Of a stretch of DNA of 64,000 bases, positions 1 to 64,000 are shown piece after piece (position 1 is the stretch's first letter; every line of letters starts with the position of its first letter). Source of the stretch: an uncultured Acidobacteriota bacterium (lineage in GTDB: Bacteria > Actinomycetota > Acidimicrobiia > Spongiisociales > ZC4RG35); NCBI GenBank assembly GCA_963711895.1, contig CAVQFU010000007.1:93406-157405 (forward strand), in the 5' to 3' direction. Below the pieces are notes generated by a model. That model saw only the letters and a program-made list of their open reading frames with translations. It was not told the origin of the DNA and ran no database searches. A program made the position numbers and the translations under genes.

Positions 1-1
1 C

Positions 2-226
2 GGCATCGGAGTCGTCCCGGTAACCGATGACTCCGAAGGCCCGGCTGATCTCGCCGTGGCGGTCTACGTCACGAGGAAGGTACCGCGTGATCAGTTGAAG
101 GCCGGCGAGCGCATACCGCCCACGCTCGAGATCCCGAGCCGGGACGGGTCCCAGAATGTCCCGACACGGGTCATCGCCACAGGGGAGTTCGCGCTCGAGG
201 AGCAATTCGACATCGAGCCGGCATAG
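2..226 (+). CDS. 3' end of an unidentified protein-coding gene (partial, enters from upstream of window)
   Basis: Open frame with no stop from position 2 to TAG at 224-226; translation (...DSEGPADLAVAVYVTRKVPRDQLKAGERIPPTLEIPSRDGSQNVPTRVIATGEFALEEQFDIEPA*) has protein-like composition and GC-rich third positions. Not in the ORF track because it lacks a Met. Confidence 0.3.
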   Translation, partial: GIGVVPVTDDSEGPADLAVAVYVTRKVPRDQLKAGERIPPTLEIPSRDGSQNVPTRVIATGEFALEEQFDIEPA

Positions 227-249
227 GCCATCGAGGAAGGAGGGCTGTC

Positions 250-1212
250 ATGCCCAACGGGAATGAGGCGCTGGACAAGGACACACCGGTATCCAGCTTC
301 GACGCGGGCGAGGAGTCGGTTTCGGACGAGATCTCGACCGGTGAGGACGATCAGGTCGAGAAGACTCCGCGGAGCGGGTTCGAGAAGATCGAGGGTTACA
401 AGCCTCCCACACCCCAAACCCACAGTGAGTTCTCAGCGGAGTCGGTTGGAGAGGTGTTGTCGATCCCGGACGAGACCACCCAGTTACCCGACATTGGCGA
501 GGCGTCGTTTGGGCCGCCGGACGCCCGGCCAGAGACGGTGCACGGCGCCGACGATCGGTTTCAGATCACGAACACTGCCGCCTACCCGTGGCGTGTCCAT
601 GCTTCTCTGCGGATCACCGCGGCTGACAACTCGTTGTGGATCGGCACCGGATGGTTCGTGGGGCCGAGGCTGTTGGTGACCGCCGGTCACGTCGTCTACA
701 TCAAGAACAGCGGTGTCGCCGGTCGTGACGGCTGGGTGCAGAAGATCGTCGTCATGCCCGGCCGGAATGGAGGGACCCTCCCCTTCGGGTCGGCGACGAC
801 CTCAAACTTCTGGTCCGTGGTCGGCTGGGCCACCGATGGCGATGGGGAGTACGACTACGGCGCCATCGTCCTGGGCGAGTCGCTGGGCGACAAGACTGGC
901 TGGCTCGGGTTTGGCAACTGGCCAAGTCTCGATGGCGTCCACGCCAACATCTCCGGGTATCCAGGTGACAAGCCCGCCGGTACCCAGTGGTACGCAGCCC
1001 GGACTATCGACTCTGCGAGCACCCGCAAGGTGTTCTACGACATCGACACCGCCGGCGGCCAGAGCGGATCCGCCGTTTACCGGTTCGCCAATGGGTCCAG
1101 ATACGGGATCGCCATCCATGCCTACGGCGGCGCCACGGTGAATTCGGGGACCCGTATCAGCCAACCGGTCTTCAACAACATCAAGGCCTGGAAGGAGGCG
1201 TCCCAGGCGTGA
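250..1212 (+). CDS. Trypsin-like serine protease, S1B glutamyl-endopeptidase-like, with a ~130-aa acidic N-terminal extension
   Basis: Catalytic triad motifs in order: TAGHV (His), DYGAIVL (Asp), GGQSGSAV (Ser), plus IAIHAYGG. No signal peptide visible. Confidence 0.8.
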   Translation: MPNGNEALDKDTPVSSFDAGEESVSDEISTGEDDQVEKTPRSGFEKIEGYKPPTPQTHSEFSAESVGEVLSIPDETTQLPDIGEASFGPPDARPETVHGADDRFQITNTAAYPWRVHASLRITAADNSLWIGTGWFVGPRLLVTAGHVVYIKNSGVAGRDGWVQKIVVMPGRNGGTLPFGSATTSNFWSVVGWATDGDGEYDYGAIVLGESLGDKTGWLGFGNWPSLDGVHANISGYPGDKPAGTQWYAARTIDSASTRKVFYDIDTAGGQSGSAVYRFANGSRYGIAIHAYGGATVNSGTRISQPVFNNIKAWKEASQA

Positions 1213-1478
1213 ACGGTAGAGGCGCCCTGATCGACGGACGGTCCCATCTTGCCGACGACAGCCCGGTGATCGAGGCACGTGTGTTCTTCGGCACGGGGCC
1301 GGTGCCACTGCCCGACATCGCAACTCTCACCGATGACGACGGCCGATTCTCGTTGTACGCACCGGCACCGGGCAGATACGAAGTCGTATGTCACGCCGAT
1401 GGTCTCGAGCCGGCCACCGTTCCTATCGACGTCGATGGAATGTCCAACAGCATCGAGGTGGACATCGAGATGGGTTGA
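1209..1478 (+). CDS. CarbopepD_reg-like (carboxypeptidase regulatory-like) beta-sandwich domain in the -1 frame, probably the C-terminal domain of the S1 protease separated by a frameshift
   Basis: Frame of ORF 987..1478 reads VNGRGALIDG...TDDDGRFSLYAPAPGRYEVVCHADGLEPATVPIDV, a typical CarbopepD_reg motif. It joins the protease frame if one G is restored in caggcg(g)tgaacgg at about 1209. Confidence 0.4.
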   Translation: MNGRGALIDGRSHLADDSPVIEARVFFGTGPVPLPDIATLTDDDGRFSLYAPAPGRYEVVCHADGLEPATVPIDVDGMSNSIEVDIEMG

Positions 1479-1505
1479 ACGCCGCTTGAAACCCGGTGCT
1501 GTGAC

Positions 1506-3677
1506 TCAGGCCAGCCGTTCCGCCAGCCTGGTGGCGCCACGATGGGCGATGGCGCCGATGGAGATCATCGGGTTCACCCCGGAGGCGGTCGGGAAGCAGG
1601 ACCCGTCCATCACATAGAGCCCTGCCGTGTCGTGGGCCTGGTTCTCGGCGTCGACCACCGAGGTGGCCGGGTCGGACCCCATGCGAGCGCTGCCCATCTG
1701 ATGGAACGAGAAATAGGAAGTTCGATTCGGGCCGTATCCGACAGCGTCGGTCCGGGCCATCAGGTCCTCGATAGTGCCCTGGCCCGGGACCCATCTCACT
1801 GGTCGGATCGTCGAGGTGAACACCTCGACCGCTCCAGCCTCGGCGAGCCATTCGGCAGCTCTTCGCACCCCTTCCCTGATGTGGGAACGGTCGTAGTCGG
1901 AGATCCGGTATTTCCATAGCGGGCTGCCGTCTCGCCGAATGGTGACGCGGCCATGATCGCGGTCGCGGAGCAGGATCCCGGCCACCGCGAGGTGGCCGAG
2001 CCCGAGGATGTCGCGTTTGAAGGACTGCCCGTCCTCCCATCCCACGAATGCGGCGGGGAACAGCGGATGGACCGGGGCGGTCTCGAAACGGAACCCGTAT
2101 CCCTTGCCGTCCAGGTCGGCGAACTCGTCGCTGTACCGGGTCTGCAGCCTCCCGGCCCAGGGGTCGACCCGTTCCTCGAATCGTCCCCAGAGGGCGGTCA
2201 CCGGATGGATCCTGAGAAATTGGCCGGCGGCGCGGCCACCGAGCCCGCTTCGCAAGAGCAGAGCCGGGGTGTTGAGCGCCCCCGCTGCCAGCACCACTGC
2301 TTTGGACCGAACGATGAGAACGTGGTCCCCGACCTGGGCGACGACACCCGTGACGCGGCCAATATCCGTGTCGATCCGGCGAACGTCGGCGTCGACCACG
2401 ATTCGGGCCCCTCCCTCGGCCGCATCCCGGAGATAGGTGGCGAGCGTCGATCGCTTGGCGCCGATCCGGCATCCCATGGTGCAATAGCCGCAGTCCTGCT
2501 CGGTGCAACCGTCGACATTGCGGGGCATCTCGTCGACGTGCCATCCGAGGTTGCGCAGACCCTTCTCCATGATCTGGTCGCGGGACGACGGTTCGCCATG
2601 GTCTTGGTTGACTCCCATTCTCTCCTGCACGGATGCGAGGGAGCTCTCGAAGGCATCGCCGGTGAAGACATCGGGGAACCCGGCGACGCGATCCCACTCC
2701 TCCCGGACCGAATCGGGGGTGGCGAAAGACGTTGTGTAGTTGATCACCGTGCCCCCTCCCAGCGTGGACCCGGCCAGCATGAGAACGCCGCCATCCGCGG
2801 TGGACTTGAGGCCTCCGTCTAGATACATCGAGCCATAGGCATCGGACTCCAGGTGGGTGAAGTCCGACTCGTTGTGATAGCCGCCGCGCTCGAGCACGGT
2901 CACAGAGAGGCCGGCGGCGGCGAGGACAGCGGCGGCGATACCACCGCCGGCACCAGAGCCAATGACCACGACGTCGCAGTCGATGGTCCTGTCACTGTCC
3001 ACCACTTCGGTGGTGATCTGCTTGGGTGTTGCCGGGGGAGGGCCATCCGGGCCCGGGTATCCCATCGCAGCCCAGGCCGTGGGCGGGCTGGCGGGGTCGT
3101 CGGTGGTGACCCACAGGAAGGCTGCCAGGGTCTTCAGCGCCCGGATCCCCTTGCGGACGATCTCCACCCGGTTGCCCTCCATGGCGAGCAGGGCAGCGGC
3201 TCGCTGGTCGGGCGCCATGTCGGTGAACTTCTTCGGCCGGCCGAAGAGCACCAGTCCACCCGCCGCCGAGTCGAGGAGACCGAGGAACAGTGCGAGATCC
3301 TTTCGATCGCGCTCGTGGGGGAGTGCTTCGTAGACGTCGGGGAGCCCCGCGGAGAGCCGGAGATCTGCACCAGGAGTGGTCCAGGCGGCGCCTTCGCCGG
3401 GAACAGCAGGGAGGATGGTGTCGACCAACAGGTCGAAGGTGCGCCTGTTGGCCGGGCTGAGGCTCACGTCTCCAAAGATACCTTCATGGTCACCGGGTAG
3501 CTTTCCCTCGAGGTGGATCGGGACGCACTCAGGGACCGTGTGTTCATTCCCGTGGTCATCGACGCCGAGCGGGTTGCTGACGGGGAGGAGATGGTTCGGG
3601 TCACCTATTTCGCAGTCACCACCGACGCCCCGGCAGCGGTGTGGGAGGTCGAGCTTCCTGCTGTTGCGGAACTCCAC
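1506..3677 (-). CDS. GMC-family FAD-dependent oxidoreductase (long-chain alcohol oxidase/choline dehydrogenase-like) with N-terminal extension; true start probably downstream of the ORF start (near 3480-3220)
   Basis: FAD-binding Rossmann motif VVVIGSGAGGGIAAAVLAAAGLSVTVLERGGY, GMC C-terminal region (HQMGSARMG, GSCFPTASGVNP). The ORF 5' end overlaps the convergently unlikely + ORF 3513..4112. Confidence 0.75.
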   Translation of the reverse strand: MEFRNSRKLDLPHRCRGVGGDCEIGDPNHLLPVSNPLGVDDHGNEHTVPECVPIHLEGKLPGDHEGIFGDVSLSPANRRTFDLLVDTILPAVPGEGAAWTTPGADLRLSAGLPDVYEALPHERDRKDLALFLGLLDSAAGGLVLFGRPKKFTDMAPDQRAAALLAMEGNRVEIVRKGIRALKTLAAFLWVTTDDPASPPTAWAAMGYPGPDGPPPATPKQITTEVVDSDRTIDCDVVVIGSGAGGGIAAAVLAAAGLSVTVLERGGYHNESDFTHLESDAYGSMYLDGGLKSTADGGVLMLAGSTLGGGTVINYTTSFATPDSVREEWDRVAGFPDVFTGDAFESSLASVQERMGVNQDHGEPSSRDQIMEKGLRNLGWHVDEMPRNVDGCTEQDCGYCTMGCRIGAKRSTLATYLRDAAEGGARIVVDADVRRIDTDIGRVTGVVAQVGDHVLIVRSKAVVLAAGALNTPALLLRSGLGGRAAGQFLRIHPVTALWGRFEERVDPWAGRLQTRYSDEFADLDGKGYGFRFETAPVHPLFPAAFVGWEDGQSFKRDILGLGHLAVAGILLRDRDHGRVTIRRDGSPLWKYRISDYDRSHIREGVRRAAEWLAEAGAVEVFTSTIRPVRWVPGQGTIEDLMARTDAVGYGPNRTSYFSFHQMGSARMGSDPATSVVDAENQAHDTAGLYVMDGSCFPTASGVNPMISIGAIAHRGATRLAERLA

Positions 3678-4112
3678 GGGATCGGAGCGCTCGGGCTCGC
3701 CGGAGTCGTCTACGGCGCCCTACGGGAGGCGGGCGGTCCGGGGACCGACACCGTGGATTTCGACCTGTTCACGGATGCAGACGACGTCGCAGCCATCTTC
3801 GCCCTCGAGGAGTCGGGTACGCCGCTCACCGTGCAGGTCGAGGATGTGTGGATGCCACGCGCTTGGTTCGACGATGAGCCGGTCCGGGGCGATGTCTACC
3901 GGGTGGCGCTGGAAGTCTTCCAGTCCGCCTACCGGTACACGGCGGGAACGATCGGGCCGGATCTCCTGCACGAGATCGACGTGAGCGGGCAGGTGATCAG
4001 CTCGCCGGTGGAGACCGAGGCCATGACCCAGTGGTCACAGGACCAGATCGAGGCCACCAGGAGGGCATTCCCCGACAAAGAGGTCAAGCTGAGGTGGAGA
4101 GACGATGGCTGA
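3513..4112 (+). CDS. Hypothetical protein, translationally coupled to the downstream MBL-fold gene
   Basis: 199-aa ORF with protein-like composition. Stop TGA overlaps the ATG of the next gene (ATGGCTGA), suggesting an operon. No recognisable motif. Confidence 0.45.
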   Translation: MDRDALRDRVFIPVVIDAERVADGEEMVRVTYFAVTTDAPAAVWEVELPAVAELHGIGALGLAGVVYGALREAGGPGTDTVDFDLFTDADDVAAIFALEESGTPLTVQVEDVWMPRAWFDDEPVRGDVYRVALEVFQSAYRYTAGTIGPDLLHEIDVSGQVISSPVETEAMTQWSQDQIEATRRAFPDKEVKLRWRDDG

Positions 4113-4968
4113 CCTGGCCGTGACGATCATCGATGTCGGATGGGGCGATTCGATCCTCGTCGAGTCGCGAGACGATGCCGGCGATCGTCGCTTCGGTCTC
4201 ATCGACTGCAATGACTATGAGCGCCAGCGCACTGCCCTCCCGTTCGCCAAGCGCTACTTCGAACGGATCGGCCGTGACTGGCAGGGGACCGAGCACAACT
4301 TCGAATGGGTCCTGCTCACCCATGGCCACGCCGACCATGCCCGTGGCCTGAAGGAGATGATGAGCACTTTCGGGACCACCCATTTCTGGTACCCGAAGTC
4401 GGTCGCCTCGACCACCTACGGTGTCCTCCTCGACTTCGCCAATCGGTCGAATCGGGTGCTCCATCACCAGGCTGTGGACGAGACCAAGATCCTCGAGGCG
4501 CCGGAGGTCACGTTTCACTGCGAGATGCGCATCCTGTGGCCCAACTTCGACCAGATCGACACCAATAACGAGAACAACAACTCGGTGGTCCTCGCGCTGA
4601 CTCTCGGTGAGATCACCATCGTGCTCACCGGCGACGCTGAAGCCGAGAACTGGCCGCAGATCGTGGGTCGGCTACCGAGCCAGACCACCTATCTCCAGGT
4701 GCCGCATCACGGTGGGCGCAACGGGCTCTTCGACCCCAATGACGCGACACCGTGGCTCGATCACCTCAATCCTCGTCATACGCGGTTGGTGATGAGCAGC
4801 CACGTCGTTCCCCACGGCCATCCCCATCCCGATGTGGTCACCGAGCTCTCGAACCGCCGCTTCGTCTCCTACCGGACCGACCGCAACTATCACCTCACAC
4901 TGAGCACAGCAGGCGAGAAGGTCACGGTGGGGTATACCCACGTCAGCGGGCGCCTGCCTCGGGGATGA
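4105..4968 (+). CDS. MBL-fold metallo-hydrolase (ComEC C-terminal-like, COG2333 type)
   Basis: IIDVGWGDSILVE...LIDCN and HGHADHARGL (HxHxDH) motif, later HHGG. Confidence 0.7.
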   Translation: MADLAVTIIDVGWGDSILVESRDDAGDRRFGLIDCNDYERQRTALPFAKRYFERIGRDWQGTEHNFEWVLLTHGHADHARGLKEMMSTFGTTHFWYPKSVASTTYGVLLDFANRSNRVLHHQAVDETKILEAPEVTFHCEMRILWPNFDQIDTNNENNNSVVLALTLGEITIVLTGDAEAENWPQIVGRLPSQTTYLQVPHHGGRNGLFDPNDATPWLDHLNPRHTRLVMSSHVVPHGHPHPDVVTELSNRRFVSYRTDRNYHLTLSTAGEKVTVGYTHVSGRLPRG

Positions 4969-4979
4969 GAAGATGACAG

Positions 4980-6434
4980 CTAGCCGGCCGGCTCCAGATT
5001 GCGGTTGATGCGGAACAGATTGTCGGGGTCGTACTCCGCTTTGATCCTGCGCAATCGCTCGTAGTTGCCTCGATATGCGCTCTCGATGCGGGTGACGTCA
5101 TCGTCAGTCGTCTGGAAGTTGATGTAGTTGCCTCCGGTCGAGAACGGTTTGATGCGATCCCACGAGGAGCGTGCCCACTGTTGATGGGTGTCACCGTTGG
5201 GATCGGTCGAGGGCCATGCCGCTGCGGCTCCGACCACGAACGCGGCGTCCCGGTTCCCCACCGCCCCGTCGTCTTCGGCGTGGTCGTTCACCCCGCCCGC
5301 GATGTGAAAGGTGATGACTTGTGACATGGGGGACTCGATCTCGGCAGCATTGGCTCGAACGGACTCGAGGTAACCCTCACTCAGTTCCGGGATGAACTCG
5401 GTCTTCCAGTAGTAGTTGGCTCCCTTCGGCTGGGTCGCGTTGAGCATCGACTGTTGCTCGACATAGGTCTTGGGCATGATGAGATCAGCGATTGGCCGGC
5501 CGAAACCCTTGATCGGGGCCAGGTCCTGCTCTGCTGCATCCGGATCACCGCTGTGACAGGCGATCATCGCCACCATCGGCTTGCCGTGCCAGATCTCAGG
5601 GATGAACGGGGCCGGAGGGGCGAGACGCATCGTGGCGACGAGGGTCATCTCTCGCGGTGCGGAGGCAGTCAGGTCGCGATACAAGCCGAGCACGTCTTCG
5701 GCGTGATCCTCGGCCGGCCATGCGATCAGACCGGCCATGATCCCGGGTCCTACTTCGTGCAGTCGGTAGGTGAACTCGGTGACCACTCCGAAGTTCCCGC
5801 CGCCGCCGCGGATAGCCCAGAACAAATCAGGGTCCGATTCCCGGCTCGTCGTCCGCACCTGGCCATCGGCGGTGACGATCTCGGCCTCGACCAGATCGTC
5901 GACGGTGAGTCCAAAACGGCGGGACAGATACCCGAACCCGCCACCGAGCGTCAGGCCGGCCACCCCGGTCTCCGACACGAAACCCAGAGTGGTGGCCAGC
6001 CCAAGCTCCTGAGTTGCCCGGTCCACATCGCCGAGAAGACAGCCGGCGCCGACATGGACCAGCCGCTGGTCGGGATCGAGCCGGACCTGGCGCATCCGTG
6101 ACATGTCCAGCGTCAAACCTCCGTCGGCCAGCGCCAGACCCGAGATGTTGTGCCCGCCCCCCTTGATCGAGATCAGCAGTCTCTGCTCCCGGGCCAGATT
6201 GACGGCGAAGATCACCTCTGCGGCGTTCTCCGGCTGGATGACCAGTGCAGGCTCTTTGTCGATCAGCCCGTTCCAGATCAACGTGGCGTCGTCGAAGCCC
6301 GGATCACCGGGTCGGAGCCGCCCCGTGGCGGGGATCATCTCGAGGAGGGATGGATCCAGCTCGACCTCGCCGCCATCGAGAGTTCGAAGGTTCAATTTCT
6401 CAGAAGACATGGGCATGGGCCTTTCCGCTGGCAA
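4980..6434 (-). CDS. FAD-linked oxidase, berberine-bridge-enzyme-like family
   Basis: FAD_binding_4 motif SIKGGGHNISGLAL, C-terminal BBE motif YERLRRIKAEYDPDNLFRINRN. Confidence 0.8.
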   Translation of the reverse strand: MPAERPMPMSSEKLNLRTLDGGEVELDPSLLEMIPATGRLRPGDPGFDDATLIWNGLIDKEPALVIQPENAAEVIFAVNLAREQRLLISIKGGGHNISGLALADGGLTLDMSRMRQVRLDPDQRLVHVGAGCLLGDVDRATQELGLATTLGFVSETGVAGLTLGGGFGYLSRRFGLTVDDLVEAEIVTADGQVRTTSRESDPDLFWAIRGGGGNFGVVTEFTYRLHEVGPGIMAGLIAWPAEDHAEDVLGLYRDLTASAPREMTLVATMRLAPPAPFIPEIWHGKPMVAMIACHSGDPDAAEQDLAPIKGFGRPIADLIMPKTYVEQQSMLNATQPKGANYYWKTEFIPELSEGYLESVRANAAEIESPMSQVITFHIAGGVNDHAEDDGAVGNRDAAFVVGAAAAWPSTDPNGDTHQQWARSSWDRIKPFSTGGNYINFQTTDDDVTRIESAYRGNYERLRRIKAEYDPDNLFRINRNLEPAG

Positions 6435-6501
6435 CGGTACCGATGGCCGTTTGTGGCCGCATCGACAGTGGTCAGCCTGATCCCCACGTTTTGGCGCGCC
6501 G

Positions 6502-7818
6502 ATGTCGCCCTATAGACCGACATTGCCGCGCCAGAATGATCTGGTGACAACCGCGCCCAACTTCGCAACGACTCCATATGAGGAGCGGAGAATCGAGGAG
6601 CTGAGGCGCTGGAAGCGGCGAGCAAACCTCTTCCTGCTCGGGGCATTTGTCGTTTTCCTCATCAGTCATTTCTTCGGCAGCGAGGGTGGGGTCAATGGCT
6701 TCATCCGCGCCGCATCCGAGGCGGCGCTGATAGGTGGCATCGCCGATTGGTTCGCAGTCACGGCGCTTTTCCGGCACCCACTCGGCATCCCGATCCCGCA
6801 CACCGCGCTCATACCGAAGAGCAAGGACGAGATCGGACGTGGTCTGGCCGAGTTCGTCCAGCAGAACTTCCTCGATCCGGCCAATCTCGGAGAATGGCTG
6901 ACGAACGCAGACATCGCCGGCCGATTGGCTCAATGGCTGGACTCACCCGACCACGCGACTCTCGCCGCGCGTCGGACCATCGAGACCGGATCCACGATCG
7001 CCCAGTCCCTGGACGATGAGCGTGTCGCTACCGTCATCACCCAGACCTCTCTCGACTGGCTGCGACAGACTCCGGTCACCCCCATCATCTCCCTTGTGGC
7101 GGACGCCTGGCTAAAGGGTGGTCGCACCCGTCAATCGGTGGAGGCCACGCTCCGAGGGCTCGACGTGGTCATCGTCGACAACCTCCCATACTTCAGGGAG
7201 AGCTTCGCCGAGGCCTCCCCGTGGTGGATGCCGGCATGGGCCGGCGAGCTCGTCTTCGAGCGGATCATCGCATCCTTCCGAATCCTGGTGGACGACGTGG
7301 CGTCCGACCCATCGCACCCGATCCGCGCCGACATCGAGATGATGATGTCGAAGATCGCCGACGATCTCCGCAACTCAGCGGATCTGGCGGATCGCATCGA
7401 GGAATCGAAGCTGCACATCCTCGACTCGCCGGAATTAGCCACCGCCCTCCAGACGCAGTGGCAGGTCGTGCAGGAGAGTCTGGGCCGTGCCGCCTCCCGG
7501 CCCGGCTCGGATCTGGAGAAGCGCCTTGCGGAGTTGATCCAGTGGTGGGCGCACCGCGTGCTCGAGGACGAAGCACTCCGGACGCGTATCAACACGTGGA
7601 TAGCCGATGCCGCCGAGCGTCTCGCACATCAGTGGGATGAAGAGGTCATCGGGATGATCGAGACAACTGTGGCTGGCTGGGACGCCACCGAGATCTCCCA
7701 CCGTCTCGAGCTTCAACTGGGCCGAGATCTCCAATTCGTGCGGATCAACGGGACCGTGGTCGGGGCCCTGGTCGGGGTCGCCATCCATGCGTTGCTGGTG
7801 CTGACCGGCAAGGTGTGA
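6502..7818 (+). CDS. DUF445 family membrane protein (YjiN-like)
   Basis: N-terminal TM then AALIGGIADWFAVTALFRHPLGIPIPHTALIPK, characteristic of DUF445; about 440 aa. Confidence 0.7.
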   Translation: MSPYRPTLPRQNDLVTTAPNFATTPYEERRIEELRRWKRRANLFLLGAFVVFLISHFFGSEGGVNGFIRAASEAALIGGIADWFAVTALFRHPLGIPIPHTALIPKSKDEIGRGLAEFVQQNFLDPANLGEWLTNADIAGRLAQWLDSPDHATLAARRTIETGSTIAQSLDDERVATVITQTSLDWLRQTPVTPIISLVADAWLKGGRTRQSVEATLRGLDVVIVDNLPYFRESFAEASPWWMPAWAGELVFERIIASFRILVDDVASDPSHPIRADIEMMMSKIADDLRNSADLADRIEESKLHILDSPELATALQTQWQVVQESLGRAASRPGSDLEKRLAELIQWWAHRVLEDEALRTRINTWIADAAERLAHQWDEEVIGMIETTVAGWDATEISHRLELQLGRDLQFVRINGTVVGALVGVAIHALLVLTGKV

Positions 7819-7821
7819 GGG

Positions 7822-8181
7822 CTATCGGGGCTCGAGACGGAGGGTGGTGCCCAGTGTCTCCGGGAGGAGCATGTTCTCGAGGGAGCGGCCCCGGTACTTC
7901 ATGCGCAATGCCTCCGACGCCGATTCGATCGAGTTCGGGTCGTTCGCCGGCAGCGCGGTGAACTCGAACCGCTTGGCACCAACTCGAAGGGCGACATCGG
8001 GGTCGGCCACGGCCCTTTGGTACCAGCGTCCAGACTCGCCCCGAACCGAGCGCACATAGACGTCATCGCCCCCGACGACGACCCAGATCACCGTGCCGGT
8101 GACCCGGTCTCCGCGCCTTGTTTCGATGACGACCTCCCGAGCCTCCCCTATCTCCTGAAGCTGCTCTGCGGTCAACGACAT
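7822..8181 (-). CDS. DUF2255 family protein
   Basis: 119 aa; VIWVVVGGDDVYVRSVRGESGRWYQ pattern typical of DUF2255. Confidence 0.55.
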   Translation of the reverse strand: MSLTAEQLQEIGEAREVVIETRRGDRVTGTVIWVVVGGDDVYVRSVRGESGRWYQRAVADPDVALRVGAKRFEFTALPANDPNSIESASEALRMKYRGRSLENMLLPETLGTTLRLEPR

Positions 8182-8209
8182 CGTCCGAGACTACGTGCCC
8201 GACCGCACG

Positions 8210-9220
8210 TCAAGCCCGGTGCGCAACGTCCGGACCAGCTCGAACCAGTCTGCCGCTCCGAGCTGTGCAGCCGAGAACCGGGTCGCGATCGGGGAGGAGG
8301 GCTTCGGCGCCAGCCGCCACGGCCACTGTCGATCTGGTGCGGGGCCCGCCATGTGCGCCGCGAAAGTCGGGAAAGTCCGGATCGGCAAACCACCACGCAG
8401 GCAGGGAGAAAACAAATGCGACGTCAGAGGCAACCTTGACCCAGCTCTCTACTCCTTGGACTCTTTCGACCCAGCTCGGCTGGATACCGTCCGGGCCAGT
8501 CAGCATGGCGGCCGTCCCCTCATCCACGACGGTGACGTCTAGGCCGTGTTCCCTGGCAACGGTGCGGAGATCGATCTTCTTGGTTGGGTCGATGGTTTCC
8601 TGATCGTGATCCGATGTGACCAGCACCAGATCCTGGTCCCAGCGAATTGCCGAACCGATCATTCCGAGCGTCGAGTCCAACTCCCGGTATGACTCCACTG
8701 CCTCCTCCGAGTCAGGGCCATGCACGTGGGCGAAGGTGTCGGGGCTGTTCAGCTGAGCGAAGATCATCCCTGGTCTCCGATCGAGCGCCTCGATCACTCT
8801 GTTGGCAACTTCCCGATCGGCCACGTATCCGAACAGGTCCAGCTCGGTGCCGTCGGGAACACCCCCGTCTGGCGGCCAGTGTCGGCCGGCCGTCTGCGCC
8901 GACATCACCCCGATCAGATGCTGGTCGCCCACCACCACCTCGCAGTTCTCGTCGAGGAAGGTGGCGGTTCGGGGACCCACCTCGGACGCCGGTCTGGCCA
9001 CACGCTCGACCATCACCTGATTGGTCATGATCCCGTGTTCGAGTGGCACCCTGCCGGTGACGATGCTTGCGAAATTCGGGTAGGTGCTGGAGCACAACAC
9101 GCTCGTGGCGCCCTCGGGCCGCACGAGACCGCCGGCTGCCCAGCCGGTCAGGGTCGGCATGACCTCGTGTGTCACCGAGCGGGTCCCCAGCCCGTCGAGG
9201 ACCAGGACGACGACCGTCAC
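8210..9220 (-). CDS. Type I phosphodiesterase / nucleotide pyrophosphatase family protein (alkaline phosphatase superfamily)
   Basis: VLVLDGLG...STYPNFASIVTGRVPLEHGIMTN...VTSDHD motifs of PF01663-type enzymes. Confidence 0.7.
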   Translation of the reverse strand: MTVVVLVLDGLGTRSVTHEVMPTLTGWAAGGLVRPEGATSVLCSSTYPNFASIVTGRVPLEHGIMTNQVMVERVARPASEVGPRTATFLDENCEVVVGDQHLIGVMSAQTAGRHWPPDGGVPDGTELDLFGYVADREVANRVIEALDRRPGMIFAQLNSPDTFAHVHGPDSEEAVESYRELDSTLGMIGSAIRWDQDLVLVTSDHDQETIDPTKKIDLRTVAREHGLDVTVVDEGTAAMLTGPDGIQPSWVERVQGVESWVKVASDVAFVFSLPAWWFADPDFPDFRGAHGGPRTRSTVAVAAGAEALLPDRDPVLGCTARSGRLVRAGPDVAHRA

Positions 9221-9224
9221 CAGC

Positions 9225-10004
9225 TCATACTTCGAAAATCGCTCCGTGCGTCCCGGGGACGATCTCGTAGTCCTGACCAGTGGCCTGTAGCCGCTCGTGC
9301 GCCTCGTCGAGCTTCTGATCGCTGTGATCCGGATCGTGGTGGAACGTCATGAGGGCCCCGACATCGGTCATGGCGGCGAAGGCGAGCACATGGCTGTACG
9401 AGCTGTGGCCCCACCCAATGCGCTGGGAATACTCCTCGTCCGTGTATTGGGAATCATGGATCAGCAGGTCCGCGCCGGCGGCCAGGTCGTAACCGGAGGT
9501 CCACTCCGCGTTCTTGGGGAAGTTGTGCATGCCCAGTGCAGGCTCATGGTCGGGGAGATAGGTGAGCACCTTGCCTGCCTCCTCGAGGCGGTAGCCGAGG
9601 GTTGGGCCGGGGTGGGAGACCAGGTCGGCAGTGACCCGGATCCCATCGATGTCAAAACTGCCCGGTGGGACGTCGTGGAAGTCCACGTTGGACAGGTCCC
9701 GCACGCGCAGCGGGAAGAGTGGTGGGGACAGATATCGGTTCAGCCGTTCCTTGAGGGTCTGTGTCGTCGAGATCGGTCCCCACACATCGACCCGGATGTC
9801 GGGGTCGTGCAATGGGGCGAAGAAGGGCAGTCCCTGGATGTGATCCATGTGGAGGTGCGTGATGAGCACATCGACCCGTTCCACCGATTCGACGTTCGCC
9901 CCGAGCGCCCGCATCCCGCTGCCGGCGTCGAGGACGAGGAGCCTCCCGTCCTTCCCTGCAACCTCGACGGCCGAGGTGTCGCCGCCGTATTTGGCCGTGT
10001 CCAT
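9225..10004 (-). CDS. MBL-fold metallo-hydrolase
   Basis: VLITHLHMDHIQG motif. ORF extends to 10262 but the upstream 86 codons are Arg/Pro-rich and overlap the PAS gene, so the start is taken at internal ATG (MDTAKYGG). Confidence 0.7.
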   Translation of the reverse strand: MDTAKYGGDTSAVEVAGKDGRLLVLDAGSGMRALGANVESVERVDVLITHLHMDHIQGLPFFAPLHDPDIRVDVWGPISTTQTLKERLNRYLSPPLFPLRVRDLSNVDFHDVPPGSFDIDGIRVTADLVSHPGPTLGYRLEEAGKVLTYLPDHEPALGMHNFPKNAEWTSGYDLAAGADLLIHDSQYTDEEYSQRIGWGHSSYSHVLAFAAMTDVGALMTFHHDPDHSDQKLDEAHERLQATGQDYEIVPGTHGAIFEV

Positions 10005-10048
10005 CCCGGCGCTGGCGATCGACCCCCTCGTCCCCCAAAGTCGCGCCC

Positions 10049-10447
10049 TCAGCCTTCGACCTCCCAGAACGTGGCGAGGACGCCGAGGAATCTCCCGCCC
10101 TGACCTTCGATCGGGAGCGCAGTCACCTCGACCGCCCGCCACTCTCCGTCCATTCCCTGGAAGCGGACGGCTCGATGGGCCGGCTTCCTCTTGCTCAGCG
10201 CCACGACGACCGGGAAGTCGTAGTCGGGGACTGGCGACCCGTCGAGCTGAGTCACGTTCCACGCCCCGACCAGTTGCTCGGCTGCCATCGGGCCTACATC
10301 ATCGAACTGCACCCCGAGCAGGCCTTCGGCGGACTCGTTGTAATAGATGAGGTTTCCCGCTTCATCCATCATCCACATCGGGATGGCCAAATAGCTCGCG
10401 AGCTGCCTGAGGAGGATCATCTCCACAGGCTGTTGCTGATGCGGCAT
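10049..10447 (-). CDS. PAS domain-containing protein
   Basis: 132 aa, PAS-like fold pattern (MWMMDEAGNLIYYNESAEGLLG...). Confidence 0.55.
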   Translation of the reverse strand: MPHQQQPVEMILLRQLASYLAIPMWMMDEAGNLIYYNESAEGLLGVQFDDVGPMAAEQLVGAWNVTQLDGSPVPDYDFPVVVALSKRKPAHRAVRFQGMDGEWRAVEVTALPIEGQGGRFLGVLATFWEVEG

Positions 10448-10479
10448 GGGGAGAACCTACCGCCGCCCGCGCTCGAATG

Positions 10480-11451
10480 TCACCTCGGTAGCAGCCGGTA
10501 TGTCAGGCCGTCGTTGTCCACGGCCGCCGCCCGGATCGAGCCACCGGGGAGGTAGATGGCGGTGTCGACAGCCACGAGTGGATTGCCATGCAGCCCGTGG
10601 GGGAGCGGCTCGATGGTGGCCCATTCGTCGCTATCCAGCTCCAGTATCTCCACCGAGGTCAGAGCTTGGTCAGGCGAGAACACCTCGCCGCCGGCCACCA
10701 CGATGGCCCCGTCGACCACGGCCGCGCCAAACCCGGAACGGGCCTCGCCGAGAGAGGGTCCTGCCCGCCAGGCTTGTGTTTCCGGGTCGAAGACCTCGGT
10801 GGTGTCGAATACCTCGTCCCAGCGCCCGGCGATCGCCCAGATCTCCCCTTCGAGAACGACTGCGGCGACATGCTCCCGCTTGGTGCCCGATGGAGGCAGG
10901 GTCGTCCAGGCGTCACCCTCGACGTCGTAGCGGTAGAGGTTCCCATCGGGGACGCCACCCACCAGGAAGATGCTCTGCCCCATAGTGACTGCTGCTCCCG
11001 CCGCCACCGGTGCCGGGAGAGGTGCCACATCTCTCCATGCCTCATCGACGAGTTCCCAGACGGCTGTCGAAGGGTTGCCACTGGGGGTGTAGCCCCCGAT
11101 GAAGAACACCCGGCCTCCAACCACTGCCGCCATCCCGTGATGACGGGCCTCAGGGAGATCGGAAAGGTCGCGCCAAGTGTCGCTATCGGGCGAGTAGGCC
11201 TCGACCGTAGGGGTAACCCCGGTCCGGCCGACACCCACTTCGATGAAGCCTCCGGCGACCACGACTTCTTCCTCGAGGAGAACGGCGGGATGCTCGCTGC
11301 GTGCCAGGTTCATGGGGGCCAGCTCCACCCAACCGGCCGGAGGCGCCGTGGTCGGGCTCGTGTCAGGTGCCGGCGTGGTCGAGGGGTTGTCGACGACGGA
11401 CGGGGTGCACGCCGTAGACGTGATGAGGAGTAATGCGGCGAGACGTCGCAC
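10480..11451 (-). CDS. Kelch-repeat beta-propeller lipoprotein
   Basis: Signal peptide with lipobox-like LITSTAC. Repeated Kelch-like units (AAVVGGRVFFIGG, AAVTMGQSIFLVGG, GAAVVDGAIVVAGG). Confidence 0.7.
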   Translation of the reverse strand: MRRLAALLLITSTACTPSVVDNPSTTPAPDTSPTTAPPAGWVELAPMNLARSEHPAVLLEEEVVVAGGFIEVGVGRTGVTPTVEAYSPDSDTWRDLSDLPEARHHGMAAVVGGRVFFIGGYTPSGNPSTAVWELVDEAWRDVAPLPAPVAAGAAVTMGQSIFLVGGVPDGNLYRYDVEGDAWTTLPPSGTKREHVAAVVLEGEIWAIAGRWDEVFDTTEVFDPETQAWRAGPSLGEARSGFGAAVVDGAIVVAGGEVFSPDQALTSVEILELDSDEWATIEPLPHGLHGNPLVAVDTAIYLPGGSIRAAAVDNDGLTYRLLPR

Positions 11452-11493
11452 CCACTGCAGCCTACGGGAGGGGTCGGTGATAGCTTCGGCCGG

Positions 11494-11934
11494 ATGACCA
11501 TCGAGGATCGTGCTCTCGACCCGTCACGGCCTCATGCTGCCAAACATGTCCATCAGTACCTCGAGAGCGACGGTGCGGCTGTCGACCATCCGGCGGCGGG
11601 TCATCTGATTCTCCTCTACACCACCGGCCGAGCCTCGGGTGAGGTCCGTCGCACGCCCCTCCGTTTCTTCGAGGGCGACCGAGATCTCGTCGTCGCCGCC
11701 TCGTACGGAGGGTCACCACGACATCCCGACTGGTACCTCAACCTCGTTGAAGACCCCACGGTTTGGGTGCGGCGTGACGCCGACCTCTACGAAGCCGATG
11801 CGATTCCCATCGATAGAGCGGAGCGGGACCTGTTGTGGGAAACCCTGGTGGTGAGCACTGCACCACAATTTGCCGACTATCAGGAGAAGACAGAGCGAAT
11901 CATCCCGCTCGTTCGGTTGGTCGCTCGCACCTGA
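11494..11934 (+). CDS. Deazaflavin(F420)-dependent nitroreductase family protein (DUF385-type)
   Basis: PDWYLNL motif and overall length/profile of the F420H2-dependent nitroreductase family. Confidence 0.7.
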   Translation: MTIEDRALDPSRPHAAKHVHQYLESDGAAVDHPAAGHLILLYTTGRASGEVRRTPLRFFEGDRDLVVAASYGGSPRHPDWYLNLVEDPTVWVRRDADLYEADAIPIDRAERDLLWETLVVSTAPQFADYQEKTERIIPLVRLVART

Positions 11935-11935
11935 C

Positions 11936-12289
11936 TCAGCCGAGGACCCGGTTCGCCTCAGCCAGCAGGTCGTCTATGTCGGTGCCCGATTCCTCTGCCA
12001 GTAGCCGCCGGATCCCGGGGGAGACCTTGTCGAGGACGGTCGTCATCTTGTTCAACACCGAGCGTTGCGCCTTCATGCGTGCCGCCTCGTCGGCGGGTGT
12101 GACCAGATCGTCGACGATAGAACCCTCCGCCCGTGAAGCGACCAGGGGATCTGCTACGCCACGGACCCACACCAGGGATCGTTTCCCGGGGCCGCGTCCT
12201 TCGGTGATCGGCTCGACGGCGGTCACGTCGTCTGAGCGCACGTACGAACCGTATCCCAGGGCGACCAACTGACCGGTCTGTATGCGCAT
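11936..12289 (-). CDS. Hypothetical protein (weak resemblance to DUF370/RemA-like N-terminus)
   Basis: 117-aa ORF with good composition; family assignment uncertain. Confidence 0.4.
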   Translation of the reverse strand: MRIQTGQLVALGYGSYVRSDDVTAVEPITEGRGPGKRSLVWVRGVADPLVASRAEGSIVDDLVTPADEAARMKAQRSVLNKMTTVLDKVSPGIRRLLAEESGTDIDDLLAEANRVLG

Positions 12290-12358
12290 GGTGTCCTCCT
12301 GTGCGTCCCGGAAGCTACCGGGCCCATTCGAACCGGGTCAGGCGCCGGCGTCTGTGGC

Positions 12359-12583
12359 TCAGGCGCGGGCGTCTTCAGCCAGCGTGTAGGCAACGAGGGC
12401 ATTGGCGTGGCCATGCCCCATCTCGTATTCGGTCTTGAGCCAGTTGACCAATTCCATGTGCTTGGTCAGGTCACTGGCGCGGATCAAGTCCTGCCATTCC
12501 TCGATGGGCCGGCCGTACTTCTTCTCGATCGAGGGGAAGTAGGACGCCGGCCCTTGCACACGCCCGGTCTTGTCATCGGTCAT
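12359..12583 (-). CDS. DUF4287 domain protein
   Basis: 74 aa; PASYFPSIEKKYGRPIEEW...GHGHANALVAY matches the DUF4287 pattern. Confidence 0.6.
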   Translation of the reverse strand: MTDDKTGRVQGPASYFPSIEKKYGRPIEEWQDLIRASDLTKHMELVNWLKTEYEMGHGHANALVAYTLAEDARA

Positions 12584-12627
12584 GCCTCGAAGCGTATCCG
12601 GTGGAGGTCGCTGGTTGAATCGGCACG

Positions 12628-13656
12628 GTGTTCACCCCGATCCGCACCGAGCGGCTGCTCATCCGCCCCTTCGAGCTAGACGACCTCGCCGAATACCAGG
12701 CCCGACGCAGCGATCCGGACGTGGCCCGCTATCAGGACTGGGAGCTCCCGTATCCCATGGAACGCGCAGAGAAGGTCGTTTCCGCGCAGGCGGCAATGGA
12801 CGGGCCCGAGAACGACAAGTGGTGGATGGCTGTGGTGTGCGATCCCGATACCGGCGAGGTCTTCGGAGACGTTGGGGCGGAGCTTTCATGGAAGGGTCGT
12901 TCCGCCGAAGTTGGCTACACCTTTGCCAAGGAGCATTGGGGGAAGGGGTATGCGGCAGAGGCATTGCATGCGTTGGTCCGATACCTGTTCGAGGAGCTCG
13001 CCGTGACCAGGGCGTTCGGCATGCTCCATCCGGAAAACCCGGCCTCGGCCATGGTCCTGGAGCGGACGGGATTCCTCTTCGAGGGCGAGACCAAGTCGTC
13101 GTTCTGGGTGGGCGACGAGCTGTCGGACGACTGGATCTACGGGATGACGAGGCCGGATTGGGAGACCTGGCGTGACCGTCCCCGGCATCCGCCTGACTCG
13201 GTGCACCTGATCGAGGTGACCGCCGAGAACGAAGCGACCGTTGCGGGTCTCCGCACCCACCGGACGCAGGAGGACTTCGTGGCCCCGATCCTGCGATCGT
13301 TCGCCGACGCCCTGTTCCCCGAGATGGTCGACGGGGCGCCGGTCGAGCCGTGGATGCGGGCCGTGATCGCCGACGACGTGATTGTTGGGTTCGTGATGCT
13401 GGCCCTGAGCACCGAGCACCATCCGGAGCCGTTTCTCTGGCGTCTCTTGATCGACCGTCTCCACCAGCGGCGTGGGATCGGGGGCAGGATCCTGGAGCTC
13501 GTCGAGGCCGAGTGCCTGGCGATGGGCGACGAGAGCCTTCTCACCAGTTGGGGCGAGGGCAAGGGCTCACCCCGGCCCTTCTACCTGGCTCACGGCTTCG
13601 TCCCCACCGGCAGGGTGGTCGACGAAGAAACCGAAGGTCGCAAGCGGCTGTCGTGA
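12628..13656 (+). CDS. GNAT family N-acetyltransferase (two GNAT-like halves)
   Basis: Acetyltransferase fold motifs (WGKGYAAEAL; QRRGIGGRILE) in both halves. Confidence 0.7.
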   Translation: MFTPIRTERLLIRPFELDDLAEYQARRSDPDVARYQDWELPYPMERAEKVVSAQAAMDGPENDKWWMAVVCDPDTGEVFGDVGAELSWKGRSAEVGYTFAKEHWGKGYAAEALHALVRYLFEELAVTRAFGMLHPENPASAMVLERTGFLFEGETKSSFWVGDELSDDWIYGMTRPDWETWRDRPRHPPDSVHLIEVTAENEATVAGLRTHRTQEDFVAPILRSFADALFPEMVDGAPVEPWMRAVIADDVIVGFVMLALSTEHHPEPFLWRLLIDRLHQRRGIGGRILELVEAECLAMGDESLLTSWGEGKGSPRPFYLAHGFVPTGRVVDEETEGRKRLS

Positions 13657-13671
13657 AGGGTCGGGTACAGC

Positions 13672-13790
13672 GAACCTCAGGTTCCACGGCCCGTATATGA
13701 AACGAACTGCCTCAGGCTCGACGCAGAGCGTCGGACCCTCGGGAGGCTGAGGCAGTTCGGCCCGCATATGAAACGCAGAACCTGAGGTTC
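13672..13790. promoter_or_regulatory. 119-bp dyad element with internal 17-bp direct repeats, 18 bp upstream of the ligD-pol start
   Basis: GAACCTCAGGTTC (13672-13684) and its reverse complement GAACCTGAGGTTC (13778-13790). AACTGCCTCAGG / CCTGAGGCAGTT inner inverted repeats. GGCCCGTATATGAAACG (13688) and GGCCCGCATATGAAACG (13759) as direct repeats 71 bp apart. Central CGACGC...GCGTCG mini-palindrome. Confidence 0.4.
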
Positions 13791-13808
13791 GACCTAGGTT
13801 TGGTGTGA

Positions 13809-14714
13809 ATGGAGGTCAGCAATCCCGACCGTGTGGTCTTCCCCGATGATGGGATCACCAAGGGCGAAGTCGTCGACTATTACGTACGCGTCGCCGATCG
13901 CATGCTCCCCTTCGTCGAGGGCCGACTCCTCTCGGTCGAGCGATTCCCCCGCGGCATCGGGGGTCAGGGCTTCATGCAGAAGAACGTCCCCGACCATGCC
14001 CCGGCGGAGCTGATCGGGCGTCACGAGGTGCCCAAAGAGGGCGGAGGGACCACTGTCTACCCGATGGTCGACTCTGCGGAGGGGATCGCCTTCTTCGCCA
14101 ATCTGGGGGTGATCACCTTTCACGTGCCACCGGTACGAGCGAACGACGAGGAGCACCCGGACTGGGTGATCTGGGACCTGGACCCGCCTGCCGACCGAGT
14201 GGAGCTGGTACGCGAGGCGGCGCGCGAGATGCGCGATGTCCTCAAGTCATTCGGCATCGAGACGGTCCTGATGACCTCCGGTTCGAAGGGTTACCACCTG
14301 CGAGCCACGTTGGAGCCGACCACCGACGTCGACGACGTCGCCCTGGTGGCGAGAGGCACGGCCGCCCTTGGCGCTGCCGCCAACGACGGTCTCCTGACCC
14401 TGGCCTTTCGCAAAGCCGACCGCGGTGATCGGGTCTTCGTCGACTGGATGCGGAACACCTCGCGGTCTACGTCGGTGGTTCCCTGGTCGCTTCGACCGAA
14501 GACCGGAGCACCGGTCGCCACACCGATCGCGTGGCAGGAGTTGGGCGACATCGAGCCGGACGGGGTCAGGCTCAGCAATGTCCAGGATCGATCGCGGAAG
14601 CGACCCTGGTCGAAGCTCGAGTCGATCGACTTGACCCCAACCGTGGAGAAGGTGCGCAGCGCCCTCGACGATGCAGCGATCGAGTTGCCGCCCTTCGACC
14701 GATTCCGGTCCTGA
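13809..14714 (+). CDS. NHEJ DNA polymerase, LigD polymerase/primase (Prim-Pol) domain protein
   Basis: VIWDLDPP and TSGSKGYHL motifs of LigD Pol domain, VFVDWMRN. Stop is 3 nt before the ligase start. Confidence 0.8.
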   Translation: MEVSNPDRVVFPDDGITKGEVVDYYVRVADRMLPFVEGRLLSVERFPRGIGGQGFMQKNVPDHAPAELIGRHEVPKEGGGTTVYPMVDSAEGIAFFANLGVITFHVPPVRANDEEHPDWVIWDLDPPADRVELVREAAREMRDVLKSFGIETVLMTSGSKGYHLRATLEPTTDVDDVALVARGTAALGAAANDGLLTLAFRKADRGDRVFVDWMRNTSRSTSVVPWSLRPKTGAPVATPIAWQELGDIEPDGVRLSNVQDRSRKRPWSKLESIDLTPTVEKVRSALDDAAIELPPFDRFRS

Positions 14715-14717
14715 CCC

Positions 14718-16226
14718 GTGCTCCTGGCCGATCTCGTCGCTGTCTCCGCCTCGGTCTCCGCGACGAGGGCTCGTTCCGAGAAGATCGCGTTGCTCGCCGC
14801 GATGCTTTGCCGGCTCGCCCCAGATGAAGCGGCACCCGCAGTTTCCTTTTTGAGCGGAAAGCCACGACAAGACCGGCTGGGAGTGGGATGGACGACGGTC
14901 TACGCCATCGAAGCCGCCGCTGCGAAGGAACCGTCCCTGGAGATAATCGAAGTCGACGCAACTCTGGAGGACCTGGCAGGCGTGTCCGGACCAGGCTCCA
15001 AGATGACGCGGGAGATGCTCCTCTCCGGGATGTTCGGCCGGGCAACGGAGGCCGAGCAGCGCTTCCTGCGCGATCTCATAGTGCGCAATCTTCGGCAAGG
15101 AGCGTTGGAAGGGGTGATGGCGGACGCCGTCGCAGTTGCCCTGGGAGTGACGCCTGATCGCGTGCGTCGGGCGGCCATGCTGGAGGGCGATCTGGTCACC
15201 GTGTCCTCACGGGCCCTTTCGGAGGGTCCCGACGCCTTGGGGACATCGACGCTTGGGTTGTTCACCCCGGTGCAGCCGATGCTGGCCAAGACCGCCGCCA
15301 CCGCCGGCGAGGCGGTGACCGGGCTGGGTCGCGCCTTCGTTGAGTGGAAGCTCGACGGCGTCCGTATACAGGTGCATCGTGAAGGGACTCGAGTGGCGGT
15401 GTTCACCCGGAACCTGCGAGACATCACCAGCGGAGTTCCCGAGGTAGTCGCGTCGGTGCAGAAATACCCGGCCACGTCGTTCATCCTCGACGGAGAGGCC
15501 CTGTTGTTTGGTCCCTCAGGCCCGGAGCAGTTTCAGGACTCGATGAGCAGGTTCGGAACCGAGGCGTCAGATCAGGCCCCGCCCCTGCGCGCGTTCTATT
15601 TCGACTGCCTCCATCTCGACGGTGTAGATCTGATCGACTTATCGCTTGCCGAGCGCCGGGCCGCGCTGGTGGGCGCGGTACCCGGAGAATCTCTCGTCGG
15701 AGCGGTCCTCACCGATGACCCGGAAGAGGCCGACCGCTTCTTCGAGGATGCGGTAGCCGCCGGGTATGAGGGCGTCGTGGTCAAGGATCCGGACCAGCCT
15801 TATGAGGCCGGTCGACGCGGATCGGGCTGGCTCAAAGTCAAACCGACTCATACCCTCGACCTTCTGGTCCTGGCCGCCGAGTGGGGATCCGGGCGCCGGG
15901 AGGGCTGGCTATCCAACCTGCATCTCGGTGCCCGTGACCAAGAGGGCGGGTACGTCATGCTGGGCAAGACGTTCAAGGGGCTTACCGACGAGATGCTGGG
16001 GTGGCAGACCGAGCGATTTCTCGAAATCGAAGATCACCGCAGCCGGAACACCGTGTTTCTGAAGCCCAGGATCGTCTATGAGATCGCCTTTGACGGCGTG
16101 CAGCGGAGCACGCGTTATCCGGGCGGTGTGGCCCTCCGTTTTGCCCGGGTCAAGCGATATCGCGAAGACAAAGGGCCAGAGGACGCCGACACCATCGAGA
16201 CGGTGCGCAGTTTCGCTCGCAGCTAG
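14718..16226 (+). CDS. ATP-dependent DNA ligase (LigD ligase-domain / LigC-like)
   Basis: Adenylation motif I EWKLDGVRIQVH (KxDG), OB-fold region. GTG start immediately after the Pol gene stop. Confidence 0.85.
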   Translation: MLLADLVAVSASVSATRARSEKIALLAAMLCRLAPDEAAPAVSFLSGKPRQDRLGVGWTTVYAIEAAAAKEPSLEIIEVDATLEDLAGVSGPGSKMTREMLLSGMFGRATEAEQRFLRDLIVRNLRQGALEGVMADAVAVALGVTPDRVRRAAMLEGDLVTVSSRALSEGPDALGTSTLGLFTPVQPMLAKTAATAGEAVTGLGRAFVEWKLDGVRIQVHREGTRVAVFTRNLRDITSGVPEVVASVQKYPATSFILDGEALLFGPSGPEQFQDSMSRFGTEASDQAPPLRAFYFDCLHLDGVDLIDLSLAERRAALVGAVPGESLVGAVLTDDPEEADRFFEDAVAAGYEGVVVKDPDQPYEAGRRGSGWLKVKPTHTLDLLVLAAEWGSGRREGWLSNLHLGARDQEGGYVMLGKTFKGLTDEMLGWQTERFLEIEDHRSRNTVFLKPRIVYEIAFDGVQRSTRYPGGVALRFARVKRYREDKGPEDADTIETVRSFARS

Positions 16227-18193
16227 GCCGGGGTCTTCCAGTCGATGGTGTGGAGCTTCACCGCGCCGTCGATCCCTTTGAGCTCGACGTCCCTTCCCTC
16301 GGAGACGCCGTATGAGATCGAATCGACTGTCTGTAGCGCGGCCTCGGAGATGACGATCTCGTCGGCATCCGCCGCAGCGCTCACCCGGGCGGCGCGATGC
16401 ACACCGAGTCCCCGGTAGTCGCTGCCATCCGTCGTGGCCTCGTCGGTGTGAAGCCCGATTCGGACCGAAGGGGCGAACCCCTGGTCGCGCGAGTGTTCGG
16501 CGAGACGACGCTGGATGGCCACAGCAGCCTCCACGGCATCGGTGCCCCGGTCGAAGCTCACGAAGAAGCCGTCGCCGGTGTGGCTCACCTCGGTCCCGTG
16601 ATGCTCGACGAAGGCAGCCCGCAAGATGCGATCGTGGGACGCGAGAAGCGATTCCCATTTCGCATCCCCGATCAAGCTCACCAGGTCGGTCGAGGTGACG
16701 ATGTCGGTGAACATGAAGGTCTTGGTGACCCGAGAGCGTTCCGCTTCCGCCCCGCCGAGGCCGGAGATGATCGAGTCCAGCCGGCGCAGGTCGAGGGCTG
16801 CGCCGAGCTTCTCGAACACGGATCGGGCAGCGCCGAGCTCCATCCGGGCCTGGCTCTCGTCCCCGGCGCCGAGATAGGCCTCGCCGAGGAGGACCCGGGC
16901 CTTTGCGCCCTCGTAGGGGAACCCGACCTCCCGCCATAGGCGCCCTGCCTTGGTCAACTCGCGAATCGCCCCTGCATGATCGGCTTCGCCCAGCAGCACG
17001 GCTCCTCGGGCGGTCAGTGCCACTGCCTCGAACGCCGGTCGCTGGTATTCCTCCGCGATCCGCTCCAAGTCCTCTGTTGCTACCCGAGCGGTATCGAGGT
17101 CGCCGCGGGTCAGCGCCACCTCCACCTGGGCGGGCAGGGTCCTGGATCTCATGATCAGGTCGGCTCCGAGCCCGTCTTCCCCGCCGGCGAGACTTCGCTC
17201 CAGTGACTTCGCCGCCTCATCGGCCTGGCCCCGGGCCAGCATCAACAAGGCGAGCCCGGGTTGGGGGTCCACACCATGCTCGTAGGCCATGGCGAACGCG
17301 GCCTCGGCGCCGGCGAGATCACCCATGTGGAGTCGGATCTCGCCCACCTCGTACTGCCCGTGCCCGACCCCGTCGAGCATGTGATATCGCTCCAGCTCCT
17401 GACAAGCGCTGAGAGCTTCCTGCTCGGCCTCGGTCCAGTTCCCTTTGAGACGCTTCAGCTCGGCGCGGTGGACCCGGCACACCCCTGAATACCCGCCCAC
17501 CGAGTGCCGGTTCATCCATCGGTCCGCCTCTTCGGTCCACTCTCCGGCACGTCCAAAGTCGCCGACGTCCCGACAGGCCGAGATGGTCACGCAGTAGACG
17601 TCGCTGGCCGATCGGAGGCTGGCGTCCCCGGACAGGGCCACCGAGGTCGCCTCGTCGATCAGGGCAAGCCCTTCTGTCCAATCACCCTTGGCCAGCAAGG
17701 CGTATCCCTTTAACACCTGCGCCTGGGACTCGGCATCGCGGTTTCCGGTGCGGCGGGCGAGCTCTAGGACCTCCTCGGCCACCGCGATGCCCTCGTCCAG
17801 GTCTCTTCGTATCCCGATGGCCTCGAAGACATCCATGACCTTCAACGACGCATGTACGGTCGATTCGGGTTGGCCTTCCAACAACCTCACTGCCCTTGCC
17901 CGCCAACCGTTGGCCACCGAACCCGCCAGCCTCCGCAACGCCAGATAGGCGAGGAGGACGGCGACCCTGGCCGCATCAATCGGCATGTCGGCACCGTCGT
18001 ACCCGTTGAAGGCCCGTTCTAAGGCGTCGACGGACTCGTCGGGGTGGGCGGTCCACCATGCGGCGTCTGCGAGTAGCTCGAGATCCGCCGCTGACAACGC
18101 CTCTTCGCCGTCGGCCTCGGTCAGCGTTTTCCACGCTTCCTCCCAGGCCTCGCGGCCTGCCGCGGCCCTTCCCGACTCCAGTGTTAGCACCAC
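16223..18193 (-). CDS. Adenylate/guanylate cyclase domain protein with N-terminal TPR-like regulatory region
   Basis: C-terminal class III cyclase domain (FMFTDIVTSTDL...HTGDGFFVSF...GLHTDEA), preceded by about 450 aa of TPR-like helical repeats. Confidence 0.7.
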   Translation of the reverse strand: MVLTLESGRAAAGREAWEEAWKTLTEADGEEALSAADLELLADAAWWTAHPDESVDALERAFNGYDGADMPIDAARVAVLLAYLALRRLAGSVANGWRARAVRLLEGQPESTVHASLKVMDVFEAIGIRRDLDEGIAVAEEVLELARRTGNRDAESQAQVLKGYALLAKGDWTEGLALIDEATSVALSGDASLRSASDVYCVTISACRDVGDFGRAGEWTEEADRWMNRHSVGGYSGVCRVHRAELKRLKGNWTEAEQEALSACQELERYHMLDGVGHGQYEVGEIRLHMGDLAGAEAAFAMAYEHGVDPQPGLALLMLARGQADEAAKSLERSLAGGEDGLGADLIMRSRTLPAQVEVALTRGDLDTARVATEDLERIAEEYQRPAFEAVALTARGAVLLGEADHAGAIRELTKAGRLWREVGFPYEGAKARVLLGEAYLGAGDESQARMELGAARSVFEKLGAALDLRRLDSIISGLGGAEAERSRVTKTFMFTDIVTSTDLVSLIGDAKWESLLASHDRILRAAFVEHHGTEVSHTGDGFFVSFDRGTDAVEAAVAIQRRLAEHSRDQGFAPSVRIGLHTDEATTDGSDYRGLGVHRAARVSAAADADEIVISEAALQTVDSISYGVSEGRDVELKGIDGAVKLHTIDWKTPA

Positions 18194-18312
18194 GTCGAGA
18201 GACTACCGAGGAACTTGGGCCACATACCGGCCGGTTGAGATAGGCCGTGCTACACCGTTAGGGTGCCGCACGGTCGCGGGAGGGCGATCTGAAGTCCATT
18301 TCGAGGTCCACC

Positions 18313-19494
18313 ATGCATCGACGAATCTCTGTTCTGCTCGTCCTGGCAGTCGTTGCCACCGCCTGCGCACCGGAAGAAGCGGTCGAATCGACCACATCGT
18401 CCTCACGAGGGACAACGACGAGCACCGTCGGTCAAACAACTACCACCGCACCGGCGTTCACCATCGAGAACGCTCCGCCTGAGCTGACCGCGATGATCCA
18501 GGGGTTCTATGCCTACGCTGCGGGCGCTGCAACCCAGGCGCCCCCGGCTCCGGAGGCGGTCCTGGCGGGTATCACGCCGACACCGAGAGCGACACCGATT
18601 GCCGGTGTGGCGTCTGTCGGGACCTTCAAGGGCCAGGGTGTCGCCACCGTAGAGATGAGCGGTGACCTTTTTCTCACGATCAATGACGGCTCCGGTTGGA
18701 GAGTGGTTGGGGGCAACTGGCCAAATCTCTCGCTGCCTGCCTATTACGGACCCACCCCCCGACTGGTGGCCGTGGTGGGTTCGGATGCCAGGCCATGGGA
18801 AGACATGGTGACCGCCAGAGCCGACAGCATCCATTTCGTCGGGCTCGATGGTGCCGGGCAGGGTGGGATCGTGGGTGTGCCCAGGGACTCCTGGGTCCCA
18901 CTCGCGGGCGGCGGCCGCAACAAGATCAACGCGGTTCTGTCCGACTACGGGGTCGAGGGGATGATGCAGACGTTCCGGGATCTCAGCGGCCTCCCGCTGG
19001 AGGGATACGTCCTCACCGGCTTCCTGGGTTTCCAGGAGATGCTGGGGAATGTGCTCGGAGGCATCGATCTGGTCGTTCCCTATGCCATGAGCGATTCGGC
19101 CTCGGGCGCCGATTTCGAGGCGGGCGCGCAGTACGTGAACGGGCCGGAGGCACTCGCCTTCTCCCGGGCCCGAAAGTCGCTTCCCAACGGTGACTTCAGT
19201 CGCTCGGCCAATCAAGGCCTGGTGCTGATCGATTCCGCCAAGAACCTTCGGACCAAAGGCTACGGGGCCATCCCGCGTCTCATGGAACTGTCAGAAGGGT
19301 GGATGATGACCGATCTCAGCGCGGAACAGTTGCTCACCTTCGCCTCGCTCGTCATCGGGTCGAATCTGGACACGATGCCGAACATGGTGACGCCGGGATC
19401 GAGCGGCACGGCAGGCAGTGCGAGCGTGGTCTATATCTCCGATTCGGTTTCCGCGCTTTGGGCGGATCTGGCCGACGGCCGATTGGGCAGCTGA
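18313..19494 (+). CDS. LCP family (LytR-CpsA-Psr) cell-envelope phosphotransferase, lipoprotein
   Basis: Signal peptide with VVATAC lipobox. LCP core VPRDSWVPLAGGGRNKINAV and ALAFSRARK...GDFSRSANQ. Confidence 0.7.
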   Translation: MHRRISVLLVLAVVATACAPEEAVESTTSSSRGTTTSTVGQTTTTAPAFTIENAPPELTAMIQGFYAYAAGAATQAPPAPEAVLAGITPTPRATPIAGVASVGTFKGQGVATVEMSGDLFLTINDGSGWRVVGGNWPNLSLPAYYGPTPRLVAVVGSDARPWEDMVTARADSIHFVGLDGAGQGGIVGVPRDSWVPLAGGGRNKINAVLSDYGVEGMMQTFRDLSGLPLEGYVLTGFLGFQEMLGNVLGGIDLVVPYAMSDSASGADFEAGAQYVNGPEALAFSRARKSLPNGDFSRSANQGLVLIDSAKNLRTKGYGAIPRLMELSEGWMMTDLSAEQLLTFASLVIGSNLDTMPNMVTPGSSGTAGSASVVYISDSVSALWADLADGRLGS

Positions 19495-19503
19495 ACTCAG
19501 CCG

Positions 19504-19788
19504 TCAGCGAGAGTCGGCGCCCTCCGGCCCGCTCGGCGAATCCTCGAAGAGACGAAGGTCGATCACTTCCTGGTGATCCCGGAAATGCTCCCAGCAAGGG
19601 TCGCAGAATCGCACGCGCCACGTGATGGCACGGCCCGAATGACCCACCACGTACTCACCGCGGTCGGCTTCCCCGCCGTGCTCGCAGTTGGCAGTCAGTT
19701 CGCCGATCAGGGCGTTGCCCACCACCGAGGCGACGACGCTTCCCGAGCCTCGCACCAATGTGACCTTGGTATCAACAGCAGCCATCAC
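19504..19788 (-). CDS. Hypothetical small Cys-containing protein
   Basis: 94-aa ORF with CEHGG...FCDPCWEHF (possible metal-binding). No clear RBS. Confidence 0.3.
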   Translation of the reverse strand: MMAAVDTKVTLVRGSGSVVASVVGNALIGELTANCEHGGEADRGEYVVGHSGRAITWRVRFCDPCWEHFRDHQEVIDLRLFEDSPSGPEGADSR

Positions 19789-19886
19789 ACATATTCAGTC
19801 GGCATATAGGTCCAGCGACCCAAGCGACTTCTGCGAAGTTTTTCGACGGTTTGGTTCCGCCTGGCCCTGGTTAGCGTGCGCTACCC

Positions 19887-20567
19887 ATGGACCGACCGAT
19901 CCGTCTGATGACCGCCAACCTCCTGGCGGGCCGTGCCGATCTCACGCATCTCGCAGGGGTTCTCCACCGGCTCGAGCCCCACATCCTCCTAACCCAGGAA
20001 TTGGGTCACGACGCAGCGGAGATGATCGGCGCCCGCTTCCCCCATCATGATCTGAGACCGAGCGAGGGTTCCCGCGGGCGAGGCATCGCCAGCAGGCTGA
20101 CTGCGGACTTCGGTGAGATCCCTCTCCCCTGGCGGCCAGGGCTCTGGGTTCAGGTGCACGATGGATCGAGGCCGTTCCTCGTCGCCAACATCCACATGCG
20201 GAACCCGATCGTCTTCCCATGGTGGCGGTCGGTTCGAATCAGGAGCGAGCAGCTCGAGGCGTTGTTCGCCTGGGCGGATGAGTCTGCCAACGGAGGAGCG
20301 CCGTTCGTCCTGGCAGGCGACATGAATGCGTCACCCGCCTGGCCGGTTTACAAGGAGTTGGCGGGTCGGTGGGACGACCTGGTGGCGGACCACGCGGCGG
20401 AGTCTGGTGAGGAGACGAACCCGACATGGGCCTGGCGCCCGCGGTGGCCGCGTCTGCTCCGCATCGACCACGTTTTTGGGACTGGAGCGAGAGTGGTGTC
20501 CACTGAGGTGGAGCCGATGCGCGGATCCGATCATGCCGCCGTAGTCGTCGATCTCGTGTTCGACTGA
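19887..20567 (+). CDS. Endonuclease/exonuclease/phosphatase (EEP) family protein
   Basis: LRLMTANL...ILLTQEL...LAGDMNA...GSDHAAVVVDL motifs of EEP fold. Confidence 0.75.
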   Translation: MDRPIRLMTANLLAGRADLTHLAGVLHRLEPHILLTQELGHDAAEMIGARFPHHDLRPSEGSRGRGIASRLTADFGEIPLPWRPGLWVQVHDGSRPFLVANIHMRNPIVFPWWRSVRIRSEQLEALFAWADESANGGAPFVLAGDMNASPAWPVYKELAGRWDDLVADHAAESGEETNPTWAWRPRWPRLLRIDHVFGTGARVVSTEVEPMRGSDHAAVVVDLVFD

Positions 20568-20694
20568 CGGTTTCTGTCCCGCCCTGTGTCGTATCTCGGC
20601 CCCAGCGTGACTGGGTCGCCTGACCTATGGCCTGCTGCTCGCCCGACGCCAGCCTGTCCGACGGGTTGGCCCTCGAGGGGAGGCTTGTTCAAAT

Positions 20695-20925
20695 ATGCGC
20701 GACATGAGTCGCAAGTTGCGGCAGAGTCGCTGTCGTCATCGCACCACCGTTTCCGTCCACACGATGGGCTTCGAACGAGTGGTATGTGAATCGTGCGGGA
20801 AGGTCGACGTCCACCTCCCCGATGGCGGCGGACGGATCGGGACCGAAGTCGACCGAGCTGCCTTCGCACGACCCTCCGATATCGAGTCAGACACGTCTCT
20901 AGGTCGTCACCGATTGGGCGAGTAG
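20695..20925 (+). CDS. Hypothetical zinc-ribbon-like small protein
   Basis: 76-aa ORF with C-x-H...CESCGK. GGAGG 10 nt upstream of ATG. Lower GC than surroundings. Confidence 0.3.
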   Translation: MRDMSRKLRQSRCRHRTTVSVHTMGFERVVCESCGKVDVHLPDGGGRIGTEVDRAAFARPSDIESDTSLGRHRLGE

Positions 20926-20931
20926 CCCGGC

Positions 20932-23229
20932 TCAGGCTTGGAGGGCGGCCTCCAGGACGTCACCCGCAGTGTCGGCGATGGTGAAGGTCATCTCGTCCCG
21001 GACCTTTTCCGGCACGTCGTCGAGGTCGGCCTCATTGCGACGAGGGACGATGACTTCCTTGAGCCCGGCCCGGTGGGCGGCGAGCACCTTCTGCTTGACC
21101 CCCCCGATCGGCAGCACCTTGCCCTGAAGCGTGATCTCGCCCGTCATGCCGACGGTGTCCTTGACCTTTCGCCCGGTGAGCAGCGACACCAGGGCGGTGA
21201 GCATCGCCACGCCTGCCGATGGCCCATCCTTGGGGATGGCGCCGGCGGGGACATGGACGTGGTAACGCTTGGTCAGGGCAGTCGGTTCGATGCCCAGCTC
21301 GTCGGCGTGCGCCTCGACATAGGAGAGGGCGATTCGGGCGGACTCCTTCATCACGTCGCCGAGCTGACCGGTCAAGGTGAGTCCTGGCTCTCCGTCCATG
21401 GCGGTGGCCTCGATGAACAGCACATCTCCTCCGGCGCCGGTGACGGCGAGACCGGTCGCTACACCGGGCACATCGGTACGGTCGGAGGCCTCGTCCTTCC
21501 AGACCTTCGGCTTGCCCAGGTAATCCCTGACTGAATGCTCATCGACCACGACGTGGTCTGCTCCAGATGCTTTGGCGACCTCGGTGGCCACCTTGCGGGC
21601 GAGCTTGCCCAGCTCTCGCTCCAGGTTCCTGACACCCGCCTCTCGGGTATACCTGTCGACCACGGCAGCCAAGGCACCCTCGGTGACCTCCAGCTCCTCG
21701 GGCTCGAGCCCGGTTGCGCGCAGCTGCCGGGGTAGGAGGTGGTCACGGGCGATCTCCACCTTCTCGGCGTCGGTGTACCCGTCGATGCTGATCACCTCGG
21801 TCCGGTCCAACAGCGGGCCGGGGATGGTCTCCAACACGTTGGCGGTTCCGATGAAGAGAACCTGGGAGAGGTCGAGATCGACTTCGAGGTAGTGGTCGCG
21901 GAAGGTGTGGTTCTGGGCAGGATCAAGGACCTCGAGCAGGGCTGACGACGGATCGCCCCGCCAGTCGGCCCCGACCTTGTCCATCTCGTCGAGCAGGAAC
22001 ACCGGGTTCATGGTCTCCGCCTCGGTGAGAGCACGGGCGATCCGCCCGGGACGTGCCCCGACATAGGTCCGGCGATGCCCGCGGATCTCGGCTTCGTCCC
22101 TCACCCCACCGAGGGCGACACGCACGAACTTGCGGCCCAGGGCTCGGGCGACCGATTCACCGAGTGACGTCTTGCCGACGCCGGGAGGGCCAACGAGGAG
22201 GAGGATGGTCCCTGTGTTGCGATCGTCGCCGTCGGTCAGGCCGCGCTCGGCGCGGAGCTTTCGCACAGCGAGGTGCTCGATGATCCGCTCTTTCACGTCG
22301 ACGAGACCGGTGTGATCGGCGTCGAGGACGGTCCAGGCCTCGTCCAGATCGAGCCGATCTTCGGACGAGACGCCCCAGGGCAGGTCGAACATGGTGTCCA
22401 ACCACGTGCGGATCCAGGAATGCTCCGGGGACTGTTCGCTCATTCGCTCCAGGCGGCCTATTTCCCGCTCGATGGACTCGGCGACCTTTTCGGGGAGCTC
22501 TCGTTCGCCCAACTTCGCCCGATACTCGGAAGCGACGTCGGCGTCTTCGCCCAACTCCTTGCGAATGGCTTCCATCTGCTGACGGAGGATGTAGTCCTTC
22601 TGCCCTTTCTCGATCTGCTCGGTCGCCTCGTCTCGCACCTTGCGCCGGAGCTCGAGATCGGCCAGGACTTCACGCATCCAGACCAGGAGCTTGCCGAGCC
22701 GTTGGCGGATGTCGAGGGCCTCGAGGAGCTCCACTTTCTGCTCGAGGGAGAGGTCGGGCGAGTAGACGGCGAGGTCGGCGAGACGCGACGGGTTGTCCAC
22801 GTCGAGTAGTCGCTCGGCCACGCCGGCCATGCCCCGGTTCTCCAATACTGCGATTACAACGGCCCGGTATTCGGCGACGAGGGCGTCGAGCTCGTCATCG
22901 ATGATGTCGACTTCGGGGGAAGACTCGGCGTCGACCCACAGAGCACCGGTCTCGTCGACGGAGCCGGCACCGACTCGCGCCCGGGCAACACCGGACACGA
23001 CGATGTTGCCCTCACTGTCAGCCTCCTGGATTTCGGCAATGGTCCCGACTGCGGCATAGCGCCCTTCAAGGCGAGGGACCAGGAGTAGTCGTCCGTCAGC
23101 TTTGGATGCGGCGGCAATAGCGGTCCGGCCCTCTTCGGTCTCGATCCGGATGGTCACCACCATGTGCGGGAAGACCACACCGTTGGGGAGGGGGAGGACG
23201 GGGAGGGTCAGTTGGGCGGTCTCGGGCAT
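20932..23229 (-). CDS. lon: ATP-dependent Lon protease (endopeptidase La)
   Basis: LON N-domain, Walker A GPPGVGKTS, Walker B, S16 protease domain with PKDGPSAG. Start taken at MPETAQLTLPVLPL. Confidence 0.9.
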   Translation of the reverse strand: MPETAQLTLPVLPLPNGVVFPHMVVTIRIETEEGRTAIAAASKADGRLLLVPRLEGRYAAVGTIAEIQEADSEGNIVVSGVARARVGAGSVDETGALWVDAESSPEVDIIDDELDALVAEYRAVVIAVLENRGMAGVAERLLDVDNPSRLADLAVYSPDLSLEQKVELLEALDIRQRLGKLLVWMREVLADLELRRKVRDEATEQIEKGQKDYILRQQMEAIRKELGEDADVASEYRAKLGERELPEKVAESIEREIGRLERMSEQSPEHSWIRTWLDTMFDLPWGVSSEDRLDLDEAWTVLDADHTGLVDVKERIIEHLAVRKLRAERGLTDGDDRNTGTILLLVGPPGVGKTSLGESVARALGRKFVRVALGGVRDEAEIRGHRRTYVGARPGRIARALTEAETMNPVFLLDEMDKVGADWRGDPSSALLEVLDPAQNHTFRDHYLEVDLDLSQVLFIGTANVLETIPGPLLDRTEVISIDGYTDAEKVEIARDHLLPRQLRATGLEPEELEVTEGALAAVVDRYTREAGVRNLERELGKLARKVATEVAKASGADHVVVDEHSVRDYLGKPKVWKDEASDRTDVPGVATGLAVTGAGGDVLFIEATAMDGEPGLTLTGQLGDVMKESARIALSYVEAHADELGIEPTALTKRYHVHVPAGAIPKDGPSAGVAMLTALVSLLTGRKVKDTVGMTGEITLQGKVLPIGGVKQKVLAAHRAGLKEVIVPRRNEADLDDVPEKVRDEMTFTIADTAGDVLEAALQA

Positions 23230-23415
23230 TAGCCGGTATTCCTTTGAGTCTCGAGTGGAAACCCCTGCAACACACATCCCCGGCGCGCTATTCCGAGATC
23301 TGAGTCGATCTTGCTCAGGTTTGGTCAGCTTCGTCGCGTTAACCGCATTCCGTCAGATCCTTCCCATAGCATGCAGAATGGAAGTGCAGTCAGCGGTGCT
23401 GAGAGGGGAAGGACC

Positions 23416-23733
23416 ATGACGAGCCACGCCAGAGAAGCGGAGTTGTATGCTCGGCTCCAGGAAGTTCTCGGATCGCAACCGGCCGAGACGTTGATGACCA
23501 TGCTGCCAACCACGGATCAATACACCACAAAGGCCGATCTGGCCGATCTGGCCACCAAGGCCGACCTCAGTGATCTTCGGATCGAAATGAAAACCGAGCT
23601 CACTGAGCTCAAGCAGGACATGCGGGAGCTGCGTGGCGAATTGAGTCAGTTCGTGCGTACGTTCATCGTGGCTCAGGCCACGGCCATGGTTGGTCTGACC
23701 GGCATCTTCATCGGGGTCACCAAGCTGCTCTGA
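23416..23733 (+). CDS. Hypothetical tail-anchored coiled-coil protein
   Basis: Coiled-coil heptads (ADLADLATKADLSDLRIEMKTELTELKQDM) followed by a C-terminal TM helix. Start taken at MTSHARE. Confidence 0.45.
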   Translation: MTSHAREAELYARLQEVLGSQPAETLMTMLPTTDQYTTKADLADLATKADLSDLRIEMKTELTELKQDMRELRGELSQFVRTFIVAQATAMVGLTGIFIGVTKLL

Positions 23734-23735
23734 TC

Positions 23736-24566
23736 TCAGAGCCCGGTGGTGTCGGAGTCGACGGCTCCCCGCTCGCCATTGTCCATCGTGGAGAGCGCCA
23801 GCATCTCCTCCTCGCCGAGCGAGAAATCGAACACGTCCAGGTTCGGGGCGAGACGCTCGCGTCGGGCGGTCTTCGGGATCGGGATCAGCCCGAGTTGGAG
23901 ATGCCAGCGAAGCACGACCTGTGCCGGCGTTCGGCCCCGGGCACGTGCCATATCGGCAATGATCGGGTCGCCGAGCAGACCACCGCCTTTCCCGATCGGC
24001 GCCCACGACTCGGTAACGATGCCGTGCTTGCCGTGAAACTCCCTCTCGGCTTCCCGCGACACCCAGGGATTGAGCTGGATTTGATTGACGTGGGGGACAA
24101 CCCCGGTCTCGTCGATGAGTTGATGCAGGTGCGAGGGCTTGAAGTTGGAGACTCCGATCGCCCTGACCTTTTCCTGTTCCAACAACTCGATCATCCCCCG
24201 CCAAGCGTCGACAAACCTCCCCAGAGCCGGATTGGGCCAGTGGATCAGGAACAGGTCGAGGTAGTCGAGCCCGAGACGTTTGCGACTGATCGCGAACGCT
24301 TCCTGGGATTCCTGGTACCCGTGCCACCGCTGGCTGAGCTTCGTCGTGACGAATACCTCCTCGCGCTCGATTCCACTTGCCCGTATTCCCCGCCCCACTC
24401 CCTCCTCGTTCCGATACATCTCGGCGGTGTCGATCAGCCGGTACCCGGCATCAATGGCAGAGGCCACCATCTTCTCGGCATCGCGATCAGGGATGGGCCA
24501 TGTCCCATATCCGATGACGGGCATGGCCACACCGTTGGAGAGGTCGACCTGCTCTTCGGCGCTCAT
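23736..24566 (-). CDS. Aldo/keto reductase (2,5-diketo-D-gluconate reductase-like)
   Basis: LSNGVAMPVIGYGTW, IDTAEMYRNE, AKR C-terminal LQLGLIPIPKT motifs. Confidence 0.8.
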   Translation of the reverse strand: MSAEEQVDLSNGVAMPVIGYGTWPIPDRDAEKMVASAIDAGYRLIDTAEMYRNEEGVGRGIRASGIEREEVFVTTKLSQRWHGYQESQEAFAISRKRLGLDYLDLFLIHWPNPALGRFVDAWRGMIELLEQEKVRAIGVSNFKPSHLHQLIDETGVVPHVNQIQLNPWVSREAEREFHGKHGIVTESWAPIGKGGGLLGDPIIADMARARGRTPAQVVLRWHLQLGLIPIPKTARRERLAPNLDVFDFSLGEEEMLALSTMDNGERGAVDSDTTGL

Positions 24567-24599
24567 GAATCGAACCGGACCCTTCTCCACGTCGTATAG

Positions 24600-25118
24600 G
24601 TGTTGCCCCAACTCAGGAGGAGTTTGGTGAAGACAAGGTATCTGATCGCCGTGCTGGCCGTGCTCGCCATGGTCGTCTCGGCATGTGATGGAGCAGACGA
24701 CACGACGACAACGGCGGCGGCCGAGCCGACGACCACGGGTGGCGCCGAGACCGAAGGCCCGGCCTCCGCCCCGGCATCATTGACTGCTGATGCACAGGAA
24801 TCGGACGGCACGACGATCGTCATCGCCTCGGTGACCCTGCCTTCCGCCGGGTTCATTGCGATCCATGGCGATGCCGAAGGCGAACCCGGGCCCGTGGTCG
24901 GTCACTCCGATCTCCTGCCCGCTGGAGACTCGACGGATGTCACCGTCACGCTCGACGAACCTTTGGCCGAGTCCGGCACGTTGTGGCCGATGGTCCACAT
25001 CGACATCAACGAAAACGGGGAGTACGAGTTCTTCCCGCCCGACGAGACGATCGACACACCGGGCATGGATGATGCGGGCGGGGTCGCGGTGATACCGGTG
25101 GAGATGACAGTCGGCTGA
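24600..25118 (+). CDS. Hypothetical secreted lipoprotein (start possibly GTG at about 24630)
   Basis: Signal peptide plus lipobox (VSAC), Thr-rich linker, then a ~100-aa beta-rich domain. First gene of a putative copper-related cluster. Confidence 0.5.
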   Translation: MLPQLRRSLVKTRYLIAVLAVLAMVVSACDGADDTTTTAAAEPTTTGGAETEGPASAPASLTADAQESDGTTIVIASVTLPSAGFIAIHGDAEGEPGPVVGHSDLLPAGDSTDVTVTLDEPLAESGTLWPMVHIDINENGEYEFFPPDETIDTPGMDDAGGVAVIPVEMTVG

Positions 25119-26527
25119 TGCATTCTCGGCAGAGCCGGTTGTTTGTGAAGAGGCCCGGCGATGCCGGGCCTCTTCACTTGAAGCTGCTTCTCGTGCCACT
25201 GCTCATCCTTGTCCCGGTGTTGGCCGCCGCGGCTCATGGCCTGGAATTCGAGGTGGTGGTCGAGGCGGTGAGTCGATCGGAGAGCCCCGGAGCGATCTCC
25301 TACGGGATCGTTCTCACCTTCGCCGATGGGCATGAGGTCACCGATGCGGCGGTGACTGTGACTGCTCTAGGGGAGGGTGGCGGGCCCGCGGTGGAGACGA
25401 CGGCCCCGATGACCACGCCAGGTGTCTATATCGCCGATCTCACCCTTGCCGAAGGCTCCTGGCAGATGAGCATCGACATCGTGACCGGCGACTCGGAGGG
25501 GACCATCGAGTTCACAGAGGTTGTCAGCGGCACTCCAATGGCCCAGCCCGTGGTGCGGGTCGATACCGCAGATCCTGGGCGGGAGGGCGATGTCGTTGCG
25601 CAATCCTCCGTGTTCCAGCCTTCGGCCGCTCCGGCGGATGGCCCGGTGACCGATATCGATCTGAGAGTGGAGGCTCTGGTGCGCGATGCGGTTGCGCCCC
25701 TGCTCATCGAGTACGGAGTCGCAACCGGGGTCACTGACGCGATCGTGTCGATTTCAGCCCTGTCGGAGGGCTCACAGGTGCTCGGCCCTCTGCCTCTTAC
25801 CCAGTCGGCCGACGGCATCTTCGAGGGTGTCCTCGAGTATCCCGATGGTGGAGTCTGGGAGGTCAGCGTCGGTGTGGAAGGAACTGGCGGGGGTACTGCC
25901 ACGTTCGCCGAGAACTTGCCCTGGCCCCACTACACCACCGAGGCCGGGTCGCCCAAGATCAAGGTCGACACTGCCGATCCGTCCCTCGAAGGAACATTGA
26001 TCGACCTGAGCGAGTCACCGATCTTCGGGGAGGCGGGACCGGCGGCCACCGTTCCGGCCGCGACGACGGTTCCCCATGGCGGCGAGGTGGTGGTGTCCAT
26101 CCCATCCTCCGACTCCGAGATCGGATTCCAGGTGATGCTTCGCTGGACTCATCTGGTCGGGATTGGCGCCTGGGCGGCAGGGATCGCCGCCATCGGACTC
26201 GGTCGCACGCAGGGGATGTGGGCGGTGTTGGCGATTACGGGCATGGTGGCAACCATCGCCACCGGCATCGCCCTCGCCTTGTGGGGAGCGCCAACCGATT
26301 TCCCCGGTATCTTCGACTGGTCGGAGTTGGGCGGCAGGCCCTATGGAGCCGCTTATCAGTCGGCGTACCTGATCAAGATGGCATTTGTCCTGACAGCAGT
26401 CATCGCCACATCGATGCTCATAGCCAAGAGCGGGCGTGGTCGTCTTGCCGTAGCGGCAGGTGGCATGTTGGGGGCCCTGGCCGCCGTCGTGGTGATGGCC
26501 CAGCTTCATGTCTTCGCCCATTTATGA
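25118..26527 (+). CDS. Putative copper-handling membrane protein: extracellular CopC/YtkA-like repeats plus C-terminal 4-TM CopD-like domain
   Basis: Signal peptide ending AAAHG (CopC-like mature His). Repeated beta-sandwich units (VVRVDTADPGREG / KIKVDTADPSLEG). C-terminal about 150 aa with four predicted TM helices. Confidence 0.45.
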   Translation: MHSRQSRLFVKRPGDAGPLHLKLLLVPLLILVPVLAAAAHGLEFEVVVEAVSRSESPGAISYGIVLTFADGHEVTDAAVTVTALGEGGGPAVETTAPMTTPGVYIADLTLAEGSWQMSIDIVTGDSEGTIEFTEVVSGTPMAQPVVRVDTADPGREGDVVAQSSVFQPSAAPADGPVTDIDLRVEALVRDAVAPLLIEYGVATGVTDAIVSISALSEGSQVLGPLPLTQSADGIFEGVLEYPDGGVWEVSVGVEGTGGGTATFAENLPWPHYTTEAGSPKIKVDTADPSLEGTLIDLSESPIFGEAGPAATVPAATTVPHGGEVVVSIPSSDSEIGFQVMLRWTHLVGIGAWAAGIAAIGLGRTQGMWAVLAITGMVATIATGIALALWGAPTDFPGIFDWSELGGRPYGAAYQSAYLIKMAFVLTAVIATSMLIAKSGRGRLAVAAGGMLGALAAVVVMAQLHVFAHL

Positions 26528-26586
26528 GCCGCGAACCCAACAGCGCCGGGGCACGTAATGCACCGACAAGCGAATAAGGAGCATCC

Positions 26587-26931
26587 GTGAAACGTGTTCT
26601 CGTCCTGGGGTTGGTTCTGGCCTTGTTGCTGACGGCGTGTAGCGGGGAGAGCACCGACTCGACCGAATCCGCGGGAGGCGAGGAGCAGAGGGTCGAGATC
26701 GCCGATCAAGCCTTCGACCCGGACACGCTGACCGTGGCCGTGGGCACCACAGTCACCTGGGTCAGCGCCGACCCGAATCTTCCCCACACCTCCAACTCGG
26801 AAGACGAGGTTTGGTTTTCGGGAACCCTCAACGAAGGCGACGACTTCTCGTACACCTTCGAGGAGGCAGGCACTTTTGCCTATTTCTGCGAGGTACACCC
26901 CTCGATGACTGGAACCATCGTCGTCGAGTGA
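26587..26931 (+). CDS. Cupredoxin (blue copper protein, plastocyanin/amicyanin-like) lipoprotein
   Basis: GTG start with AAGGAG RBS. Lipobox LLTAC. Copper ligand pattern H...YFCEVHPSMTG (His, Cys, His, Met). Confidence 0.75.
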   Translation: MKRVLVLGLVLALLLTACSGESTDSTESAGGEEQRVEIADQAFDPDTLTVAVGTTVTWVSADPNLPHTSNSEDEVWFSGTLNEGDDFSYTFEEAGTFAYFCEVHPSMTGTIVVE

Positions 26932-26962
26932 GCGGGGGAATCCCCCGGCCTATCCTCCGCCA

Positions 26963-27355
26963 ATGGATTGGAAGATAGAGCTCGTTGGGATTCCCGTCTC
27001 GGATGTGGAGCGGGCCAAGGCCTTCTACACCGAGCAGGTCGGGTTCGTCCTCGACCACGATCACAAGATCAGCGATGACCTCCGCTTCATCCAACTGACT
27101 CCACCGGGATCGGCGTGCTCGATCACCATCGGCGTCGGCGTGATCGATACGCCTCCGGGGTCGGTTCAAGGGGTACAGATGGTCGTTTCCGATGTCCAAG
27201 CAGCACACGACGAGCTCGCGGGCAGGGGAGTCGAGGTGAGCGACGTCCAGCACTTCGACTGGGGCGATTTCGTCTTCTTCAGCGACCCCGACGGCAACGG
27301 CTGGGCGGTACAGCAGCTGCCCTCGTGGAGGTCGGGCGGCCCGGGGGGTAGCTGA
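26963..27355 (+). CDS. VOC family protein (glyoxalase/bleomycin-resistance fold)
   Basis: 130 aa; IELVGIPVSDVERAKAFYTEQVGF typical VOC N-terminus. Confidence 0.75.
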   Translation: MDWKIELVGIPVSDVERAKAFYTEQVGFVLDHDHKISDDLRFIQLTPPGSACSITIGVGVIDTPPGSVQGVQMVVSDVQAAHDELAGRGVEVSDVQHFDWGDFVFFSDPDGNGWAVQQLPSWRSGGPGGS

Positions 27356-27390
27356 GGAGGACATTTCCCTACGAGGGCAGTATTGGGGGT

Positions 27391-28713
27391 ATGAACGCCG
27401 GGTTGGCCCAGGAGCTTTCGACGCTGGCATATCGCAAGGGTGCCGCCGGCTTCGGTGTGACCGGGGCGGAAGTCTTCACCCGGGAGAGGGCGGCACTTCA
27501 CGCTTCGCATGAGACGGGCCGTTCGGGACCGCTTCGCTTCACCTACGACGACCCCGATCTGGCCACCGACGTCTCACAATCGTTCCCGTGGGCCAAATCG
27601 CTGGTCGCGGTGAGCTACGACTATCTGCCGGAGGCCAATACGCCCGCAGGCGAGGGAGCGGTGGTGGGCCGATTCGCCACTGCCGACCAATACGAAGGGG
27701 TGCGCCGCATCACCGGAGCGGTCGCCGAATACCTCCGTCGCCGAGGGCACCGAGCCGAGATCCTGAGTGACGACAATCGTCTCGTCGATCGGGCAGCCGC
27801 GGTTCGGGCCGGTGTGGGTTGGCTGGGAAAGAGCACGATGGTGCTTGCACCCGGGCATGGCCCCTGGATGCTGCTCGGGACCGTGGTGACCGATGCGTCG
27901 ATCCCTGCCGACAGCCCCATGCAGCGGGACTGCGGAACCTGTTCGGCGTGCATCCCGGCCTGTCCAACCGGGGCCTTGGGGGAGTGGGGGCTCGACGCAC
28001 GCCGTTGTCTGTCGACCTGGCTGCAGACCCCCGGCTCGATCCCGCAGTGGATCCGGCCCATCATGGGACGGAGGGTCTACGGATGCGACGACTGCCTCAC
28101 TGCATGCCCACCGGGTGGCCGCGCTCTGGTCGCGGCAGGAGAGAGACCGAGGCAACTCCCTTTCTCCGATTTGCTCGCGCTGTCTGACCACGACCTGCTC
28201 GATCGATTCGGGTGGTGGTACGTGCCGAGGAGACAGGGTCGCTTCATCCGGCGCAACCTCCTTGTGGCCGCCGGCAACTCGAGGGAGCGGGCGGCCAGGG
28301 AGGCGGTCGAGGCCCACACCCGCCACCCATCCTCGATGATCAGGGGTCATGCCTATTGGGCGATGGCCCGGGGATTCGAGGGGCAGGGGGTTCTCCGGGA
28401 CACCCTGGAGACCGAGAGTGTGCCGGAGGCTCGTGACGAGCTCTTGCTCGCCCTGCTCATGACCGAGCACGCCGGGGCGCATGCCGCGGTGCTGGAGGCC
28501 GACGAAAGGGCTCGCAGCGATGAATCGATACGGGGCCTGGCCCTGGTTGGCCCCCATGCCTCGGCAGAGGGTCGAAGCGATGAGGATCTGGACCTCGTGT
28601 TTGTCGGTCGGGATGGCGCGGGGATCGACCGGATCGAAGTGCCGATGGTCAGGGTCTATGACCCGGACCGGGCTCTCGAAGGGCGACGCCGGGCGGTCTT
28701 GTCGCCTGGTTGA
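27391..28713 (+). CDS. queG: Epoxyqueuosine reductase QueG (tRNA queuosine biosynthesis)
   Basis: DUF1730-like N-terminus, two 4Fe-4S ferredoxin motifs (CGTCSACIPACP; GCDDCLTACPPG), C-terminal HEAT-like repeats. Confidence 0.7.
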   Translation: MNAGLAQELSTLAYRKGAAGFGVTGAEVFTRERAALHASHETGRSGPLRFTYDDPDLATDVSQSFPWAKSLVAVSYDYLPEANTPAGEGAVVGRFATADQYEGVRRITGAVAEYLRRRGHRAEILSDDNRLVDRAAAVRAGVGWLGKSTMVLAPGHGPWMLLGTVVTDASIPADSPMQRDCGTCSACIPACPTGALGEWGLDARRCLSTWLQTPGSIPQWIRPIMGRRVYGCDDCLTACPPGGRALVAAGERPRQLPFSDLLALSDHDLLDRFGWWYVPRRQGRFIRRNLLVAAGNSRERAAREAVEAHTRHPSSMIRGHAYWAMARGFEGQGVLRDTLETESVPEARDELLLALLMTEHAGAHAAVLEADERARSDESIRGLALVGPHASAEGRSDEDLDLVFVGRDGAGIDRIEVPMVRVYDPDRALEGRRRAVLSPG

Positions 28714-28757
28714 TTGGCCCGAGATCCCTCAACGGCGGCGAGTTGAGCCCGCAGCGA

Positions 28758-29129
28758 TCAGGTCTTGTCGCTGGTGTCGGTCTCGACCGGGATGACCGTC
28801 ACGTCTCCCGATGGTGGTGTCGGCTCAGCCTCACTCACGACAGGCTCTTGGGGAGATGCCTCTTCGGCGGCGGGTGTGTCGGTCTCCTCACCATCATCGA
28901 CGGCCGCCCAACGCTCCTTGGCGGCGGCGATGCCCTGGTCGATCACCTCGCCCAACTCCTGAGCGGCCTGCTTGGCCGACTCGAGGGCGGCCATGCGACT
29001 GTCACGGGTGGCGTCCCAGGCGGTGCGAAGGGCATCTCCGGTGCGATCCAGCGCCTCCTGCACGTCGGCAAACCACCTCTGCTGCTTGCTCTCATTTGTG
29101 TCGGTCGATTTGTCGGTTTGGTCGCTCAT
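28758..29129 (-). CDS. Hypothetical acidic protein
   Basis: 123-aa ORF, acidic/low-complexity C-terminus; no recognisable motif. Confidence 0.4.
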   Translation of the reverse strand: MSDQTDKSTDTNESKQQRWFADVQEALDRTGDALRTAWDATRDSRMAALESAKQAAQELGEVIDQGIAAAKERWAAVDDGEETDTPAAEEASPQEPVVSEAEPTPPSGDVTVIPVETDTSDKT

Positions 29130-29220
29130 CGCGTCCTCCTTCGTGGTCCCGTTGGCTCATTCTTGTCCCAATTCGGAGTTGATGCGCTCGTGAGGACTGG
29201 AGCGTCGATATCGTCGCCCC

Positions 29221-29691
29221 GTGGACGGCTTCCCCGCCCGACCGGTTTCCGTGTCGGCGCACATCCCGGCTCCTCCGGACGAGGTGTTCGCCTTCGTCTC
29301 AGACACACGCAACGATCCGTTGTGGTGTGAGAACGTGGAGAGGGTGGATCTGGTCGAGGGGAGCAAGGTCGAGCCGGGCGCCCGGTTCCGGTTTCACCAG
29401 CATCTCGATCGACCCGGCGCGGGACGAGTGCAATTCGACGTCGATGTCGAGGTCATTGAGATGGGGGAGCGTTCGATCAGGTGGCAGGCCAACGATCGGT
29501 TTCAGACCAGAGAGATCAATCTCGCCGTCGAGCCCCATGGATCAGGATCGCGAATCACCCAGGTCACAAGGGCCACCTTCCTTCGTTCTCCGGGCATGGC
29601 CAAATGGTTCTACCCGTTGTTGGCCCGCCGCATCTTCGGGAAGCAGTTCCGGGACCTTGCCGCCTACTTCGATCAGGCTCAGTCCCGCTGA
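29221..29691 (+). CDS. SRPBCC family protein (polyketide cyclase/dehydrase-like)
   Basis: Bet v1-like pattern (VSAHIPAPPDEVFAFVSDTRNDPLWCENV). Confidence 0.65.
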   Translation: MDGFPARPVSVSAHIPAPPDEVFAFVSDTRNDPLWCENVERVDLVEGSKVEPGARFRFHQHLDRPGAGRVQFDVDVEVIEMGERSIRWQANDRFQTREINLAVEPHGSGSRITQVTRATFLRSPGMAKWFYPLLARRIFGKQFRDLAAYFDQAQSR

Positions 29692-30344
29692 ACGACTTCT
29701 CCTGAGCCGCTCACATCGCTGTCGACGCTTGGCGACCCGAGATACTCGATGTCGCCGGATCCGGAGACGTCCACCTCGAGTGAGTCGGTCACGTTGACGA
29801 CCGCATTGCCCGACCCGGATACCTCGATATGTCCCACCGGGGCGGTGAGAGACTCGCCGTCGAACTCCCCGGACCCGCTGATGGACACCGAGAGCAGACC
29901 GGTGATGGTCCCCTCGACCGAGACGTCGCCGGACCCACTGATGTCGGCCCTGAAATCGGTGGTGTCGACACCGGACGCCTCGACCACCCCGCTGCCGCTG
30001 ATGGAAAGGCCGTCGAGGGTGGCGGCGGTGATGGTGTAGATGATCTCTTCGTTCGGAGCGATGTTCCGGGTGGTGTCGAGCACGAGACGGCCGTTCCTGA
30101 CCCGGGACTCCAGGACTGGCATGATGTTGTCTTCGGCCTCGATGGTGAGGGACTCGGTCCCGGTCACCTCGACTTCGACCCGGCCGATCCCACCGAGCAC
30201 GATCTCGTTGAACCCGCTGACATCGCGGTTCTCGGTGATGACGTTGCCAGACCCTTCGACACCCGGCCGGATGCACGACAGAGTGGCAAGTGCGGCGAGG
30301 AGCACGACAAGGGAGCGAAGCAGGGCGCGTGACGGAGTCGTCAT
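29679..30344 (-). CDS. DUF2807 / head GIN domain lipoprotein
   Basis: Signal peptide plus Cys. Repeated SGSG[DN]V motifs of the putative auto-transporter adhesin head GIN domain. Confidence 0.65.
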   Translation of the reverse strand: MTTPSRALLRSLVVLLAALATLSCIRPGVEGSGNVITENRDVSGFNEIVLGGIGRVEVEVTGTESLTIEAEDNIMPVLESRVRNGRLVLDTTRNIAPNEEIIYTITAATLDGLSISGSGVVEASGVDTTDFRADISGSGDVSVEGTITGLLSVSISGSGEFDGESLTAPVGHIEVSGSGNAVVNVTDSLEVDVSGSGDIEYLGSPSVDSDVSGSGEVVQRD

Positions 30345-30397
30345 CGGGCGAACCCTATTCCGGTGGCGCGCCCGGAGGAGGGGATAACGTCAGGCCC

Positions 30398-30589
30398 ATG
30401 GAGATGGAGCCGACCGATCGATACGAGTCTCTGCCAGAGCGCTTGATTCGCGAAGCGATCGAGGCAGGTGAATTCGACCGCCTCCCCGGCGTCGGTGAGC
30501 CGTTGCCGGGCGCGGGTGTGGCGGACGACGACCTGTGGTGGGTCCGCAAGTGGCTGGAACGAGACACGGTCGAGAAGGAACAGGGTTGA
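30398..30589 (+). CDS. DUF1992 domain protein
   Basis: IREAIEAGEFDRLPGVGEPL motif. Stop overlaps ATG of next gene (TGATG). Confidence 0.5.
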   Translation: MEMEPTDRYESLPERLIREAIEAGEFDRLPGVGEPLPGAGVADDDLWWVRKWLERDTVEKEQG

Positions 30590-31615
30590 TGGAGCTGGGG
30601 ATCACCACCTTCGCCGAGACCTATCCCGACCCGAGGACCGGGGAGAAGGTCGGCCACGGCGAGCGCCTTCGCAACGTCCTCGAGGAGATCGTGCTCGCGG
30701 ATCAGGTCGGTCTCGAGGTGTACGGCGTCGGGGAGCACCATCGGCCAGACTTCGCCTCCTCCTCGCCTGCGGTCGTCCTCGCCGCCGCCGCCGGGATGAC
30801 CAGCAAGATCCGTCTCACCCCGGCGGTGGTCATCCTCTCTTCCGACGATCCGGTTCGTGTGTTCCAGGACTACGCCACGCTCGACCTGGTGTCGGACGGC
30901 CGGGCAGAACTGTTGGTGGGGCGGGGATCCTTCATCGAGTCCTTCCCCCTGTTCGGCTACTCCCTATCCGACTACGACGAGCTCTTCTCCGAGAAGTTGG
31001 ACCTCCTCTTGGCGATCCGGGACCAGGAGCGGGTCACCTGGTCGGGCAGGTTCCGCCCGCCACTCCAGGACCAGGCCATATATCCGAGGCCCCAGCAGGA
31101 CCCCTTTCCCATCTGGGTCGGGGTCGGAGGCAGCCCGGAGTCGATCGTCCGGGCGGCCACCCGGGGGCTCCCGGTCGCTCTCGCCATCATCGGGGGCAAC
31201 CCGGACCGTTTCGCTTTCTTCGCCGACCTCCATCGCAAGACCCTGGTCGAATCAGGGCACGATCCCGCCTCGGCTCCGCTGGCCGTTCATGCCCACGGGT
31301 ATATCGCCGACAGCGACGAACAAGGCGGCCGACGAGTACTACAACGCCTACGCGGTGGCGATGACCCAGCTGGGGAGAGAGCGCGGGTGGGGACCGATGA
31401 CGCGCCCTCAGTTCGAGATGATGCGCTCCCCAGAAGGATCGTTGGTGCTCGGCGACGTGGAGACAGTGGCGGCGAAGATCAATCGGATGAGGGAGGTCCT
31501 CGGCATCGACCGGTTCATGCTCCACATCAGTGTCGGCACCCTGCCCCACGAGCAAGTGCTCCACGCCATCGAGCTGTTGGGGACGAAGGTGGCCCCGCTG
31601 TTGAAGACGTCGTAG
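30589..31615 (+). pseudogene. LLM class flavin-dependent (F420/FMN) oxidoreductase, disrupted by a +1 frameshift at about 31324
   Basis: N-terminal 245 codons in frame 1 (MELGITTFAETYPD...HAHGYIADSDEQ). C-terminal 97 codons continue in frame 2 (AADEYYNAYAVAM...ELLGTKVAPLLKTS). Removing one G from caaGGcgg restores a continuous LLM protein. Confidence 0.6.
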
Positions 31616-31616
31616 C

Positions 31617-31907
31617 TCAGCCCTCCGCGACCGCCAAAGAGTCGAGGATGAGCTCGGCGTAGTAGGCCGGCCAGTGCTGTTCCGGATCGCCTTCCGCCCG
31701 GTATTTCTCATCGGCCTCTTGGAGCCACCCGGTGATCTCCTCGACGCTGGGCTCGAAACCGACGAAGGAGCCCATTTCGGGATGGAGCCTCGTGGCGTAC
31801 CACTCGGCCCATCGAGGGCTCGGGTCGCTCCCGTGGGCCTCGTGGTGTTCTCTCGCCGTTTGGGCGAGGAGGTGCCTCAACTGTGTCACTCGATCCTGGT
31901 CTGCCAT
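31617..31907 (-). CDS. Hypothetical protein
   Basis: About 97-aa ORF from MADQDRV; upstream part of the long ORF is Arg-rich and probably not translated. Confidence 0.4.
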   Translation of the reverse strand: MADQDRVTQLRHLLAQTAREHHEAHGSDPSPRWAEWYATRLHPEMGSFVGFEPSVEEITGWLQEADEKYRAEGDPEQHWPAYYAELILDSLAVAEG

Positions 31908-32275
31908 GACGCCGGAGGTTAGAAGTCGCCCGGTGGTAGTCCTATCCGCGGGGTCGCGAAGAAGAGAGCTAAGTCGCGAAATTTCATCTGCGCTTCGACT
32001 TGCTCCCCGGAGATAGGCAGACCTATGGTGGCGGAGCCGACTTGGAGGCAACTCCAGATCGGAGTCGAAGTGACCGAGAGGTGACTTTGAGACCTAGCTG
32101 GGAGACCAGTCCTTCGGGGCCGGAGTGTCAGCAAGGTCGAGAACCCCGAGAGGGTGACGGCTTCGGCCAGCACTCCCTCGGGGTTTTTCGCGTCACGGGG
32201 CGCGGCTCCGGGTCTCCATTGTCGAAGGCGATCCCGCAAGTGACGGAGCTCATAGCTCCCAGTTCGTAACGGCGG

Positions 32276-32902
32276 TCAGCTCTCGAGACGCGCCGCCAGC
32301 CCGGCGATGATGATCTCGAGCCCGAAGGCGAACTCGGTCCCGAACTCGCAGTTGGCGAGATAGGGAGCAAGCGCTGCCACATTGGGGAAGACCGAAAGGT
32401 CGGGGAGTCTCGATTCCCACCCGTGTTTGTCGTCCCCACCCGACGCCTGCTGGAAGGCATAACCCATGGTGTGGCTGGCCAACATCTGCCAGGCGTGATG
32501 GGCATCCTCCTCGGTGAAGCCGGCGTCCCGGAACAGGCCGAGGACGCGGTCCATGAATCGGAGCGATGTCGGTCCGTAGGTACCCCGTTGCATGAGCAGG
32601 TTGACCATCCAGGGGTGCTCGACGAACTGGTCCAGGGCGGCCAATGCCGCCTCCCGGATCGAGAAGCGCCAGTCGGAGTCTGAGGCGGGCAACGGAATGG
32701 CACGAAAGACGTGATCGATCATGCCGTCGAGGATGTCGTCCTTGTTCGCGACGTGGTTGTAGAGCGACATCGCCTCTACGCCGAGCTCGGCGCCGAGCTT
32801 GCGCATTGACAACTCGTCGACTCCGCCGGTGTCCGCCAGGACGACAGCGGCATCGATGATCCGATCCCGGGTGAGCGGGGCACGGGTCCCGGTGCTGATC
32901 AT
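32276..32902 (-). CDS. TetR/AcrR family transcriptional regulator
   Basis: N-terminal HTH (LTRDRIIDAAVVLADTGGVDELSMRKLGAELGVEAMSLYNHVANKDDIL) and TetR C-terminal domain. Divergent from the MMPL transporter. Confidence 0.8.
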   Translation of the reverse strand: MISTGTRAPLTRDRIIDAAVVLADTGGVDELSMRKLGAELGVEAMSLYNHVANKDDILDGMIDHVFRAIPLPASDSDWRFSIREAALAALDQFVEHPWMVNLLMQRGTYGPTSLRFMDRVLGLFRDAGFTEEDAHHAWQMLASHTMGYAFQQASGGDDKHGWESRLPDLSVFPNVAALAPYLANCEFGTEFAFGLEIIIAGLAARLES

Positions 32903-33009
32903 TTGTCGTCGTCTCCGTCTCGGGTTTCCGTTTCGATTTTGACCGGGCTTACGCCGTATGCATACAGTGTAAACGAGATCTTCCCGGAACGCCACGAGGA
33001 GCGGAGCAA

Positions 33010-35220
33010 ATGTCATTCACCCAGGCCCTGGCCCGAGGCAGCGGCAGACGTCCATGGAGGACGGTGATCATCTGGGCGCTGGCCCTGGTGGCGGCGGTGG
33101 CCCTCACGTCCCAGCTCTTGGACGACGCCCTCACCAGCTCGATTGGTTTCACCGACGAGCCGGAATCGATAACGGCAGCGAACCTGATCGAGGAGGTCCG
33201 GGGGGAGCCGACCGACACCGAATTCGTGGTGGTCACTTCTGAGGGAACTGACGTGTCCGACCCGGCCTATGTGGCCTACGTCACCGAGATCGAATCCACC
33301 CTGCTCGGGCTGGGCTCCGACGTGGTGACCAGCGTCGGCACTTACTTGACCGAGACAGGGCCGGTCTCCGAATCCGGCCGGTCGGCCCTTCTCCCAGTGG
33401 TGGTCGCCGGTGATGGTGTCGACGAAACAGGTGTCAACGCCGGCCTCGTGCGCGACACGCTCGCCGAGGTTCCGGCACCGGAAGGATTTCAGGCACTGAT
33501 GGCAGGCCCGGCCACCCTGAACAACGACTTCAACACGATCGCCGAGGAAGATCTGCGTACCGGTGAGACCATCGGCATTGCGGTTGCCCTCGTCGTCCTG
33601 GTGTTGGTGTTCGGGTCAGTGGTCTCCGGGGTGATCCCGGTCATTCTGGGTGTGGTAGCGATCGGGATCGCCATGGGTCTGGCTGCTCTGCTCGGCCTGT
33701 TCATGGACCTGAGTTTCTTCATCACCAACATGATCACGATGATCGGTCTCGCCGTGGGGATCGACTATTCGCTGTTCATCGTCTCCAGGTACCGGGAGGA
33801 ACGGCTTCGGGGGTTCGAGAAGCTCGACGCCATCTCACGTGCCGGCGCCACGGCCACCAGGGCTGTCTTTTTCTCGGGCCTGACCGTGGTCCTGGCGCTT
33901 GTTGGATTGTTGATTCTTCCCAACACTCTCTTCCGGGCCCTGGGTTTGGGGGCAATCCTGGTGGTGATCGTTGCAGTCCTGGCCTCGATGACCCTCCTCC
34001 CCGCAGTGCTTTCGCTGCTCGGCGACCGGATCGAGGCGCTGCGGGTCCGACGCCGTCGCAGCCTCGACGAACAGGGCCGGATGTGGGATCGGATCACCAA
34101 CATCGTCATGGGCCGGCCGGTCCTCAGCGTCGTCTTCGCCGGCGGAATCCTCCTCCTCGCCGCCAGCAGCCTGTTCTCGATCAACAAAGGCCTGTCGGGT
34201 GTCTCGACGCTGCCCGAGGAGATGGAGTCGAAGCAGGCTTTCGAGATCCTGACAACCGAGTTCGCCGGAGGCTTCACGTCACCAATCGAGGTGGTGGTGA
34301 CGGGGGCCGATGTTTCGGGCACGGTGACCAACCTGGAGGCGAATGTCGCCGCCGACGGGGGATTCGGGCCGAGCTTCGTCGACCCGTTGTCGACCGACGA
34401 TGTCGCCATCGTGTCGGTGCAGACTCTCGGCGACGTCAATTCGATCGAGTCACAAGAGGCGTTGCGGCACTTGAGAGCAGACATTGTCTCCGGTGCGATC
34501 GTTGGCGACACGGAGGCCTACGTGGGCGGCGAGACCGCGATCACCGTGGACTTCCTCGACCAGGTGGACAACTACACGCCGATCGTGTTCGCCGTTGTGC
34601 TCGGGCTCAGTTTCATCCTGTTGTTGCTGGCTTTCCGCTCTGTGGTGATCCCCGGCAAGGCGATCGCCATGAACCTGCTTTCGGTCGGCGCCGCCTACGG
34701 GCTGGTGGTGGCGACGTTCCAATCCGATATCGGTCCGGCCTGGCTGAAGGACGTCGCAGCCTTCCTCGGTTTCGAACAGGTCGAGACCATCGAGGCCTGG
34801 CTGCCCCTGTTTCTCTTCTCCATTCTCTTCGGCCTTTCGATGGACTATCACGTATTCCTGCTGTCGCGGATCAAGGAGCGCTTCGACCAGACCGGAGATA
34901 ACACCGAGTCGGTGGCGTTCGGGCTGCGCTCGACGGGAGCCCTCATTACCGGTGCTGCCGTGATCATGGTTGCGGTGTTCGCGGGGTTCGCCGCCGGGCG
35001 TCTGGTGATGTTCCAACAGTTGGGCTTCGGCCTAGCCATCGCCGTCCTCCTCGATGCCACCATCGTCAGGTCGATCCTTGTCCCGGCGTCGATGAAACTG
35101 CTGGGCAAGTGGAACTGGTACTTCCCATCGTGGCTCGAGTGGATTCCGAACATCAGCATCGAAGGCCACATCGACGATGTCGTGCCCCAACCGGGACCCG
35201 TCGAGCCAGCGAACGCGTGA
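33010..35220 (+). CDS. MMPL family transporter (RND superfamily)
   Basis: Two 6-TM bundles each followed by periplasmic domains; MMPL signature regions (GIDYSLFIVSRYREE; SMDYHVFLLSRIKE). Confidence 0.85.
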   Translation: MSFTQALARGSGRRPWRTVIIWALALVAAVALTSQLLDDALTSSIGFTDEPESITAANLIEEVRGEPTDTEFVVVTSEGTDVSDPAYVAYVTEIESTLLGLGSDVVTSVGTYLTETGPVSESGRSALLPVVVAGDGVDETGVNAGLVRDTLAEVPAPEGFQALMAGPATLNNDFNTIAEEDLRTGETIGIAVALVVLVLVFGSVVSGVIPVILGVVAIGIAMGLAALLGLFMDLSFFITNMITMIGLAVGIDYSLFIVSRYREERLRGFEKLDAISRAGATATRAVFFSGLTVVLALVGLLILPNTLFRALGLGAILVVIVAVLASMTLLPAVLSLLGDRIEALRVRRRRSLDEQGRMWDRITNIVMGRPVLSVVFAGGILLLAASSLFSINKGLSGVSTLPEEMESKQAFEILTTEFAGGFTSPIEVVVTGADVSGTVTNLEANVAADGGFGPSFVDPLSTDDVAIVSVQTLGDVNSIESQEALRHLRADIVSGAIVGDTEAYVGGETAITVDFLDQVDNYTPIVFAVVLGLSFILLLLAFRSVVIPGKAIAMNLLSVGAAYGLVVATFQSDIGPAWLKDVAAFLGFEQVETIEAWLPLFLFSILFGLSMDYHVFLLSRIKERFDQTGDNTESVAFGLRSTGALITGAAVIMVAVFAGFAAGRLVMFQQLGFGLAIAVLLDATIVRSILVPASMKLLGKWNWYFPSWLEWIPNISIEGHIDDVVPQPGPVEPANA

Positions 35221-35843
35221 CCTGTCGTCTGAGCACCGAGCAGGTGCGTCGGCGTTACGACGACATGGCCGGCAACTGGCGGCTGCTCGGGATCAGCGAC
35301 ACCTTGCTCCTGATCAACCGCTTGCGGCGCAAGCAATTCTCGGGGGCACGCGGCGACGTTCTCGATGTGGGCTGCGGGACCGGCGAGAACTTCGAATACT
35401 TGGACAGGGCCTCGTCGGTCACGGCCCTCGATCTCTCCTCGGAGATGATCGAAGAGGCACGTCGCCGCCAACGTCAGATGGGGGCGGACATCCGGCTGGT
35501 GATCGGCGACGCAGAGAAATTGCCGTTCTCTTCTGGCGGCTTCGACACCGTGATCTCGGCGTTCTCTTCATGCACGTTCCCCGACTACGCCGCCGCCTTT
35601 CGGGAAATGGTGCGGGTCACCAGGCCCGGCGGGCGAGTTCTGCTTGTGGAGCATGGGCGATCGTCGGTGGGTTGGATCGCCCGGCGCCAGGACCGGAACA
35701 TCGAACGGGTCTACGAACGGTCGGCGTGCCGCAACAATCGGGACGTTGCCGCCGATCTGGGCGAAGCGGACCTGGAGCCGGAAGCGCATGTCGTGAGCCA
35801 TCTCGGCATGATGAACCGGATCACCATCGAGGTGGCGACTTAG
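35217..35843 (+). CDS. Class I SAM-dependent methyltransferase
   Basis: Motif I VLDVGCGTGEN, post-I and PGGRVLLVEHG. GTG start overlapping MMPL stop (GTGA). Confidence 0.75.
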   Translation: MTCRLSTEQVRRRYDDMAGNWRLLGISDTLLLINRLRRKQFSGARGDVLDVGCGTGENFEYLDRASSVTALDLSSEMIEEARRRQRQMGADIRLVIGDAEKLPFSSGGFDTVISAFSSCTFPDYAAAFREMVRVTRPGGRVLLVEHGRSSVGWIARRQDRNIERVYERSACRNNRDVAADLGEADLEPEAHVVSHLGMMNRITIEVAT

Positions 35844-36355
35844 CGGGTGTCCAACCGGCGATACCCGCTTCGGAAGTGGACCATCGGGTCGTCGAGATCG
35901 GATACCTCGACCTGATCGATCAGGCCAATGACCAGACCCGACCATCCGACCTCATCACGGGATTCGAATCGGCAGTAGGCGCGATCGGGGAAATCGGTCA
36001 GAACAGGGCCCCACTGGCTCTCTGTGACCGCCATGCCGGCGAAGAGCCCACCCGGCGAGGGCGACAAACCGGCGAAGACATCCGCGGTCTGGCGGTCTTC
36101 GTACCGGCAGATGTGAATCACGAAGTGCTCGCTTTCTGCGGCGATGTCCCACAGGTCCGTGGTGGGGCCGACCACCAGATGGGCCAATGCCGGGTCTCCC
36201 TGGACCACGAGCAGGGAGGACACGGTCAGACCGGTGCGATCCGACCCGGAACCCGCAGTGACGATCGTCACGCCGGCGGCGAGACGCCCCCGAAATCGGC
36301 GCGCCAGGTCCCGATCCGCCGGTTCGGGCCGGAACGGGTGCTCGGAATGAATCAT
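35840..36355 (-). CDS. Flavin reductase family protein (HpaC-like, NAD(P)H-dependent)
   Basis: Flavin_Reduct domain pattern (LAAGVTIVTAGSGSDRTGLTVSSL...). Confidence 0.75.
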   Translation of the reverse strand: MIHSEHPFRPEPADRDLARRFRGRLAAGVTIVTAGSGSDRTGLTVSSLLVVQGDPALAHLVVGPTTDLWDIAAESEHFVIHICRYEDRQTADVFAGLSPSPGGLFAGMAVTESQWGPVLTDFPDRAYCRFESRDEVGWSGLVIGLIDQVEVSDLDDPMVHFRSGYRRLDTR

Positions 36356-36394
36356 GGGCGCACCCTAGGGAAATCTGGGCTCATCGCGATTGGC

Positions 36395-37000
36395 GGTGGT
36401 TTAGCCCGGTTGGTGTTGGGTGATTGCTAGCACTTTGTTGCGGTAGCGGTGGTTGTTGCGGTGTCCGTAGCCGCGTCGTTTGAGCACTTTGATCTTGTTG
36501 GTGATCCCGTGCGGCAGATGAACTCGGATTTCGAACGACGACTCGTCTAATGACACCACTCTTGGAGCTGTTCCTGCGACTGGGAGCGAGGATCGCCAAG
36601 TGTCGAAACTGTCAGCGATCCGCCACCACGACACTCCCTCCCGAGATGCGATATCCGACCAAGGTTGAGAGCAAGCCGCATCAGCAAGAGATGATGCGGA
36701 ACCGGGCGGTGAGCCGTTTCGAGCCCAGCGTTTCGGGATGACGTTCCCTCGAAGTCCGGCCACAGTCCCGGCATCGGTAGCGGCGTTGCTCCCAGACCAG
36801 GGTCGTCGGATAACCATGAGCCCGATCCCGGAGCCGACGCCGGCACCTGCCATGACCGATGACGTCGACCGAACCGCATTGGAAGCAGGCCCGAGGGAAG
36901 GTGGACCTCACCGTCACCTCGAGCTGACCGTCGACCAGGTCGGTGCCGACCACCTGGAAATGGGCTAGTTCAAGCGGCACCTGAATACGATCGCCCATCT
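36395..37000 (-). mobile_element. ISL3-family transposase remnant (frameshifted and internally deleted pseudogene)
   Basis: Minus ORF 36681..36998 encodes an ISL3 N-terminal zinc-finger region (CFQCGS...RRYRCRDCGRTSRERHPE). Another frame continues ...EGVSWWRIADSFDTW...PRVVSLDESSFEIR then jumps to the ISL3 C-terminus HGITNKIKVLKRRGYGHRNNHRYRNKVLAITQ (ending 36401). About 250 aa of the middle are missing; region has lower GC than flanks. Confidence 0.55.
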
Positions 37001-37105
37001 GGGCCCTCCTTGTTTTCGGCGGTTTGTCACCAACCGAAAGTAGGAGGGCTCAGCCCTCACCCACCGTCTTTCGCGTAGAAGGGAAATCTGTCACACCCAC
37101 CCGTC

Positions 37106-38173
37106 ATGATCTCTTCCATGAACACCGAGACAATCACACTCGTCATTGCAATCACTTCTGCAGCCGCCGTAATCGGCCTCATGGTCCTGCTCCTGATCTC
37201 GGGCAGGCGACAGGCGCGGCTCGATGGTTCCGGTCCGGATCTGGGGACGCGTCTCGACGAGCTCCAGCTTTCGATCGCCAATCGGGAGGGGGCCCTTGGC
37301 GCCCAGGTGGCCCAGATCGACTCCAAGCTGGCACTTCTTCAGGAATCGGTCACCGGACGCGAGGCCTCTCTCGACGAGCAGGTGCGGGGGATCGGCACCC
37401 AGATGCAGGGCATCACCGCCCTGTTCACCAACGATCGAGCCCGCGGTGGATGGGCCGAGATCGGGATGAAGAGGATCTTGGAGCACGGCGGGTTGGTCGA
37501 GGGGCGTGACTACGTCTGTCAGGTGAGCCACGGGGACCTCCGGCCCGATGCGGTGGTCTATCTCCCGGGTGGTCGAAACATCGTCATCGATGCCAAGTTC
37601 CCCACCGCCCGGTTCGCAGATGCGCTGGCCGAAGAAGATCCCGAGCGCAGGGCCCGTCTGCTGGCAGAGCAGGGGAAGGACCTGGAGCGCATTGGGAAGG
37701 GTCTGGCCGCGAAGGGGTATGGCGACCTTGCTTCGGGCGGTTACGTCGTGATGTACCTGCCATCCCAGGCGGTGTACGAGGCTGCAGCGTCGGCCCATCC
37801 CGACCTCATTGACCGGCTGATGGCGAACCGGGTGATAGTCGCCGGCCCCAGTGCCCTGTATGCCTTGTTGCTGAGCGTCGGGTCATTGCTCACCGAGTTC
37901 CGGGCGCTGCAGCAAGCCGACCAGATCCTCGATGACGCTCGCGAGTTGCGCCGTCGCATGAGTGGGTTCGTCGACCATCTTCAGCGGGTCGGGACCGGGT
38001 TGACGGGGGTGGTTCGGGCGTTCAACGGGGCGGTCGGCTCGTGGGAGAGCCGTCTGTCACCGCAGCTCGATCGGATGAGCGAGCAGAGCGGAGGGGGTGA
38101 CATCGTCGGCCCAGCCCCGATCGAAGAGGCTGTCCGGGAGATGCAGGAAGCGAGTCTCAGAGTCGCCGGTTAG
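37106..38173 (+). CDS. rmuC: DNA recombination protein RmuC
   Basis: N-terminal TM helix, long coiled-coil, C-terminal RmuC domain (GGYVVMYLPSQAVYEAAAS). Confidence 0.8.
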   Translation: MISSMNTETITLVIAITSAAAVIGLMVLLLISGRRQARLDGSGPDLGTRLDELQLSIANREGALGAQVAQIDSKLALLQESVTGREASLDEQVRGIGTQMQGITALFTNDRARGGWAEIGMKRILEHGGLVEGRDYVCQVSHGDLRPDAVVYLPGGRNIVIDAKFPTARFADALAEEDPERRARLLAEQGKDLERIGKGLAAKGYGDLASGGYVVMYLPSQAVYEAAASAHPDLIDRLMANRVIVAGPSALYALLLSVGSLLTEFRALQQADQILDDARELRRRMSGFVDHLQRVGTGLTGVVRAFNGAVGSWESRLSPQLDRMSEQSGGGDIVGPAPIEEAVREMQEASLRVAG

Positions 38174-38295
38174 CTGATTCCGGACGAGGGTCCTTGGAGA
38201 CCGTCGAAGAATCGGGAACCATATCCTTTGCCGGCGAGTCTGAAGTTTGTCGACGGCGGGGCGTGGGAAACGATTCTGCGATACGGGAGTGCAAG

Positions 38296-38481
38296 GTGAG
38301 CAGCGACATTCATCAGATCTCGACCGAGAGAGAACGGCAGTCCGAACTCGAGTTCGCCAGGCAGGCGGTCGACTATCTCGGGAAAAAGGGTCTCGGCCCC
38401 GAGGAAGTCATCGAATACCTGGTCGAGGAATTCAACCTGGATCGCGACACCGCCCGGGCCTTGGCGGCCAGAGCCGCCTGA
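38296..38481 (+). CDS. Hypothetical small protein
   Basis: GTG start with GGGAG 8 nt upstream; 61 aa. Confidence 0.3.
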   Translation: MSSDIHQISTERERQSELEFARQAVDYLGKKGLGPEEVIEYLVEEFNLDRDTARALAARAA

Positions 38482-38499
38482 CTCGAAATAGCGGGGAGC

Positions 38500-38868
38500 T
38501 CAGCCTCGGGAGACCCGGGCGGCGAGTCGAGCCGGCGCCACGGTGATATAGGCGTCCACGACGATCTCCTCCAAGGCATCCCAGTCGACCTCGACGTCCA
38601 GGTAACACCCCACCCATCCCCGCCCCCCGACGTAGGGCGGGACGAAGTAACGATCACGGTCGGTAGAGGTGAGGACGTGTTGCGCCCCCTCGGGGGCAGC
38701 GCCCCAGAAGGCGACTCGGTCGTCATGGTGGTGGTCGGCGAAGGTCACAAACTGTCGCTTACCTCTGATGAACCAGGCGGGTTCGCCATGGCTGATCCGT
38801 TCCACGACCTCGGGCAGGGACATGCAGAGACTCCGAAGCCGGGACAAACTATCTGCGGTCGTCTCCAT
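38500..38868 (-). CDS. MmcQ/YjbR family DNA-binding protein
   Basis: LRSLCMSLPEV...HGEPAWFIRGKRQFV...VPPYVGGRGWVG matches the YjbR-like family. Confidence 0.6.
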   Translation of the reverse strand: METTADSLSRLRSLCMSLPEVVERISHGEPAWFIRGKRQFVTFADHHHDDRVAFWGAAPEGAQHVLTSTDRDRYFVPPYVGGRGWVGCYLDVEVDWDALEEIVVDAYITVAPARLAARVSRG

Positions 38869-39047
38869 ACGCGTTCCCAATGCGACTTCCGATCACATGG
38901 TATTTGTCGGGGTCGATCGGACGCTTCTCGTGGGTTCGCTACCTTCTGACTTCGCTCGCCCGGAAGGAGGAGGCATGAGCGAGCATCCCAACGCTGCCTT
39001 CGACACCCAGGCCATAATCGATTTCTTCGCCAGTTTCGACTGACGTC

Positions 39048-39647
39048 ATGGGGCGGCGGCCGACAATCGGGGTGATCACTCTGACCCTGGTCACTGCCTG
39101 CACCGGGTCTGGCGCAGCCGTGACCGAGACCACGGGGTCGGCAGTTACGACCGCACCTCGAACTGCGACGACGACAACGGCCAACGCGACCACGACCGTG
39201 ACGACGGCTGTGACGACAACCGCGGTGTCTCCAACCACCACAGCACCCGACGGGCCATCGGGCTCCGGTTGCACCCCGGGTGACGCGGTCTCTCTTCCCG
39301 AAGGGGAGTGGTACGGAGTTGTCGTGAGCGCATCGCCGAGCAGCATCGAATTCGATCTGGCCTGTTGGTTCACAGGTGATGCTGCGATCGCGGCTGCCGC
39401 AGAGGATGGCGCCGAGCCCCCGCCGAATGTCTCCTACGTACGAAACGACAACTCCCAGGTCCGCTCGCTACCCGTCTCTGCCGAGACCGAGGTCATCTGG
39501 TATCCCACCGGTGACCCGGCATCGGAGGCAACCGCAACATTCGCGGAATGGGTCGAGGGAACGACCTCGAGAGGTCTCCTCTTCGGCGTGTGGCTCGACG
39601 TGATCGACGGAGAAGTGTTCCGCATCCGGGAGCAATGGGTCCCCTGA
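39048..39647 (+). CDS. Hypothetical secreted lipoprotein with Thr/Ala-rich linker
   Basis: Signal peptide plus lipobox (LVTACTG), low-complexity TT(A)T linker, C-terminal globular about 120 aa. Confidence 0.5.
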   Translation: MGRRPTIGVITLTLVTACTGSGAAVTETTGSAVTTAPRTATTTTANATTTVTTAVTTTAVSPTTTAPDGPSGSGCTPGDAVSLPEGEWYGVVVSASPSSIEFDLACWFTGDAAIAAAAEDGAEPPPNVSYVRNDNSQVRSLPVSAETEVIWYPTGDPASEATATFAEWVEGTTSRGLLFGVWLDVIDGEVFRIREQWVP

Positions 39648-39651
39648 GCCC

Positions 39652-40710
39652 TTACCGCTTTTTGCCGAGATGCCCCCAGCGCTCGAGATCGCTCATGGTG
39701 TCGAGGATGGTCTGATCGACATCCCGGAACTCGATCTCCAGCTCTCTTCGGGCCTTGGAGTTGTCGAACCGCATCTCCCCGCCGAGATGGTTTCTCATGT
39801 AGTCCCGGGTTCCCGGTGCCTGGAACCTGGCCGCAAACCGTGTCAACGCAACACCAACCGCATTGTCGAGCCTGATCGAGGGCAGCTTGTAGCGGTCCCC
39901 ATAACCATTGGCTCGGAGCAAGTCGATCACCTGACGCACGGTCCGTGTCTCGGCGGCAATGATGTAGCGACCTGCAGCGGCCGGGTTCTCCATGGCCAGG
40001 ATGTGTGCCCGGGCCACGTCGCGAACATCCACCAATGGCCATTCGAGACCTATTACGGCGGGGATCTGGCCGTTGGTCAAGCCGATCAACGACGTGTGGG
40101 TGGGGTTGATGCCAGGGGCCAGGGAAGGGCCGATGACGAAGAAAGGGTTGATGACGACCAGGTCGAATCCGCGTTCGCCGTCCTCAATGAACTGCCAGGC
40201 CGCCTGCTCGGCCAATGTCTTCGAGTAGTAGTAGGGATTTCGAGTCAATGACGAGCGGGTGTTCCAGTCGCTCTCCGTGTTGAGGTGCCCGTCTGCCTGG
40301 TCGGTTATCGCTGCCACCGATGAGGTCAGGACCACCCGTCTGATCGAAGGCGTCTCCCGACAAGACTCGAGAACGGAGATCGTCCCTCTCACCGCTGGGT
40401 CGACCAGATCCCGCTGTGGATCATCGACATCGATCGCGTATGGCGAGGCGGTGTGAATCACGAACTCGCAATCTCGAACGGCGATATCGAAGGCACCCGG
40501 GGCGAGAAGGTCGGCGGCTGTCAACTCGAGCCGCTCGTCTGCTCCCGCCAGGCCGGTCAGGTGCCCTTTTGTACAAGTCTTCGCCGGGTCGCGCACGGTG
40601 CCCCGCACCCGGTATCCGCCCTCGAGCAGTTGCTGGACGATCTGGGAGGCGATGAACCCCGAAGCCCCGGTGACGAGGACCGGCGAATCTGTGACCGGGC
40701 CGGCGGTCAT
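39652..40710 (-). CDS. NAD(P)-dependent epimerase/dehydratase (extended SDR) family protein
   Basis: VLVTGASGFIASQIVQQLLEGGYRVRGTVR Rossmann motif; YxxxK present. Confidence 0.75.
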   Translation of the reverse strand: MTAGPVTDSPVLVTGASGFIASQIVQQLLEGGYRVRGTVRDPAKTCTKGHLTGLAGADERLELTAADLLAPGAFDIAVRDCEFVIHTASPYAIDVDDPQRDLVDPAVRGTISVLESCRETPSIRRVVLTSSVAAITDQADGHLNTESDWNTRSSLTRNPYYYSKTLAEQAAWQFIEDGERGFDLVVINPFFVIGPSLAPGINPTHTSLIGLTNGQIPAVIGLEWPLVDVRDVARAHILAMENPAAAGRYIIAAETRTVRQVIDLLRANGYGDRYKLPSIRLDNAVGVALTRFAARFQAPGTRDYMRNHLGGEMRFDNSKARRELEIEFRDVDQTILDTMSDLERWGHLGKKR

Positions 40711-40717
40711 CCGGTTG

Positions 40718-41344
40718 TCAGTCGCCGTGGGCGCGGTCGTCCGCCCCCCGGCCCACTACGAACCAGATGGCGTGGACCGGCTCGTCGCCCATGTTGAAAA
40801 GACGATGGGGCTCGGTGGAGTCGAACGCGATGGAGTCACCTGGTTCCAACTCGAACAATTCGAATCCGAGTTGGATCCCCATCTTCCCCGAGACGACGTA
40901 GCCGTATTCCCGACCGTGATGCCTCATCAGTGACTCGTCGGGTGTCGAGGCTCCACCCACCTCGTAGATGGCATGGAGGAAGTCGACACCTTCCTCGGTG
41001 TCCGCCGTGAGCTGCTCCCAACGGACGCCGGAGGCGAGGTCAATCACCTTGCGCTCCTCGGGGTGGACGAGAGGGCTTACGCGGCCGTTCGGGCCAACCG
41101 AGCCAGGTTCACCGTCGCTGCGACCGGCGTGCTCATCGCCACGTAGGAGCTTGTCGAGTGATAGATCTAGCTCGGTCACTATGGCATACAGGGTCCCCAC
41201 CGAGGGCTTGGATAGACCGCTCTCCAACTGGGAGATGAGGCTGGCCGACAGACCGAGACGGCGCGCCAGCTCCCGTTGGCTGATTCCGGCCTTGGTCCTC
41301 TCGGCGCGGAGCCGGTCGCCTATCCCGTCCAGTTCCTCGATCAT
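40718..41344 (-). CDS. XRE-family transcriptional regulator with C-terminal cupin domain
   Basis: HTH_3 (RTKAGISQRELARRLGLSASLISQLESG) plus cupin_2 C-terminal domain. Confidence 0.75.
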   Translation of the reverse strand: MIEELDGIGDRLRAERTKAGISQRELARRLGLSASLISQLESGLSKPSVGTLYAIVTELDLSLDKLLRGDEHAGRSDGEPGSVGPNGRVSPLVHPEERKVIDLASGVRWEQLTADTEEGVDFLHAIYEVGGASTPDESLMRHHGREYGYVVSGKMGIQLGFELFELEPGDSIAFDSTEPHRLFNMGDEPVHAIWFVVGRGADDRAHGD

Positions 41345-41365
41345 TTACGGAGCACCCTCATCTGG

Positions 41366-42058
41366 CTACATCATCAACCAGCCGCTGTCGACATAGAGGT
41401 TGATCCCGTTCACCGATCGGTTCTCCAGGAGGAAGACGGTGGCCTCGACTACATCCTGCATCGTGGCGAGTCGCTTGGTCGGGGTTCGTTCCAGCACAGT
41501 CTCCAGCGGCTTGCCCTCCCAGAATGGGCTGTCGCCAACTATGCCGGGATGGATGGCATTGAACCTGATGGGCGCAAGTTCCAGCGCAAACGTCGTGATC
41601 ATCGTGGCGACTGCGCCATTGACCGCGGTCACGGTCGTCGAGCCGGGATAAGGCCGGTCTTTCGCCCTTCCCCCGAAGAGCACCACCGAGCTGTCGTCCG
41701 AAAGCCTTCCGAGAAGTGTGTGAACGACCTCGGTGTAGCCCACGACCTTCATGATGGCCAGCGTCTGCGCGCTTCCGATGTCGTACTCACGCACCGGGTT
41801 GTTATCACGGGCTATGGCACTCAGCACCAGCTTGTCGACTTCACCAACGTCCCGGAGCGCAGCGGAAATGGTCTCCGGGGCGGCAAGGTCGAACCCGATC
41901 GCGCTGGTCTTGCCCCCGATGTCGGAGGCGACTTCCTGGGCCCTGGCTTCGTCTCGGCCGGTGATGATGACCTCACGTCCCCGATCGACGTAATGGGCGG
42001 CGAGCTCGCGGCCGATACCACCGGTGCCGCCAACGATCAACACTGTCCCATCGGCCAT
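41366..42058 (-). CDS. SDR family oxidoreductase (classical short-chain dehydrogenase)
   Basis: TGGTGGIG Rossmann motif, YxxxK region. Confidence 0.8.
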   Translation of the reverse strand: MADGTVLIVGGTGGIGRELAAHYVDRGREVIITGRDEARAQEVASDIGGKTSAIGFDLAAPETISAALRDVGEVDKLVLSAIARDNNPVREYDIGSAQTLAIMKVVGYTEVVHTLLGRLSDDSSVVLFGGRAKDRPYPGSTTVTAVNGAVATMITTFALELAPIRFNAIHPGIVGDSPFWEGKPLETVLERTPTKRLATMQDVVEATVFLLENRSVNGINLYVDSGWLMM

Positions 42059-42194
42059 CGATCTGCTCCCTTGGTGGCGAAGTGCGGAGATCCTAACCCT
42101 CAGCCAGCTGCCACTGTGCAGTGAGACTGAGCACTATTGAGCCTCGTGGTTAGTCTGCGCCACCAGCACGCGGTGGTGTGAGGAGGATGCCCGC

Positions 42195-43418
42195 TTGGTC
42201 TATGACGTCTGCATCATCGGCGCTGGCCTAGTCGGCCTCGGCGTCGCCCGTGCCCTGGGCGAGAGCCATCCTGGCATTGGCATGGTCATTTTGGACAAGG
42301 AAGAGACGGTGGCGGCCCACCAGAGCAGCCATAACAGCGGAGTGGCCCACTCCGGTCTCTACTACCGGCCCGGCTCGCTCAAGGCGCGGCTCTGCGTGGA
42401 AGGCAGACGTCGGCTAAAGGACTACTGCGAGATGACGGGCATCGCATTCGAGGAGTGCGGCAAGCTGGTGATCGCCACCAAGCCGTCTGAGCTCGAGCCT
42501 CTGGCCGAACTGGAGCGGCGGGGGAGGGCGAATGGCCTTTCTGGAATCACTCGGCACGACGTCGACGGGATTCGAGAGCTGGAGCCTGAAGCGGTCGGAC
42601 TCGAGGCTCTGCATGTGCCGGAGGCGGGGGTGGTCGACTTCCCGGCGGTGGCCGCGCGTCTAGCCCGCGATCTGGTCGAAGGAGACGCTGACATCCGCAC
42701 CGATTTCGAGGTGGAAGGTATCCACCATCATGGGGACGGTGCCCGCATTCGCTCGGCGGATCATGAGATTCAGGCCAGAGTCGTGGTGAACTGTGCCGGT
42801 CTTCACTCCGACCGGGTCGCTGCCCTGGCCGGGGTGAGAAGCGAGGTGAGAATCGTCCCCTTCCGTGGCGAGTACTACACCCTCCAGCCCGAGGCGGAGC
42901 ATCTCGTCCGAGCGTTGATCTACCCGGTGCCCGACCCCCGTTTCCCCTTCCTAGGGGTGCACTTCACCCGCAGGATCGATGGCAGGGTCGAGGTCGGTCC
43001 GAACGCAGTCCTGGCCCTCGGTCGCGAGCACTATCGCGATGCCGATCCTGATTGGGCCGAGGTCCGGGAGACCATCGGTGACCCGGGCTTTCGCCGACTG
43101 GCGATGAGACACTGGCGCACCGGCGCCGTTGAGATGATCAGGTCTCGCTCGAGGTCGCTCTATGCCCGGTCGGCGCAAGCCCTGGTTCCGGCGATTCGCC
43201 CCGAGCATCTCGCACCCGGTGGGGCGGGAATCAGGGCGCAGGCCGTCTCTCCCGATGGTGCGTTGGTGGACGATTTCGTCATCGAAGAGGCAGGGTCGAC
43301 GGTTCATGTGCTCAATGCACCGTCTCCGGGAGCCACTGCCAGCCTGGCCATCGGGTCCCATGTCGCGGCCATCGTCGCTACCCATCTGGGCAAGGGGGGT
43401 CGGACGCAAAGTGTGTAG
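42195..43418 (+). CDS. lhgO: L-2-hydroxyglutarate oxidase LhgO (FAD-dependent)
   Basis: Full-length similarity to E. coli LhgO as I recall its motifs: YDVCIIGAGLVG, HQSSHNSGVAHSGLYY, FRGEYYTLQPE, IYPVPDPRFPFLGVHFTRRIDG, GIRAQAVSPDG. Confidence 0.8.
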   Translation: MVYDVCIIGAGLVGLGVARALGESHPGIGMVILDKEETVAAHQSSHNSGVAHSGLYYRPGSLKARLCVEGRRRLKDYCEMTGIAFEECGKLVIATKPSELEPLAELERRGRANGLSGITRHDVDGIRELEPEAVGLEALHVPEAGVVDFPAVAARLARDLVEGDADIRTDFEVEGIHHHGDGARIRSADHEIQARVVVNCAGLHSDRVAALAGVRSEVRIVPFRGEYYTLQPEAEHLVRALIYPVPDPRFPFLGVHFTRRIDGRVEVGPNAVLALGREHYRDADPDWAEVRETIGDPGFRRLAMRHWRTGAVEMIRSRSRSLYARSAQALVPAIRPEHLAPGGAGIRAQAVSPDGALVDDFVIEEAGSTVHVLNAPSPGATASLAIGSHVAAIVATHLGKGGRTQSV

Positions 43419-43484
43419 TGTCACTAAGCACGGTGCGTGTTCGACGGCCTCGAGGGTGCGAGTAGGAACGACAAGGAGACATCG

Positions 43485-44741
43485 ATGAACGTTGAGTTCC
43501 CCGTGGCCACCAGCCCCGCCCCAGGCGTGATCGGGGTCGATTGGGAAACGAGAGTCGATTTCGAGCGTCTGCGTCAGCACCGCATCGCCCGCACCAGGCA
43601 GTTGATGGCGCAAGAGGATCTGGCGGCCCTTCTCCTCTTCGAGACGTCGAACATCCGGTACGCCACTTCGACGCAGATCGGCTACTGGGCCTTCAATAAA
43701 GGAGAGCGGTACGCCCTCGTGACCCAGGAGGGACGGCCTCGTATCTGGGACTTTGGCTCGGCTGCGAAAGCTCACCGTCTTCAGCTGCCCCACATGTACG
43801 ACACCACCAACTCGGTAGGCGGCAACACTGGTTTGCAAGGGGCCATCGGCCCCGAGGCCGGTCTCCACACGCGTGCTGCGGCCGAGCTGCGGCAGGTCCT
43901 CGAATCAGAGGGACTCGCCGGGGAGCGGATCGGACTGGACATGGCGGAGACCGGGGTGTTCCTGGCATTGCAGGCCGAAGGTCTCAACGTGGTGGACGGC
44001 CAGCAGGCGATGATGAAGGCCCGAGAGATCAAGAGCCCCGATGAGATCATCCTGCTCACTCAGGCCTGCGCCATGGTCGACGGTGTCTATCAGGACATCT
44101 TTGAGGCCCTTAAGCCGGGAATCCGCGAGTCCGATGTGGTGGGCCTCGCCCACGCCCGTCTCTTCCAGATGGGCTCGGAGTTCGTCGAGGCGATCAACTC
44201 GATCGCCGGCGAGCGATGCAGCCCGCACCCGCACGTCTTCTCCGACCGGCTGATCCGGCCTGGCGACCAGGCTTATTTCGACATCATCCATGTCTTCAAC
44301 GGCTATCGCACCTGCTACTACCGCACATTTGTGGTGGGCCGGGCCACGCAGGCCCAACGGGACGCCTTCAAGCAGTCGCGGGAGTGGATGGACGCCGCGA
44401 TCGACCTGGTCAAGCCTGGTGCCAGCACCGACGAGATCGCCAAGGTGTGGCCTAAAGCCGAGGAATTCGGGTTCGAAAACGAGATGGACGCCTTTGGCCT
44501 CCAATTCGGCCATGGGGTGGGGGTCGGTCTCCACGAGCGCCCGATCATCAGCCGTCTCAACTCCATCGATGCCCCGATCGAGATCCAGGAGGGCATGGTC
44601 TTCGCCCTCGAGACCTACGCACCCGCTGCCGACGGGCGCTCCGCGGCCCGCATCGAAGAGGAGGTCGTCGTGACCGCTGATGGCTGCAAGATCATCACCC
44701 TCTTCCCTTGCGAGGAGTTGATGGTCGCCAACGCCTACTGA
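43485..44741 (+). CDS. M24 family metallopeptidase (Xaa-Pro peptidase/creatinase-like)
   Basis: Creatinase_N-like N-terminus, C-terminal pita-bread fold with metal ligands (HGVGVGLHE). AAGGAGA RBS before ATG. Confidence 0.75.
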   Translation: MNVEFPVATSPAPGVIGVDWETRVDFERLRQHRIARTRQLMAQEDLAALLLFETSNIRYATSTQIGYWAFNKGERYALVTQEGRPRIWDFGSAAKAHRLQLPHMYDTTNSVGGNTGLQGAIGPEAGLHTRAAAELRQVLESEGLAGERIGLDMAETGVFLALQAEGLNVVDGQQAMMKAREIKSPDEIILLTQACAMVDGVYQDIFEALKPGIRESDVVGLAHARLFQMGSEFVEAINSIAGERCSPHPHVFSDRLIRPGDQAYFDIIHVFNGYRTCYYRTFVVGRATQAQRDAFKQSREWMDAAIDLVKPGASTDEIAKVWPKAEEFGFENEMDAFGLQFGHGVGVGLHERPIISRLNSIDAPIEIQEGMVFALETYAPAADGRSAARIEEEVVVTADGCKIITLFPCEELMVANAY

Positions 44742-44771
44742 ACCCGTTTCGAGGCTGCTTAGGCTGTCTCG

Positions 44772-45482
44772 ATGAAACTGGCGCCGTCTTTGCATCGCAT
44801 CGGATCCGACCTGGTCGCCGTGTATCTGGTCGAAGACGCCAACGGCGTGACCATTGTCGACGCCGGGCTCCCGGGTCAGTGGGACGAGCTCGAGCCCGAG
44901 CTGGCCGCCATGGGACGCTCCCTCGACGACATTCGAGGCGTGATCCTGACCCATGGCGACACCGACCACATCGGTTTCGCCGAGCGGCTGCGTCGTGAGC
45001 GAGGAGTACCTGTCTTCGTCCACGAGCTGGACGCAACGCGGGCCCGGGGTGAAGTGAAGAAGGAGATCTCATGGGGCAAGATCAAGATCGGCCCCTTGAT
45101 GCGGTTCCTCTCATACAGCGCCCGTCACGGCGGACTGAAGATCACCCCCATCTCAGAGGTGGCCACCTTCACCGATGGTCAGGTCCTCGATCTGCCCGGC
45201 GCTCCGGTCGTCATCCACATCCCCGGTCATACCCCGGGAAGTGTCGCCTTCCATTTCTCCTCGGTCGAGGCGCTCTGCGTCGGTGACGCGATGACCACAG
45301 GGCATGTCCTCACCGGCGTCCTCGGGCCTCAGCCGGCTCCGTTCACTCTCGACACCGAACAGGCCCTCGCCTCACTCGATCGACTCGAGGCGCTACCGGC
45401 GAAATGGGTGCTCCCCGGGCACGGTGCGCCGTGGGGCGATGGGGTGACAGAGGCGGTCCGTCTCATCCGCGAGGCCGCATAG
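44772..45482 (+). CDS. MBL-fold metallo-hydrolase
   Basis: ILTHGDTDHIGF motif and later HTPGS. Confidence 0.75.
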   Translation: MKLAPSLHRIGSDLVAVYLVEDANGVTIVDAGLPGQWDELEPELAAMGRSLDDIRGVILTHGDTDHIGFAERLRRERGVPVFVHELDATRARGEVKKEISWGKIKIGPLMRFLSYSARHGGLKITPISEVATFTDGQVLDLPGAPVVIHIPGHTPGSVAFHFSSVEALCVGDAMTTGHVLTGVLGPQPAPFTLDTEQALASLDRLEALPAKWVLPGHGAPWGDGVTEAVRLIREAA

Positions 45483-45492
45483 GCTGAGGGTC

Positions 45493-46596
45493 ATGAGGCG
45501 TTCGCTGAAGACGCTGATCATGTTGCCGATCGTGGCCTGCACTGTCGGAACCGGCGAGACCACGGTCACTTCCACCACGACACCACCACCGTCGTCGACA
45601 TCCATCACGGTCGAGGAGACCACAACGGTCCCGAGCACCGCACCGGAAACGACAACCACCACACCCTCCACAACCCAACCAGCTTCGACCGCCCCTGAGG
45701 ATCTTGTGCTGGAGTCGTTCCCGGTCCCCGCCGGATCCGGCCCCCATGACGTGGCACCGGCCCTCGACGGCGGGGTCTGGTACACCGCCCAGGACACCGG
45801 TGAGTTGGGCTGGCTCGATCCAGCTACCGGAGAGACGAGGCACACCGCTCTGGGCGAAGGCTCCGCGCCCCACGGTGTGATCATCGACGACGCAGGCACT
45901 GCATGGGTGACCGACGGGGGGCTCAACGCCATCGTCGCTGTCGACCCGGTGAGTCTCGAGGTGACGGTTTACCCCCTTCCCGACGACCGCCCCGACGCCA
46001 ATCTCAACACGGCCAGTTTCGGCGGCGACGGGATGCTGTGGTTCACCGGGCAGAACGGGATCTACGGCTGCGTCGATCCCGATAGTGGTGAGGTGATCGT
46101 GTTCGACGCCCCGGAAGGGCCGGGACCGTATGGAGTCACCACCACCCCTGACGGCGTCGTCTATTACGCATCACTTGCAGGGTCTCATATCGCCCGGATC
46201 GAGAGTGACCGGTCCGCCACAGTCATCGAGCCGCCCACACCGGACCAAGGGGCTCGACGCGTGTGGTCGGACTCCCTGGGGGCGATCTGGGTGAGTGAGT
46301 GGAACGCGGGCAACCTGAGTCGGTACACCCCCGAAACCGACATATGGGACACCTGGCATCTCCCGGGCGACAGTCCCGAGACGTACGCCGTGTTCGTCGA
46401 TGACACCGACATCATCTGGGCGAGCGACTTCGGGTCGAATTCCATGGTCCGATTCGACCCGACGACCGAGGAGTTCCACACGTACGTGCTGCCCCACGAC
46501 CCGGGGAACGTCCGCCAGATCCTGGGACGACCCGGTGAAGTGTGGTTCCCCGAGTCTGCCGCCGACAACCTGATTGTGATCAGAACCAGCACCTGA
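45493..46596 (+). CDS. Vgb-family (streptogramin lyase-like, COG4257) beta-propeller lipoprotein
   Basis: Lipobox IVACT, Thr/Pro linker, repeated GPHDVAPALDGGVWYT / GPYGVTTTPDGVVYYAS blades. Confidence 0.5.
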   Translation: MRRSLKTLIMLPIVACTVGTGETTVTSTTTPPPSSTSITVEETTTVPSTAPETTTTTPSTTQPASTAPEDLVLESFPVPAGSGPHDVAPALDGGVWYTAQDTGELGWLDPATGETRHTALGEGSAPHGVIIDDAGTAWVTDGGLNAIVAVDPVSLEVTVYPLPDDRPDANLNTASFGGDGMLWFTGQNGIYGCVDPDSGEVIVFDAPEGPGPYGVTTTPDGVVYYASLAGSHIARIESDRSATVIEPPTPDQGARRVWSDSLGAIWVSEWNAGNLSRYTPETDIWDTWHLPGDSPETYAVFVDDTDIIWASDFGSNSMVRFDPTTEEFHTYVLPHDPGNVRQILGRPGEVWFPESAADNLIVIRTST

Positions 46597-46672
46597 TCCG
46601 TCCCCGTGTATCAGAGTCGGTTCGACCGCCTCTCCCCGTCTGCAAGATCACAACGATTTGGGGAGGGAACGG

Positions 46673-46876
46673 ATGAGCTCTTATTTGAACGAGGCGCTGG
46701 CTTTCGAAAAGATGCAGCGCTATCAGGCCGAAGCCGCGGAGTACCGGCGGATGAAGGCCGCACGCTCGGATGAGCCCGGGGCCATGGAGCGGATGATCCA
46801 GGCCATCGGTCGGGGTCTCATGTCGATCGGCGAGTCGTTCAAGGTCGATCGCCGGCCGCGCATCCCCGCAGTCTGA
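46673..46876 (+). CDS. Hypothetical small protein
   Basis: GGGGAGGG 5 nt upstream of ATG; 67 aa, helical composition. Sits between the Vgb-like gene and the TPR-CHAT gene. Confidence 0.4.
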   Translation: MSSYLNEALAFEKMQRYQAEAAEYRRMKAARSDEPGAMERMIQAIGRGLMSIGESFKVDRRPRIPAV

Positions 46877-46976
46877 CGTCTGGGATGGCCGTCGGGCATT
46901 GACACCGACGGTCTGGGGGCCAGAAACGGACCGACCCTCGGGAGTTTCCCGGGGGTCGCTCCGTGTTCGGACAAGG

Positions 46977-49676
46977 TCAGGCACCGAACACGACGAAGGA
47001 CGATCGGAGGGCTCTCTCTGCGTCATCGTCGGAATCCCCATACACCAAGGCCTTGGCCAGGGCCACGGGAGTGGGGTCGCCGGCGGCCAGTCCACGGTGA
47101 AGGGTGACCATCAGATCGGTGGCGGCCTCGTCGTCAATCGGTACCACGGGGGCGACGAGGCTGGAGACGCCCATGCCGATCAGGGCCGACGAAAGCCCCA
47201 GAAGCTCGTCGCCGGCCACGACTTTGGTCACGGCGGTGTCACATGAGCTGAGGACCATCACCGACGGGGGCGTCTTGATCTGCTCGAAGTCATAGACGGT
47301 GAGCGGGCCGTCGTGCATCTGAAGCGATGAGAACGACGGGTTGTCGTGGCGAAAAGTGCCGTGGGCAGCGAGATGAGCGACATCGGACCCCTCGATGTCC
47401 CTCAGCACCAGATCGGTCGTGGCATTGCGGCCGGTTCGCCGTCGATGTCTCTCGTAGAGCCGGGCGATCCTCGCGACCTCCTGGACTGCCCCGGGCAGAT
47501 CGGGCCCGGCAACGAGCGAGGCCATCGGAGTGCCTTTCAGCGTCTTCATCCTGGAAGACGCAACTGTCCAGCTCTCGAGAGAGGGCACGACGGTGAGGAT
47601 CCTCCCCGGGTCCAGCGCCGGCCACGGCAGCCGATGCAAGGCCGCCGTCGGCACCACAGTGATCTCCTCGCCATCGCTTGTCAGGGGATCCAGGAGCCAT
47701 TGCCGCAGCAGCTGGAGAGAACTGTCGATGCCGACCGCAGCCGCCTCGAGGGATCGGGGCGAGCCGGCTCCATGGGCGAGTCTGGTCAGCGAGAAGAGAA
47801 GCGACGAGACCTCATTGGCTGTGCGATCGGCCTCGACCAATCGCTTCAAGCCGATGGACCCGCGGTGCACCGACACCGCGTGGATGTCTCCTCCGTACTT
47901 GAAGTAGGAGATCAATCGTCGATCACCCAACCGATCGACGATGTCCTCGCGGCTGTTCGGGGTGGTGGCCCGAGCTGGACCGTAACCACGGAGATGACGG
48001 CTCACCGCCTTGATCTGGGCTTCGATCTTCGACTCCTGCACGATCAGAGAGTGGGTCGAGCCTCCGGTCACCGCCACCTCCCGGATCTCGGCGTTGATCC
48101 TCCGCAGCTCCGAGAGGAGACGGGTCAGCTCGGGGTCCGATGGCGGCCGCACCGCGGCCACCTGGCTGCTCTCGGATCGCCATGACTCCACCGCCTTCAA
48201 GACGCGCCATGGCGAGCCTGAGGCGACCCCTTGCTCGATGGCGAGGACCGCGAGATCCAGACCGTGGGTGGCGGCATGAGAGCGCAGGTCTGCAGCTCCC
48301 AGAGTCAGCCGGTAATCCCTGATCGCCTTGAAACCGGCCTCGATCGCCCTGGTCGATCCAATCGCGTTTCCCTCAGCCTGGCGGAGCAGGGCCTCAGCGT
48401 GCCAGGCCTTGGCCCGATCCAGCGAGGTTCCTCTCCTGCGAGCTCCCGAAGCGGCGCCGAGTTGCCGACGAGCCTCATCGATGGCGCCATCGCGCATGGC
48501 GATCCGACCGGCCAGCAGCCGACAATGCTGGGACTCGGAGATGAGGCCGATCCCGGCCAGGTCGTCGGCGAGGTGGGCTGCCTTCGACGACGTTCCTCCA
48601 TTCGATTTCTTGGTCTCGAATCGGGCCCGAAGCGAGGCGTATTCGGCCAGAAGGCGCCATGTATGCCGATCTTGCTCGGTGAATTCCGAGGCCGCGATTG
48701 ATGCCGCTTCGAGGGCCTCCTCCGGGCGCCGCGCGGCCAGCGCCACTTCGGCAGCGAGGAGACGGGTTTCGGAGAGATCCGTTTTGTTGTCGGTTCTCTC
48801 CAATCCGGAGATGGCGGCTCGCACCGCCTCCTCGGCCTCCGTATAGAGACCAGCGGCGAGGAGCATCTCGGCGCGATTGGCCCAGAGCACCTCGACCATT
48901 CCCGGTGGACGACCAAGTGCCTCATAGGCTGCCTCGGCACGATCGAACCAGGCGAGTGCTGCTGGCACATCACCCCTTCTCCCTTCCAGAAAGCCGAGAT
49001 TGTGGGCGCATCCAGCCACGATCAAGTCTTGTCCGAGCCGTTCCCCGATCTGGCGAGCCATCTCAAGGTCGGAAACTCCGAGGTCAAGTTCACCGCGATA
49101 GCCGTGGAGCACGCCGCGATTGGAGAGGAGTCGGGCTTCGGCCAGGTGGTCGCCGCTCCTTCGGAGGCCGGCCAAAGCCGATCGGTAACGAACCAGTGCC
49201 TCATCCAGCCGGCCGAGGCGTTGCAGGATCAGCCCGATCTGCATTTCGTTGCGAGCCAGGTCAGCTCCAGACAGGCCTCCTATTGCTTGTTCCGCTTCGT
49301 CCAGGGCTCCCTGCGTATCACCCACGTACAGGAGGACTAGAGCGAGACTCGAGCGGATCTGACTGACGCGCCGGGCCAAGCCTGAGTCGTCTGCGATGGA
49401 CAACGCTCTCCGCAGGGCCTCTTCCGCATCTTCGAGGTCGTTGAGCTGTCGCGCGGCGAGACCTGCTGCCCACCAAGCGACCGCCGTAGCTTCGGGATCG
49501 AGGTCTTGACGAGTGAGCAGTGAGCGCGCGTCTTCGCGGGCCCGCTTCGGATGGTCCTGAACCGAATCGACCACGCGCAGGGCGGATTCCAGGTTGGGAA
49601 TCGGAGGCGCATCGATCACGCCTTGGAGACTAGGTTTTGCCGGTTGCGCCTTGGGGCGCAATACGTGGGAGGCCAA
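46977..49676 (-). CDS. TPR-repeat CHAT-domain protease (caspase-like); alternative GTG start at about 49619
   Basis: About 600 aa of TPR repeats, then C-terminal CHAT domain with His-Cys dyad (DVAHLAAHG ... VMVLSSCDTA). Confidence 0.8.
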   Translation of the reverse strand: MASHVLRPKAQPAKPSLQGVIDAPPIPNLESALRVVDSVQDHPKRAREDARSLLTRQDLDPEATAVAWWAAGLAARQLNDLEDAEEALRRALSIADDSGLARRVSQIRSSLALVLLYVGDTQGALDEAEQAIGGLSGADLARNEMQIGLILQRLGRLDEALVRYRSALAGLRRSGDHLAEARLLSNRGVLHGYRGELDLGVSDLEMARQIGERLGQDLIVAGCAHNLGFLEGRRGDVPAALAWFDRAEAAYEALGRPPGMVEVLWANRAEMLLAAGLYTEAEEAVRAAISGLERTDNKTDLSETRLLAAEVALAARRPEEALEAASIAASEFTEQDRHTWRLLAEYASLRARFETKKSNGGTSSKAAHLADDLAGIGLISESQHCRLLAGRIAMRDGAIDEARRQLGAASGARRRGTSLDRAKAWHAEALLRQAEGNAIGSTRAIEAGFKAIRDYRLTLGAADLRSHAATHGLDLAVLAIEQGVASGSPWRVLKAVESWRSESSQVAAVRPPSDPELTRLLSELRRINAEIREVAVTGGSTHSLIVQESKIEAQIKAVSRHLRGYGPARATTPNSREDIVDRLGDRRLISYFKYGGDIHAVSVHRGSIGLKRLVEADRTANEVSSLLFSLTRLAHGAGSPRSLEAAAVGIDSSLQLLRQWLLDPLTSDGEEITVVPTAALHRLPWPALDPGRILTVVPSLESWTVASSRMKTLKGTPMASLVAGPDLPGAVQEVARIARLYERHRRRTGRNATTDLVLRDIEGSDVAHLAAHGTFRHDNPSFSSLQMHDGPLTVYDFEQIKTPPSVMVLSSCDTAVTKVVAGDELLGLSSALIGMGVSSLVAPVVPIDDEAATDLMVTLHRGLAAGDPTPVALAKALVYGDSDDDAERALRSSFVVFGA

Positions 49677-49693
49677 GAGAAAGTGGGGCCGCC

Positions 49694-51067
49694 GTGATCC
49701 CGTTCGACGCCGCGGAGTACGCCGAATCCATCAATGCCCGGTTGTCAGATCGGCGTATCCGCATCTCGCCCGGAGGTGGTTTTGCCTTCCGATCGGACCA
49801 AGTCAATGTTCGGGTGACACACGGAGCCGGGCAACCGGACTTCCCTGGCTCTCTCGTCCATGATGGCCCGCCGCTTTTTCCTGGGGGGGATTGGGACTAC
49901 TTCCTATTCCAGGTAGGTGACGACGAAGATCCCATTGACGCCGTTGCATCCTGGAACTCCGATCCCATCAACACTGCCACACCGGCCTTCCTCAACCGTG
50001 TGTTCTTCGGCGAGCCGGTCTACTTCGGCAACCCGGTCTACTTCGGCAACCCGGTCTACTTCGGCAACCCGGTCTACTTCGGCAACCCGGTCTACTTCGG
50101 CAACCCCTTCGACCGAAACAGCGCTCGGCCGGCGCTACTCCCCCCGCAGTGGGGGCCGGTGACAGATTGCAGTGCACTCGGGAGACAGCCACGAGTCCTG
50201 ATCGTCGACACCGGGCTCGCCACCGAGCTGATCGATGAAGAGCTCAGGGAGCCGGAACATCCGAGACTGAAGGACTGCGTCAGGGTCCATAGTGAGTGGA
50301 CGACAGCCGACAATGTCTCTGCACCTACCTTCGATTGGTCGAGAACCGACGAAGACGAGGTGGATTACGACGGGGATGGATTCCTCGACAGGCAGGCTGG
50401 GCATGGCACGTTCATTGCCGGGATAATCCGGAGCATCGCTCCCAACGCGGAGATCTGGATCCGTGGCGGTATCTCCAGCTTTGGCGACGGTGACGACTAC
50501 GACATCTCGGCGGCCCTCGTTGCCGCTAGCGAGTTGGCGAAAACCACGGACGGCATTCCGATCGACGTCGTAAATCTGTCGTTGGGCTGCTTCACCGAGG
50601 ATGACCAGAGCCCTAGCCCTTCGATCCTCGCCGACACGATCGTCCCGATGCAGGCTCAGGGAACCGTGTTCGTGGCCGCTGCCGGGAACGCGGGTTCCTG
50701 CCACAAGTTCTGGCCGGCTGCACTCGACGGTGTGATCGGAGTAGGCGCCACCTACTGCGGAAAGAGAGCATGGTTCTCCAATTTCGGTGAATGGGTCAAA
50801 GCTTGTGCTCCGGGGGTGGATGTCGTGAGCACCTTTCTGTTCCATGACGGTCCGGCATCGAGCATCGCCGGCGTCGATCCGGATCAATACGAAGGCTGGG
50901 CTGTGTGGTCGGGCACGTCGTTTGCAGCGCCGAAGGTCGCAGCCGAAATCGCCAGACGGATGTGCACCGAGGGGGAGGATGCCCTCGCCGCTGCAGCTGC
51001 GGTATGTCCGGATGACCCGGAGCCGCGTCTCGTTGTGGAAGGTCTGGGAATTCACATAGACGTCTGA
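49694..51067 (+). CDS. S8-family subtilisin-like serine peptidase with N-terminal (PVYFGN)x5 repeat region
   Basis: Asp (VLIVDTGL), His (GHGTFIAGIIRS), Ser (GTSFAAPKVAAEIAR) catalytic motifs. Start placed at GTG (VIPFDAAEY) because the ATG at 49637 would overlap the divergent CHAT gene start. Confidence 0.8.
   Translation: MIPFDAAEYAESINARLSDRRIRISPGGGFAFRSDQVNVRVTHGAGQPDFPGSLVHDGPPLFPGGDWDYFLFQVGDDEDPIDAVASWNSDPINTATPAFLNRVFFGEPVYFGNPVYFGNPVYFGNPVYFGNPVYFGNPFDRNSARPALLPPQWGPVTDCSALGRQPRVLIVDTGLATELIDEELREPEHPRLKDCVRVHSEWTTADNVSAPTFDWSRTDEDEVDYDGDGFLDRQAGHGTFIAGIIRSIAPNAEIWIRGGISSFGDGDDYDISAALVAASELAKTTDGIPIDVVNLSLGCFTEDDQSPSPSILADTIVPMQAQGTVFVAAAGNAGSCHKFWPAALDGVIGVGATYCGKRAWFSNFGEWVKACAPGVDVVSTFLFHDGPASSIAGVDPDQYEGWAVWSGTSFAAPKVAAEIARRMCTEGEDALAAAAAVCPDDPEPRLVVEGLGIHIDV
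50015..50104 (+). repeat. Five perfect 18-bp tandem repeats (ccggtctacttcggcaac) inside the S8 peptidase gene, encoding PVYFGN x5
   Basis: Read directly from sequence at 50015-50104; copies are identical at DNA level. Preceded by a degenerate copy (FFGE) and followed by PF. Confidence 0.85.
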
Positions 51068-51093
51068 TCCGGAGGCGTGAAAGATTCCCGTAT

Positions 51094-51732
51094 TTGGCGG
51101 CGGGACGGAGCGTCTTCCTTCATACCATGACGCCCATGGCATCCTTGGCGCGAGCCACCCATGGCGAACTGTTGACGCTGGCTGCCGCCGGTGATCAACC
51201 TGCCTGGAACGAATTGGTCGACCGGTTCAGCCAGATGGTCTGGTCCATCGCCCGCAGTTTCAGACTCGACGACGCCACGGCCAAGGATGTGAGCCAGACG
51301 GTCTGGCTTCGTCTCGTCGAGAACATCCAACGCATCGACGACCCGGAGCGGTTGCCGGGATGGCTCGCCACCACCTGTCGCCGTGAGGCCCTTCGAGTGA
51401 GGGGGATACGCGAGCGCTCGGTTCCGACCGACTTCCAGTACGACATCCCCGACGAATCTCCGTCGCTGGAAGCGATGCTGGTCGAGGACGAGGAGGCCAG
51501 GGAGGTGGTCGCTGCCTTCGCCACCCTCAGCGAAGACTGCCAACAGCTCCTCCGGCTGCTGACGACCGACCCGCCCCTGAGCTACGAAGAGATCTCAGAG
51601 ATCATCGGTCGGCCGATCGGCAGCTTGGGGCCGACCAGATCCAGGTGTCTCGAGCGGCTCAAGGCTGCTTTTTCGGCGCGTATCAGCGGGGCCGGAAACG
51701 ACTCTTTCGACTCAGGAGATGATGCCGAATGA
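51094..51732 (+). CDS. ECF-type sigma-70 family RNA polymerase sigma factor
   Basis: Region 2 (LAAAGDQPAWNELVDRFSQMVWSIARSF...DVSQTVWLRLV) and region 4 HTH (LSYEEISEIIGRPIGSLGPTRSRCLERLK). Confidence 0.8.
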   Translation: MAAGRSVFLHTMTPMASLARATHGELLTLAAAGDQPAWNELVDRFSQMVWSIARSFRLDDATAKDVSQTVWLRLVENIQRIDDPERLPGWLATTCRREALRVRGIRERSVPTDFQYDIPDESPSLEAMLVEDEEAREVVAAFATLSEDCQQLLRLLTTDPPLSYEEISEIIGRPIGSLGPTRSRCLERLKAAFSARISGAGNDSFDSGDDAE

Positions 51733-51920
51733 TGGAGTCGACACCGCAGCACGAAGAGATGTTGGTATCGCTGATCCAGCAAGGACTGGAGGAAGCCGAT
51801 AGACCGCCGGCGGATGTGACCGCTTTCGCCAAGGCGGTTTTTTCGTGGCGTACCATCGACGCTGAATTGGCTTGGGTCTCCTACGACCTTCCGAACGAGG
51901 AGATGAGCCCCGATGAGTGA
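51729..51920 (+). CDS. Small protein, truncated paralog of the downstream gene (possible anti-sigma-like factor)
   Basis: ATGA overlap with sigma factor stop. 63 aa closely similar to the N-terminal 55 aa of 51913..52371 (STPQHEEMLVSLIQQGLEEADRPPADVTAFAKAVFSWRTIDAELAWVSYD vs STSQHEERLLSMLRQGLDESDPAPADVTDFAKVALSWQTIDADLAQLTYD). Confidence 0.45.
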   Translation: MMESTPQHEEMLVSLIQQGLEEADRPPADVTAFAKAVFSWRTIDAELAWVSYDLPNEEMSPDE

Positions 51921-52371
51921 ATCGACCAGCCAGCACGAAGAGAGGCTTCTGTCGATGCTTCGTCAGGGACTCGACGAATCGGACCCGGCGCCGGCCGATG
52001 TGACCGATTTCGCCAAGGTCGCCCTGTCTTGGCAGACCATCGACGCCGACCTGGCCCAGCTCACCTACGACTCGATCGAGGAGTCGAATTCGTCCACGGT
52101 TCGGGGCGTTGCCATTGCCCGCATGCTCGCCTTCGAGGCTGGGGAATGGACGATCGACCTCGAGCACGATCCGGCCACCGGCTACCTGATGGGCCAGATC
52201 GAGCCAGCAGGCGTGATAACCGTCGAACTGCATGTTCTCGACACCGTCCTCGTCGCCGATACGGACGAGCAGGGCCGTTTTTCCTTCGAGGGGATCCAGT
52301 CCGGGCCCTTTGCGCTCGTCATCCGTTTCCAAGGGGACGAAACCGTCAAGACTGAGTGGGTCATCCTCTGA
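51913..52371 (+). CDS. Protein with N-terminal domain shared with the upstream paralog plus C-terminal CarbopepD_reg-like beta-sandwich (possible anti-sigma-like factor)
   Basis: ATGAGTGA overlap with previous ORF. C-terminal VLVADTDEQGRFSFEGIQSGPFALVI resembles the CarbopepD_reg motif. Confidence 0.55.
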   Translation: MSESTSQHEERLLSMLRQGLDESDPAPADVTDFAKVALSWQTIDADLAQLTYDSIEESNSSTVRGVAIARMLAFEAGEWTIDLEHDPATGYLMGQIEPAGVITVELHVLDTVLVADTDEQGRFSFEGIQSGPFALVIRFQGDETVKTEWVIL

Positions 52372-52475
52372 ACCCTGGACGGGTCTCACTTTCGGTATCA
52401 GCGCCGGGGCCATCTCCTCTCCATTGATGAATCGTCGTCAACCGACGACGAGCCGTCAGCGAGGAAAGGCGCGAC

Positions 52476-52661
52476 ATGACCAACATGTCCGAATCCCAGG
52501 AACCGAGGAACACCCGGCGCTGGGCTTGGACGGTTCGCCCCATCGAGCAGCTCGACAACCCCGTGCAGAGGTGGTTGGGCAACCGCTCGAAGGAGAACCG
52601 GCTCCAGGTGAAGCACCGGTCTCAGCTCCTGCCACGCCTCATTGTTCGCCCCGCCGTCTGA
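52476..52661 (+). CDS. Hypothetical small basic protein
   Basis: GAGGAAAGG RBS 8 nt upstream; followed by a strong terminator hairpin at 52697-52726. Confidence 0.3.
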   Translation: MTNMSESQEPRNTRRWAWTVRPIEQLDNPVQRWLGNRSKENRLQVKHRSQLLPRLIVRPAV

Positions 52662-52696
52662 GAATGGCTGAGGCACATGCCTCGCTAACGGAGTAG

Positions 52697-52726
52697 GAAG
52701 ACCCCCACCCTCGGGTGGGGGTCTTC
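52697..52726 (+). terminator. Rho-independent terminator hairpin (GAAGACCCCCACCC-TCG-GGTGGGGGTCTTC) followed by TCTT
   Basis: Perfect 13-bp GC-rich stem, 3-nt loop, U-rich tail on + strand; lies between convergent gene ends. Confidence 0.5.
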
Positions 52727-52809
52727 TCTTGCCGGAGGCTTTGACCGTCGTTCCTGCAATAGAGAAAGGCCGCCATGCGGCGGCCTTTCTCCTGTTGATG
52801 ACGTTCCCG

Positions 52810-53253
52810 TCAGGGCATCCGGTTGTCCCATTCCGGCTGATTCAGCTCGGTCGGCTGCGACACGGTGGTCGGTTGGACGATGCTCGGAACGTAGATCTGC
52901 TCATCGAGTTTGTCGATCAGCATGCTCGTCCGGGTCTCGGGGTTTGTCCCGGGATACGCATTGTTCTGCCTGGCCAACTCCATCTTGGTCGCCTCGATGT
53001 TGAAGGCCGGATGTGACTCCGCCTTGACCTGTGCGGCCAGCTCGTTGAGCCGGACCAGTTCGTCGTAGCGAGCGTCAGCGATCTGAGCCGCTCGGGTCTG
53101 GGCATCGGTGGCGGTGACGTCAGGCCCCTGATTGACAGCGAACACGAAGCCGGCGGCGATGACGACGGCCAGACCGGCCGCCGCAAAACCGAGGCCCTTG
53201 CCCGAACGCCCCGCTCTGGTGGTGGTACCCGAATGGGTAGCACTTGTGGACAT
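52810..53253 (-). CDS. Hypothetical membrane-anchored protein
   Basis: N-terminal TM helix (GLGFAAAGLAVVIAAGFVFAV) then about 100 aa extracytoplasmic region. Confidence 0.5.
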   Translation of the reverse strand: MSTSATHSGTTTRAGRSGKGLGFAAAGLAVVIAAGFVFAVNQGPDVTATDAQTRAAQIADARYDELVRLNELAAQVKAESHPAFNIEATKMELARQNNAYPGTNPETRTSMLIDKLDEQIYVPSIVQPTTVSQPTELNQPEWDNRMP

Positions 53254-53346
53254 GGTCTCTCCCTTCCCGTACAGGGGGCGATTTGCCCCCGTCGATTGGT
53301 AGGAGTCGGAGTGGCACGTCCTGATACATGCTCTCGACGCAAAAGA

Positions 53347-53370
53347 AAGGGGTCGTCCGGAGACGACCCC
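53347..53370 (-). terminator. Rho-independent terminator-like hairpin (AGGGGTCGTC-CGGA-GACGACCCCT) with T-rich tail on the minus strand
   Basis: 10-bp stem; on the minus strand it is followed by TTCTTTTGCG. Sits downstream of the PPOX-family gene. Confidence 0.45.
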
Positions 53371-53487
53371 TTCTTCCGCCCTCTTGGTCGGGAGCTAATG
53401 GCCCGCGACCTCCCCCACCTCTCAGGAGAGAGGGGCAGTCGGCCTCCTTGATACCTGGCCCGCGACTGTCCGCTGGTGACGGCGTGT

Positions 53488-53892
53488 TTACCAGGAACGA
53501 AGACGGCGGATGGTGATGCGGATCAGGGCGGAGTAATCGTCGGAGAATTGCTCTGGCGTCCAGCCGAGCCTCTCGATCTGGCCCTGGTACTTGGCGAAAT
53601 AGGCATGGTGCGCATGGGGCGGTGTCGGTGAGTCGACCACGCTGGCGGTCCCCTCGAAGGTGGCCATCGAGTCTCCCATCTCGTCGCCGCGCAGATTGAA
53701 GGCGACGTTCGGATTGGCGACGATGTTGCCCAATTTGCCGGCGTCGGGCTTGCTGTACACCAACAGGTCGTCGCCGTCACGTAGGAACCAGACCACTGAG
53801 CTCTGCGGCTGGCCATCTGGGGAGACGGTGGTCAGCCAGCCAACCAGGTCCTGATCCAACGTCCCAACCAGCTCGGGTCGGTTCTCCAGCAT
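53488..53892 (-). CDS. PPOX class F420-dependent oxidoreductase / pyridoxamine 5'-phosphate oxidase family protein
   Basis: Split-barrel FMN/F420-binding family pattern (LVGWLTTVSPDGQPQSSVVWF...). Confidence 0.7.
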   Translation of the reverse strand: MLENRPELVGTLDQDLVGWLTTVSPDGQPQSSVVWFLRDGDDLLVYSKPDAGKLGNIVANPNVAFNLRGDEMGDSMATFEGTASVVDSPTPPHAHHAYFAKYQGQIERLGWTPEQFSDDYSALIRITIRRLRSW

Positions 53893-53901
53893 GGCGGCAA
53901 A

Positions 53902-55284
53902 CTAGCGATTGGTGGCGAGGACCCCGACCGACCCGATCATCTCCAATGTCTCGGTGCCTTCAGCGGTGGAGAGGAATTCCCCGGTGGCCATCTCGATGGC
54001 ATGCACCCTCGGACTTTGCACCCAGGTCGAGGCGTAGGCGATCGACCCGGAGTCGCTGAAGGTCATTGGCCCCCACCATTGTTCGGGGGTCTCTGGCGGA
54101 TAGTGAAATCGAACGCTGAGGTCCGATGGATCGAGCAAAGACAGGCCGGTCGACTCCGACAAAGAAACCGACTCCGATTCCTCGGTTGTGTATCCGGACC
54201 CGAGCAGGGTCCCGCTGGGCGAGACCCAGATGTCGGAGATCGGCTCGTCGTTGCGACCCACGAGCTCCCATGTGGTGGTATCGATGGCCTTGACCCCGGC
54301 GGGCCTCGTTATCACCATCCAGTCGTCATCGTCTTCGATCAACTCCACGGAGCGGGTGGCGACGTGGAGGAACCGAGCGTCGGGGCTGAGGGCGCTCATT
54401 CGTCTGGTTCCGGTTCCAAGGTCAACTGTCCCAGCTACCGCGTGCTCCACGACGGCGCCTGTTATTACGTCGACCTCGGAAACCACATCCTCGTCACCAT
54501 GTGCCACCAGGAGTCGTGTCCCGGCTGGGTCCCAGGTGAAGGAGGGCGAGGTGTAGAGATACCCGGCCCAGGGGCCCTGGCTGACCGGGTCGACCGTGCC
54601 GATCCGGACCTGGGGTACGGGGATCTCGTTGACGACTGCCCCAGCCTCGTTGAGGCCGATGGTGGCTACGAACACCTGCTCTGCTTGCCCCGATCCTTGG
54701 TCTGCCGGCTTGGTGCCATAGAACAGGAAAAGAGCCTCTGTCACCGGCTCAGCCCCCCATACCGCGTAATGGGCGGGTAGAGAGGCGATCAGCGTCGATC
54801 CGGTTGAGTCGGTTGCGGCAAAACGAAATTCGACACTTGATCGGTAACTGATGTAGAAGACACTCCCGAACTCGTTGACATGGAAGATGAAATCGCCAGA
54901 CTCGGGCCACGTCATCACCGGCCGCCAAGACTGGAGATCAACGAGACGCATCTCGGGAGCCCCGCTTCCGGCTGCGTCGACCGTTGCCGCAAGATATCTG
55001 CCATCGGGCGAAGCAACCCATCCCCAGAGGGCGTCGCCCATCGGGATCGGGGCGAAGGCGGTCATCGGCTCCAACGACACAGGGTCCACTCTTTGCAGCA
55101 CGACCCGCTCCAGATCCAGTGTCGTGGTGGGCGCCGGCCTAGTGGTGGTCGACGGTCCGATGGTCGGTGTCGGTGCGAATGCGTCGGGTGGCGCAGTCGG
55201 TGGTGGGGGTGACGCCGACTCGGTGCAGGCGGCGAGGATCAGCAGGGGGGCGACAAGTAGGGCCAATCCTTGGCGTGACGCCAT
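53902..55284 (-). CDS. Hypothetical secreted lipoprotein (beta-propeller-like)
   Basis: Signal peptide plus lipobox (LILAACTE), Pro/Thr linker, about 400-aa beta-rich domain. Confidence 0.5.
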   Translation of the reverse strand: MASRQGLALLVAPLLILAACTESASPPPPTAPPDAFAPTPTIGPSTTTRPAPTTTLDLERVVLQRVDPVSLEPMTAFAPIPMGDALWGWVASPDGRYLAATVDAAGSGAPEMRLVDLQSWRPVMTWPESGDFIFHVNEFGSVFYISYRSSVEFRFAATDSTGSTLIASLPAHYAVWGAEPVTEALFLFYGTKPADQGSGQAEQVFVATIGLNEAGAVVNEIPVPQVRIGTVDPVSQGPWAGYLYTSPSFTWDPAGTRLLVAHGDEDVVSEVDVITGAVVEHAVAGTVDLGTGTRRMSALSPDARFLHVATRSVELIEDDDDWMVITRPAGVKAIDTTTWELVGRNDEPISDIWVSPSGTLLGSGYTTEESESVSLSESTGLSLLDPSDLSVRFHYPPETPEQWWGPMTFSDSGSIAYASTWVQSPRVHAIEMATGEFLSTAEGTETLEMIGSVGVLATNR

Positions 55285-55347
55285 CTAGTACTCCCGGAGG
55301 TCAAGGCTATCAACGCAGGGCTGCCCGGTTCCGGTTCCGAGCGCTTG

Positions 55348-56943
55348 CTACTTCTTCTTGGCCAGGTCCCCGAGAATCTGTTGTGAGGCGAAACGGCCGG
55401 GGGCACCCATGACGCATCCGCCGGGATGGGTTCCCGAGCCGCACTGGTAGTAGCCCTCGATCGGGGTGCGGTATTGGTTCCAGCCGGGTGCAGGGCGGAA
55501 GAAGAACATCTGGGGGGCGAGGAACTCTCCAGCGAAGATGTTGCCTTCGGTGAGACCGACCACTCTCTCTATGTCGAGTGGGGTGACCACCTCCCGGTGG
55601 AGCACCAGATCGCCGAACCCCGGAAAGAAACCCTCGAGGGTCCTCTGCACCACATCTCCGAAGCGGTCCCGCTCCGTGTCCCAGTCACTCTCCTTCAGGT
55701 GATACGGCGCGTACTGGATGAAGCAAGACATCACCGCCTTGCCCGGAGGAGCCATGTCCGGATCGACATTGGACTGGATGCACCCGTCGATGTATGGCTT
55801 CTGTGAGTACCACCCGTACTTGGCGTCATCGAAGGCACGCTCCAGATAGTCGAGTGAGGGGCCCATGTTGATGAATCCCCGGTACTGGTCTGACCTGCCT
55901 TCGAGACCCGGGTAGGTGGGGTTGGCGTCGAGGGCGAAGTTGACTTTGGCCGATGTCCCCTGGAACTTGAAACGGCGGATGTTCTCGACGAGATCGGTCG
56001 GCAACTCCCGGGGATCTACGAGCTGCATGAAGGTGCGCCGGGGGTCGACGGCGCTGACCACGGTCTTCGCCTCCAACTCGGTCCCGTCTTCCAGCATCAC
56101 CCCGGTGGCCCGTCCGTTCTTGGTGACGACATGGTCGACCGGCGACTCGAGCCTGATCTCTGCGCCGAATGACTCGGCGGCCCGAGCCAGAACCTGGGTG
56201 AACCCGCCGTTGCCTCCCTTGTGGAATGCCCAGGCGCCATATGCGCCGTCGTGTTCGCCGAACGAGTGATAGAGGAGGACCAGACCGGAGCCCTGAGAGC
56301 GAGGCCCGACCTTGGTGCCGATGATGCCTGAGGAGGCGTGAAGACCCTGCATGAGGTCGGACTCGAAGTAGTCCTCGAGGATGTCGGCGGCGCTTCCTGT
56401 CATCAGCCGGATCATGTCGTGCAGGACGCCCGGGGGGAGATCGGCGAGGTATGAGCCGATCGCTGCCATGCGAGCTCGTTCCTCGGGGTCCTTCGAGGTG
56501 ATGTCGGGTGGAATCGAGTCCATCAACGGCCTGATGGCGTGGACCACTTGTTCCATCATGTGCCCGTAGGCGTCGTAGGCATCCGCGTCGTGAGGCGAGT
56601 GCCGGGAGATCTCGTGGTGGTTCTCGTTCTTGTCTTGCCCCAGCAGGATGTAATCGCCGTCCTCGGTGGGGGCGAAGGTCGACGGCATGAGCAGCGGCAT
56701 GAACCCGTGCTTGGTCAGCTCCAACTCATGGATGATCTCGGGGCGGAGCAGGCTCAAGGCATATGAGAAGGTGGTGAAGCTGAACCCCGGATGCAATTCC
56801 TCGGTGATGGCGGCGCCGCCGACCAGATGCCTGCGCTCGAGGATGAGGGTGCTCAGGCCCGCCCTGGCCAGATAGGCCCCATTGACCAGACCGTTGTGAC
56901 CGCCACCGATGACGATTGCATCGAACTTCTTCTTGGCCGGCAT
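55348..56943 (-). CDS. Phytoene desaturase-family FAD-dependent oxidoreductase (CrtI-like)
   Basis: N-terminal FAD motif DAIVIGGGHNGLVNGAYLARAGLSTLILERRHLVGGAAITEE; amino-oxidase domain length. Confidence 0.75.
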   Translation of the reverse strand: MPAKKKFDAIVIGGGHNGLVNGAYLARAGLSTLILERRHLVGGAAITEELHPGFSFTTFSYALSLLRPEIIHELELTKHGFMPLLMPSTFAPTEDGDYILLGQDKNENHHEISRHSPHDADAYDAYGHMMEQVVHAIRPLMDSIPPDITSKDPEERARMAAIGSYLADLPPGVLHDMIRLMTGSAADILEDYFESDLMQGLHASSGIIGTKVGPRSQGSGLVLLYHSFGEHDGAYGAWAFHKGGNGGFTQVLARAAESFGAEIRLESPVDHVVTKNGRATGVMLEDGTELEAKTVVSAVDPRRTFMQLVDPRELPTDLVENIRRFKFQGTSAKVNFALDANPTYPGLEGRSDQYRGFINMGPSLDYLERAFDDAKYGWYSQKPYIDGCIQSNVDPDMAPPGKAVMSCFIQYAPYHLKESDWDTERDRFGDVVQRTLEGFFPGFGDLVLHREVVTPLDIERVVGLTEGNIFAGEFLAPQMFFFRPAPGWNQYRTPIEGYYQCGSGTHPGGCVMGAPGRFASQQILGDLAKKK

Positions 56944-56950
56944 GTCTACC

Positions 56951-58151
56951 TCAGGCTGTCTTTCTGGGTGGGTTGAAGAAGGGGAGACGGCTCACATTGG
57001 CTTTCACCACGTCATATCGATGATCGATGGTGACCTCGAGGCTCACCTCGGTCCCGAGTGCGGCGTGCTCGGGACGGACCCGGGCGATTCCCACGTGACG
57101 TTGTGCCATCGGTGAGTAGACGAAGCTCGGCGTGTACCCGATCCGCTCCAGTTTCTCGTCGTAGATCATCATCCCGCCGTGCTCGGGGGTGTGGTCCTTG
57201 GGAGGGATGACGCCACGTTCGTTGTAGACCCGGTTCCAGTCCTCGTAGTCGACCATGATCCCGACCGTTTTCCACCTGGACGTGCCGTCGGCCAATTCGC
57301 GCTCGATGGCGCGTCGGCCGATGAAGGCTCTGTCATCGGAAGGGAGGTCACGGAGCATCCACCCCAGCCCCAACTCTTGGGGAGTGGTCCGCTGGTCGTC
57401 GTTCCAGGCATAGCGAGCGGAGTGGAAGTCGACATCGATCAGGACCAGACCTGCCTCGATCCGGGCGATGAGCAGAGCGGTCTGGCCGGCCGGGATCACC
57501 CCGTAAGGAGCCGCCGCGTCGAAGAGGGTGTCCCACACCCCGACAGCGTCGTCCCGATCCACCCAGATCTCATAGCCAAGGTCCCCCGTGTAGCCGGTGC
57601 GGGAGATGGTCACAGCGGCACTGCCCACCTTGGCCGGTGTGAGATGGAAATAGCCGATCTGTTCCATCTCCGGGGCAAGCTGCTTGAGGATCTCCCTGGC
57701 GTACGGGCCCTGCAAGGCGAGTGCTCCAATATCGTCCGAGACGTCTTCGATCTGGACCGCCATCCGACCGGCCAGGTCCTGCAGATAGGCCATGTTGGGC
57801 TCGGCGGCGGTGAGAAGGAACTCGTTATCGCTGTGACGGAGGATCGACCCCGTCTTCGACTACCCAGCCGTCGTCGTCGCACCAGACTGTGTAATGGGCC
57901 TGCCCGGGACGGCATTTACGGATGTCGCGGGCCAGCACACCCGCAAGGAAGGTCTCGGCATCAGAACCGATGATCCGATACTTGTAGAGCGGGGAGGTGT
58001 CGATGACCGCCGCCGAGTTCCTGATGGCGAAGTACTCGAACTTGTCCGACATCTGATACCGGTCGGTGGCGAGATATCCCGACCAATGACTCCACAACCC
58101 GGTCTGATTGGCGGCGCTAGTCCTGGGATGGAACGGTGTCTCGCGGATCAA
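56951..58151 (-). pseudogene. GcvT-family folate-binding aminomethyltransferase, split by a frameshift at about 57840
   Basis: N-terminal 108 codons (57825..58151) end ...WCDDDGWVVEDGVDPPSQR*. The next frame reads ILRHSDNEFLLTAAEPNMAYLQDLAG... continuing into ORF 56951..57793. One extra base (gtcGatc on the coding strand) separates them. Confidence 0.6.
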
Positions 58152-58295
58152 ATCTCGAACCTCGGCTCGGTCGGGTCACTGTAACCGGGGAAGGCTGAAT
58201 CGTCATTCAGGATTCGACCTCATGCGAAACGACGTCACGTGTCGGCCGACGCCGATACATTCTCCCGTGTCAAAGCTGAATGGAGAGTCAAATAC

Positions 58296-60056
58296 ATGAG
58301 ACGTCTCGTCGTGTCGATCATTGCCGTCCTGGTCGCGGTGTCCCTGGTCCCCATCGCCTCGGCCCAGGAAGAAGGGGACGAGGTGGTTCTGACGGTCGGA
58401 TACGCCGGAGCAATCGACAACCTCAATCCGACTGCCGGTTTTCTGGTAGGCGAATACGAGATCTGGAACCTCCACTACGCGACGTTGACCGACAAGAGTG
58501 CGGAGAATTTCGACACCGTCCGCGGACTTGCCGAGTCCTGGGAGGAGAATGAACCAGGGCTGAGTTACACCTACACGCTCCAGGACGGATTGACCTGGTC
58601 CGACGGTGAGCCGCTGACCGCTGACGACGTGGCCTGGAACATCAACACCTCCGTCGAGCAGGGATGGGCGAACCACATATCGACTACCCAGAACCTGACC
58701 GCTACGGCCATAGACGAGCGGACGGTCGAGATCGTCTCATCCGTGCCCGACCCGAAACTCCCCACTCTGGACGTCTACTTGATGCCCCGGCACATCTGGG
58801 AACCGATCGCCGTGGATGGCGAAGCAGTGGCCACGTACGAGGGTCTCGATGGGGTGGGCAGCGGGCCATTCGTCATCGAGGAATTCGTGGAAGAGCAGTC
58901 GGTCAGCATGGTGGCGAACCCGAGTTACTGGGGATGGAATGGCGAGGAACCTCCGATCGACCGCATCGTGTTCCAATTGTTCACCAACCCCGACGCCATG
59001 GTCGCTGCCTTCCAGAACGGTGAGCTCGATGTAGTGAACGACGTGCCCCCGGGGACGGTGGAGTCGTTGCAAGCAGACGACGCGGTCGAGGTAGTGGTAG
59101 GGGCGCAGGGAGGGTTCTACGAGCTGGCCATCAATGGCGGTGCGGTCGAGGGCCAGCCCCACCCGGCGCTGATGGATATTGAAGTTCGGCGCGCCATCGG
59201 CCACGCCATCGATGAGCAGGCATTCATCGACGATGTCTGGTTTGGCATGGTCGAGCCGATCGAGACGATCAGTCCAAGCGCAGAGGCGTTGTGGATCCCT
59301 GAGATACCTGAGGATCAGCGGTACGACTTCGATCCGGACCTGGCCAACCAGATTCTCGATGATGGTGGATACCTGGACGTCGACGGGGACGGGATCAGGG
59401 AGATGCCGGACGGCTCCAGCCCCATCGTGCTGCGGCATGGTGTTCTCACCACCGACGAGACGGCTCAGCCTTTCGCCGAGCTCTTCACCGGATGGATGGG
59501 CGAGATCGGGATCGGTGTGGAATTGCTGGCTCAGGACAGCGACCAGTTGTTCCAGACCATCATCGACGGCACGTATGACACGTTCTTCTGGGATTGGGTG
59601 CCCTTCGTCGATCCGGACCCATTGCTCTCGTATTTCACCGCGGCCGAGTTGGGCAACTTCAACGACGCCAACTGGACCGACCCCAGATATGACGAGCTCT
59701 ATCTGGAGCAGAAAGAGGAGCTCGATCCCGATCGTCGGGTGGAGATCGTGCACGAGATGGTGACACTCTTCCACGATGCGGCGATCTACTTCCCCGTTTT
59801 GGGCGAGGCCGAGATACAGGCGTATCGCGTCGACAGATTCGAAGGATGGGTTCGCCAGCCCGCCGACACCGGCCCGATCATCTTCAGCAACACCTCGCCC
59901 AGCTATGCCCTATTGACCCCGGTCGGAGGTGAGGCAGGTGCCGAGGGCTCGGGCACCAACTGGCTGCTCTGGGGAGGCATCGCTGCAGGGGTGGTCGTGA
60001 TTGGGGGGATCTTCCTGGCGATGCGAAATCGGTCCACGGCCGACGACCGGGAGTGA
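58296..60056 (+). CDS. ABC transporter substrate-binding protein, family 5 (peptide/nickel), with C-terminal TM anchor
   Basis: GGAGAG RBS before ATG. Signal peptide, SBP_bac_5 core, terminal hydrophobic helix WLLWGGIAAGVVVIGGIFLAM. Confidence 0.8.
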   Translation: MRRLVVSIIAVLVAVSLVPIASAQEEGDEVVLTVGYAGAIDNLNPTAGFLVGEYEIWNLHYATLTDKSAENFDTVRGLAESWEENEPGLSYTYTLQDGLTWSDGEPLTADDVAWNINTSVEQGWANHISTTQNLTATAIDERTVEIVSSVPDPKLPTLDVYLMPRHIWEPIAVDGEAVATYEGLDGVGSGPFVIEEFVEEQSVSMVANPSYWGWNGEEPPIDRIVFQLFTNPDAMVAAFQNGELDVVNDVPPGTVESLQADDAVEVVVGAQGGFYELAINGGAVEGQPHPALMDIEVRRAIGHAIDEQAFIDDVWFGMVEPIETISPSAEALWIPEIPEDQRYDFDPDLANQILDDGGYLDVDGDGIREMPDGSSPIVLRHGVLTTDETAQPFAELFTGWMGEIGIGVELLAQDSDQLFQTIIDGTYDTFFWDWVPFVDPDPLLSYFTAAELGNFNDANWTDPRYDELYLEQKEELDPDRRVEIVHEMVTLFHDAAIYFPVLGEAEIQAYRVDRFEGWVRQPADTGPIIFSNTSPSYALLTPVGGEAGAEGSGTNWLLWGGIAAGVVVIGGIFLAMRNRSTADDRE

Positions 60057-61056
60057 AGGTCTGACGACGGATCGAGCAGAGAGGCGGGGGCGGGGACGGC
60101 TCATCGGCCGCAAGGTCCTGGGCTCGCTCCTCACCCTCGTCTTCGTGCTGGTTTTCAACTTCTTCTTGTTCCGGGTGGTGCAGACCGACCCCATCGGCTC
60201 GCTCTTCCGGGGCCGCAACGTCCCGCAGGAGACCCTTGACAATCTGAGAGCCTCCTTTGGGCTCGACCAGCCCATCGGCACCCAGTTCTTGTTGTACGTG
60301 AGGGAAACCGCCCAACTCAACTTCGGCATCTCGTATCAGAGTCGGCGCGCTGTATGGGATGAGATCGTCACCGCCATCCCGCCGACTGTGGCACTGGTCG
60401 GGGTGGCAGCGGCCTTCTCCGCCGTGATCGGGACGATCGGAGGGATCATCGCCGCCTGGAGGCGGAACTCCTGGAAGGACCACACCATCACCTCGGGGAC
60501 GATGGTGTTCTACTCGATGCCCGACTTCTGGCTGGGGATGCTTCTGTTGGTTGGGTTTGCGGTAGTCCTGGGGTGGTTCCCCGTCGGCGGGATCACCGAC
60601 CCCGGTTCCAACGAAACCGGTATACCGCTTCTGTTGGACCAACTGCACCATCTATTCCTTCCCGCCCTGACCCTCACCCTGGCCTATCTGGGTGAGTACA
60701 CGCTGGTGACCAGGAGCTCGCTGCTCGACGTGATGGGCGAGGACTACCTGACCGTTGCCCGGGCCAAAGGGCTTCGTGACGTCCGGGTCCGCAACCGGCA
60801 TGCCGTCCCCAACGCCCTACTCCCGGTAGTCACCTTGACCGCGATCAACTTCGGCTTCGTCCTCTCAGGCGCCATCGCCGTGGAGGCGGTCTATTCCTGG
60901 CCCGGGCTGGGCAAGGCCACCGCCGATGCCATCCGGGGGCCCGACCTCCCGATGTTGCAGGGGTTGTTTCTCCTCTTCAGTGCGGCAGTCATCGTCTTCA
61001 ACCTGATCGCCGATCTCACCTACAGCTGGCTCGACCCCCGGGTGGCCGACCAGTGA
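60001..61056 (+). CDS. ABC transporter permease (DppB/OppB-like); start uncertain (no in-frame ATG/GTG downstream of the SBP stop)
   Basis: BPD_transp_1 permease with EAA-like loop; 6 TM. Confidence 0.7.
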   Translation: MGGSSWRCEIGPRPTTGSEGLTTDRAERRGRGRLIGRKVLGSLLTLVFVLVFNFFLFRVVQTDPIGSLFRGRNVPQETLDNLRASFGLDQPIGTQFLLYVRETAQLNFGISYQSRRAVWDEIVTAIPPTVALVGVAAAFSAVIGTIGGIIAAWRRNSWKDHTITSGTMVFYSMPDFWLGMLLLVGFAVVLGWFPVGGITDPGSNETGIPLLLDQLHHLFLPALTLTLAYLGEYTLVTRSSLLDVMGEDYLTVARAKGLRDVRVRNRHAVPNALLPVVTLTAINFGFVLSGAIAVEAVYSWPGLGKATADAIRGPDLPMLQGLFLLFSAAVIVFNLIADLTYSWLDPRVADQ

Positions 61057-61946
61057 CCAGTCTCGCCATGCGGCGAAGGCGGGCCACCGCCGGGCGGGTC
61101 TGGAAGCAGTTCCGTAGCTCCAAAGGCGGCATGATCGGCCTCGGCGTCCTCCTCCTGTTCGTCTTGATGGCGCTGGCCGCCCCGCTCCTGGTCGACATTC
61201 GGGAGCTGAGCCCGGTCTATGCCCGGGCCCAGGGCAACCCACAATGGGCACCCCCAAGCGAGTTCCCGCCGCTCGGCACCGACTACATACGCCGCTCGGT
61301 GTGGGCCCAGTTTGTCTGGGGATCGCGGGTCAGCCTGTTCGTGGGCCTCGCGGCGACGGTGCTAACCATCTTGATCGGCTCGGTCATTGGCATCATCTCC
61401 GGGTTTGCCGGCGGCAAGCCCGACGCCGTCCTCATGCGAATCACCGAATGGTTCCTCGTCATCCCGTTCCTACCCCTGGCCATCGTGCTCGCCTCGGTGC
61501 TGGGGAGGAACGTGTGGAACATCATCTTCGTGATCGGGATCACATCGTGGCCATCGACAGCCCGGCTGGTGCGGGCCCAGGTGCTCACCGTGAAGCAGCG
61601 CCTTTTCGTCGATCGGGCCCGTTCCCTGGGGGCGAGTGGGAGTCACATCGTGGGCCGGCACATCCTGCCAAATGTCAGCGGACTGATACTGGCCAACGCG
61701 ACGCTGGCCGTGCCGATCTCGATCCTGACCGAGACGACCCTCTCGTTTCTCGGCTTGGGTGACCCTTCGGCTGCCTCCTGGGGAAAGACACTGGAGGAGG
61801 CTTTCGTCAACGGGGCAATGACCCGCAACGCATGGTGGTATTTCGTGCCGGCGGGTCTTGGGATCCTTGCCGTGGTCCTCGCCTTCACAATGATCGGGCG
61901 CACGCTCGAGGAGATCGCCAACCCACGACTGAGCAGAGGTCGATGA
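61053..61946 (+). CDS. ABC transporter permease (DppC/OppC-like)
   Basis: N-terminal OppC_N-like region, permease core; stop/start overlaps with neighbours. Confidence 0.8.
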   Translation: MTSLAMRRRRATAGRVWKQFRSSKGGMIGLGVLLLFVLMALAAPLLVDIRELSPVYARAQGNPQWAPPSEFPPLGTDYIRRSVWAQFVWGSRVSLFVGLAATVLTILIGSVIGIISGFAGGKPDAVLMRITEWFLVIPFLPLAIVLASVLGRNVWNIIFVIGITSWPSTARLVRAQVLTVKQRLFVDRARSLGASGSHIVGRHILPNVSGLILANATLAVPISILTETTLSFLGLGDPSAASWGKTLEEAFVNGAMTRNAWWYFVPAGLGILAVVLAFTMIGRTLEEIANPRLSRGR

Positions 61947-62905
61947 GCGAGACGTTGCTCTCGGTGCGGGATCTGACCGTGACCTACCACGGGCAGGGTG
62001 GGGCCGTGCCCGCCGTGCGGGGAGTCAGCTTCGATCTGGAGAAGGGTGACTCGTTGGGTCTTGCCGGCGAGTCCGGTTGCGGGAAGTCGACTATGGCCAA
62101 CGCGATCCTTCGTCTCCTCCCGGCCGGCACCGAGGTGACCGGTGAAATCATGCTGGACGGCAAGGACGTGCTCGGTCTCTCCCCGGGTGGGTTGAGGGCA
62201 CTGCGATGGACCTCCGGAGCGATTGTGTTCCAGGGGGCGTTGCACGCCCTGAATCCGGTGCAGACGATCGGCGAGCAGATCGCAGAGCCGATGCTGGTCC
62301 ACCGGACGGTCGCGGATGAGGCCGCGGCCAGGAACCGGGTCGTGGAGCTGTTGGGCCGGGTGGGACTGCCTGCGGCGCGGACCGACGCCTACCCGCATCA
62401 GCTGTCGGGTGGTCAGCGGCAGCGGGTGCTCATCGCGATGGCACTGGCCTGTGACCCGCATCTGCTCATCGCCGACGAACCGACGACCGCCCTGGACCTC
62501 ATGGTGCAGGCCCAAGTGCTCGCCCTGCTCGACGATCTCAAGCAAGAGCGGGACCTGACGCTGATGTTTATAACCCACGACCTATCGGTGCTCACCTACG
62601 CCTGCCGACGGCTGGCTGTGATGTATGCAGGGCGGATAGTGGAGGAGGGGCCGGCGTGGGAGGTCTTCGAAAGCGCCGCCCATCCCTACACGAGGGCACT
62701 GGCCGCCGCCTTCCCCACTATTGGCGATCACACCTCGCGGATGACCCCGTCGGGATTGGGTGGTGACCCGCCCACCCCTGGCAGCCTGCCCCAGGGCTGT
62801 CCCTTTCACCCCCGATGCCCGCTGGCTCATGAGGCCTGTCTGCCGGCCGAGCCCGGCCTGCGTACTTCAGGGGTGGGGAGGAGTGCGGCGTGCGTACTGG
62901 TGTGA
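61943..62905 (+). CDS. ABC transporter ATP-binding protein (DppD/OppD-like)
   Basis: Walker A GESGCGKST, signature LSGGQRQR, Walker B LLIADEPTTALD, C-terminal oligo_HPY. Confidence 0.85.
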   Translation: MSETLLSVRDLTVTYHGQGGAVPAVRGVSFDLEKGDSLGLAGESGCGKSTMANAILRLLPAGTEVTGEIMLDGKDVLGLSPGGLRALRWTSGAIVFQGALHALNPVQTIGEQIAEPMLVHRTVADEAAARNRVVELLGRVGLPAARTDAYPHQLSGGQRQRVLIAMALACDPHLLIADEPTTALDLMVQAQVLALLDDLKQERDLTLMFITHDLSVLTYACRRLAVMYAGRIVEEGPAWEVFESAAHPYTRALAAAFPTIGDHTSRMTPSGLGGDPPTPGSLPQGCPFHPRCPLAHEACLPAEPGLRTSGVGRSAACVLV

Positions 62906-63885
62906 CCAATCTCGTCGAAGTCGAGGATCTCCACGTCCATTTCGGGGCTGCCCGTGCCGTGGACGGCGCCTCACTCCATGTGGCGCCGGGTGAGGTCCTG
63001 GCTCTGGTTGGTGAGTCGGGCTCGGGGAAGACGACGTTGATCCGGGCGATCCAGGGTTTGCAGAAGCCGACCTCGGGGGCGATCCGCGTCGAAGGCGACG
63101 AAGCCGGGTCGGCAAGGCCCAAGATCCAGACAATTTTCAACTCGACGGTTCAGATGGTGTTCCAGGACCCGACCGGCGCCCTCAACCCCCGGCAATCCAT
63201 CTACGAGATCGTGGCGGAGGGCCTTCGCATCCAGCATGATGCCGGAGGCGAGGAGGAGCGGGTCGCACAGGCGCTATCACGAGCTGGTCTTCGTCCGCCG
63301 GAACGATTCTTCCCGCTCTATCCCCACGAGGTCTCGGGCGGACAGCGTCAGCGCGTTGTCATCGCCGGGGCGATGGTCATGGAGCCGCGGCTGCTGCTTG
63401 CGGACGAGCCGGTCGCCAGTCTTGACGCCTCGATCCGTGGCGAGATCCTGGCCTTGATGCGTCGTCTCGTAGACGAGACCGGGCTGGCCATCCTCGTGGT
63501 CACGCACGATCTCGGGCTTGCCTGGAACATCGCCGATCGGGTAGCCGTCATGTATCTGGGCCGGATAGTCGAGACCGGGCCGACCGAGCAGATCCTGGAG
63601 AACCCCCGTCACCCCTACACGCGCGCCTTGCTCTCGGTCGTCCCCGAGACGAGGGAGATGGAGCAACAGATCCTCATCGGGGAAATACCGGACCCGGCCC
63701 GGATCCCGTCGGGGTGCCGTTTCCATCCCCGCTGCCCTCTGCTCCAGTCCGGGACCCTTCCCCCGGAAATCTCTGCCCGATGCCCCACCGACGACCCCGG
63801 CCCCACAGCAGTGGGCGCCCTGTCGGCGGCTGCCTGCTGGGCCGTCTCTCCCCACAGCGAAGCGTTGGGTGGAGTACCGGCGTAG
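62890..63885 (+). CDS. ABC transporter ATP-binding protein (DppF/OppF-like)
   Basis: Walker A GESGSGKTT, signature VSGGQRQR, Walker B LLLADEPVASLD. Confidence 0.85.
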   Translation: MRTGVTNLVEVEDLHVHFGAARAVDGASLHVAPGEVLALVGESGSGKTTLIRAIQGLQKPTSGAIRVEGDEAGSARPKIQTIFNSTVQMVFQDPTGALNPRQSIYEIVAEGLRIQHDAGGEEERVAQALSRAGLRPPERFFPLYPHEVSGGQRQRVVIAGAMVMEPRLLLADEPVASLDASIRGEILALMRRLVDETGLAILVVTHDLGLAWNIADRVAVMYLGRIVETGPTEQILENPRHPYTRALLSVVPETREMEQQILIGEIPDPARIPSGCRFHPRCPLLQSGTLPPEISARCPTDDPGPTAVGALSAAACWAVSPHSEALGGVPA

Positions 63886-63905
63886 CCGGGAAGGGGGCGC
63901 TTTTC

Positions 63906-64000
63906 GTCACACCATGTAGGACCGCGCCGGCTCCTTTTCCCGGAGGATGGGGCGGTCGGCGGCGAGGGCTGAGATGTCATGGGGAGTGGTGCCGTCGAGG
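63906..64000 (-). CDS. 3' end of a minus-strand gene entering from beyond the window (partial)
   Basis: Open frame ...LDGTTPHDISALAADRPILREKEPARSYMV* ending at 63906. Confidence 0.25.

Follow-up and report, generated by a model that had tools for sequence, protein, structure and literature searches.

The element that separates a GNAT acetyltransferase gene from the NHEJ polymerase and ligase genes in the stretch of DNA analysed here (the window, 64 kb) is best explained as a member of a previously undescribed family of mosaic palindromic intergenic repeats, and neither as a LexA site nor as a ligD-specific operator. Its few copies are scattered over unrelated loci and occur sporadically at orthologous ones; as far as our scans show, the family is confined to a narrow clade of Acidimicrobiia. 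Our preferred reading, which we hold with somewhat more confidence than doubt, is that of a mosaic palindromic repeat akin to REP/BIME or MITEs but present in few copies. A protein probably recognises it, and at this locus it likely insulates the GNAT gene from a leaderless ligD promoter.

The element occupies 121 bp of the GNAT|ligD intergenic region (window 13671-13791), its 3′ edge lying 18 bp before the ligD ATG at 13809. From left to right it consists of an outer box a, 3 nt, a 17-mer, an inner box b, a variable centre, b′, a second 17-mer, 2 nt and a′. The canonical unit of the family is about 121 bp long, with a gap of 2-3 nt after the left outer box and of 2 nt before the right one. 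The features of the region are as follows:

12628..13656, plus strand: double-GNAT acetyltransferase gene, with its stop codon 14 nt upstream of the element
13671..13684, plus strand: outer left box a, a near-palindrome, CGAACCTCAGGTTC, with a 13-bp core GAACCTCAGGTTC at 13672-13684
13688..13704, plus strand: left 17-mer, GGCCCGTATATGAAACG, one side of the internal loop
13704-13715 and 13747-13758: inner inverted-repeat arms, GAACTGCCTCAG and CTGAGGCAGTTC
13705..13719, plus strand: inner left box b, AACTGCCTCAGGCTC, pairing with 13743-13757
13719..13742, plus strand: variable centre, which includes a small hairpin and is unalignable between copies
13719-13733: central hairpin, CGACGC-AGA-GCGTCG
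13743..13757, plus strand: inner right box b′, GAGGCTGAGGCAGTT
13759..13775, plus strand: right 17-mer, GGCCCGCATATGAAACG, a direct copy of the left 17-mer 71 bp downstream
13778..13791, plus strand: outer right box a′, GAACCTGAGGTTCG, with a 13-bp core GAACCTGAGGTTC at 13778-13790
13795..13800, plus strand: putative -10 hexamer TAGGTT of a leaderless ligD-pol/ligase transcript, 8 nt before the ATG
13809..14714, plus strand: LigD primase-polymerase (Prim-Pol) domain gene
14718..16226, plus strand: ATP-dependent DNA ligase gene, with N-terminal, adenylation and C-terminal domains

Every feature of the initial annotation is present where it had been placed, and the GNAT, LigD Prim-Pol and ligase genes are annotated as it described. 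The 13-bp outer palindromes are indeed exact reverse complements, and their pairing runs one base further, to 13671/13791, the outer left box a pairing perfectly with 13778-13791. The 17-bp direct repeats spaced 71 bp apart are likewise real (consensus GGCCCG[T/C]ATATGAAACG, 2 matches with at most three mismatches against 0.23 expected from shuffles) and can be refined to a 36-nt unit, 17-mer plus box, with 81% identity; the 12-bp inner inverted repeats and the central CGACGC/GCGTCG hairpin were also found as reported. The four boxes are variants of a single near-palindrome, GAAC(n)CTSAG(n)GTTC. Each box comes close to being its own reverse complement, which makes the unit a 71-bp direct repeat and, at the same time, a long hairpin or cruciform; a:a′ and b:b′ form its stems, and the facing 17-mers make up a 17 × 17 internal loop. 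This is the longest inverted repeat of the window (I1, 49-nt arms). Folding of the intergenic RNA, a check proposed in the initial annotation, gave -72.9 kcal/mol against -52.4 ± 4.1 for dinucleotide shuffles (z = -5.0; 0 of 200 shuffles as stable). Pattern search, blastn and a covariance model applied with its filters disabled detected no second copy in the window, the covariance model scoring the element at 136 bits and the next best hit, a generic hairpin, at 17 bits, and no Rfam 15 family overlaps the element, even at E <= 10.

Outside the window, the element architecture recurs at non-orthologous intergenic loci, at least five in number and two of them on one contig:

L041: composite, between a minus-strand APH-family kinase gene and a padR-nfeD operon, the neighbours being divergent
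L043: composite, between pafA (Pup ligase) and pafB (WYL and WCX domains)
L020: composite in opposite orientation, between a nei/fpg glycosylase gene and imuA′-imuB
L042: two monomers on one 1.8-kb contig, flanking an abiEi-DUF559 gene

The outer boxes and the left 17-mer region of L041 are identical to those of the window, its copy standing 10 bp upstream of a TTGACT-16-TATTAT promoter. The outer left box is also identical in L044, the copy at an orthologous ligD locus, and the 17-mer motif is found again in L041, L020, L043 and L025. A covariance model built from five composites (R1) and a unit HMM both recover all copies, the composites scoring 110-131 bits with R1; over 184 kb of related loci, R1 revealed nothing beyond the copies already known. 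Copies lie between tandem, convergent (one copy) and divergent (L041) genes, three of them between genes on the same strand, and at four of the six loci found the element is situated at gene 3′ ends. The pafA|pafB region of the closest relatives (77-80% PafB identity) holds no copy and contains unrelated repeats instead. Metagenome assemblies break exactly at the element in two cases (L045 and L042).

The strict 20-mer CGGCCCGNANATGAAACGMA, scanned across 185,579 species-representative genomes, gave 37 matches in total against about 35 expected by chance, of which the unit HMM retained four as genuine; three to four related genomes have a single match each. A scan of metagenomes with the right end returned three matches, one of them L044. 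The ten matches in viral contigs, which fall within coding sequences of microviruses and other phages, were all due to chance. Plasmids searched by blastn held nothing relevant to the element, its translation had no matches in the protein database when searched for further copies, and a search of the literature on the element sequences and on REP elements in Acidimicrobiia found nothing. The initial annotation had hesitated between operator sites and a MITE-like insertion. Of these, the repeat or MITE-like option gains from the presence of the element at five or more unrelated loci and from its variability at ligD, while an operator dedicated to ligD loses; occurrence at unrelated loci was also the first half of what that annotation had itself set down as counting against its proposal.

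LigD-pol homologues assign the organism to the Acidimicrobiia (an exact look-up of the window LigD-pol gave no record), and metagenomic relatives share the synteny F420H2-dependent quinone reductase family gene, DUF4287, GNAT, ligD-pol, ligase. Comparison of ligD upstream regions, also suggested initially, shows the orthologous site in composite form, in a 50-bp form, as remnants or empty (percentages are LigD-pol amino-acid identities to the window):

Window: composite, 121 bp
L044, 91%: composite, 134 bp
L001, 91%: 50-bp form, a single stem whose loop holds one 17-mer
L025, 93% over 131 codons compared: 50-bp form
L048, 89%: 50-bp form
L046 and L047, 89% and 88%: element absent, the intergenic DNA being just 27-29 bp
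L045, 89%: contig beginning exactly at the right edge of the element
L002 and L066, 81% and 80%: single box fragments
L003 and L066, 84% and 80%: pspC gene inserted between GNAT and ligD

The 50-bp form corresponds to the composite minus the exact 71-bp repeat interval; since 121 - 71 = 50 exactly, it is the product expected of slippage or recombination between the direct 17-mers. Residence of the element at GNAT|ligD must be long, because relatives at 80-81% LigD-pol identity keep single-box fragments there. L046 and L047, at 88-89% identity, do without the element yet retain the -10 and the operon, which speaks against an operator dedicated to ligD.

Actinobacteria commonly have leaderless mRNAs with a TANNNT -10. 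L001, L002, L003, L044-L048 and L025, element-less loci included, have a TAG[G/T/C]TT hexamer 6-8 nt ahead of the first start codon, L066 has TATGTT at the equivalent position, and no Shine-Dalgarno sequence precedes ligD-pol in the window or at the ligD loci of the relatives compared. We infer that TAG[G/T/C]TT is the -10 of a leaderless ligD transcript. As this -10 is kept with or without the element, the ligD promoter would be independent of it. Inside the element, neither inspection nor scanning found an acceptable PafBC RecA-NDp-type motif, ECF-type motif or sigma-70 -35/-10 pair.

Boxes and 17-mer are conserved far above neutral sites. At four-fold degenerate sites of ligD the relatives show 62-69% identity to the window, whereas over the 44 nt running from the right 17-mer to the -10 this identity reaches 98% (L044), 95% (L025), 89% (L001) and 86% (L048). 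The 14 nt from the GNAT stop to the left box are unalignable among relatives. The 14-bp inverted repeats at the two ends pair at every position in the window, L041 and L044, and at 13/14 in L043. Between copies, the inner boxes have an identity of only 59-76%, yet they mostly still pair, and the centre is free to vary in sequence and length. Conservation at the level of the motif, well above neutral, would therefore point to a sequence-specific protein partner, putative at this stage. At a locus where the element has long resided, such strong conservation would be expected equally of a binding site under host selection and of a repeat family.

The forms of the element fit the changes that long palindromes are known to undergo, namely deletion of an interval, half-site swaps and complete loss in some lineages. 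The 17-mer is modular, [X][NATA][Y], with X being GGCCCG or GTTTCA and Y being TGAAAC or CGGGCC, and each half-site alternative is the reverse complement of the half-site opposite to it in the loop. In L044, L020, L041 and L043 such swaps lengthen the hairpin, as the facing strands of the loop become complementary. Template-switch correction of quasi-palindromes is known to yield multi-base swaps of this kind, and those observed here are consistent with it.

At the ligD locus, the hairpin starts 14 nt past the GNAT stop and ends 3-4 nt before the putative -10. It most likely stops or stabilises read-through transcripts from GNAT, and ligD-pol/ligase would then be expressed from their own leaderless promoter, insulated from GNAT. 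The right 17-mer, at about -50 to -34 relative to the ligD start, and the adjoining box together fill -50 to -19 and may modulate this promoter. As in REP/BIME, the conserved motifs would be bound by a protein, be it a nucleoid-type one or an enzyme that propagates the family. Mobility of the family is suggested by its distribution. No direct repeat of 2 bp or more, as expected of a target-site duplication, was seen by inspection in the flanks of seven copies, and no transposase was found among the ten plus five window proteins scanned. The low copy number, one copy in 64 kb, counts against this reading of the element as a repeat.

The main rival to a repeat family is an operator array for the transcription factor of a dispersed regulon, possibly responsive to DNA damage, whose dimer would bind the boxes and/or 17-mers of the GTTTCA-N4-TGAAAC type beside leaderless promoters. 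We regard it as possible, though on the unlikely side. Non-orthologous loci share the sequence of boxes and 17-mers, and not just their pairing, to a degree above that of four-fold sites. This would suit a regulator, as would the perfect 16-bp palindromes formed by some of the 17-mers and the three loci in which the element is just upstream of an inferred leaderless promoter. Two of the five unbiased copies adjoin DNA-damage genes (pafA|pafB and nei|imuA′-imuB), which with ligD as starting case gives p of about 0.03 on the assumption, an estimate of ours, that 6% of intergenic regions have such genes as neighbours. Yet the distance from box to -10 varies (3, 15, 27 and 34 bp) with no consistent helical phasing, orientation is reversed at imuA′, and one copy is placed between convergent genes. 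The element is also missing at pafA|pafB of the closest relatives and at ligD in L046/L047 with the -10 intact. Finally, half-sites change symmetrically in L001 and L048, where a G-C pair of the outer stem has become C-G, and a one-base deletion within a box of L048 would disrupt a dimer site but merely bulge a hairpin.

The stability of this hairpin also invites a reading as structured RNA, either a cis-acting intercistronic processing or stability hairpin (e.g. a substrate of the RNase III type whose internal loop is symmetric) or an independent small RNA, which seems improbable to us. The pattern of conservation resembles that of RNA, the basal stem and internal loop being conserved in sequence, the upper stem in structure and the apical region being free, and the three copies between same-strand genes agree with an intercistronic role. 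Across the five aligned composites 90% of cells are paired and the inner helix shows 4 double changes, but with n = 5 the covariation is not significant (shuffles match the observed values in 39-78 of 500); duplex energies, a weak test of covariation, are -19.9 kcal/mol within copies and -17.1 across copies. Mismatches on the plus strand are more often of the G.U-compatible (G.U/G.T) than of the A.C type (8 against 4 by our count), a bias which is not significant either, and plus and minus strands fold with equal stability, giving no strand preference, so that the relevant hairpin may be RNA, single-stranded DNA or a cruciform. Moreover, there is no Rfam match and no conserved promoter upstream of the copies, these are not oriented consistently with respect to flanking transcription (L020), the L041 copy sits between divergent genes, and at ligD the element would be outside the mRNA if TAGGTT is indeed the -10.

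The resemblance of GAAC...GTTC to the actinobacterial LexA box had raised the possibility of damage-inducible repression of the ligD operon through the outer boxes; our results leave it hardly any room. LexA boxes of the Cheo type have GAAC and GTTC half-sites exactly 4 bp apart. The element carries the same half-site letters, and GAAC-N5-GTTC exceeds expectation in the window (5 against 0.9, two of the five being the element boxes), but both outer boxes have the N5 spacing. The same clade uses a canonical SOS box, TCGAAC-N4-GTTCGA, at imuA′, where the L020 copy adjoins the perfect TCGAACATATGTTCGA; as the real LexA box of the clade is GAAC-N4-GTTC, the N5 boxes are not LexA sites. Nor are the half-sites conserved among orthologous promoters, since they are changed in L001 (boxes GAACCTCAGCTTC and AAGCTGAGGTTC) and in L048 (GAAGTCAGCTTC and GAAGCTGAGTTTC), the arms remaining complementary in both. 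Identical boxes occur at loci not expected as SOS targets, and CGAAC-N4-GTTCG is at chance level in the window (5 against 3.7), with none in the GNAT|ligD intergenic region.

The argument of the initial annotation that the direct repeats speak against a simple terminator hairpin is reasonable: no copy has a U-tract, the plus-strand scan found no terminator-like site (the tail is GACCUAGGUUUGG) and the L041 copy lies between divergent genes. Two further candidates were rejected. A CRISPR-like mini-array (36-nt repeat, 35-nt spacing) does not fit repeats only 81% identical with a ‘spacer’ complementary to them and no array or cas context, and the small ORFs starting at the ATG in the 17-mer (MKRT..., MKRRT*) are by-products of conserved DNA, because their peptides are unconserved beyond the motif and the ATG is missing in L044.

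Within the repeat family, L042 gives a testable lead on spread, as the single case of element ends around a gene. Its parts, on one 1.8-kb contig, are as follows:

3-51: left module, consisting of outer box, 17-mer and inner box
After the left module and before the gene: 20-bp palindrome
99-1007: abiEi-DUF559 gene (wHTH and Vsr-like nuclease)
About 1040-1092: right module, consisting of inner box, 17-mer and outer box

L042 thus has the composite architecture with a gene replacing the short centre, and its geometry parallels that of RAYT/REP and IS/MITE pairs. By analogy, the 121-bp elements might be non-autonomous derivatives of a selfish cassette of about 1.1 kb with the same end modules, whose sole gene would encode an AbiEi-type wHTH-DUF559 (Vsr-like PD-(D/E)xK) nuclease, an idea we put forward as speculative and with little confidence. 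Homologues of the L042 AbiEi-DUF559 protein were found neither in the window, the related loci compared or plasmids, nor by exact look-up. If the idea were true, the cassette would define a new class of mobile or homing elements driven by a nuclease, and the abundant AbiEi-DUF559 genes of actinobacteria would gain a function; the location by DNA-repair genes (ligD, imuA′, pafBC) might then reflect insertion preference or a selective link.

These results remove a tempting but mistaken inference of LexA control, or of a dedicated operator, for ligD and NHEJ in this organism. They document a family of repeats in the Acidimicrobiia, of which almost everything known comes from MAGs, and a family in which the evolution of palindromes can be clearly followed, with a form consistent with slippage deletion and swaps consistent with template-switch correction. 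In practical terms, the element breaks metagenome assemblies and alters the promoter-proximal DNA of DNA-repair genes between close strains.

Among known systems, intrinsic terminators and the sequence-conserved terminator repeats of actinobacteria, such as the TRIT motif of M. tuberculosis, have in common with the element a GC-rich hairpin, which here begins 14 nt past a stop codon, and a location at gene 3′ ends (four of six loci in the case of the element). They differ from its 121-nt bipartite stem, which has a 17 × 17 loop and no U-tract and is found in one copy between divergent genes; ordinary terminators in the window are simple 14-15-bp stems, unlike the element. As to a terminator or insulator role, the element lacks a U-tract, and such a role is inapplicable at L041, where both neighbours diverge from it.

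MITEs with full-length and internally deleted forms include Neisseria Correia elements, ERIC and RUP. Like them, the element is a short non-coding unit (50-134 bp in total) with terminal inverted repeats and long and short isoforms, it is inserted beside promoters and gene ends, and it shows dispersed copies together with presence/absence polymorphism at orthologous sites. In L042 the same ends surround a gene, as they would in an autonomous parent. In contrast to MITEs, no target-site duplication is visible in the seven copies examined, the internal motif is direct and not inverted, there is no recognisable transposase, the gene flanked in L042 encoding an AbiEi wHTH with a DUF559 Vsr-like nuclease, and the ligD copy is old, not a recent insertion.

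REP/BIME of enterobacteria and pseudomonads include the RIP/RIB type (REP - IHF site - REP) and REPIN doublets, and number tens to hundreds of copies per genome. The element shares with them short near-palindromic units in alternating orientation with a conserved non-palindromic motif in between, here four box variants and two 17-mers, as well as modular variants (monomer, dimer, truncated), intergenic location in every gene topology, the ability to form long hairpins, and a conservation of sequence across loci that implies a trans-acting protein. It departs from them in copies that apparently count in units and not hundreds per genome (one per 64 kb, one strict-pattern match per related genome), in having no GTAG head and no RAYT gene identified with it, in the two direct 17-mers that face each other as an internal loop, and in its host, the Acidimicrobiia. 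The family comes closest in kind to REP/BIME, especially to REP-motif-REP mosaics, and to MITEs with long and short isoforms, while belonging strictly to neither.

Two monomers in inverted orientation, each built as box, 17-mer and box, bracket an abiEi-DUF559 gene on the 1.8-kb contig L042 (L042:1-1092), with the outer boxes pointing outwards. The features enclosed there are:

L042:52-71, 20-bp palindrome CCGGATACCTGGATATCCGG
L042:99-1007, abiEi (wHTH) - DUF559 (Vsr-like nuclease) gene

This contig (L042:1-3) and the independent metagenome contig L045, from the locus orthologous to the GNAT/ligD site (L045:1-18), both end exactly at an outer box, a hint that assembly is interrupted by the element or by its variation at strain level.

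At the pafA/pafB locus, the intergenic regions of close relatives are wholly unlike each other (L059:2290-2500, L061:2453-2500, L065:238-460). L059 and L060 carry direct repeats GGCCGACTTT(T)GACCGCG in this spacer, L061-L064 display TAGGT-type tandem repeats directly 5′ of the start codon, and L065 harbors a palindromic G/C-run repeat that includes GAGAAACGAAC. The pafA/pafB spacer seems to be a hot spot of repeat turnover.

In the ligD neighbourhood, lineages at 80-84% identity have acquired a PspC-domain gene of 65 aa in the space separating GNAT from ligD-pol (L003:2715-2912; L066:2691-2888), where it takes over the conserved position of the -10. In the relative L002, a Ku gene separates the BBE-type oxidase gene from the DUF445 gene (L002:1811-2755); none is found at the corresponding site in the window (4980-7818) or in L001, so that the ligD-pol/ligase pair of the window has no adjacent Ku. 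L003 encodes a second LigD-type protein, with LigD_N and ligase domains (L003:10034-11512), about 6 kb downstream of its ligD-pol/ligase pair, and no such gene is present at the equivalent position in the window. In L001, the closest relative, the gene call splits the ligase gene 3′ of ligD-pol into two ORFs of 416 and 89 aa (L001:10910-12419), owing either to a frameshift or to faulty assembly.

At the imuA'-imuB locus L020, where a nei/fpg gene lies upstream, a perfect LexA box overlaps the inferred -10 of the leaderless imuA'-imuB cassette, 22 bp from the composite copy of the element:

L020:4485-4500, canonical LexA box TCGAACATATGTTCGA

The MAG records of L020 and L025 are both titled 'uncultured Acidobacteriota'. 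L025, however, shows synteny with the Acidimicrobiia window, and its available ligD-pol sequence is 88% identical in nucleotides; the 'Acidobacteriota' label, or else the binning, seems to be incorrect.

In an Acidimicrobiales MAG, a stretch of 21 nt between comF-like and histidine-kinase genes, CGGCCCGGATATGAAACGCAG, matches the 17-mer region but has no flanking boxes (L006:4638-4657); it may be a relic of the element or have arisen by chance. Ordinary terminator-type hairpins of this genome occur in the window:

window 25145-25177, ordinary terminator-type hairpin
window 52697-52726, ordinary terminator-type hairpin

With their perfect GC-rich stems of 14-15 bp, loops of 2-3 nt and weak T-rich tails, these hairpins are quite dissimilar to the ligD element.

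Follow-up and report, generated by a model that had tools for sequence, protein, structure and literature searches.

What does a TPR-CHAT protease do when it is encoded opposite a subtilisin-like peptidase, an ECF sigma factor and two small related proteins, and is such an arrangement new? The question arises from a locus in a 64,000-nucleotide stretch of DNA ('the window'), which a first-pass annotation took to hold a novel module for proteolytic signalling or conflict. The genes that it listed are all present: one for a TPR-CHAT protein (46977-49676, minus strand) and, divergent from it on the plus strand, those for an S8 peptidase (49694-51067), an ECF sigma factor (51094-51732), a 63-amino-acid (63-aa) protein (51729-51920) and its longer, 152-aa paralog (51913-52371), which we refer to as 'P152'. 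Overlapping stops and starts had been ascribed to the four plus-strand genes; they occur between sigma and the 63-aa gene (4 nt) and between the latter and P152 (8 nt), but not between S8 and sigma, which lie 26 nt apart. The module also reaches beyond 46673-52371, to ~53454, the extension comprising a conserved 61-aa ORF and more cognate promoter motifs. As for novelty, gene context and promoter motif identify the cluster as a further example of an already catalogued sigma-factor group, ECF54, and not as a new kind of system. Taken as a whole, the locus is probably explained as an ECF54 sigma factor with conserved partner genes, working as a switch that releases sigma from P152 under a two-protease input.

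ECF54 was described by Huang, Pinto, Fritz and Mascher in 2015, and again by Casas-Pastor et al. (2021, NAR 49:986; PMC7826278) with a bioRxiv supplement. The group is confined to Actinobacteria, and is defined by a carboxypeptidase-regulatory-like protein always at position +1, a subtilase at +2 or -1, and a CHAT-TPR protein at +3 or -2. Its predicted promoter is GTATCAG-Xn-CTCC, and a recognizable anti-sigma factor is absent (PMC7826278). The partner proteases, one caspase-like and one subtilisin-like, are thought to turn the sigma factor on, a published hypothesis with which the protease-gated sigma switch of the first-pass annotation coincides. The literature treats ECF54 as a group without an anti-sigma factor, and direct proteolysis of sigma has been considered. 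We found no experimental study of any ECF54 member in the literature searched.

The association of the five genes is not due to chance; they make up a real functional module whose members are conserved together. The 152-aa family comprises 2512 representative clusters and occurs at 427 loci in species-representative genomes, and its named loci are all from Actinomycetota. A lack of co-conservation in related genomes had been named beforehand as grounds for refuting the proposal, and the counts speak against such a lack. Among 48 loci with full flanks, sigma is immediately upstream of the 152-aa gene in every one (48/48), CHAT is present in 39/48 and S8 in 36/48, and S8 is never seen without CHAT. 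Sigma and P152 are without exception neighbours transcribed in the same direction, and the module stays together in no fewer than five gene orders and at two unrelated chromosomal sites. Nine of the 48 loci, mostly from Jiangellales, have sigma and P152 with no CHAT or S8 within 8 kb; the proteases are therefore either dispensable for the sigma/P152 pair or encoded elsewhere.

The TPR-CHAT protein, a caspase-like cysteine protease of 899 aa (start codon uncertain), matches the Pfam CHAT family at residues 653-876 (E=2.5e-31) and several TPR families (e.g. TPR_12, E=1.9e-20). Its His772/Cys812 dyad is intact, as first noted, and is kept in 63 of 64 homologs aligned at those columns. It shows no sequence match to solved Csx29, separase or DdvA chains. 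No signal peptide or transmembrane segment was found in CHAT, S8, sigma or P152, and TPR-CHAT is cytoplasmic; we propose it as the signal-sensing input protease.

The S8 ORF opens at 49637, with GTG at 49694 the likely start. Its product matches Pfam Peptidase_S8 (E=9.5e-20), and the catalytic residues, Asp172, His237, Asn332 and Ser409, are all in place and conserved. A prodomain (residues 1-105) is followed by hexapeptide repeats (107-142) and then by the catalytic domain. The best Foldseek matches of the AlphaFold2 model (pTM 0.90) are unautoprocessed pro-subtilisins, aligned over 440-485 columns. A hydrophobic N-terminus was looked for and none was found; as it has no signal peptide the protein is cytoplasmic and, as modelled, it is a pro-subtilisin zymogen. 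An 18-nt tandem array (50005-50106, plus strand; 5.7 copies at 97% identity by TRF) encodes the repeats, (PVYFGN)x5.7. Each repeat is a copy of the prodomain's final strand (NRVFFG), the repeat family reaching the prodomain end at the DNA level; the repeat region is disordered in the model (pLDDT 40-47). Divergent S8 homologs have equivalent arrays, GNP[VAS][YF][LFI] or GHPNYI, in 2-8 copies.

The sigma factor (alternative ATG starts at 51127 and 51136) matches Sigma70_r2 (E=1.9e-10) and TIGR02937 (E=2.5e-21), and its region 4 holds two Cys residues; SigE chains are its closest solved relatives (E=3e-9). P152, its invariant +1 partner, is a candidate soluble anti-sigma factor. In the AlphaFold2 model of P152, two N-terminal helices, modelled at low confidence (pLDDT ~50), are followed by a linker that is conserved yet disordered, and the C-terminal part (residues 73-151) is a confident beta-sandwich of eight strands. 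For the CarbopepD_reg-like domain attributed to it earlier, the Pfam match, at 22 bits versus 32, is under the cutoff, the confident sandwich notwithstanding. Invariant residues include W40, D44, L47, D53 and R64, and the invariant motif falls in a region predicted to be disordered. The paralogy of the 63-aa protein is confirmed: 58% identical to P152 residues 1-60 (BLASTP E=1e-22), it is a lineage-specific tandem duplicate of the two-helix domain. Its gene occurs only in the closest relatives (L001, L002, L008, L009 and L010), with a probable frameshift in L001, and neither L011 nor L012 has it; dN/dS versus L002 is 0.36. That the two small proteins might be ordinary zinc-binding anti-sigma factors had been raised as a possible refutation. 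They are not: both lack a Cys/His motif, and searches of Pfam, NCBIfam and the PDB gave no match above cutoff. The 152-aa family likewise shows no sequence match to Csx30, Csx31 or anti-sigma chains in the PDB. Because P152 has no similarity to anti-sigma factors of known structure, and its helices are modelled at low confidence, its binding to sigma is purely something that we infer.

Candidate ECF54-type promoters occur at five sites around the module. The motif was found independently of the published ECF54 motif, and the two agree. A pattern search returned five matches in the window versus 0.57 expected, and when the window is taken together with 87 related loci, a spacing of N17 accounts for 157 matches, versus 2-20 for spacings N12-N23. 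P1, GTATCAG-N16-CTCT (46608-46633, plus strand), lies 40 nt upstream of a 67-aa ORF (46673-46876, plus strand) and is kept upstream of its orthologs in related loci. P2 (51680-51705, plus strand) falls inside the 3'-terminal part of sigma, at a distance of 24 nt from the 63-aa/152-aa genes downstream, with a spacer that is variable in sequence and fixed in length; 24 nt is also the modal distance when the strict motif precedes a 152-aa-family gene (44/88 cases). A sigma-dependent promoter before P152 fits P152 as the main output as well as feedback. P3 (52395-52420, plus strand), 56 nt upstream of the 61-aa ORF (52476-52661, plus strand), has invariant GTATCA and CTCT elements and a variable spacer of fixed length (22 aligned loci; 29 in a second alignment). 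P4 (53429-53454, minus strand; pattern search) is followed after ~55 nt by a strong terminator-like hairpin (53373-53346, minus strand), so that its product may be a short RNA or leader; related loci have minus-strand motifs in similar places downstream of the module. P5, GTATCAG-N16-CTCC (53302-53327, minus strand), came from a relaxed pattern search and is 49 nt upstream of a 147-aa ORF (52810-53253, minus strand) with one predicted transmembrane helix.

The candidate promoters upstream of the 67-aa and 61-aa ORFs suggest that both are part of the local regulon, and both are annotated as genes in public assemblies. The 67-aa ORF was suspected early on of belonging to the module, and rightly so: 44-88% identical across 10 related loci, it stays at the module edge where the module is rearranged or moved away from the Vgb-lyase gene, and its dN/dS is ~0.15 (0.14-0.21 versus closer relatives). 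The 61-aa ORF, a probable regulon member, has a conserved 5' hairpin and ribosome-binding site and lies directly downstream of the 152-aa gene in ~28 loci (41-93% identity). Its reading frame and the motif [DE]NPV.R[WY]LG are held in distant loci, and its synonymous divergence is unusually low. An intrinsic terminator from a terminator scan (52707-52722, plus strand), a conserved G+C hairpin and then a T-rich tail in aligned loci, ends its transcription unit. The 147-aa ORF is a possible regulon member; neither it nor the 67-aa ORF matches any family in a Pfam search.

Together, these genes most likely act as a cytoplasmic proteolytic switch that frees sigma from P152. The analysis shows the identities of the genes, their intact catalytic residues, phylum-wide co-occurrence in several gene orders, cytoplasmic location and zymogen architecture and, for the promoter motif, that it exists, where it lies and that its spacing is fixed. 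Sigma would be co-produced with P152, on this reading a soluble anti-sigma factor from a class not described before, whose N-terminal two-helix domain would bind sigma and keep it inactive. TPR-CHAT and the cytoplasmic S8 zymogen would form a two-protease input branch, presumably with CHAT first. A putative signal, sensed via the TPR domain, would activate CHAT, which would either remove P152 directly or unlock the S8 zymogen, its prodomain perhaps tethered through repeats that resemble its own processing junction. Either protease might cut P152 within the conserved disordered linker (e.g. at the invariant D53-S54 or V63-R64). Freed sigma would then transcribe from GTATCAG-N16-CTC[TC] promoters, which here would mean negative feedback through the 63-aa/P152 genes and, as further targets, the 67-aa and 61-aa ORFs, the 147-aa membrane protein and a short transcript ended by a terminator.

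Of the alternatives, the one that fares best, and that we nonetheless regard as unlikely, dispenses with an anti-sigma factor: CHAT and/or S8 would, as reviews have proposed for ECF54, degrade or process sigma itself, and P152 and the small ORFs would merely be regulon. P152 indeed matches no anti-sigma family and, as for a target gene, a cognate promoter is right upstream of it in half of cases. However, invariant sigma-to-P152 adjacency, overlapping or abutting frames and co-divergence are typical of sigma/anti-sigma pairs; the identities of sigma and P152 co-vary with a Spearman coefficient of 0.74 (n=77), compared with -0.21 for sigma and CHAT (n=48). The Jiangellales pairs persist without proteases, moreover, where sigma would go unregulated. 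Nor is the promoter peculiar to a target, anti-sigma genes of ECF systems commonly being within their own sigma factor's regulon.

Release of sigma from P152 by the two proteases, the reading we prefer, would be turned around if CHAT and S8 were outputs of sigma (e.g. a stress-induced protein-quality-control pair) rather than its regulators. As the authors of the ECF classification warn, conserved neighbouring genes may be regulators or targets. Some gene orders place CHAT co-directional with, and upstream of, sigma, and at one locus, L017, the motif stands at the head of the CHAT-sigma operon. Even so, we consider this improbable: the strict motif precedes S8 in 4/70 cases and CHAT in 1/74, and strict and relaxed pattern searches found none in the CHAT/S8 intergenic region of the window. 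Beside the rate at P152, these rates make the proteases look like inputs, not outputs.

Similarly improbable is the abortive-infection or conflict role suggested at first, in which a stand-alone anti-phage system, a CRISPR-independent analogue of Craspase, would have its proteases triggered by infection, and its sigma regulon or proteases would arrest the cell. Its logic recurs in Craspase (TPR-CHAT, cleavable small protein and ECF sigma), in DdvA-DdvS and in the SAVED-CHAT to PCaspase cascade. The CHAT/S8 cassette turns over among close relatives in a manner typical of conflict genes (CHAT identity 28-36% versus 73-81% at sigma identity of at least 79%), and PADLOC gives weak partial matches, to a subtilase model (E=1.4e-12) and BovA (E=1.9e-4). 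But the conserved neighbourhoods are housekeeping and not defence islands: a slot running from the Vgb lyase to PNPOx/amine oxidase/GCV_T or, in some genomes, the rpoBC-rpsLG interval. The module appears to be vertically inherited across one phylum, in which it is broadly spread (the 427 loci); it is absent from viral contigs, and the single match in a plasmid collection is a chromosome-sized record of 11.85 Mb. In line with what was originally reported, our scans of the window and the profiles of selected large ORFs met no Cas gene such as Cas7-11, no CRISPR array and no STAND NTPase: there is no spaced direct-repeat array and no ORF longer than 899 aa, and the other large ORFs profiled encode Lon, MMPL, a TPR-adenylate cyclase, a GMC oxidoreductase, a DNA ligase and an SBP_bac_5 protein. 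Given these neighbourhoods, this inheritance, the absence from viral contigs and the weakness of the PADLOC matches, a defence role is not supported. Finally, it is highly improbable that S8 and CHAT process the 67-aa, 61-aa and 63-aa products to peptides in RiPP-like or signalling-peptide maturation: several conserved small ORFs do border the module, the 61-aa NPV...LGN motif vaguely resembles the S8 repeat, and S8 weakly matches a PatA/PatG cyanobactin protease model (E=3.7e-8, far under cutoff), but no modification enzyme, transporter or signal peptide was found at the locus, and the small ORFs are limited to one Acidimicrobiia subclade whereas CHAT, S8, sigma and P152 are phylum-wide.

How does the module compare with known systems? 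With pro-subtilisins that have an I9-type propeptide (pro-subtilisin E, 3WHI; pro-Tk-subtilisin, 2E1P), its S8 protein has in common a beta-alpha-beta-beta-alpha-beta prodomain packed on the catalytic domain. It differs in being cytoplasmic, without a signal peptide, and in its family hexapeptide repeats, varying in number from 2 to 8, are inserted where processing would take place.

In type III-E Craspase (Cas7-11/gRAMP-Csx29), the TPR-CHAT protease Csx29 cleaves Csx30, which binds the ECF sigma factor RpoE (PMC10028731). Both systems link a cytoplasmic TPR-CHAT to an ECF sigma factor as well as a small protein with a disordered, potentially cleavable linker, and in both, in ours presumptively, proteolysis frees sigma activity. 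Unlike Craspase, the window locus has no Cas7-11, crRNA or CRISPR array, possesses a second protease, the S8 zymogen, and occupies a housekeeping context, not a defence locus. With no sequence similarity to Csx29, Csx30 or Csx31 detected, the specific homology to Craspase implied in the first-pass annotation is not supported.

DdvA-DdvS of Myxococcus xanthus also couples a TPR-CHAT with a canonical His-Cys dyad to ECF sigma control (PMC11506125). DdvA is a single transmembrane polypeptide that combines a periplasmic TPR-CHAT and a zinc-binding anti-sigma domain with a transmembrane helix, and it acts with RseP; release by CHAT-mediated cleavage has been proposed, not demonstrated (PMC11506125). 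Here, by contrast, CHAT is separate and soluble, with no transmembrane helix or zinc motif, and the part of candidate anti-sigma factor falls to another protein. CBASS and CRISPR genes are under the control of DdvS (PMC11506125), which is not so here. In the SAVED-CHAT to PCaspase system of type III-B CRISPR (bioRxiv 10.1101/2023.06.23.546230), proteolytic cleavages are described as forming a cascade, and the paper makes mention of both sigma and anti-sigma factors. A CHAT protein heads a two-protease cascade there, as may be so here; in that system cyclic oligoadenylate activates via the SAVED domain and the second protease is caspase-like, while the window locus has a TPR-array sensor and a subtilisin zymogen.

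Compared with ECF54 as published, nothing essential is different. The +1 carboxypeptidase-regulatory-like protein, the adjacent subtilase and TPR-CHAT, the promoter motif, the lack of a recognizable anti-sigma factor and the two Cys of sigma region 4 are common to both. Neither the zymogen/repeat architecture of the subtilase nor the two-helix/linker/beta-sandwich build of the +1 protein is mentioned in the published ECF54 descriptions, in the portions available, and these say nothing of protease cassettes being exchanged. The window locus comes from an Acidimicrobiia-type metagenome-assembled genome, and to the group's common plan it adds lineage-specific extras: a 63-aa gene that partly duplicates the +1 gene, and two flanking ORFs, of 67 aa and 61 aa, with cognate promoters of their own.

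The regulatory module at approximately 46.6–53.5 kb of the window is assigned here to ECF54, a known, bioinformatically defined group, on the grounds of its gene context, promoter motif, taxonomy and other published features. The group is described in the supplement of bioRxiv 10.1101/2019.12.11.873521 (published as NAR 2021, PMC7826278); the supplement credits the original ECF54 to Huang et al. (2015). According to this description, members are 100% actinobacterial. A protein with a carboxypeptidase-regulatory-like domain stands 'always in position +1', a subtilase occurs at +2 or −1, and CHAT and TPR domains at +3 or −2, with averages per ECF of 0.71 (CHAT) and 0.68 (S8) copies. The promoter is given as 'GTATCAG in -35 and CTCC in -10', some subgroups carry two cysteines in sigma region 4, and a putative anti-sigma factor is absent. 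We place the locus in ECF54 because every feature of this published description recurs there.

The sigma gene (51094–51732, + strand) encodes a minimal ECF sigma factor, comprising regions 2 and 4, that matches Sigma70_r2 and TIGR02937, and the named relatives of the locus are actinobacterial, MAGs titled Acidobacteriota or 'bacterium' aside. The product of the gene at +1, a 152-aa protein that we term P152 (51913–52371, +), has a CarbopepD_reg match under the Pfam cutoff and a beta-sandwich, confidently modelled by AlphaFold2, at residues 73–151. An S8 peptidase is encoded at −1 (49637/49694–51067, +; Pfam S8, E=9.5e-20), and an 899-aa TPR-CHAT protein at −2 (46977–49676, −; Pfam CHAT, E=2.5e-31, together with several TPR families). 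Five sites of the form GTATCA[GA]-N16-CTC[TC] lie between 46.6 and 53.5 kb. No recognizable anti-sigma factor emerged from Pfam, NCBIfam or the PDB: anti-sigma matches were absent for all module proteins in the first two, and for the P152-family profile in the third. Between the sigma and P152 genes of the window stands a 63-aa ORF (51729–51920, +), whose product shares 58% identity with residues 1–60 of P152 (E=1e-22). It is a partial tandem duplicate, present only in the closest relatives; the copy in one of these, locus L001, is frameshifted in appearance. Transmembrane segments and signal-peptide-like N-termini are absent from all five proteins (TPR-CHAT, S8, sigma, 63-aa and P152). The 19-residue hydropathy maximum of the CHAT protein (1.69) falls inside the CHAT core, and the protein has no transmembrane helix.

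The genes that the first-pass annotation described are thus all found in the window, and its reading of their content is correct; the finding is real. It had gone on to propose a novel system. Papers of 2015 and 2021 already give the gene association and the promoter, so this is not the discovery of a new one. Its functional guess, a protease-gated sigma switch, coincides with the hypothesis in print for ECF54, for which a 2022 review lists regulation by proteolysis as 'proposed' (PMC8999054). A full-text literature search for ECF54 returned no experimental study of any member. The group is, to our knowledge, among the few ECF groups without a known regulator. What we add beyond the published description is the zymogen and repeat architecture, the build of P152, the positions of the promoters and the evolution of the protease genes.

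The window's other large ORFs that were checked are housekeeping genes, whose products are Lon, an MMPL transporter, a GMC oxidoreductase, a TPR-adenylate cyclase, a solute-binding protein and a DNA ligase. The TPR-cyclase (16223–18193, −; 656 aa, with a MalT-like TPR region and an adenylate/guanylate cyclase domain) is another TPR-coupled signalling protein, with no evident tie to the module. Elsewhere, a 36-nt sequence occurs twice (13687–13793, +; 81% identical, 71 nt apart), just past an ORF that ends at 13656.

P152 was used as the anchor for testing the gene association. A word-indexed search with it found only ~51 close clusters, those with named sources being Acidimicrobiia MAGs; the exhaustive search, by profile, gave 2512 representative clusters with E<=1e-3, of which 1120 have E<=1e-10. 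Nearly all of the 150 matches listed, out of the 2512, are 145–170 aa long and align over their full length. Scanning one genome per species with an alignment of 12 P152-family sequences yielded 427 loci. Among the best 80 of these, the named taxa are Actinomycetota only (Acidimicrobiia, Jiangella, Streptosporangiaceae, Mycobacteriales, Thermoleophilia and Egibacteraceae), and the exceptions are MAGs, several of them Danish, titled Acidobacteriota or simply 'bacterium'. Close relatives of the module occur in Microflora Danica MAGs (L008, L009, L010, L029, L031, L034 and L042) titled 'uncultured Acidobacteriota bacterium'; since the locus is of the Acidimicrobiia type, these titles are probably labelling errors in the records.

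Gene context was counted by scanning the best 80 of the 427 loci with profiles from the module's own proteins, and restricting the counts to the 48 with flanks of 6 kb or more on each side. A sigma gene lies directly 5' of P152 in all 48, CHAT is nearby in 39, and S8 in 36, never without CHAT; neither protease is present in the remaining nine (9/48), which are mostly Jiangellales. The genes occur in at least five orders: CHAT(−)/S8–sigma–P152, as in the window; S8(−)/CHAT–sigma–P152; sigma–P152/CHAT(−)–S8(−); sigma–P152–S8–CHAT; and S8(−)/sigma–P152–CHAT. Throughout the related loci the CHAT dyad (His772/Cys812 in the window) and the His, Asn and Ser of S8 are kept. These counts, orders and conserved residues bear directly on a reservation in the first-pass annotation, that CHAT and the S8–sigma genes might not be conserved together: they are.

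The module is found at two unrelated chromosomal sites. One is the slot that it occupies in the window, with a Vgb-lyase-like gene on one side and PNPOx, amine oxidase and GCV_T on the other; the second is the interval from rpoBC to rpsL-rpsG, where two S8 paralogs accompany it. On three Acidimicrobiia MAG contigs (L005, L006 and L007) a paralogous or orthologous module adjoins rpoC and/or rpsL-rpsG, its two S8 genes in tandem and its CHAT, sigma and P152 genes in one operon. In L007 it sits directly between rpoC and rpsL-rpsG. For an accessory regulator, the location on these contigs is unusual. Two loci are rare exceptions to the pairing of sigma with P152: L067 (1–9016), which has two tandem copies of P152/S8(−)/CHAT and no detectable sigma gene, and L064, in which CHAT, S8 and P152 are present and the adjacent sigma gene is absent. 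In L067 the catalytic Cys of one CHAT copy is replaced by Tyr. In L002 (10709–13551, −), CHAT and S8, which lie 3' of sigma and P152, are fragmented into a 117-aa CHAT piece and small ORFs, and are either pseudogenes or frameshift errors of a long-read MAG. Cultured organisms carry the module too: Nonomuraea gerenzanensis has all of it, in the same order as the window, and Jiangella has the sigma–P152 core alone.

The promoter motif first came to light in aligned spacers between P152 and a downstream 61-aa ORF, as invariant GTATCA and CTCT elements with a spacer between them that varies in sequence and is constant in length. The window contains five hits to this pattern against 0.57 expected, four of them at 46.6–53.5 kb, and a relaxed search added a fifth module site in which the second element is CTCC. 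Across 87 related loci plus the window, a spacing of N17 gives 157 hits, against 2–20 for each other spacing from N12 to N23, an enrichment of ~8- to 80-fold. The positions of the motif are conserved as well. In 44/88 cases the strict form lies ~24 nt 5' of P152, still inside the sigma gene at its 3' end; it is found upstream of sigma in 12/79, of S8 in 4/70 and of CHAT in 1/74. A scan of the CHAT/S8 intergenic region for sigma-70 promoters scored at chance level in this G+C-rich genome.

In the window, candidate promoter P1 (46608–46633, +) precedes a 67-aa ORF under purifying selection (dN/dS ~0.15), P2 (51680–51705, +) precedes the 63-aa and P152 genes, and P3 (52395–52420, +) the 61-aa ORF (52476–52661, +). 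On the other strand, P5 (53327–53302, −) precedes a gene for a 147-aa single-pass membrane protein, and P4 (53454–53429, −) a putative short transcript to a strong hairpin. Within this last unit (53454–53340, −) the terminator-like hairpin, of 12 pairs, begins ~55 nt on from the motif (53373–53346). An ~80-nt sigma-dependent RNA or an attenuator leader might result, unless the hairpin is just the terminator of the upstream PNPOx gene.

In the 61-aa ORF, which has orthologs in L001–L034, both the reading frame and a [DE]NPV.R[WY]LG motif persist in distant loci. Its synonymous divergence is oddly low, dS 0.07–0.3 as against 0.8–1.3 in neighbouring genes; in comparison with L008 and L009 it is 0.07–0.11, and that of the adjacent P152 and 67-aa genes 0.9–1.3. 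Its dN/dS reaches 0.85–1.1. Extra constraint at the RNA level, a dual-function RNA or recent exchange could account for the low dS. The leader of the ORF (52420–52475, +) contains a conserved hairpin, CGTCGTC-N4-GACGACG, of which RNAalifold recovers only 5 bp, with compensatory change in two pairs, and this lends it weak support. A CCTCTCC stretch of the leader may be able to pair with the ribosome-binding site, GAGGAAAGG. No family was matched when the window and the module were searched with Rfam, and a known RNA was rejected for the leader on that basis.

P152 is predicted to consist of two N-terminal helices (residues 3–22 and 30–57, at low confidence), a disordered linker (58–72) and an eight-stranded beta-sandwich. 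Its most conserved stretch, W40-R-T-I-D-A-E-L-A-x-L-x-[FY]-D53-S54, followed by V63-R64 and R70-x-L-[TS]-F74, takes in the last part of helix 2 as well as the linker. The invariant D53-S54 and V63-R64, which are candidate cleavage sites, are not relaxed in loci without CHAT and S8; the aromatic residue before D53 is absent from some loci of either kind, CHAT-bearing or CHAT-less. The 63-aa protein and P152 do not fit the class I zinc-binding anti-sigma factors (ZAS; H-x3-C-x2-C, four-helix domain): neither contains cysteine, only two helices are predicted, and zf-HC2 and RsdA/RskA do not match. The small proteins, and their N-terminal domains alone at E<=10, matched no family in Pfam, NCBIfam or PADLOC. 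The P152-family profile, run against all PDB sequences at E<=10, returned only spurious DnaK hits, so that a link to Csx30, Csx31 or a solved anti-sigma factor was not detectable. Foldseek with the P152 model found only Ig/FN3-like beta-sandwiches, none at E<=0.001, the helices being too low in confidence to compare; as modelled, then, the sandwich is a generic Ig/FN3-like fold. Identities to the window of sigma and of P152 co-vary among loci (Spearman 0.74, n=77); no such covariation is seen for sigma with CHAT (−0.21, n=48).

The S8 protein retains catalytic D172, H237 and S409 and the oxyanion residue N332. Its AlphaFold2 model (pTM 0.90) has a beta-alpha-beta-beta-alpha-beta N-domain (residues 1–105) packed against the catalytic domain, and the best PDB matches by Foldseek are unautoprocessed pro-subtilisin E and pro-Tk-subtilisin. 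The Pfam I9 model does not match the protein; the modelled prodomain is nonetheless I9-like and, with the catalytic residues, identifies a predicted subtilisin-type zymogen, cytoplasmic since a signal peptide is absent. An 18-nt tandem array within the gene (50005–50106, +; 5.7 copies, 97% identity) encodes PVYFGN repeats at residues 107–142 that are disordered in the model. They copy the last prodomain strand (NRVFFG, then (E/N)PVYFG repeated), and the repeat family reaches into that strand at the DNA level. Divergent homologs have the same kind of array in 2–8 copies (PAYLGN, PSFFGN, PNYIGH), and we therefore regard it as a conserved feature of variable length. The units (here and in homologs from L005–L077) are near-identical within a gene and different between genes. 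The pattern indicates concerted evolution, by slippage, at the putative zymogen processing junction.

The two proteases appear, from identity patterns, to have been exchanged between lineages as a cassette. Among relatives whose sigma factor is at least 79% identical to the window's, CHAT identity is either 65–81% or 28–36%, and the two CHAT types are placed oppositely with respect to the sigma–P152 pair. The contrast is seen in L001, L010 and L014–L017 versus L008, L009, L011, L012 and the window (sigma 79–90%; CHAT 28–36% or 73–81% identical to that of the window). In L047, CHAT is 55% identical to the window's and sigma only 54%.

The best-supported model for these observations is that of a switch worked by proteolysis in the cytoplasm; we infer every step of binding and cleavage. 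P152 would keep sigma inactive; the TPR-CHAT protein would sense a signal, and then remove P152 directly or by unlocking the S8 zymogen; and the freed sigma would transcribe P152 again, as feedback, together with the small flanking genes. We favour P152 as the partner of sigma because of their invariant adjacency, their overlapping or abutting frames, their co-divergence and the sigma-type promoter that drives P152. The proteases are better seen as inputs than as outputs, for the promoter is almost never theirs, and they are catalytically intact and remain linked through rearrangements. In the main rival, a published idea, sigma itself is what the proteases act on, and P152 is a target gene; that sigma–P152 pairs persist without proteases in Jiangellales speaks mildly against it.

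A fuller version of the switch combines four propositions: that P152 is a new class of soluble anti-sigma factor; that P152 is inactivated by a cascade of two proteases, cytoplasmic throughout, in which a caspase-like TPR-CHAT sensor opens a pro-subtilisin kept closed by tandem copies of the zymogen's own processing junction; that the whole is a CRISPR-independent, housekeeping counterpart of Craspase/Csx30–sigma signalling; and that lineages can exchange the input cassette, keeping the sigma/anti-sigma core and its promoter unchanged. We put this combination forward tentatively, leaning somewhat against all four holding at once. Control of ECF54 by a caspase-like protease and a subtilisin is so far a proposal. 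Were the model right, it would provide a new class of soluble anti-sigma factor, the first case outside CRISPR systems in which a cytoplasmic caspase-like/subtilisin zymogen cascade gates transcription, and a housekeeping relative of Craspase logic across a whole phylum. The present value lies in making the hypothesis directly testable for an experimentally untouched group. The handles are the architecture and candidate cleavage sites of P152, the zymogen repeat junction, the mapped promoters and the swappable cassette, with N. gerenzanensis (full module) and Jiangella (core only) as cultured carriers.

That the module is instead a defence system is unlikely: cassette turnover leaves this a low probability, against which stand the housekeeping neighbourhood, the phylum-wide and apparently vertical distribution, searches of viral contigs and plasmids that found no mobile copies, and PADLOC-DB v2 matches that are partial or weak and never full-length (BovA, E=1.9e-4 over ~80 residues; a generic subtilase model, E=1.4e-12; none for sigma or the small proteins).

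Coupling of a CHAT protease to an ECF sigma factor is common to the module and to three known systems: Craspase (Csx29–Csx30–RpoE), DdvA–DdvS, and SAVED-CHAT to PCaspase. It belongs to none of them. Unlike type III-E Craspase, the module has no Cas7-11/gRAMP and the window no spaced repeat array; as the first-pass annotation had it, CRISPR-like repeats were not found in the window, and the longest ORF is 899 aa. The parallel that it drew with Csx29, Csx30 and Csx31 does not extend to homology detectable by sequence comparison: phmmer of the CHAT protein against the PDB gave only generic TPR hits, with no similarity to Csx29, and the P152-family profile shows none to Csx30 or Csx31 (PDB, E<=10). 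DdvA, finally, joins an N-terminal zinc anti-sigma domain, a transmembrane helix and a periplasmic TPR-CHAT part in one polypeptide, whereas the CHAT protein of the module has neither the helix nor the anti-sigma domain.

Follow-up and report, generated by a model that had tools for sequence, protein, structure and literature searches.

Proteases of broad specificity that reside in the cytoplasm must stay silent, and few of the mechanisms that silence them are understood. The locus described here raises the question of why a subtilisin-like protease should carry a run of identical hexapeptides in its pro-region. In-frame arrays that resemble microsatellites are for the most part either linkers that drift or switches that vary by phase. 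Within the window, that is, the whole stretch of 64,000 nucleotides that was analyzed, the 18-bp unit CCGGTCTACTTCGGCAAC occurred five times without a single difference (50015-50032, 50033-50050, 50051-50068, 50069-50086, and 50087-50104). The complete array (50015..50104, + strand) encodes (PVYFGN)5, which corresponds to residues 127-156 when the open reading frame is numbered from the TTG at 49637. Tandem Repeats Finder (TRF) placed the repeat at 50005-50106 (period 18, 5.7 copies, 97% matches, score 190), and the exact positions and this call uphold the five perfect in-frame repeats reported in a first-pass annotation of the region. Chance and artefact were both rejected as sources of the array. 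No other perfect tandem repeat with a period of 9-30 and at least three copies was present in the 64-kb window, which excludes chance, and the only other TRF match there was weak, at 2.1 copies. An assembly artefact is ruled out because three independent JGI metagenome contigs (L083, L084, and L085) reproduced the five-unit peptide array with other synonymous codons. Upstream, the array is preceded by a degenerate "zeroth" unit, RVFFGE (49997..50014, +), which closes the last beta-strand of the N-terminal domain, makes up its tail, and follows the family motif N-H/R-V-x-x-G-x; its assignment is based on the predicted strand 117-124, the near invariance of N120 and V122, and the family alignment. 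Downstream, a partial unit, Pro-Phe (PF; 50105..50110, +), was recognized from the flanks of 49 arrays, which typically close with the Pro of one more unit.

The array lies in frame within an open reading frame at 49637-51067 (+). The true start is likely the GTG at 49694, where the ENA assembly gene call also begins, giving an S8 peptidase gene at 49694-51067 (+) with an intact catalytic triad. The catalytic domain (50183..50956, +) belongs to the Peptidase_S8 family (PF00082; residues 183-440, E 9.5e-20, 71.5 bits against a gathering cut-off of 21.8), which was the only Pfam match on the whole protein. Motif reading identified Asp191 (50207-50209), His256 (50402-50404), the oxyanion Asn351 (50687-50689), and Ser428 (50918-50920), all on the + strand; the triad residues stand in D-T-G, G-H-G-T, and G-T-S-x-A-x-P motifs, and all four positions were invariant in a 96-sequence alignment. 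The Pfam match and these motifs confirm that the repeat belongs to an S8 peptidase pro-region, and its description as immediately N-terminal to the catalytic domain was accurate, with 29 residues separating the end of the array from the strand that bears the catalytic Asp. The array is flanked by the last strand of the N-terminal domain (LNRVFFGE, strand 117-124) and by a conserved S-A-R-P-A segment (50120..50134, +; family motif S-[ST]-A-x-P-A in the alignments), in which Pro165 is invariant and lies 26 residues before Asp191. The body of the mature enzyme putatively begins with this segment, and residues 160-180 were modeled by AF2 with a pLDDT of 86-88. The propeptide-like alpha+beta domain before the array (49694..50014, +), delimited from AF2 models and the ENA gene call, begins with VIPFDAAEYAESINARLSDRR; a direct reading of these residues revealed no hydrophobic signal-like stretch. 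From this absence of a secretion signal, the protease would be cytoplasmic. The protein scored 75.8 bits against the mycosin family of type VII secretion (TIGR03921), below the cut-off of 278.75, and had no match in an exact-sequence cluster look-up.

The first-pass annotation had taken the DNA identity of all five copies to imply recent expansion and potential slipped-strand length variation. The same 100% identity would suit a neutral, slippage-born linker or contingency locus, that is, a young array with a drifting or switching length and no sequence-specific role. Close relatives argue otherwise. Homologs at 73-77% identity carried exactly five PVYFGN units and those at 52-56% exactly five PVYLGN units, such that full units numbered five in 6/6 sequences spanning 52-100% protein identity, and the copies within these relatives differed at synonymous sites only. 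Because the relatives' copies have diverged at synonymous positions while keeping the same copy number, the array is old and its length has been held constant. The polymorphic copy number that marks a slipped-strand contingency locus among close relatives was not seen in these six sequences, and neither recent expansion nor length variation was borne out; recent expansion and phase variation are largely refuted by the conserved copy number together with the synonymous divergence. The complete identity in the window is best read as recent homogenization, through gene conversion or through contraction and re-expansion, rather than as the birth of the array. Sub-blocks of identical copies in the relatives indicate that homogenization events do occur. 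The annotation had named, as what would refute its reading, an array invariant in number and common as an annotated pro-peptide motif of the subfamily, and half of this held true: copy number was invariant in the available close relatives and the array type proved common, but the motif is neither annotated nor described.

Of 80 homologous genome loci, at least 45 carried an array of 5- or 6-residue units at the same junction, which is bounded by an N-terminal alpha+beta domain whose end reads NHV-x-x-G and by the S-x-A-x-P-A segment. Relatives with their own versions of the array span the Actinomycetota, and copy number ranged from 2 to 12 across distant lineages. Across 49 arrays, 320 of 356 between-copy differences (90%) were synonymous, against 24% expected, and five loci (L005, L007, L011, L059, and L063) had peptide-perfect arrays whose DNA was only 74-85% identical. 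On these sequence comparisons the peptide is under strong purifying selection. In addition, the total junction length of array-bearing proteins stayed within the range of homologs that lack repeats, which for most is roughly 53-82 residues. The identical sub-blocks and the range of 2-12 copies between distant lineages would be accommodated by a neutral linker; the prevalence of synonymous differences, the bounded junction length, and the five copies maintained down to 52% identity are not, and we consider that explanation very improbable. Lineage-specific units combined with a stable copy number form a selection pattern unusual for a short tandem repeat. Among array-bearing homologs with scorable motifs, the catalytic His was retained in all and the Ser motif in nearly all. 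Many members of the module, from Streptosporangiales and several Ilumatobacteraceae, had a single unit or a unique segment of about 45 residues instead, so the array is not essential to the module. Neither the array nor the N-terminal domain matched a Pfam, NCBIfam, or PADLOC family, and no description of tandem repeats in subtilase pro-regions was found in the literature searched, in line with the initial remark that the repeat was not recognized from described subtilase pro-domains.

All 49 arrays (49/49) share one Pro-anchored register, with a hydrophobic P4, a variable P3, Gly or Ala at P2 (G27/A18), Asn or Ser at P1 (N36/S10/H2/T1), and then Pro. P3 and P4 are mostly Y/F/L/V/M, and the 6-residue units add a variable P5. 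Subtilases have a hydrophobic S4 and a small S2 subsite, and on sequence the register of the units matches this logic. Classical subtilases process themselves at the tail of the propeptide, which occupies the S4-S1 subsites. In this family, the first unit is the tail of the N-terminal domain itself, and in the window the unit copies that tail (VFFGE-P versus VYFGN-P). The array can be seen as a six-fold reiteration, one degenerate and five perfect, of the C-terminal tail of the propeptide-like domain, with each window unit placed as P4 Tyr, P3 Phe, P2 Gly, P1 Asn, and P1' Pro. Subtilases do not cleave before a Pro at P1'. In the intracellular subtilisins, a LIPY/F motif sets a Pro at P1' and shifts the scissile bond to where the catalytic Ser cannot attack it (PMC6220982). 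Because Pro follows every unit at P1', in the same position as the Pro of the LIPY/F plug, we tentatively favor a role for the array as a multi-copy, Pro-blocked, cleavage-resistant pseudosubstrate tether that keeps an intracellular zymogen latent. The tail or its units would occupy the S8 active site, Pro would stop hydrolysis, and the array would also set the length of the junction between the pro-region and the catalytic domain. The residue aligned to BPN' position 166, a site on the floor of the S1 pocket, has a large side chain in this family and is Phe in the window protein, consistent with a shallow pocket that may take Asn or Ser. The equivalent residue varies with unit type (e.g., Gln with three Arg-containing units), a covariation that is a lead only and is inseparable from shared ancestry in this sample.

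The AF2 model of the whole protein (pLDDT 82.9, pTM 0.88) had unautoprocessed pro-subtilisin E (3whi_B) as its best structural match. It aligned over about 450 columns with other pro-forms (2e1p, 2z2z, 3vhq, 4jp8, and 3afg) and over about 300 with mature enzymes. In Foldseek the isolated N-terminal domain returned only generic ferredoxin-like matches (best E 0.07, not significant), and Inhibitor_I9 (PF05922) was not matched by Pfam in any of 26 such domains even at E <= 10; the domain also differs from classical I9 in a helix-first order of its secondary-structure elements. An exhaustive HMMER search with a profile of the domain yielded 61 cluster representatives only, all of them N-terminal in proteins of S8 length or in fragments, which indicates that the domain either has a limited distribution or evolves fast; these matches gave no hint of its function.

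Several observations count against a plug. One plug would be enough, which leaves the upkeep of 5-12 identical copies unaccounted for, and an Asn at P1 is atypical of subtilases. The unit may also be cut at a different bond, e.g., after Tyr or Phe. The lack of a significant fold or I9 match for the isolated N-terminal domain weighs on the same side, as does the array itself, which had a pLDDT below 50 with no strands predicted, such that AF2 offers no confident structure for it. This low confidence also bears on the idea that the array folds on its own, as a rigid spacer formed by a hexapeptide beta-helix or stack of turns, or cleaves itself. F-G-N-P-V-Y loosely fits the hexapeptide pattern [LIV]-G-x-x-[STAV]-x, and N-P-x-Y/H resembles the turn-forming NPxY and NPTH motifs. 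FlhB and YscU of type III secretion undergo non-enzymatic autocleavage at NPTH by Asn cyclization, a route for which the Asn at P1 in 36/49 arrays would be suited. Yet AF2 gave the array no fold, the Pfam Hexapep and Pentapeptide repeat families were unmatched on the protein, and Ser, Thr, or His replaces Asn before Pro in 13/49 arrays, which rules out Asn cyclization as a general mechanism. We therefore regard a self-folding or self-cleaving element as highly unlikely.

The S8 gene belongs to a conserved gene module. Divergently transcribed beside it is a TPR-CHAT protease (46977..49619, -; 880-aa gene call; Pfam CHAT 2.5e-31 and TPR_12) with its His772 and Cys813 catalytic motifs present; the CHAT gene noted early on as adjoining the S8 gene proved by synteny to be a conserved partner. 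Downstream are an ECF-type sigma factor (51127..51732, +), a conserved module member by family searches, synteny, and gene call; a 63-aa open reading frame (51729..51920, +) that is a duplicate of the first ~55 residues encoded by the gene after it; and a conserved fourth member (51913..52371, +; Pfam and synteny), a 152-aa protein with a weak CarboxypepD_reg-like beta-sandwich that might act as an anti-sigma factor. The four-gene module of S8 subtilase, TPR-CHAT caspase-like protease, ECF sigma factor, and small beta-sandwich protein is apparently undescribed: the literature searched, including "CHAT" matches in ECF papers, held no description of a CHAT, S8, and ECF sigma combination. It is widespread in chromosomes of Acidimicrobiia and Streptosporangiales, and at one locus (L002) it is flanked by housekeeping genes (rpoB/rpoC and a Mur ligase). 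PADLOC returned no significant defense-family match for the four proteins. For the pseudosubstrate tether, the anatomy of the protein, the position of the array, its conserved peptide and copy number, and the gene module are direct observations, and from them we infer an order of events: a partner, most obviously the neighboring TPR-CHAT protease, would lift the block, and the freed S8 protease would act in a pathway controlling the co-encoded ECF sigma factor.

The same neighborhood bears on another possibility, in which each unit is a true substrate and the S8 domain itself or the TPR-CHAT protease cuts the reiterated sites one after another, so that the array works as a fuse or delay for zymogen activation or releases several identical hexapeptides. 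Identical units under purifying selection with a fixed copy number are what a multi-copy precursor would display. Ala-Ala-Pro-Phe is the classical subtilisin substrate, and the 5-residue class of units can also be read as [AG]-[NS]-P-[FMLY], near that sequence. This register fails for the 6-residue units, including those of the window, in which Pro is followed by a small, variable residue (V/G/A/S/Q/D/N). A second protease, with intact His and Cys motifs, is encoded adjacently, and cascades from one protease to another that involve a CHAT enzyme have a precedent in SAVED-CHAT, which acts on PCaspase (10.1101/2023.06.23.546230). Against this, unit type is independent of the presence of CHAT, and no transporter, cyclase, or other gene for peptide maturation or export was conserved near the module. 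Serial cleavage is in our view possible but doubtful, and of the roles first suggested for the array, both an inhibitory pro-peptide and a reiterated site stay plausible. The CHAT, sigma, and 152-aa proteins were also examined for a copy of the unit motif, as a true substrate that the array might mimic, and none was present.

A sister module has a cyclase-STAND-TPR protein (Guanylate_cyc, STAND NTPase, and TPR_12 domains) in place of the CHAT protease and the sigma factor. Unit type tracked the S8 lineage rather than the partner, a pattern in favor of the pseudosubstrate tether: both partner types accompany the [ST]P[MV]Y[AG] clade, [ST]PMY[AG] units occurring with CHAT-TPR in L024 and L039 and with cyclase-STAND-TPR in L021, L036, and L069. 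The TPR region is the only part common to both partner types, which would suit an array that docks along the groove of the partner's TPR solenoid, one unit per one or two TPRs. The predicted pattern of a repeat that binds a repeat, namely, identity within arrays, clade-fixed copy number, and lineage-specific units, was observed, and the units, like many TPR ligands, are Pro/Gly-rich and predicted to be disordered. A shared TPR region is weak support for docking, since proteins of this kind use TPRs more often than any other sensor repeat. Array-less homologs retain the TPR-CHAT partner, and when the TPR regions of partners whose S8 proteins share one unit were tested for homology, similarity was undetectable; the [ST]PMY[AG] units are kept with both. 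Docking of this kind seems unlikely to us, as does its corollary that the TPRs tether or sense the zymogen, with copy number matching the solenoid and unit sequence co-evolving with it.

More speculatively, the arrays could go beyond plugs and be the information carriers of a cytoplasmic signaling axis of protease, peptide, and TPR, a proposal of low probability that takes either of two versions. RRNPP receptors read peptides of 5-7 residues, and by analogy the zymogen may release n identical penta- or hexapeptides that are read by the TPRs of the partner, be it the CHAT protease or the cyclase-STAND protein. In the other, the intact array would lie on the TPR solenoid, its copy number and unit forming a lineage-specific "key" that gates activation of the ECF sigma factor. 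If true, such an axis would be a new kind of intracellular signaling logic in Actinomycetota. More generally, this actinobacterial family of putatively intracellular subtilases carries tandem conserved peptides of 5-6 residues at the junction of propeptide and enzyme, and the conservation of the arrays points to an undescribed mode of protease latency.

Comparison with known systems separates the familiar from the novel in this protein. Like classical subtilisins with their propeptide (MEROPS I9; 3WHI, 2E1P), it has an alpha+beta N-terminal domain before the S8 domain, and its whole-protein model fits best to unprocessed pro-forms. The BPN' propeptide ends in D-H-V-A-H-A-Y, which the family tail N-H-V-x-x-G-x resembles. 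Unlike classical propeptides, the family has 5-12 Pro-followed copies of the tail between the tail and the mature segment, and the window protein has no signal peptide, I9 sequence match, or significant fold match for the isolated domain. With the intracellular subtilisins (ISPs) of Bacillus and Planococcus (PDB 2X8J, 6F9M), chains of which were among the sequence matches of its catalytic domain, it shares the absence of a secretion signal on sequence reading, and both are cytoplasmic subtilases with an N-terminal sequence tied, here putatively, to latency. ISPs lack a pro-domain, and their extension of about 18 residues bears one [LVI]-[IFLV]-P-[YFH] motif. The window protein lacks that arrangement and has an N-terminal region of about 165 residues made of a domain of about 105 residues and the array. 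The residues before Pro are Gly/Ala and then Asn/Ser in this family versus two hydrophobics in ISPs, and the genomic context differs.

Multi-copy precursors, such as yeast alpha-factor with Kex2 and the cyanobactin PatE with PatA/PatG, likewise combine tandem identical short peptides, selected at the level of the peptide, with an S8 protease that is encoded nearby or processes them. Similarity of the window protein to the PatA/PatG proteases was weak (TIGR03895, 32.6 bits, far below the 421-bit cut-off), and unlike these precursors it has the repeats within the protease's own pro-region, no secretion signal, and no conserved maturation or export genes. In gene content the module resembles the protease-controlled ECF sigma modules of CRISPR and CBASS islands (Csx29 TPR-CHAT with Csx30-RpoE, CalpL-CalpT-CalpS, and SAVED-CHAT/PCaspase), in which a TPR-CHAT protease is likewise encoded together with small accessory proteins and a sigma factor of the ECF type. 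Differences are that no cas, SAVED, or cyclic-oligonucleotide genes were identified among the module genes and that the second protease belongs to the S8 subtilases and carries repeats in its pro-region. By analogy, a second protease in the same module suggests a proteolytic cascade, and the module would parallel, on the chromosome and outside CRISPR, the sigma switches under protease control that were recently found in defense islands.

At positions 50015-50104, CCGGTCTACTTCGGCAAC is repeated five times in identical copies, which translate in frame as (PVYFGN)5 within the Peptidase_S8 ORF at 49637-51067. The array is bordered directly 5' by a degenerate copy, RVFFGE (49997-50014), and directly 3' by a partial one, PF. 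TRF reported 5.7 copies with 97% matches. The five perfect in-frame 18-bp copies described for the S8 pro-region in the first-pass annotation are confirmed, and this is the only perfect tandem repeat (at least 3 copies, period 9-30) in the 64-kb window. The sole other TRF repeat, at 24703-24754, is weak (period 24, 2.1 copies, 82% matches, score 67).

In ENA assembly ERZ25039565 a public gene call matches this protein exactly, with a GTG start at 49694 and 457 aa; residues here are numbered from the TTG at 49637. An alignment of 96 family sequences shows no variation at Asp191, His256, Asn351, or Ser428, and the enzyme is presumably cytoplasmic because its N-terminal sequence has no signal-peptide-like stretch. 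The S8 and CHAT genes are divergent; mechanical ORFs overlap at TTG starts 49637 and 49676 (49619-49694), and the public calls (CHAT start ~49619) give a ~75-bp divergent intergenic region that probably holds both promoters.

An AF2 model from 96 homologs (pLDDT 82.9, pTM 0.88) comprises an N-terminal alpha+beta domain (residues ~25-124) with LNRVFFGE as its last strand; the array, at residues 127-156, where pLDDT is below 50; a conserved segment that is well predicted and includes SARPA (162-166); and, C-terminal to it, the catalytic domain. Pro165 of SARPA is invariant and lies 26 residues N-terminal to Asp191. The top Foldseek PDB match was unautoprocessed pro-subtilisin E (3whi_B), and other unprocessed pro-forms aligned over ~450 columns versus ~300 for mature enzymes, which argues for an N-domain placed like the subtilisin propeptide. 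The N-domain alone had no Pfam match and no significant structural match, and is best named propeptide-like, not I9. The family motif N-H-V-x-x-G-x resembles D-H-V-A-H-A-Y, with which the BPN' propeptide ends, and S-[ST]-A-x-P-A resembles A-Q-S-V-P-Y-G, with which the mature enzyme begins; on that basis the array would fall exactly at the classical processing junction.

Homologs of this S8 protein are frequent in Acidimicrobiia and elsewhere in the Actinomycetota. At least 45 of the 80 genome loci have, at the same junction, a tandem array of their own, with six-residue units (NPQYLG x6.5, NPSFFG x7, NPSFVG x7, NPVYLG x7, NPGILG x6.5, NPVTFG x7.5, NPATFA x8, NPVMSG x8) or five-residue units (SPMYA x9, NPFAA x7, NPLHA x6, NPLYG x12, NPFYA x7, HPFRG x6). 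In Streptosporangiales and several Ilumatobacteraceae the place of the array is taken by one unit alone or by a unique segment of ~45 residues. A single register anchored on Pro accommodates 49 of 49 arrays, with Asn (36), Ser (10), His (2), or Thr (1) at P1, chiefly Gly (27) or Ala (18) at P2, and mostly aromatic or aliphatic residues at P3 and P4; 6-mers add a variable P5. A self-folding or Asn-Pro self-cleaving element seems very improbable.

In many homologs a Cys-rich cluster adjoins the array (e.g., GCQCGCEPACGPWH, GGCSCGCGCGG, or CxCCxPHP before it), either just after or between arrays (loci L013, L019, L047, L054, L057, L058, L064, L071, L074, L080, L082) or just before them (L021, L024, L036, L050, L056, L059, L066, L067, L069), which suggests a metal- or redox-sensitive element within the junction; in the window protein the corresponding stretch contains just one Cys (VTDCSALG). 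Two tandem S8 paralogs occur at L002 (6571-7947, 8001-9416), L006, L022, L026, and L029; of the L002 pair, one carries an (HPNYIG)x4 array, the other just a degenerate trace of one (NPVYTGNPGAYLANP). L040, L043, L058, and L076 have two separate same-unit arrays with a spacer, which in L058 is the Cys-rich cluster; in L043 the peptide after one array runs into residues X, which we read as repeat sequence that was masked or not resolved.

For arrays detected at the DNA level, with the peptide criterion not used, 320 of 356 differences from the consensus codons of each array were synonymous, versus 24% expected for random changes; these counts are not phylogenetically independent, and the excess is a very large effect. 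Several arrays have perfect peptides at only 74-85% DNA identity. Of the relatives nearest the window protein, three metagenome contigs at 73-77% identity encode exactly five PVYFGN units with other synonymous codons, and two at 52-56% exactly five PVYLGN units, which argues that the array is old and that peptide and length are both maintained. The recent expansion first proposed is thus not upheld, and the slippage-variable contingency locus is rejected, unit number being constant in the closest relatives. A neutral slippage linker is highly unlikely beside the synonymous excess. The perfect DNA identity in the window is best read as recent homogenization, and such events recur, as arrays of the independent metagenome contigs L083 and L084 contain sub-blocks of identical copies. 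Between L087/L088 and the window with L083-L085, all five units changed in concert (PVYLGN versus PVYFGN), and copies within arrays differ at synonymous sites, a pattern indicative of concerted evolution or of selection changing all units together.

Genes for an ECF sigma factor, a ~150-aa beta-sandwich protein, and a TPR-CHAT protease that retains its His/Cys motifs are linked to the S8 gene in most sampled genome loci; this set of four is present in several orders of Actinomycetota, in three or more gene arrangements. A 63-aa ORF (51729-51920, +; MMESTPQHEEMLVSLIQQGLEEADRPPADVTAFAKAVFSWRTIDAELAW...) overlaps the sigma gene stop, is paralogous to the N-terminal ~55 residues of the 152-aa protein encoded next to it (51913-52371, +), and could be a duplicated minimal anti-sigma-like module. 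A sister S8 clade with five-residue units, often with CxCCxPHP, is usually preceded on the same strand by a ~875-aa Guanylate_cyc, STAND NTPase (AAA_22/nSTAND1), and TPR_12 protein that takes the place of the TPR-CHAT/sigma set, forming a second conserved two-gene module (L021, L036, L043, L053, L056, L058, L059, L063, L067-L069, L075, L076, L079, L082). Members of this clade with [ST]PMY[AG] units are also paired with TPR-CHAT (L024, L039), and no similarity was detectable between the two partners; unit type thus follows S8 lineage, not partner. Docking of the array on the partner's TPR solenoid, which both partner kinds could offer, is unlikely in light of this pattern. PADLOC gave no significant match for the module proteins.

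The units are best supported as a reiterated propeptide tail able to occupy S4-S1, whose cleavage would be blocked by Pro at P1'. A bulky residue (Phe in the window protein) stands where BPN' has residue 166, at the bottom of the S1 pocket, according to the alignment, and this fits a shallow pocket suited to Asn/Ser. Serial cleavage of the units, as a fuse or with peptide release, we consider possible, if doubtful. With the propeptide-tail reading, activation would need the partner protein.

The array, at the pro/catalytic junction in a family of intracellular subtilases, is a real element under selection, and of an apparently undescribed kind; the literature searched held no description of such arrays or of a CHAT, S8, and ECF sigma module. 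The regulatory principle itself, propeptide or pseudosubstrate latency, is already known, and the array would be a variation on it. The analogous systems Csx29-Csx30-RpoE, CalpL/T/S, and SAVED-CHAT, which acts on PCaspase, suggest that the ECF sigma factor would be what the module ultimately controls. The proposed Pro-at-P1' logic is shared with the LIPY/F plug of intracellular subtilisins, for which it was shown experimentally (PMC6220982).
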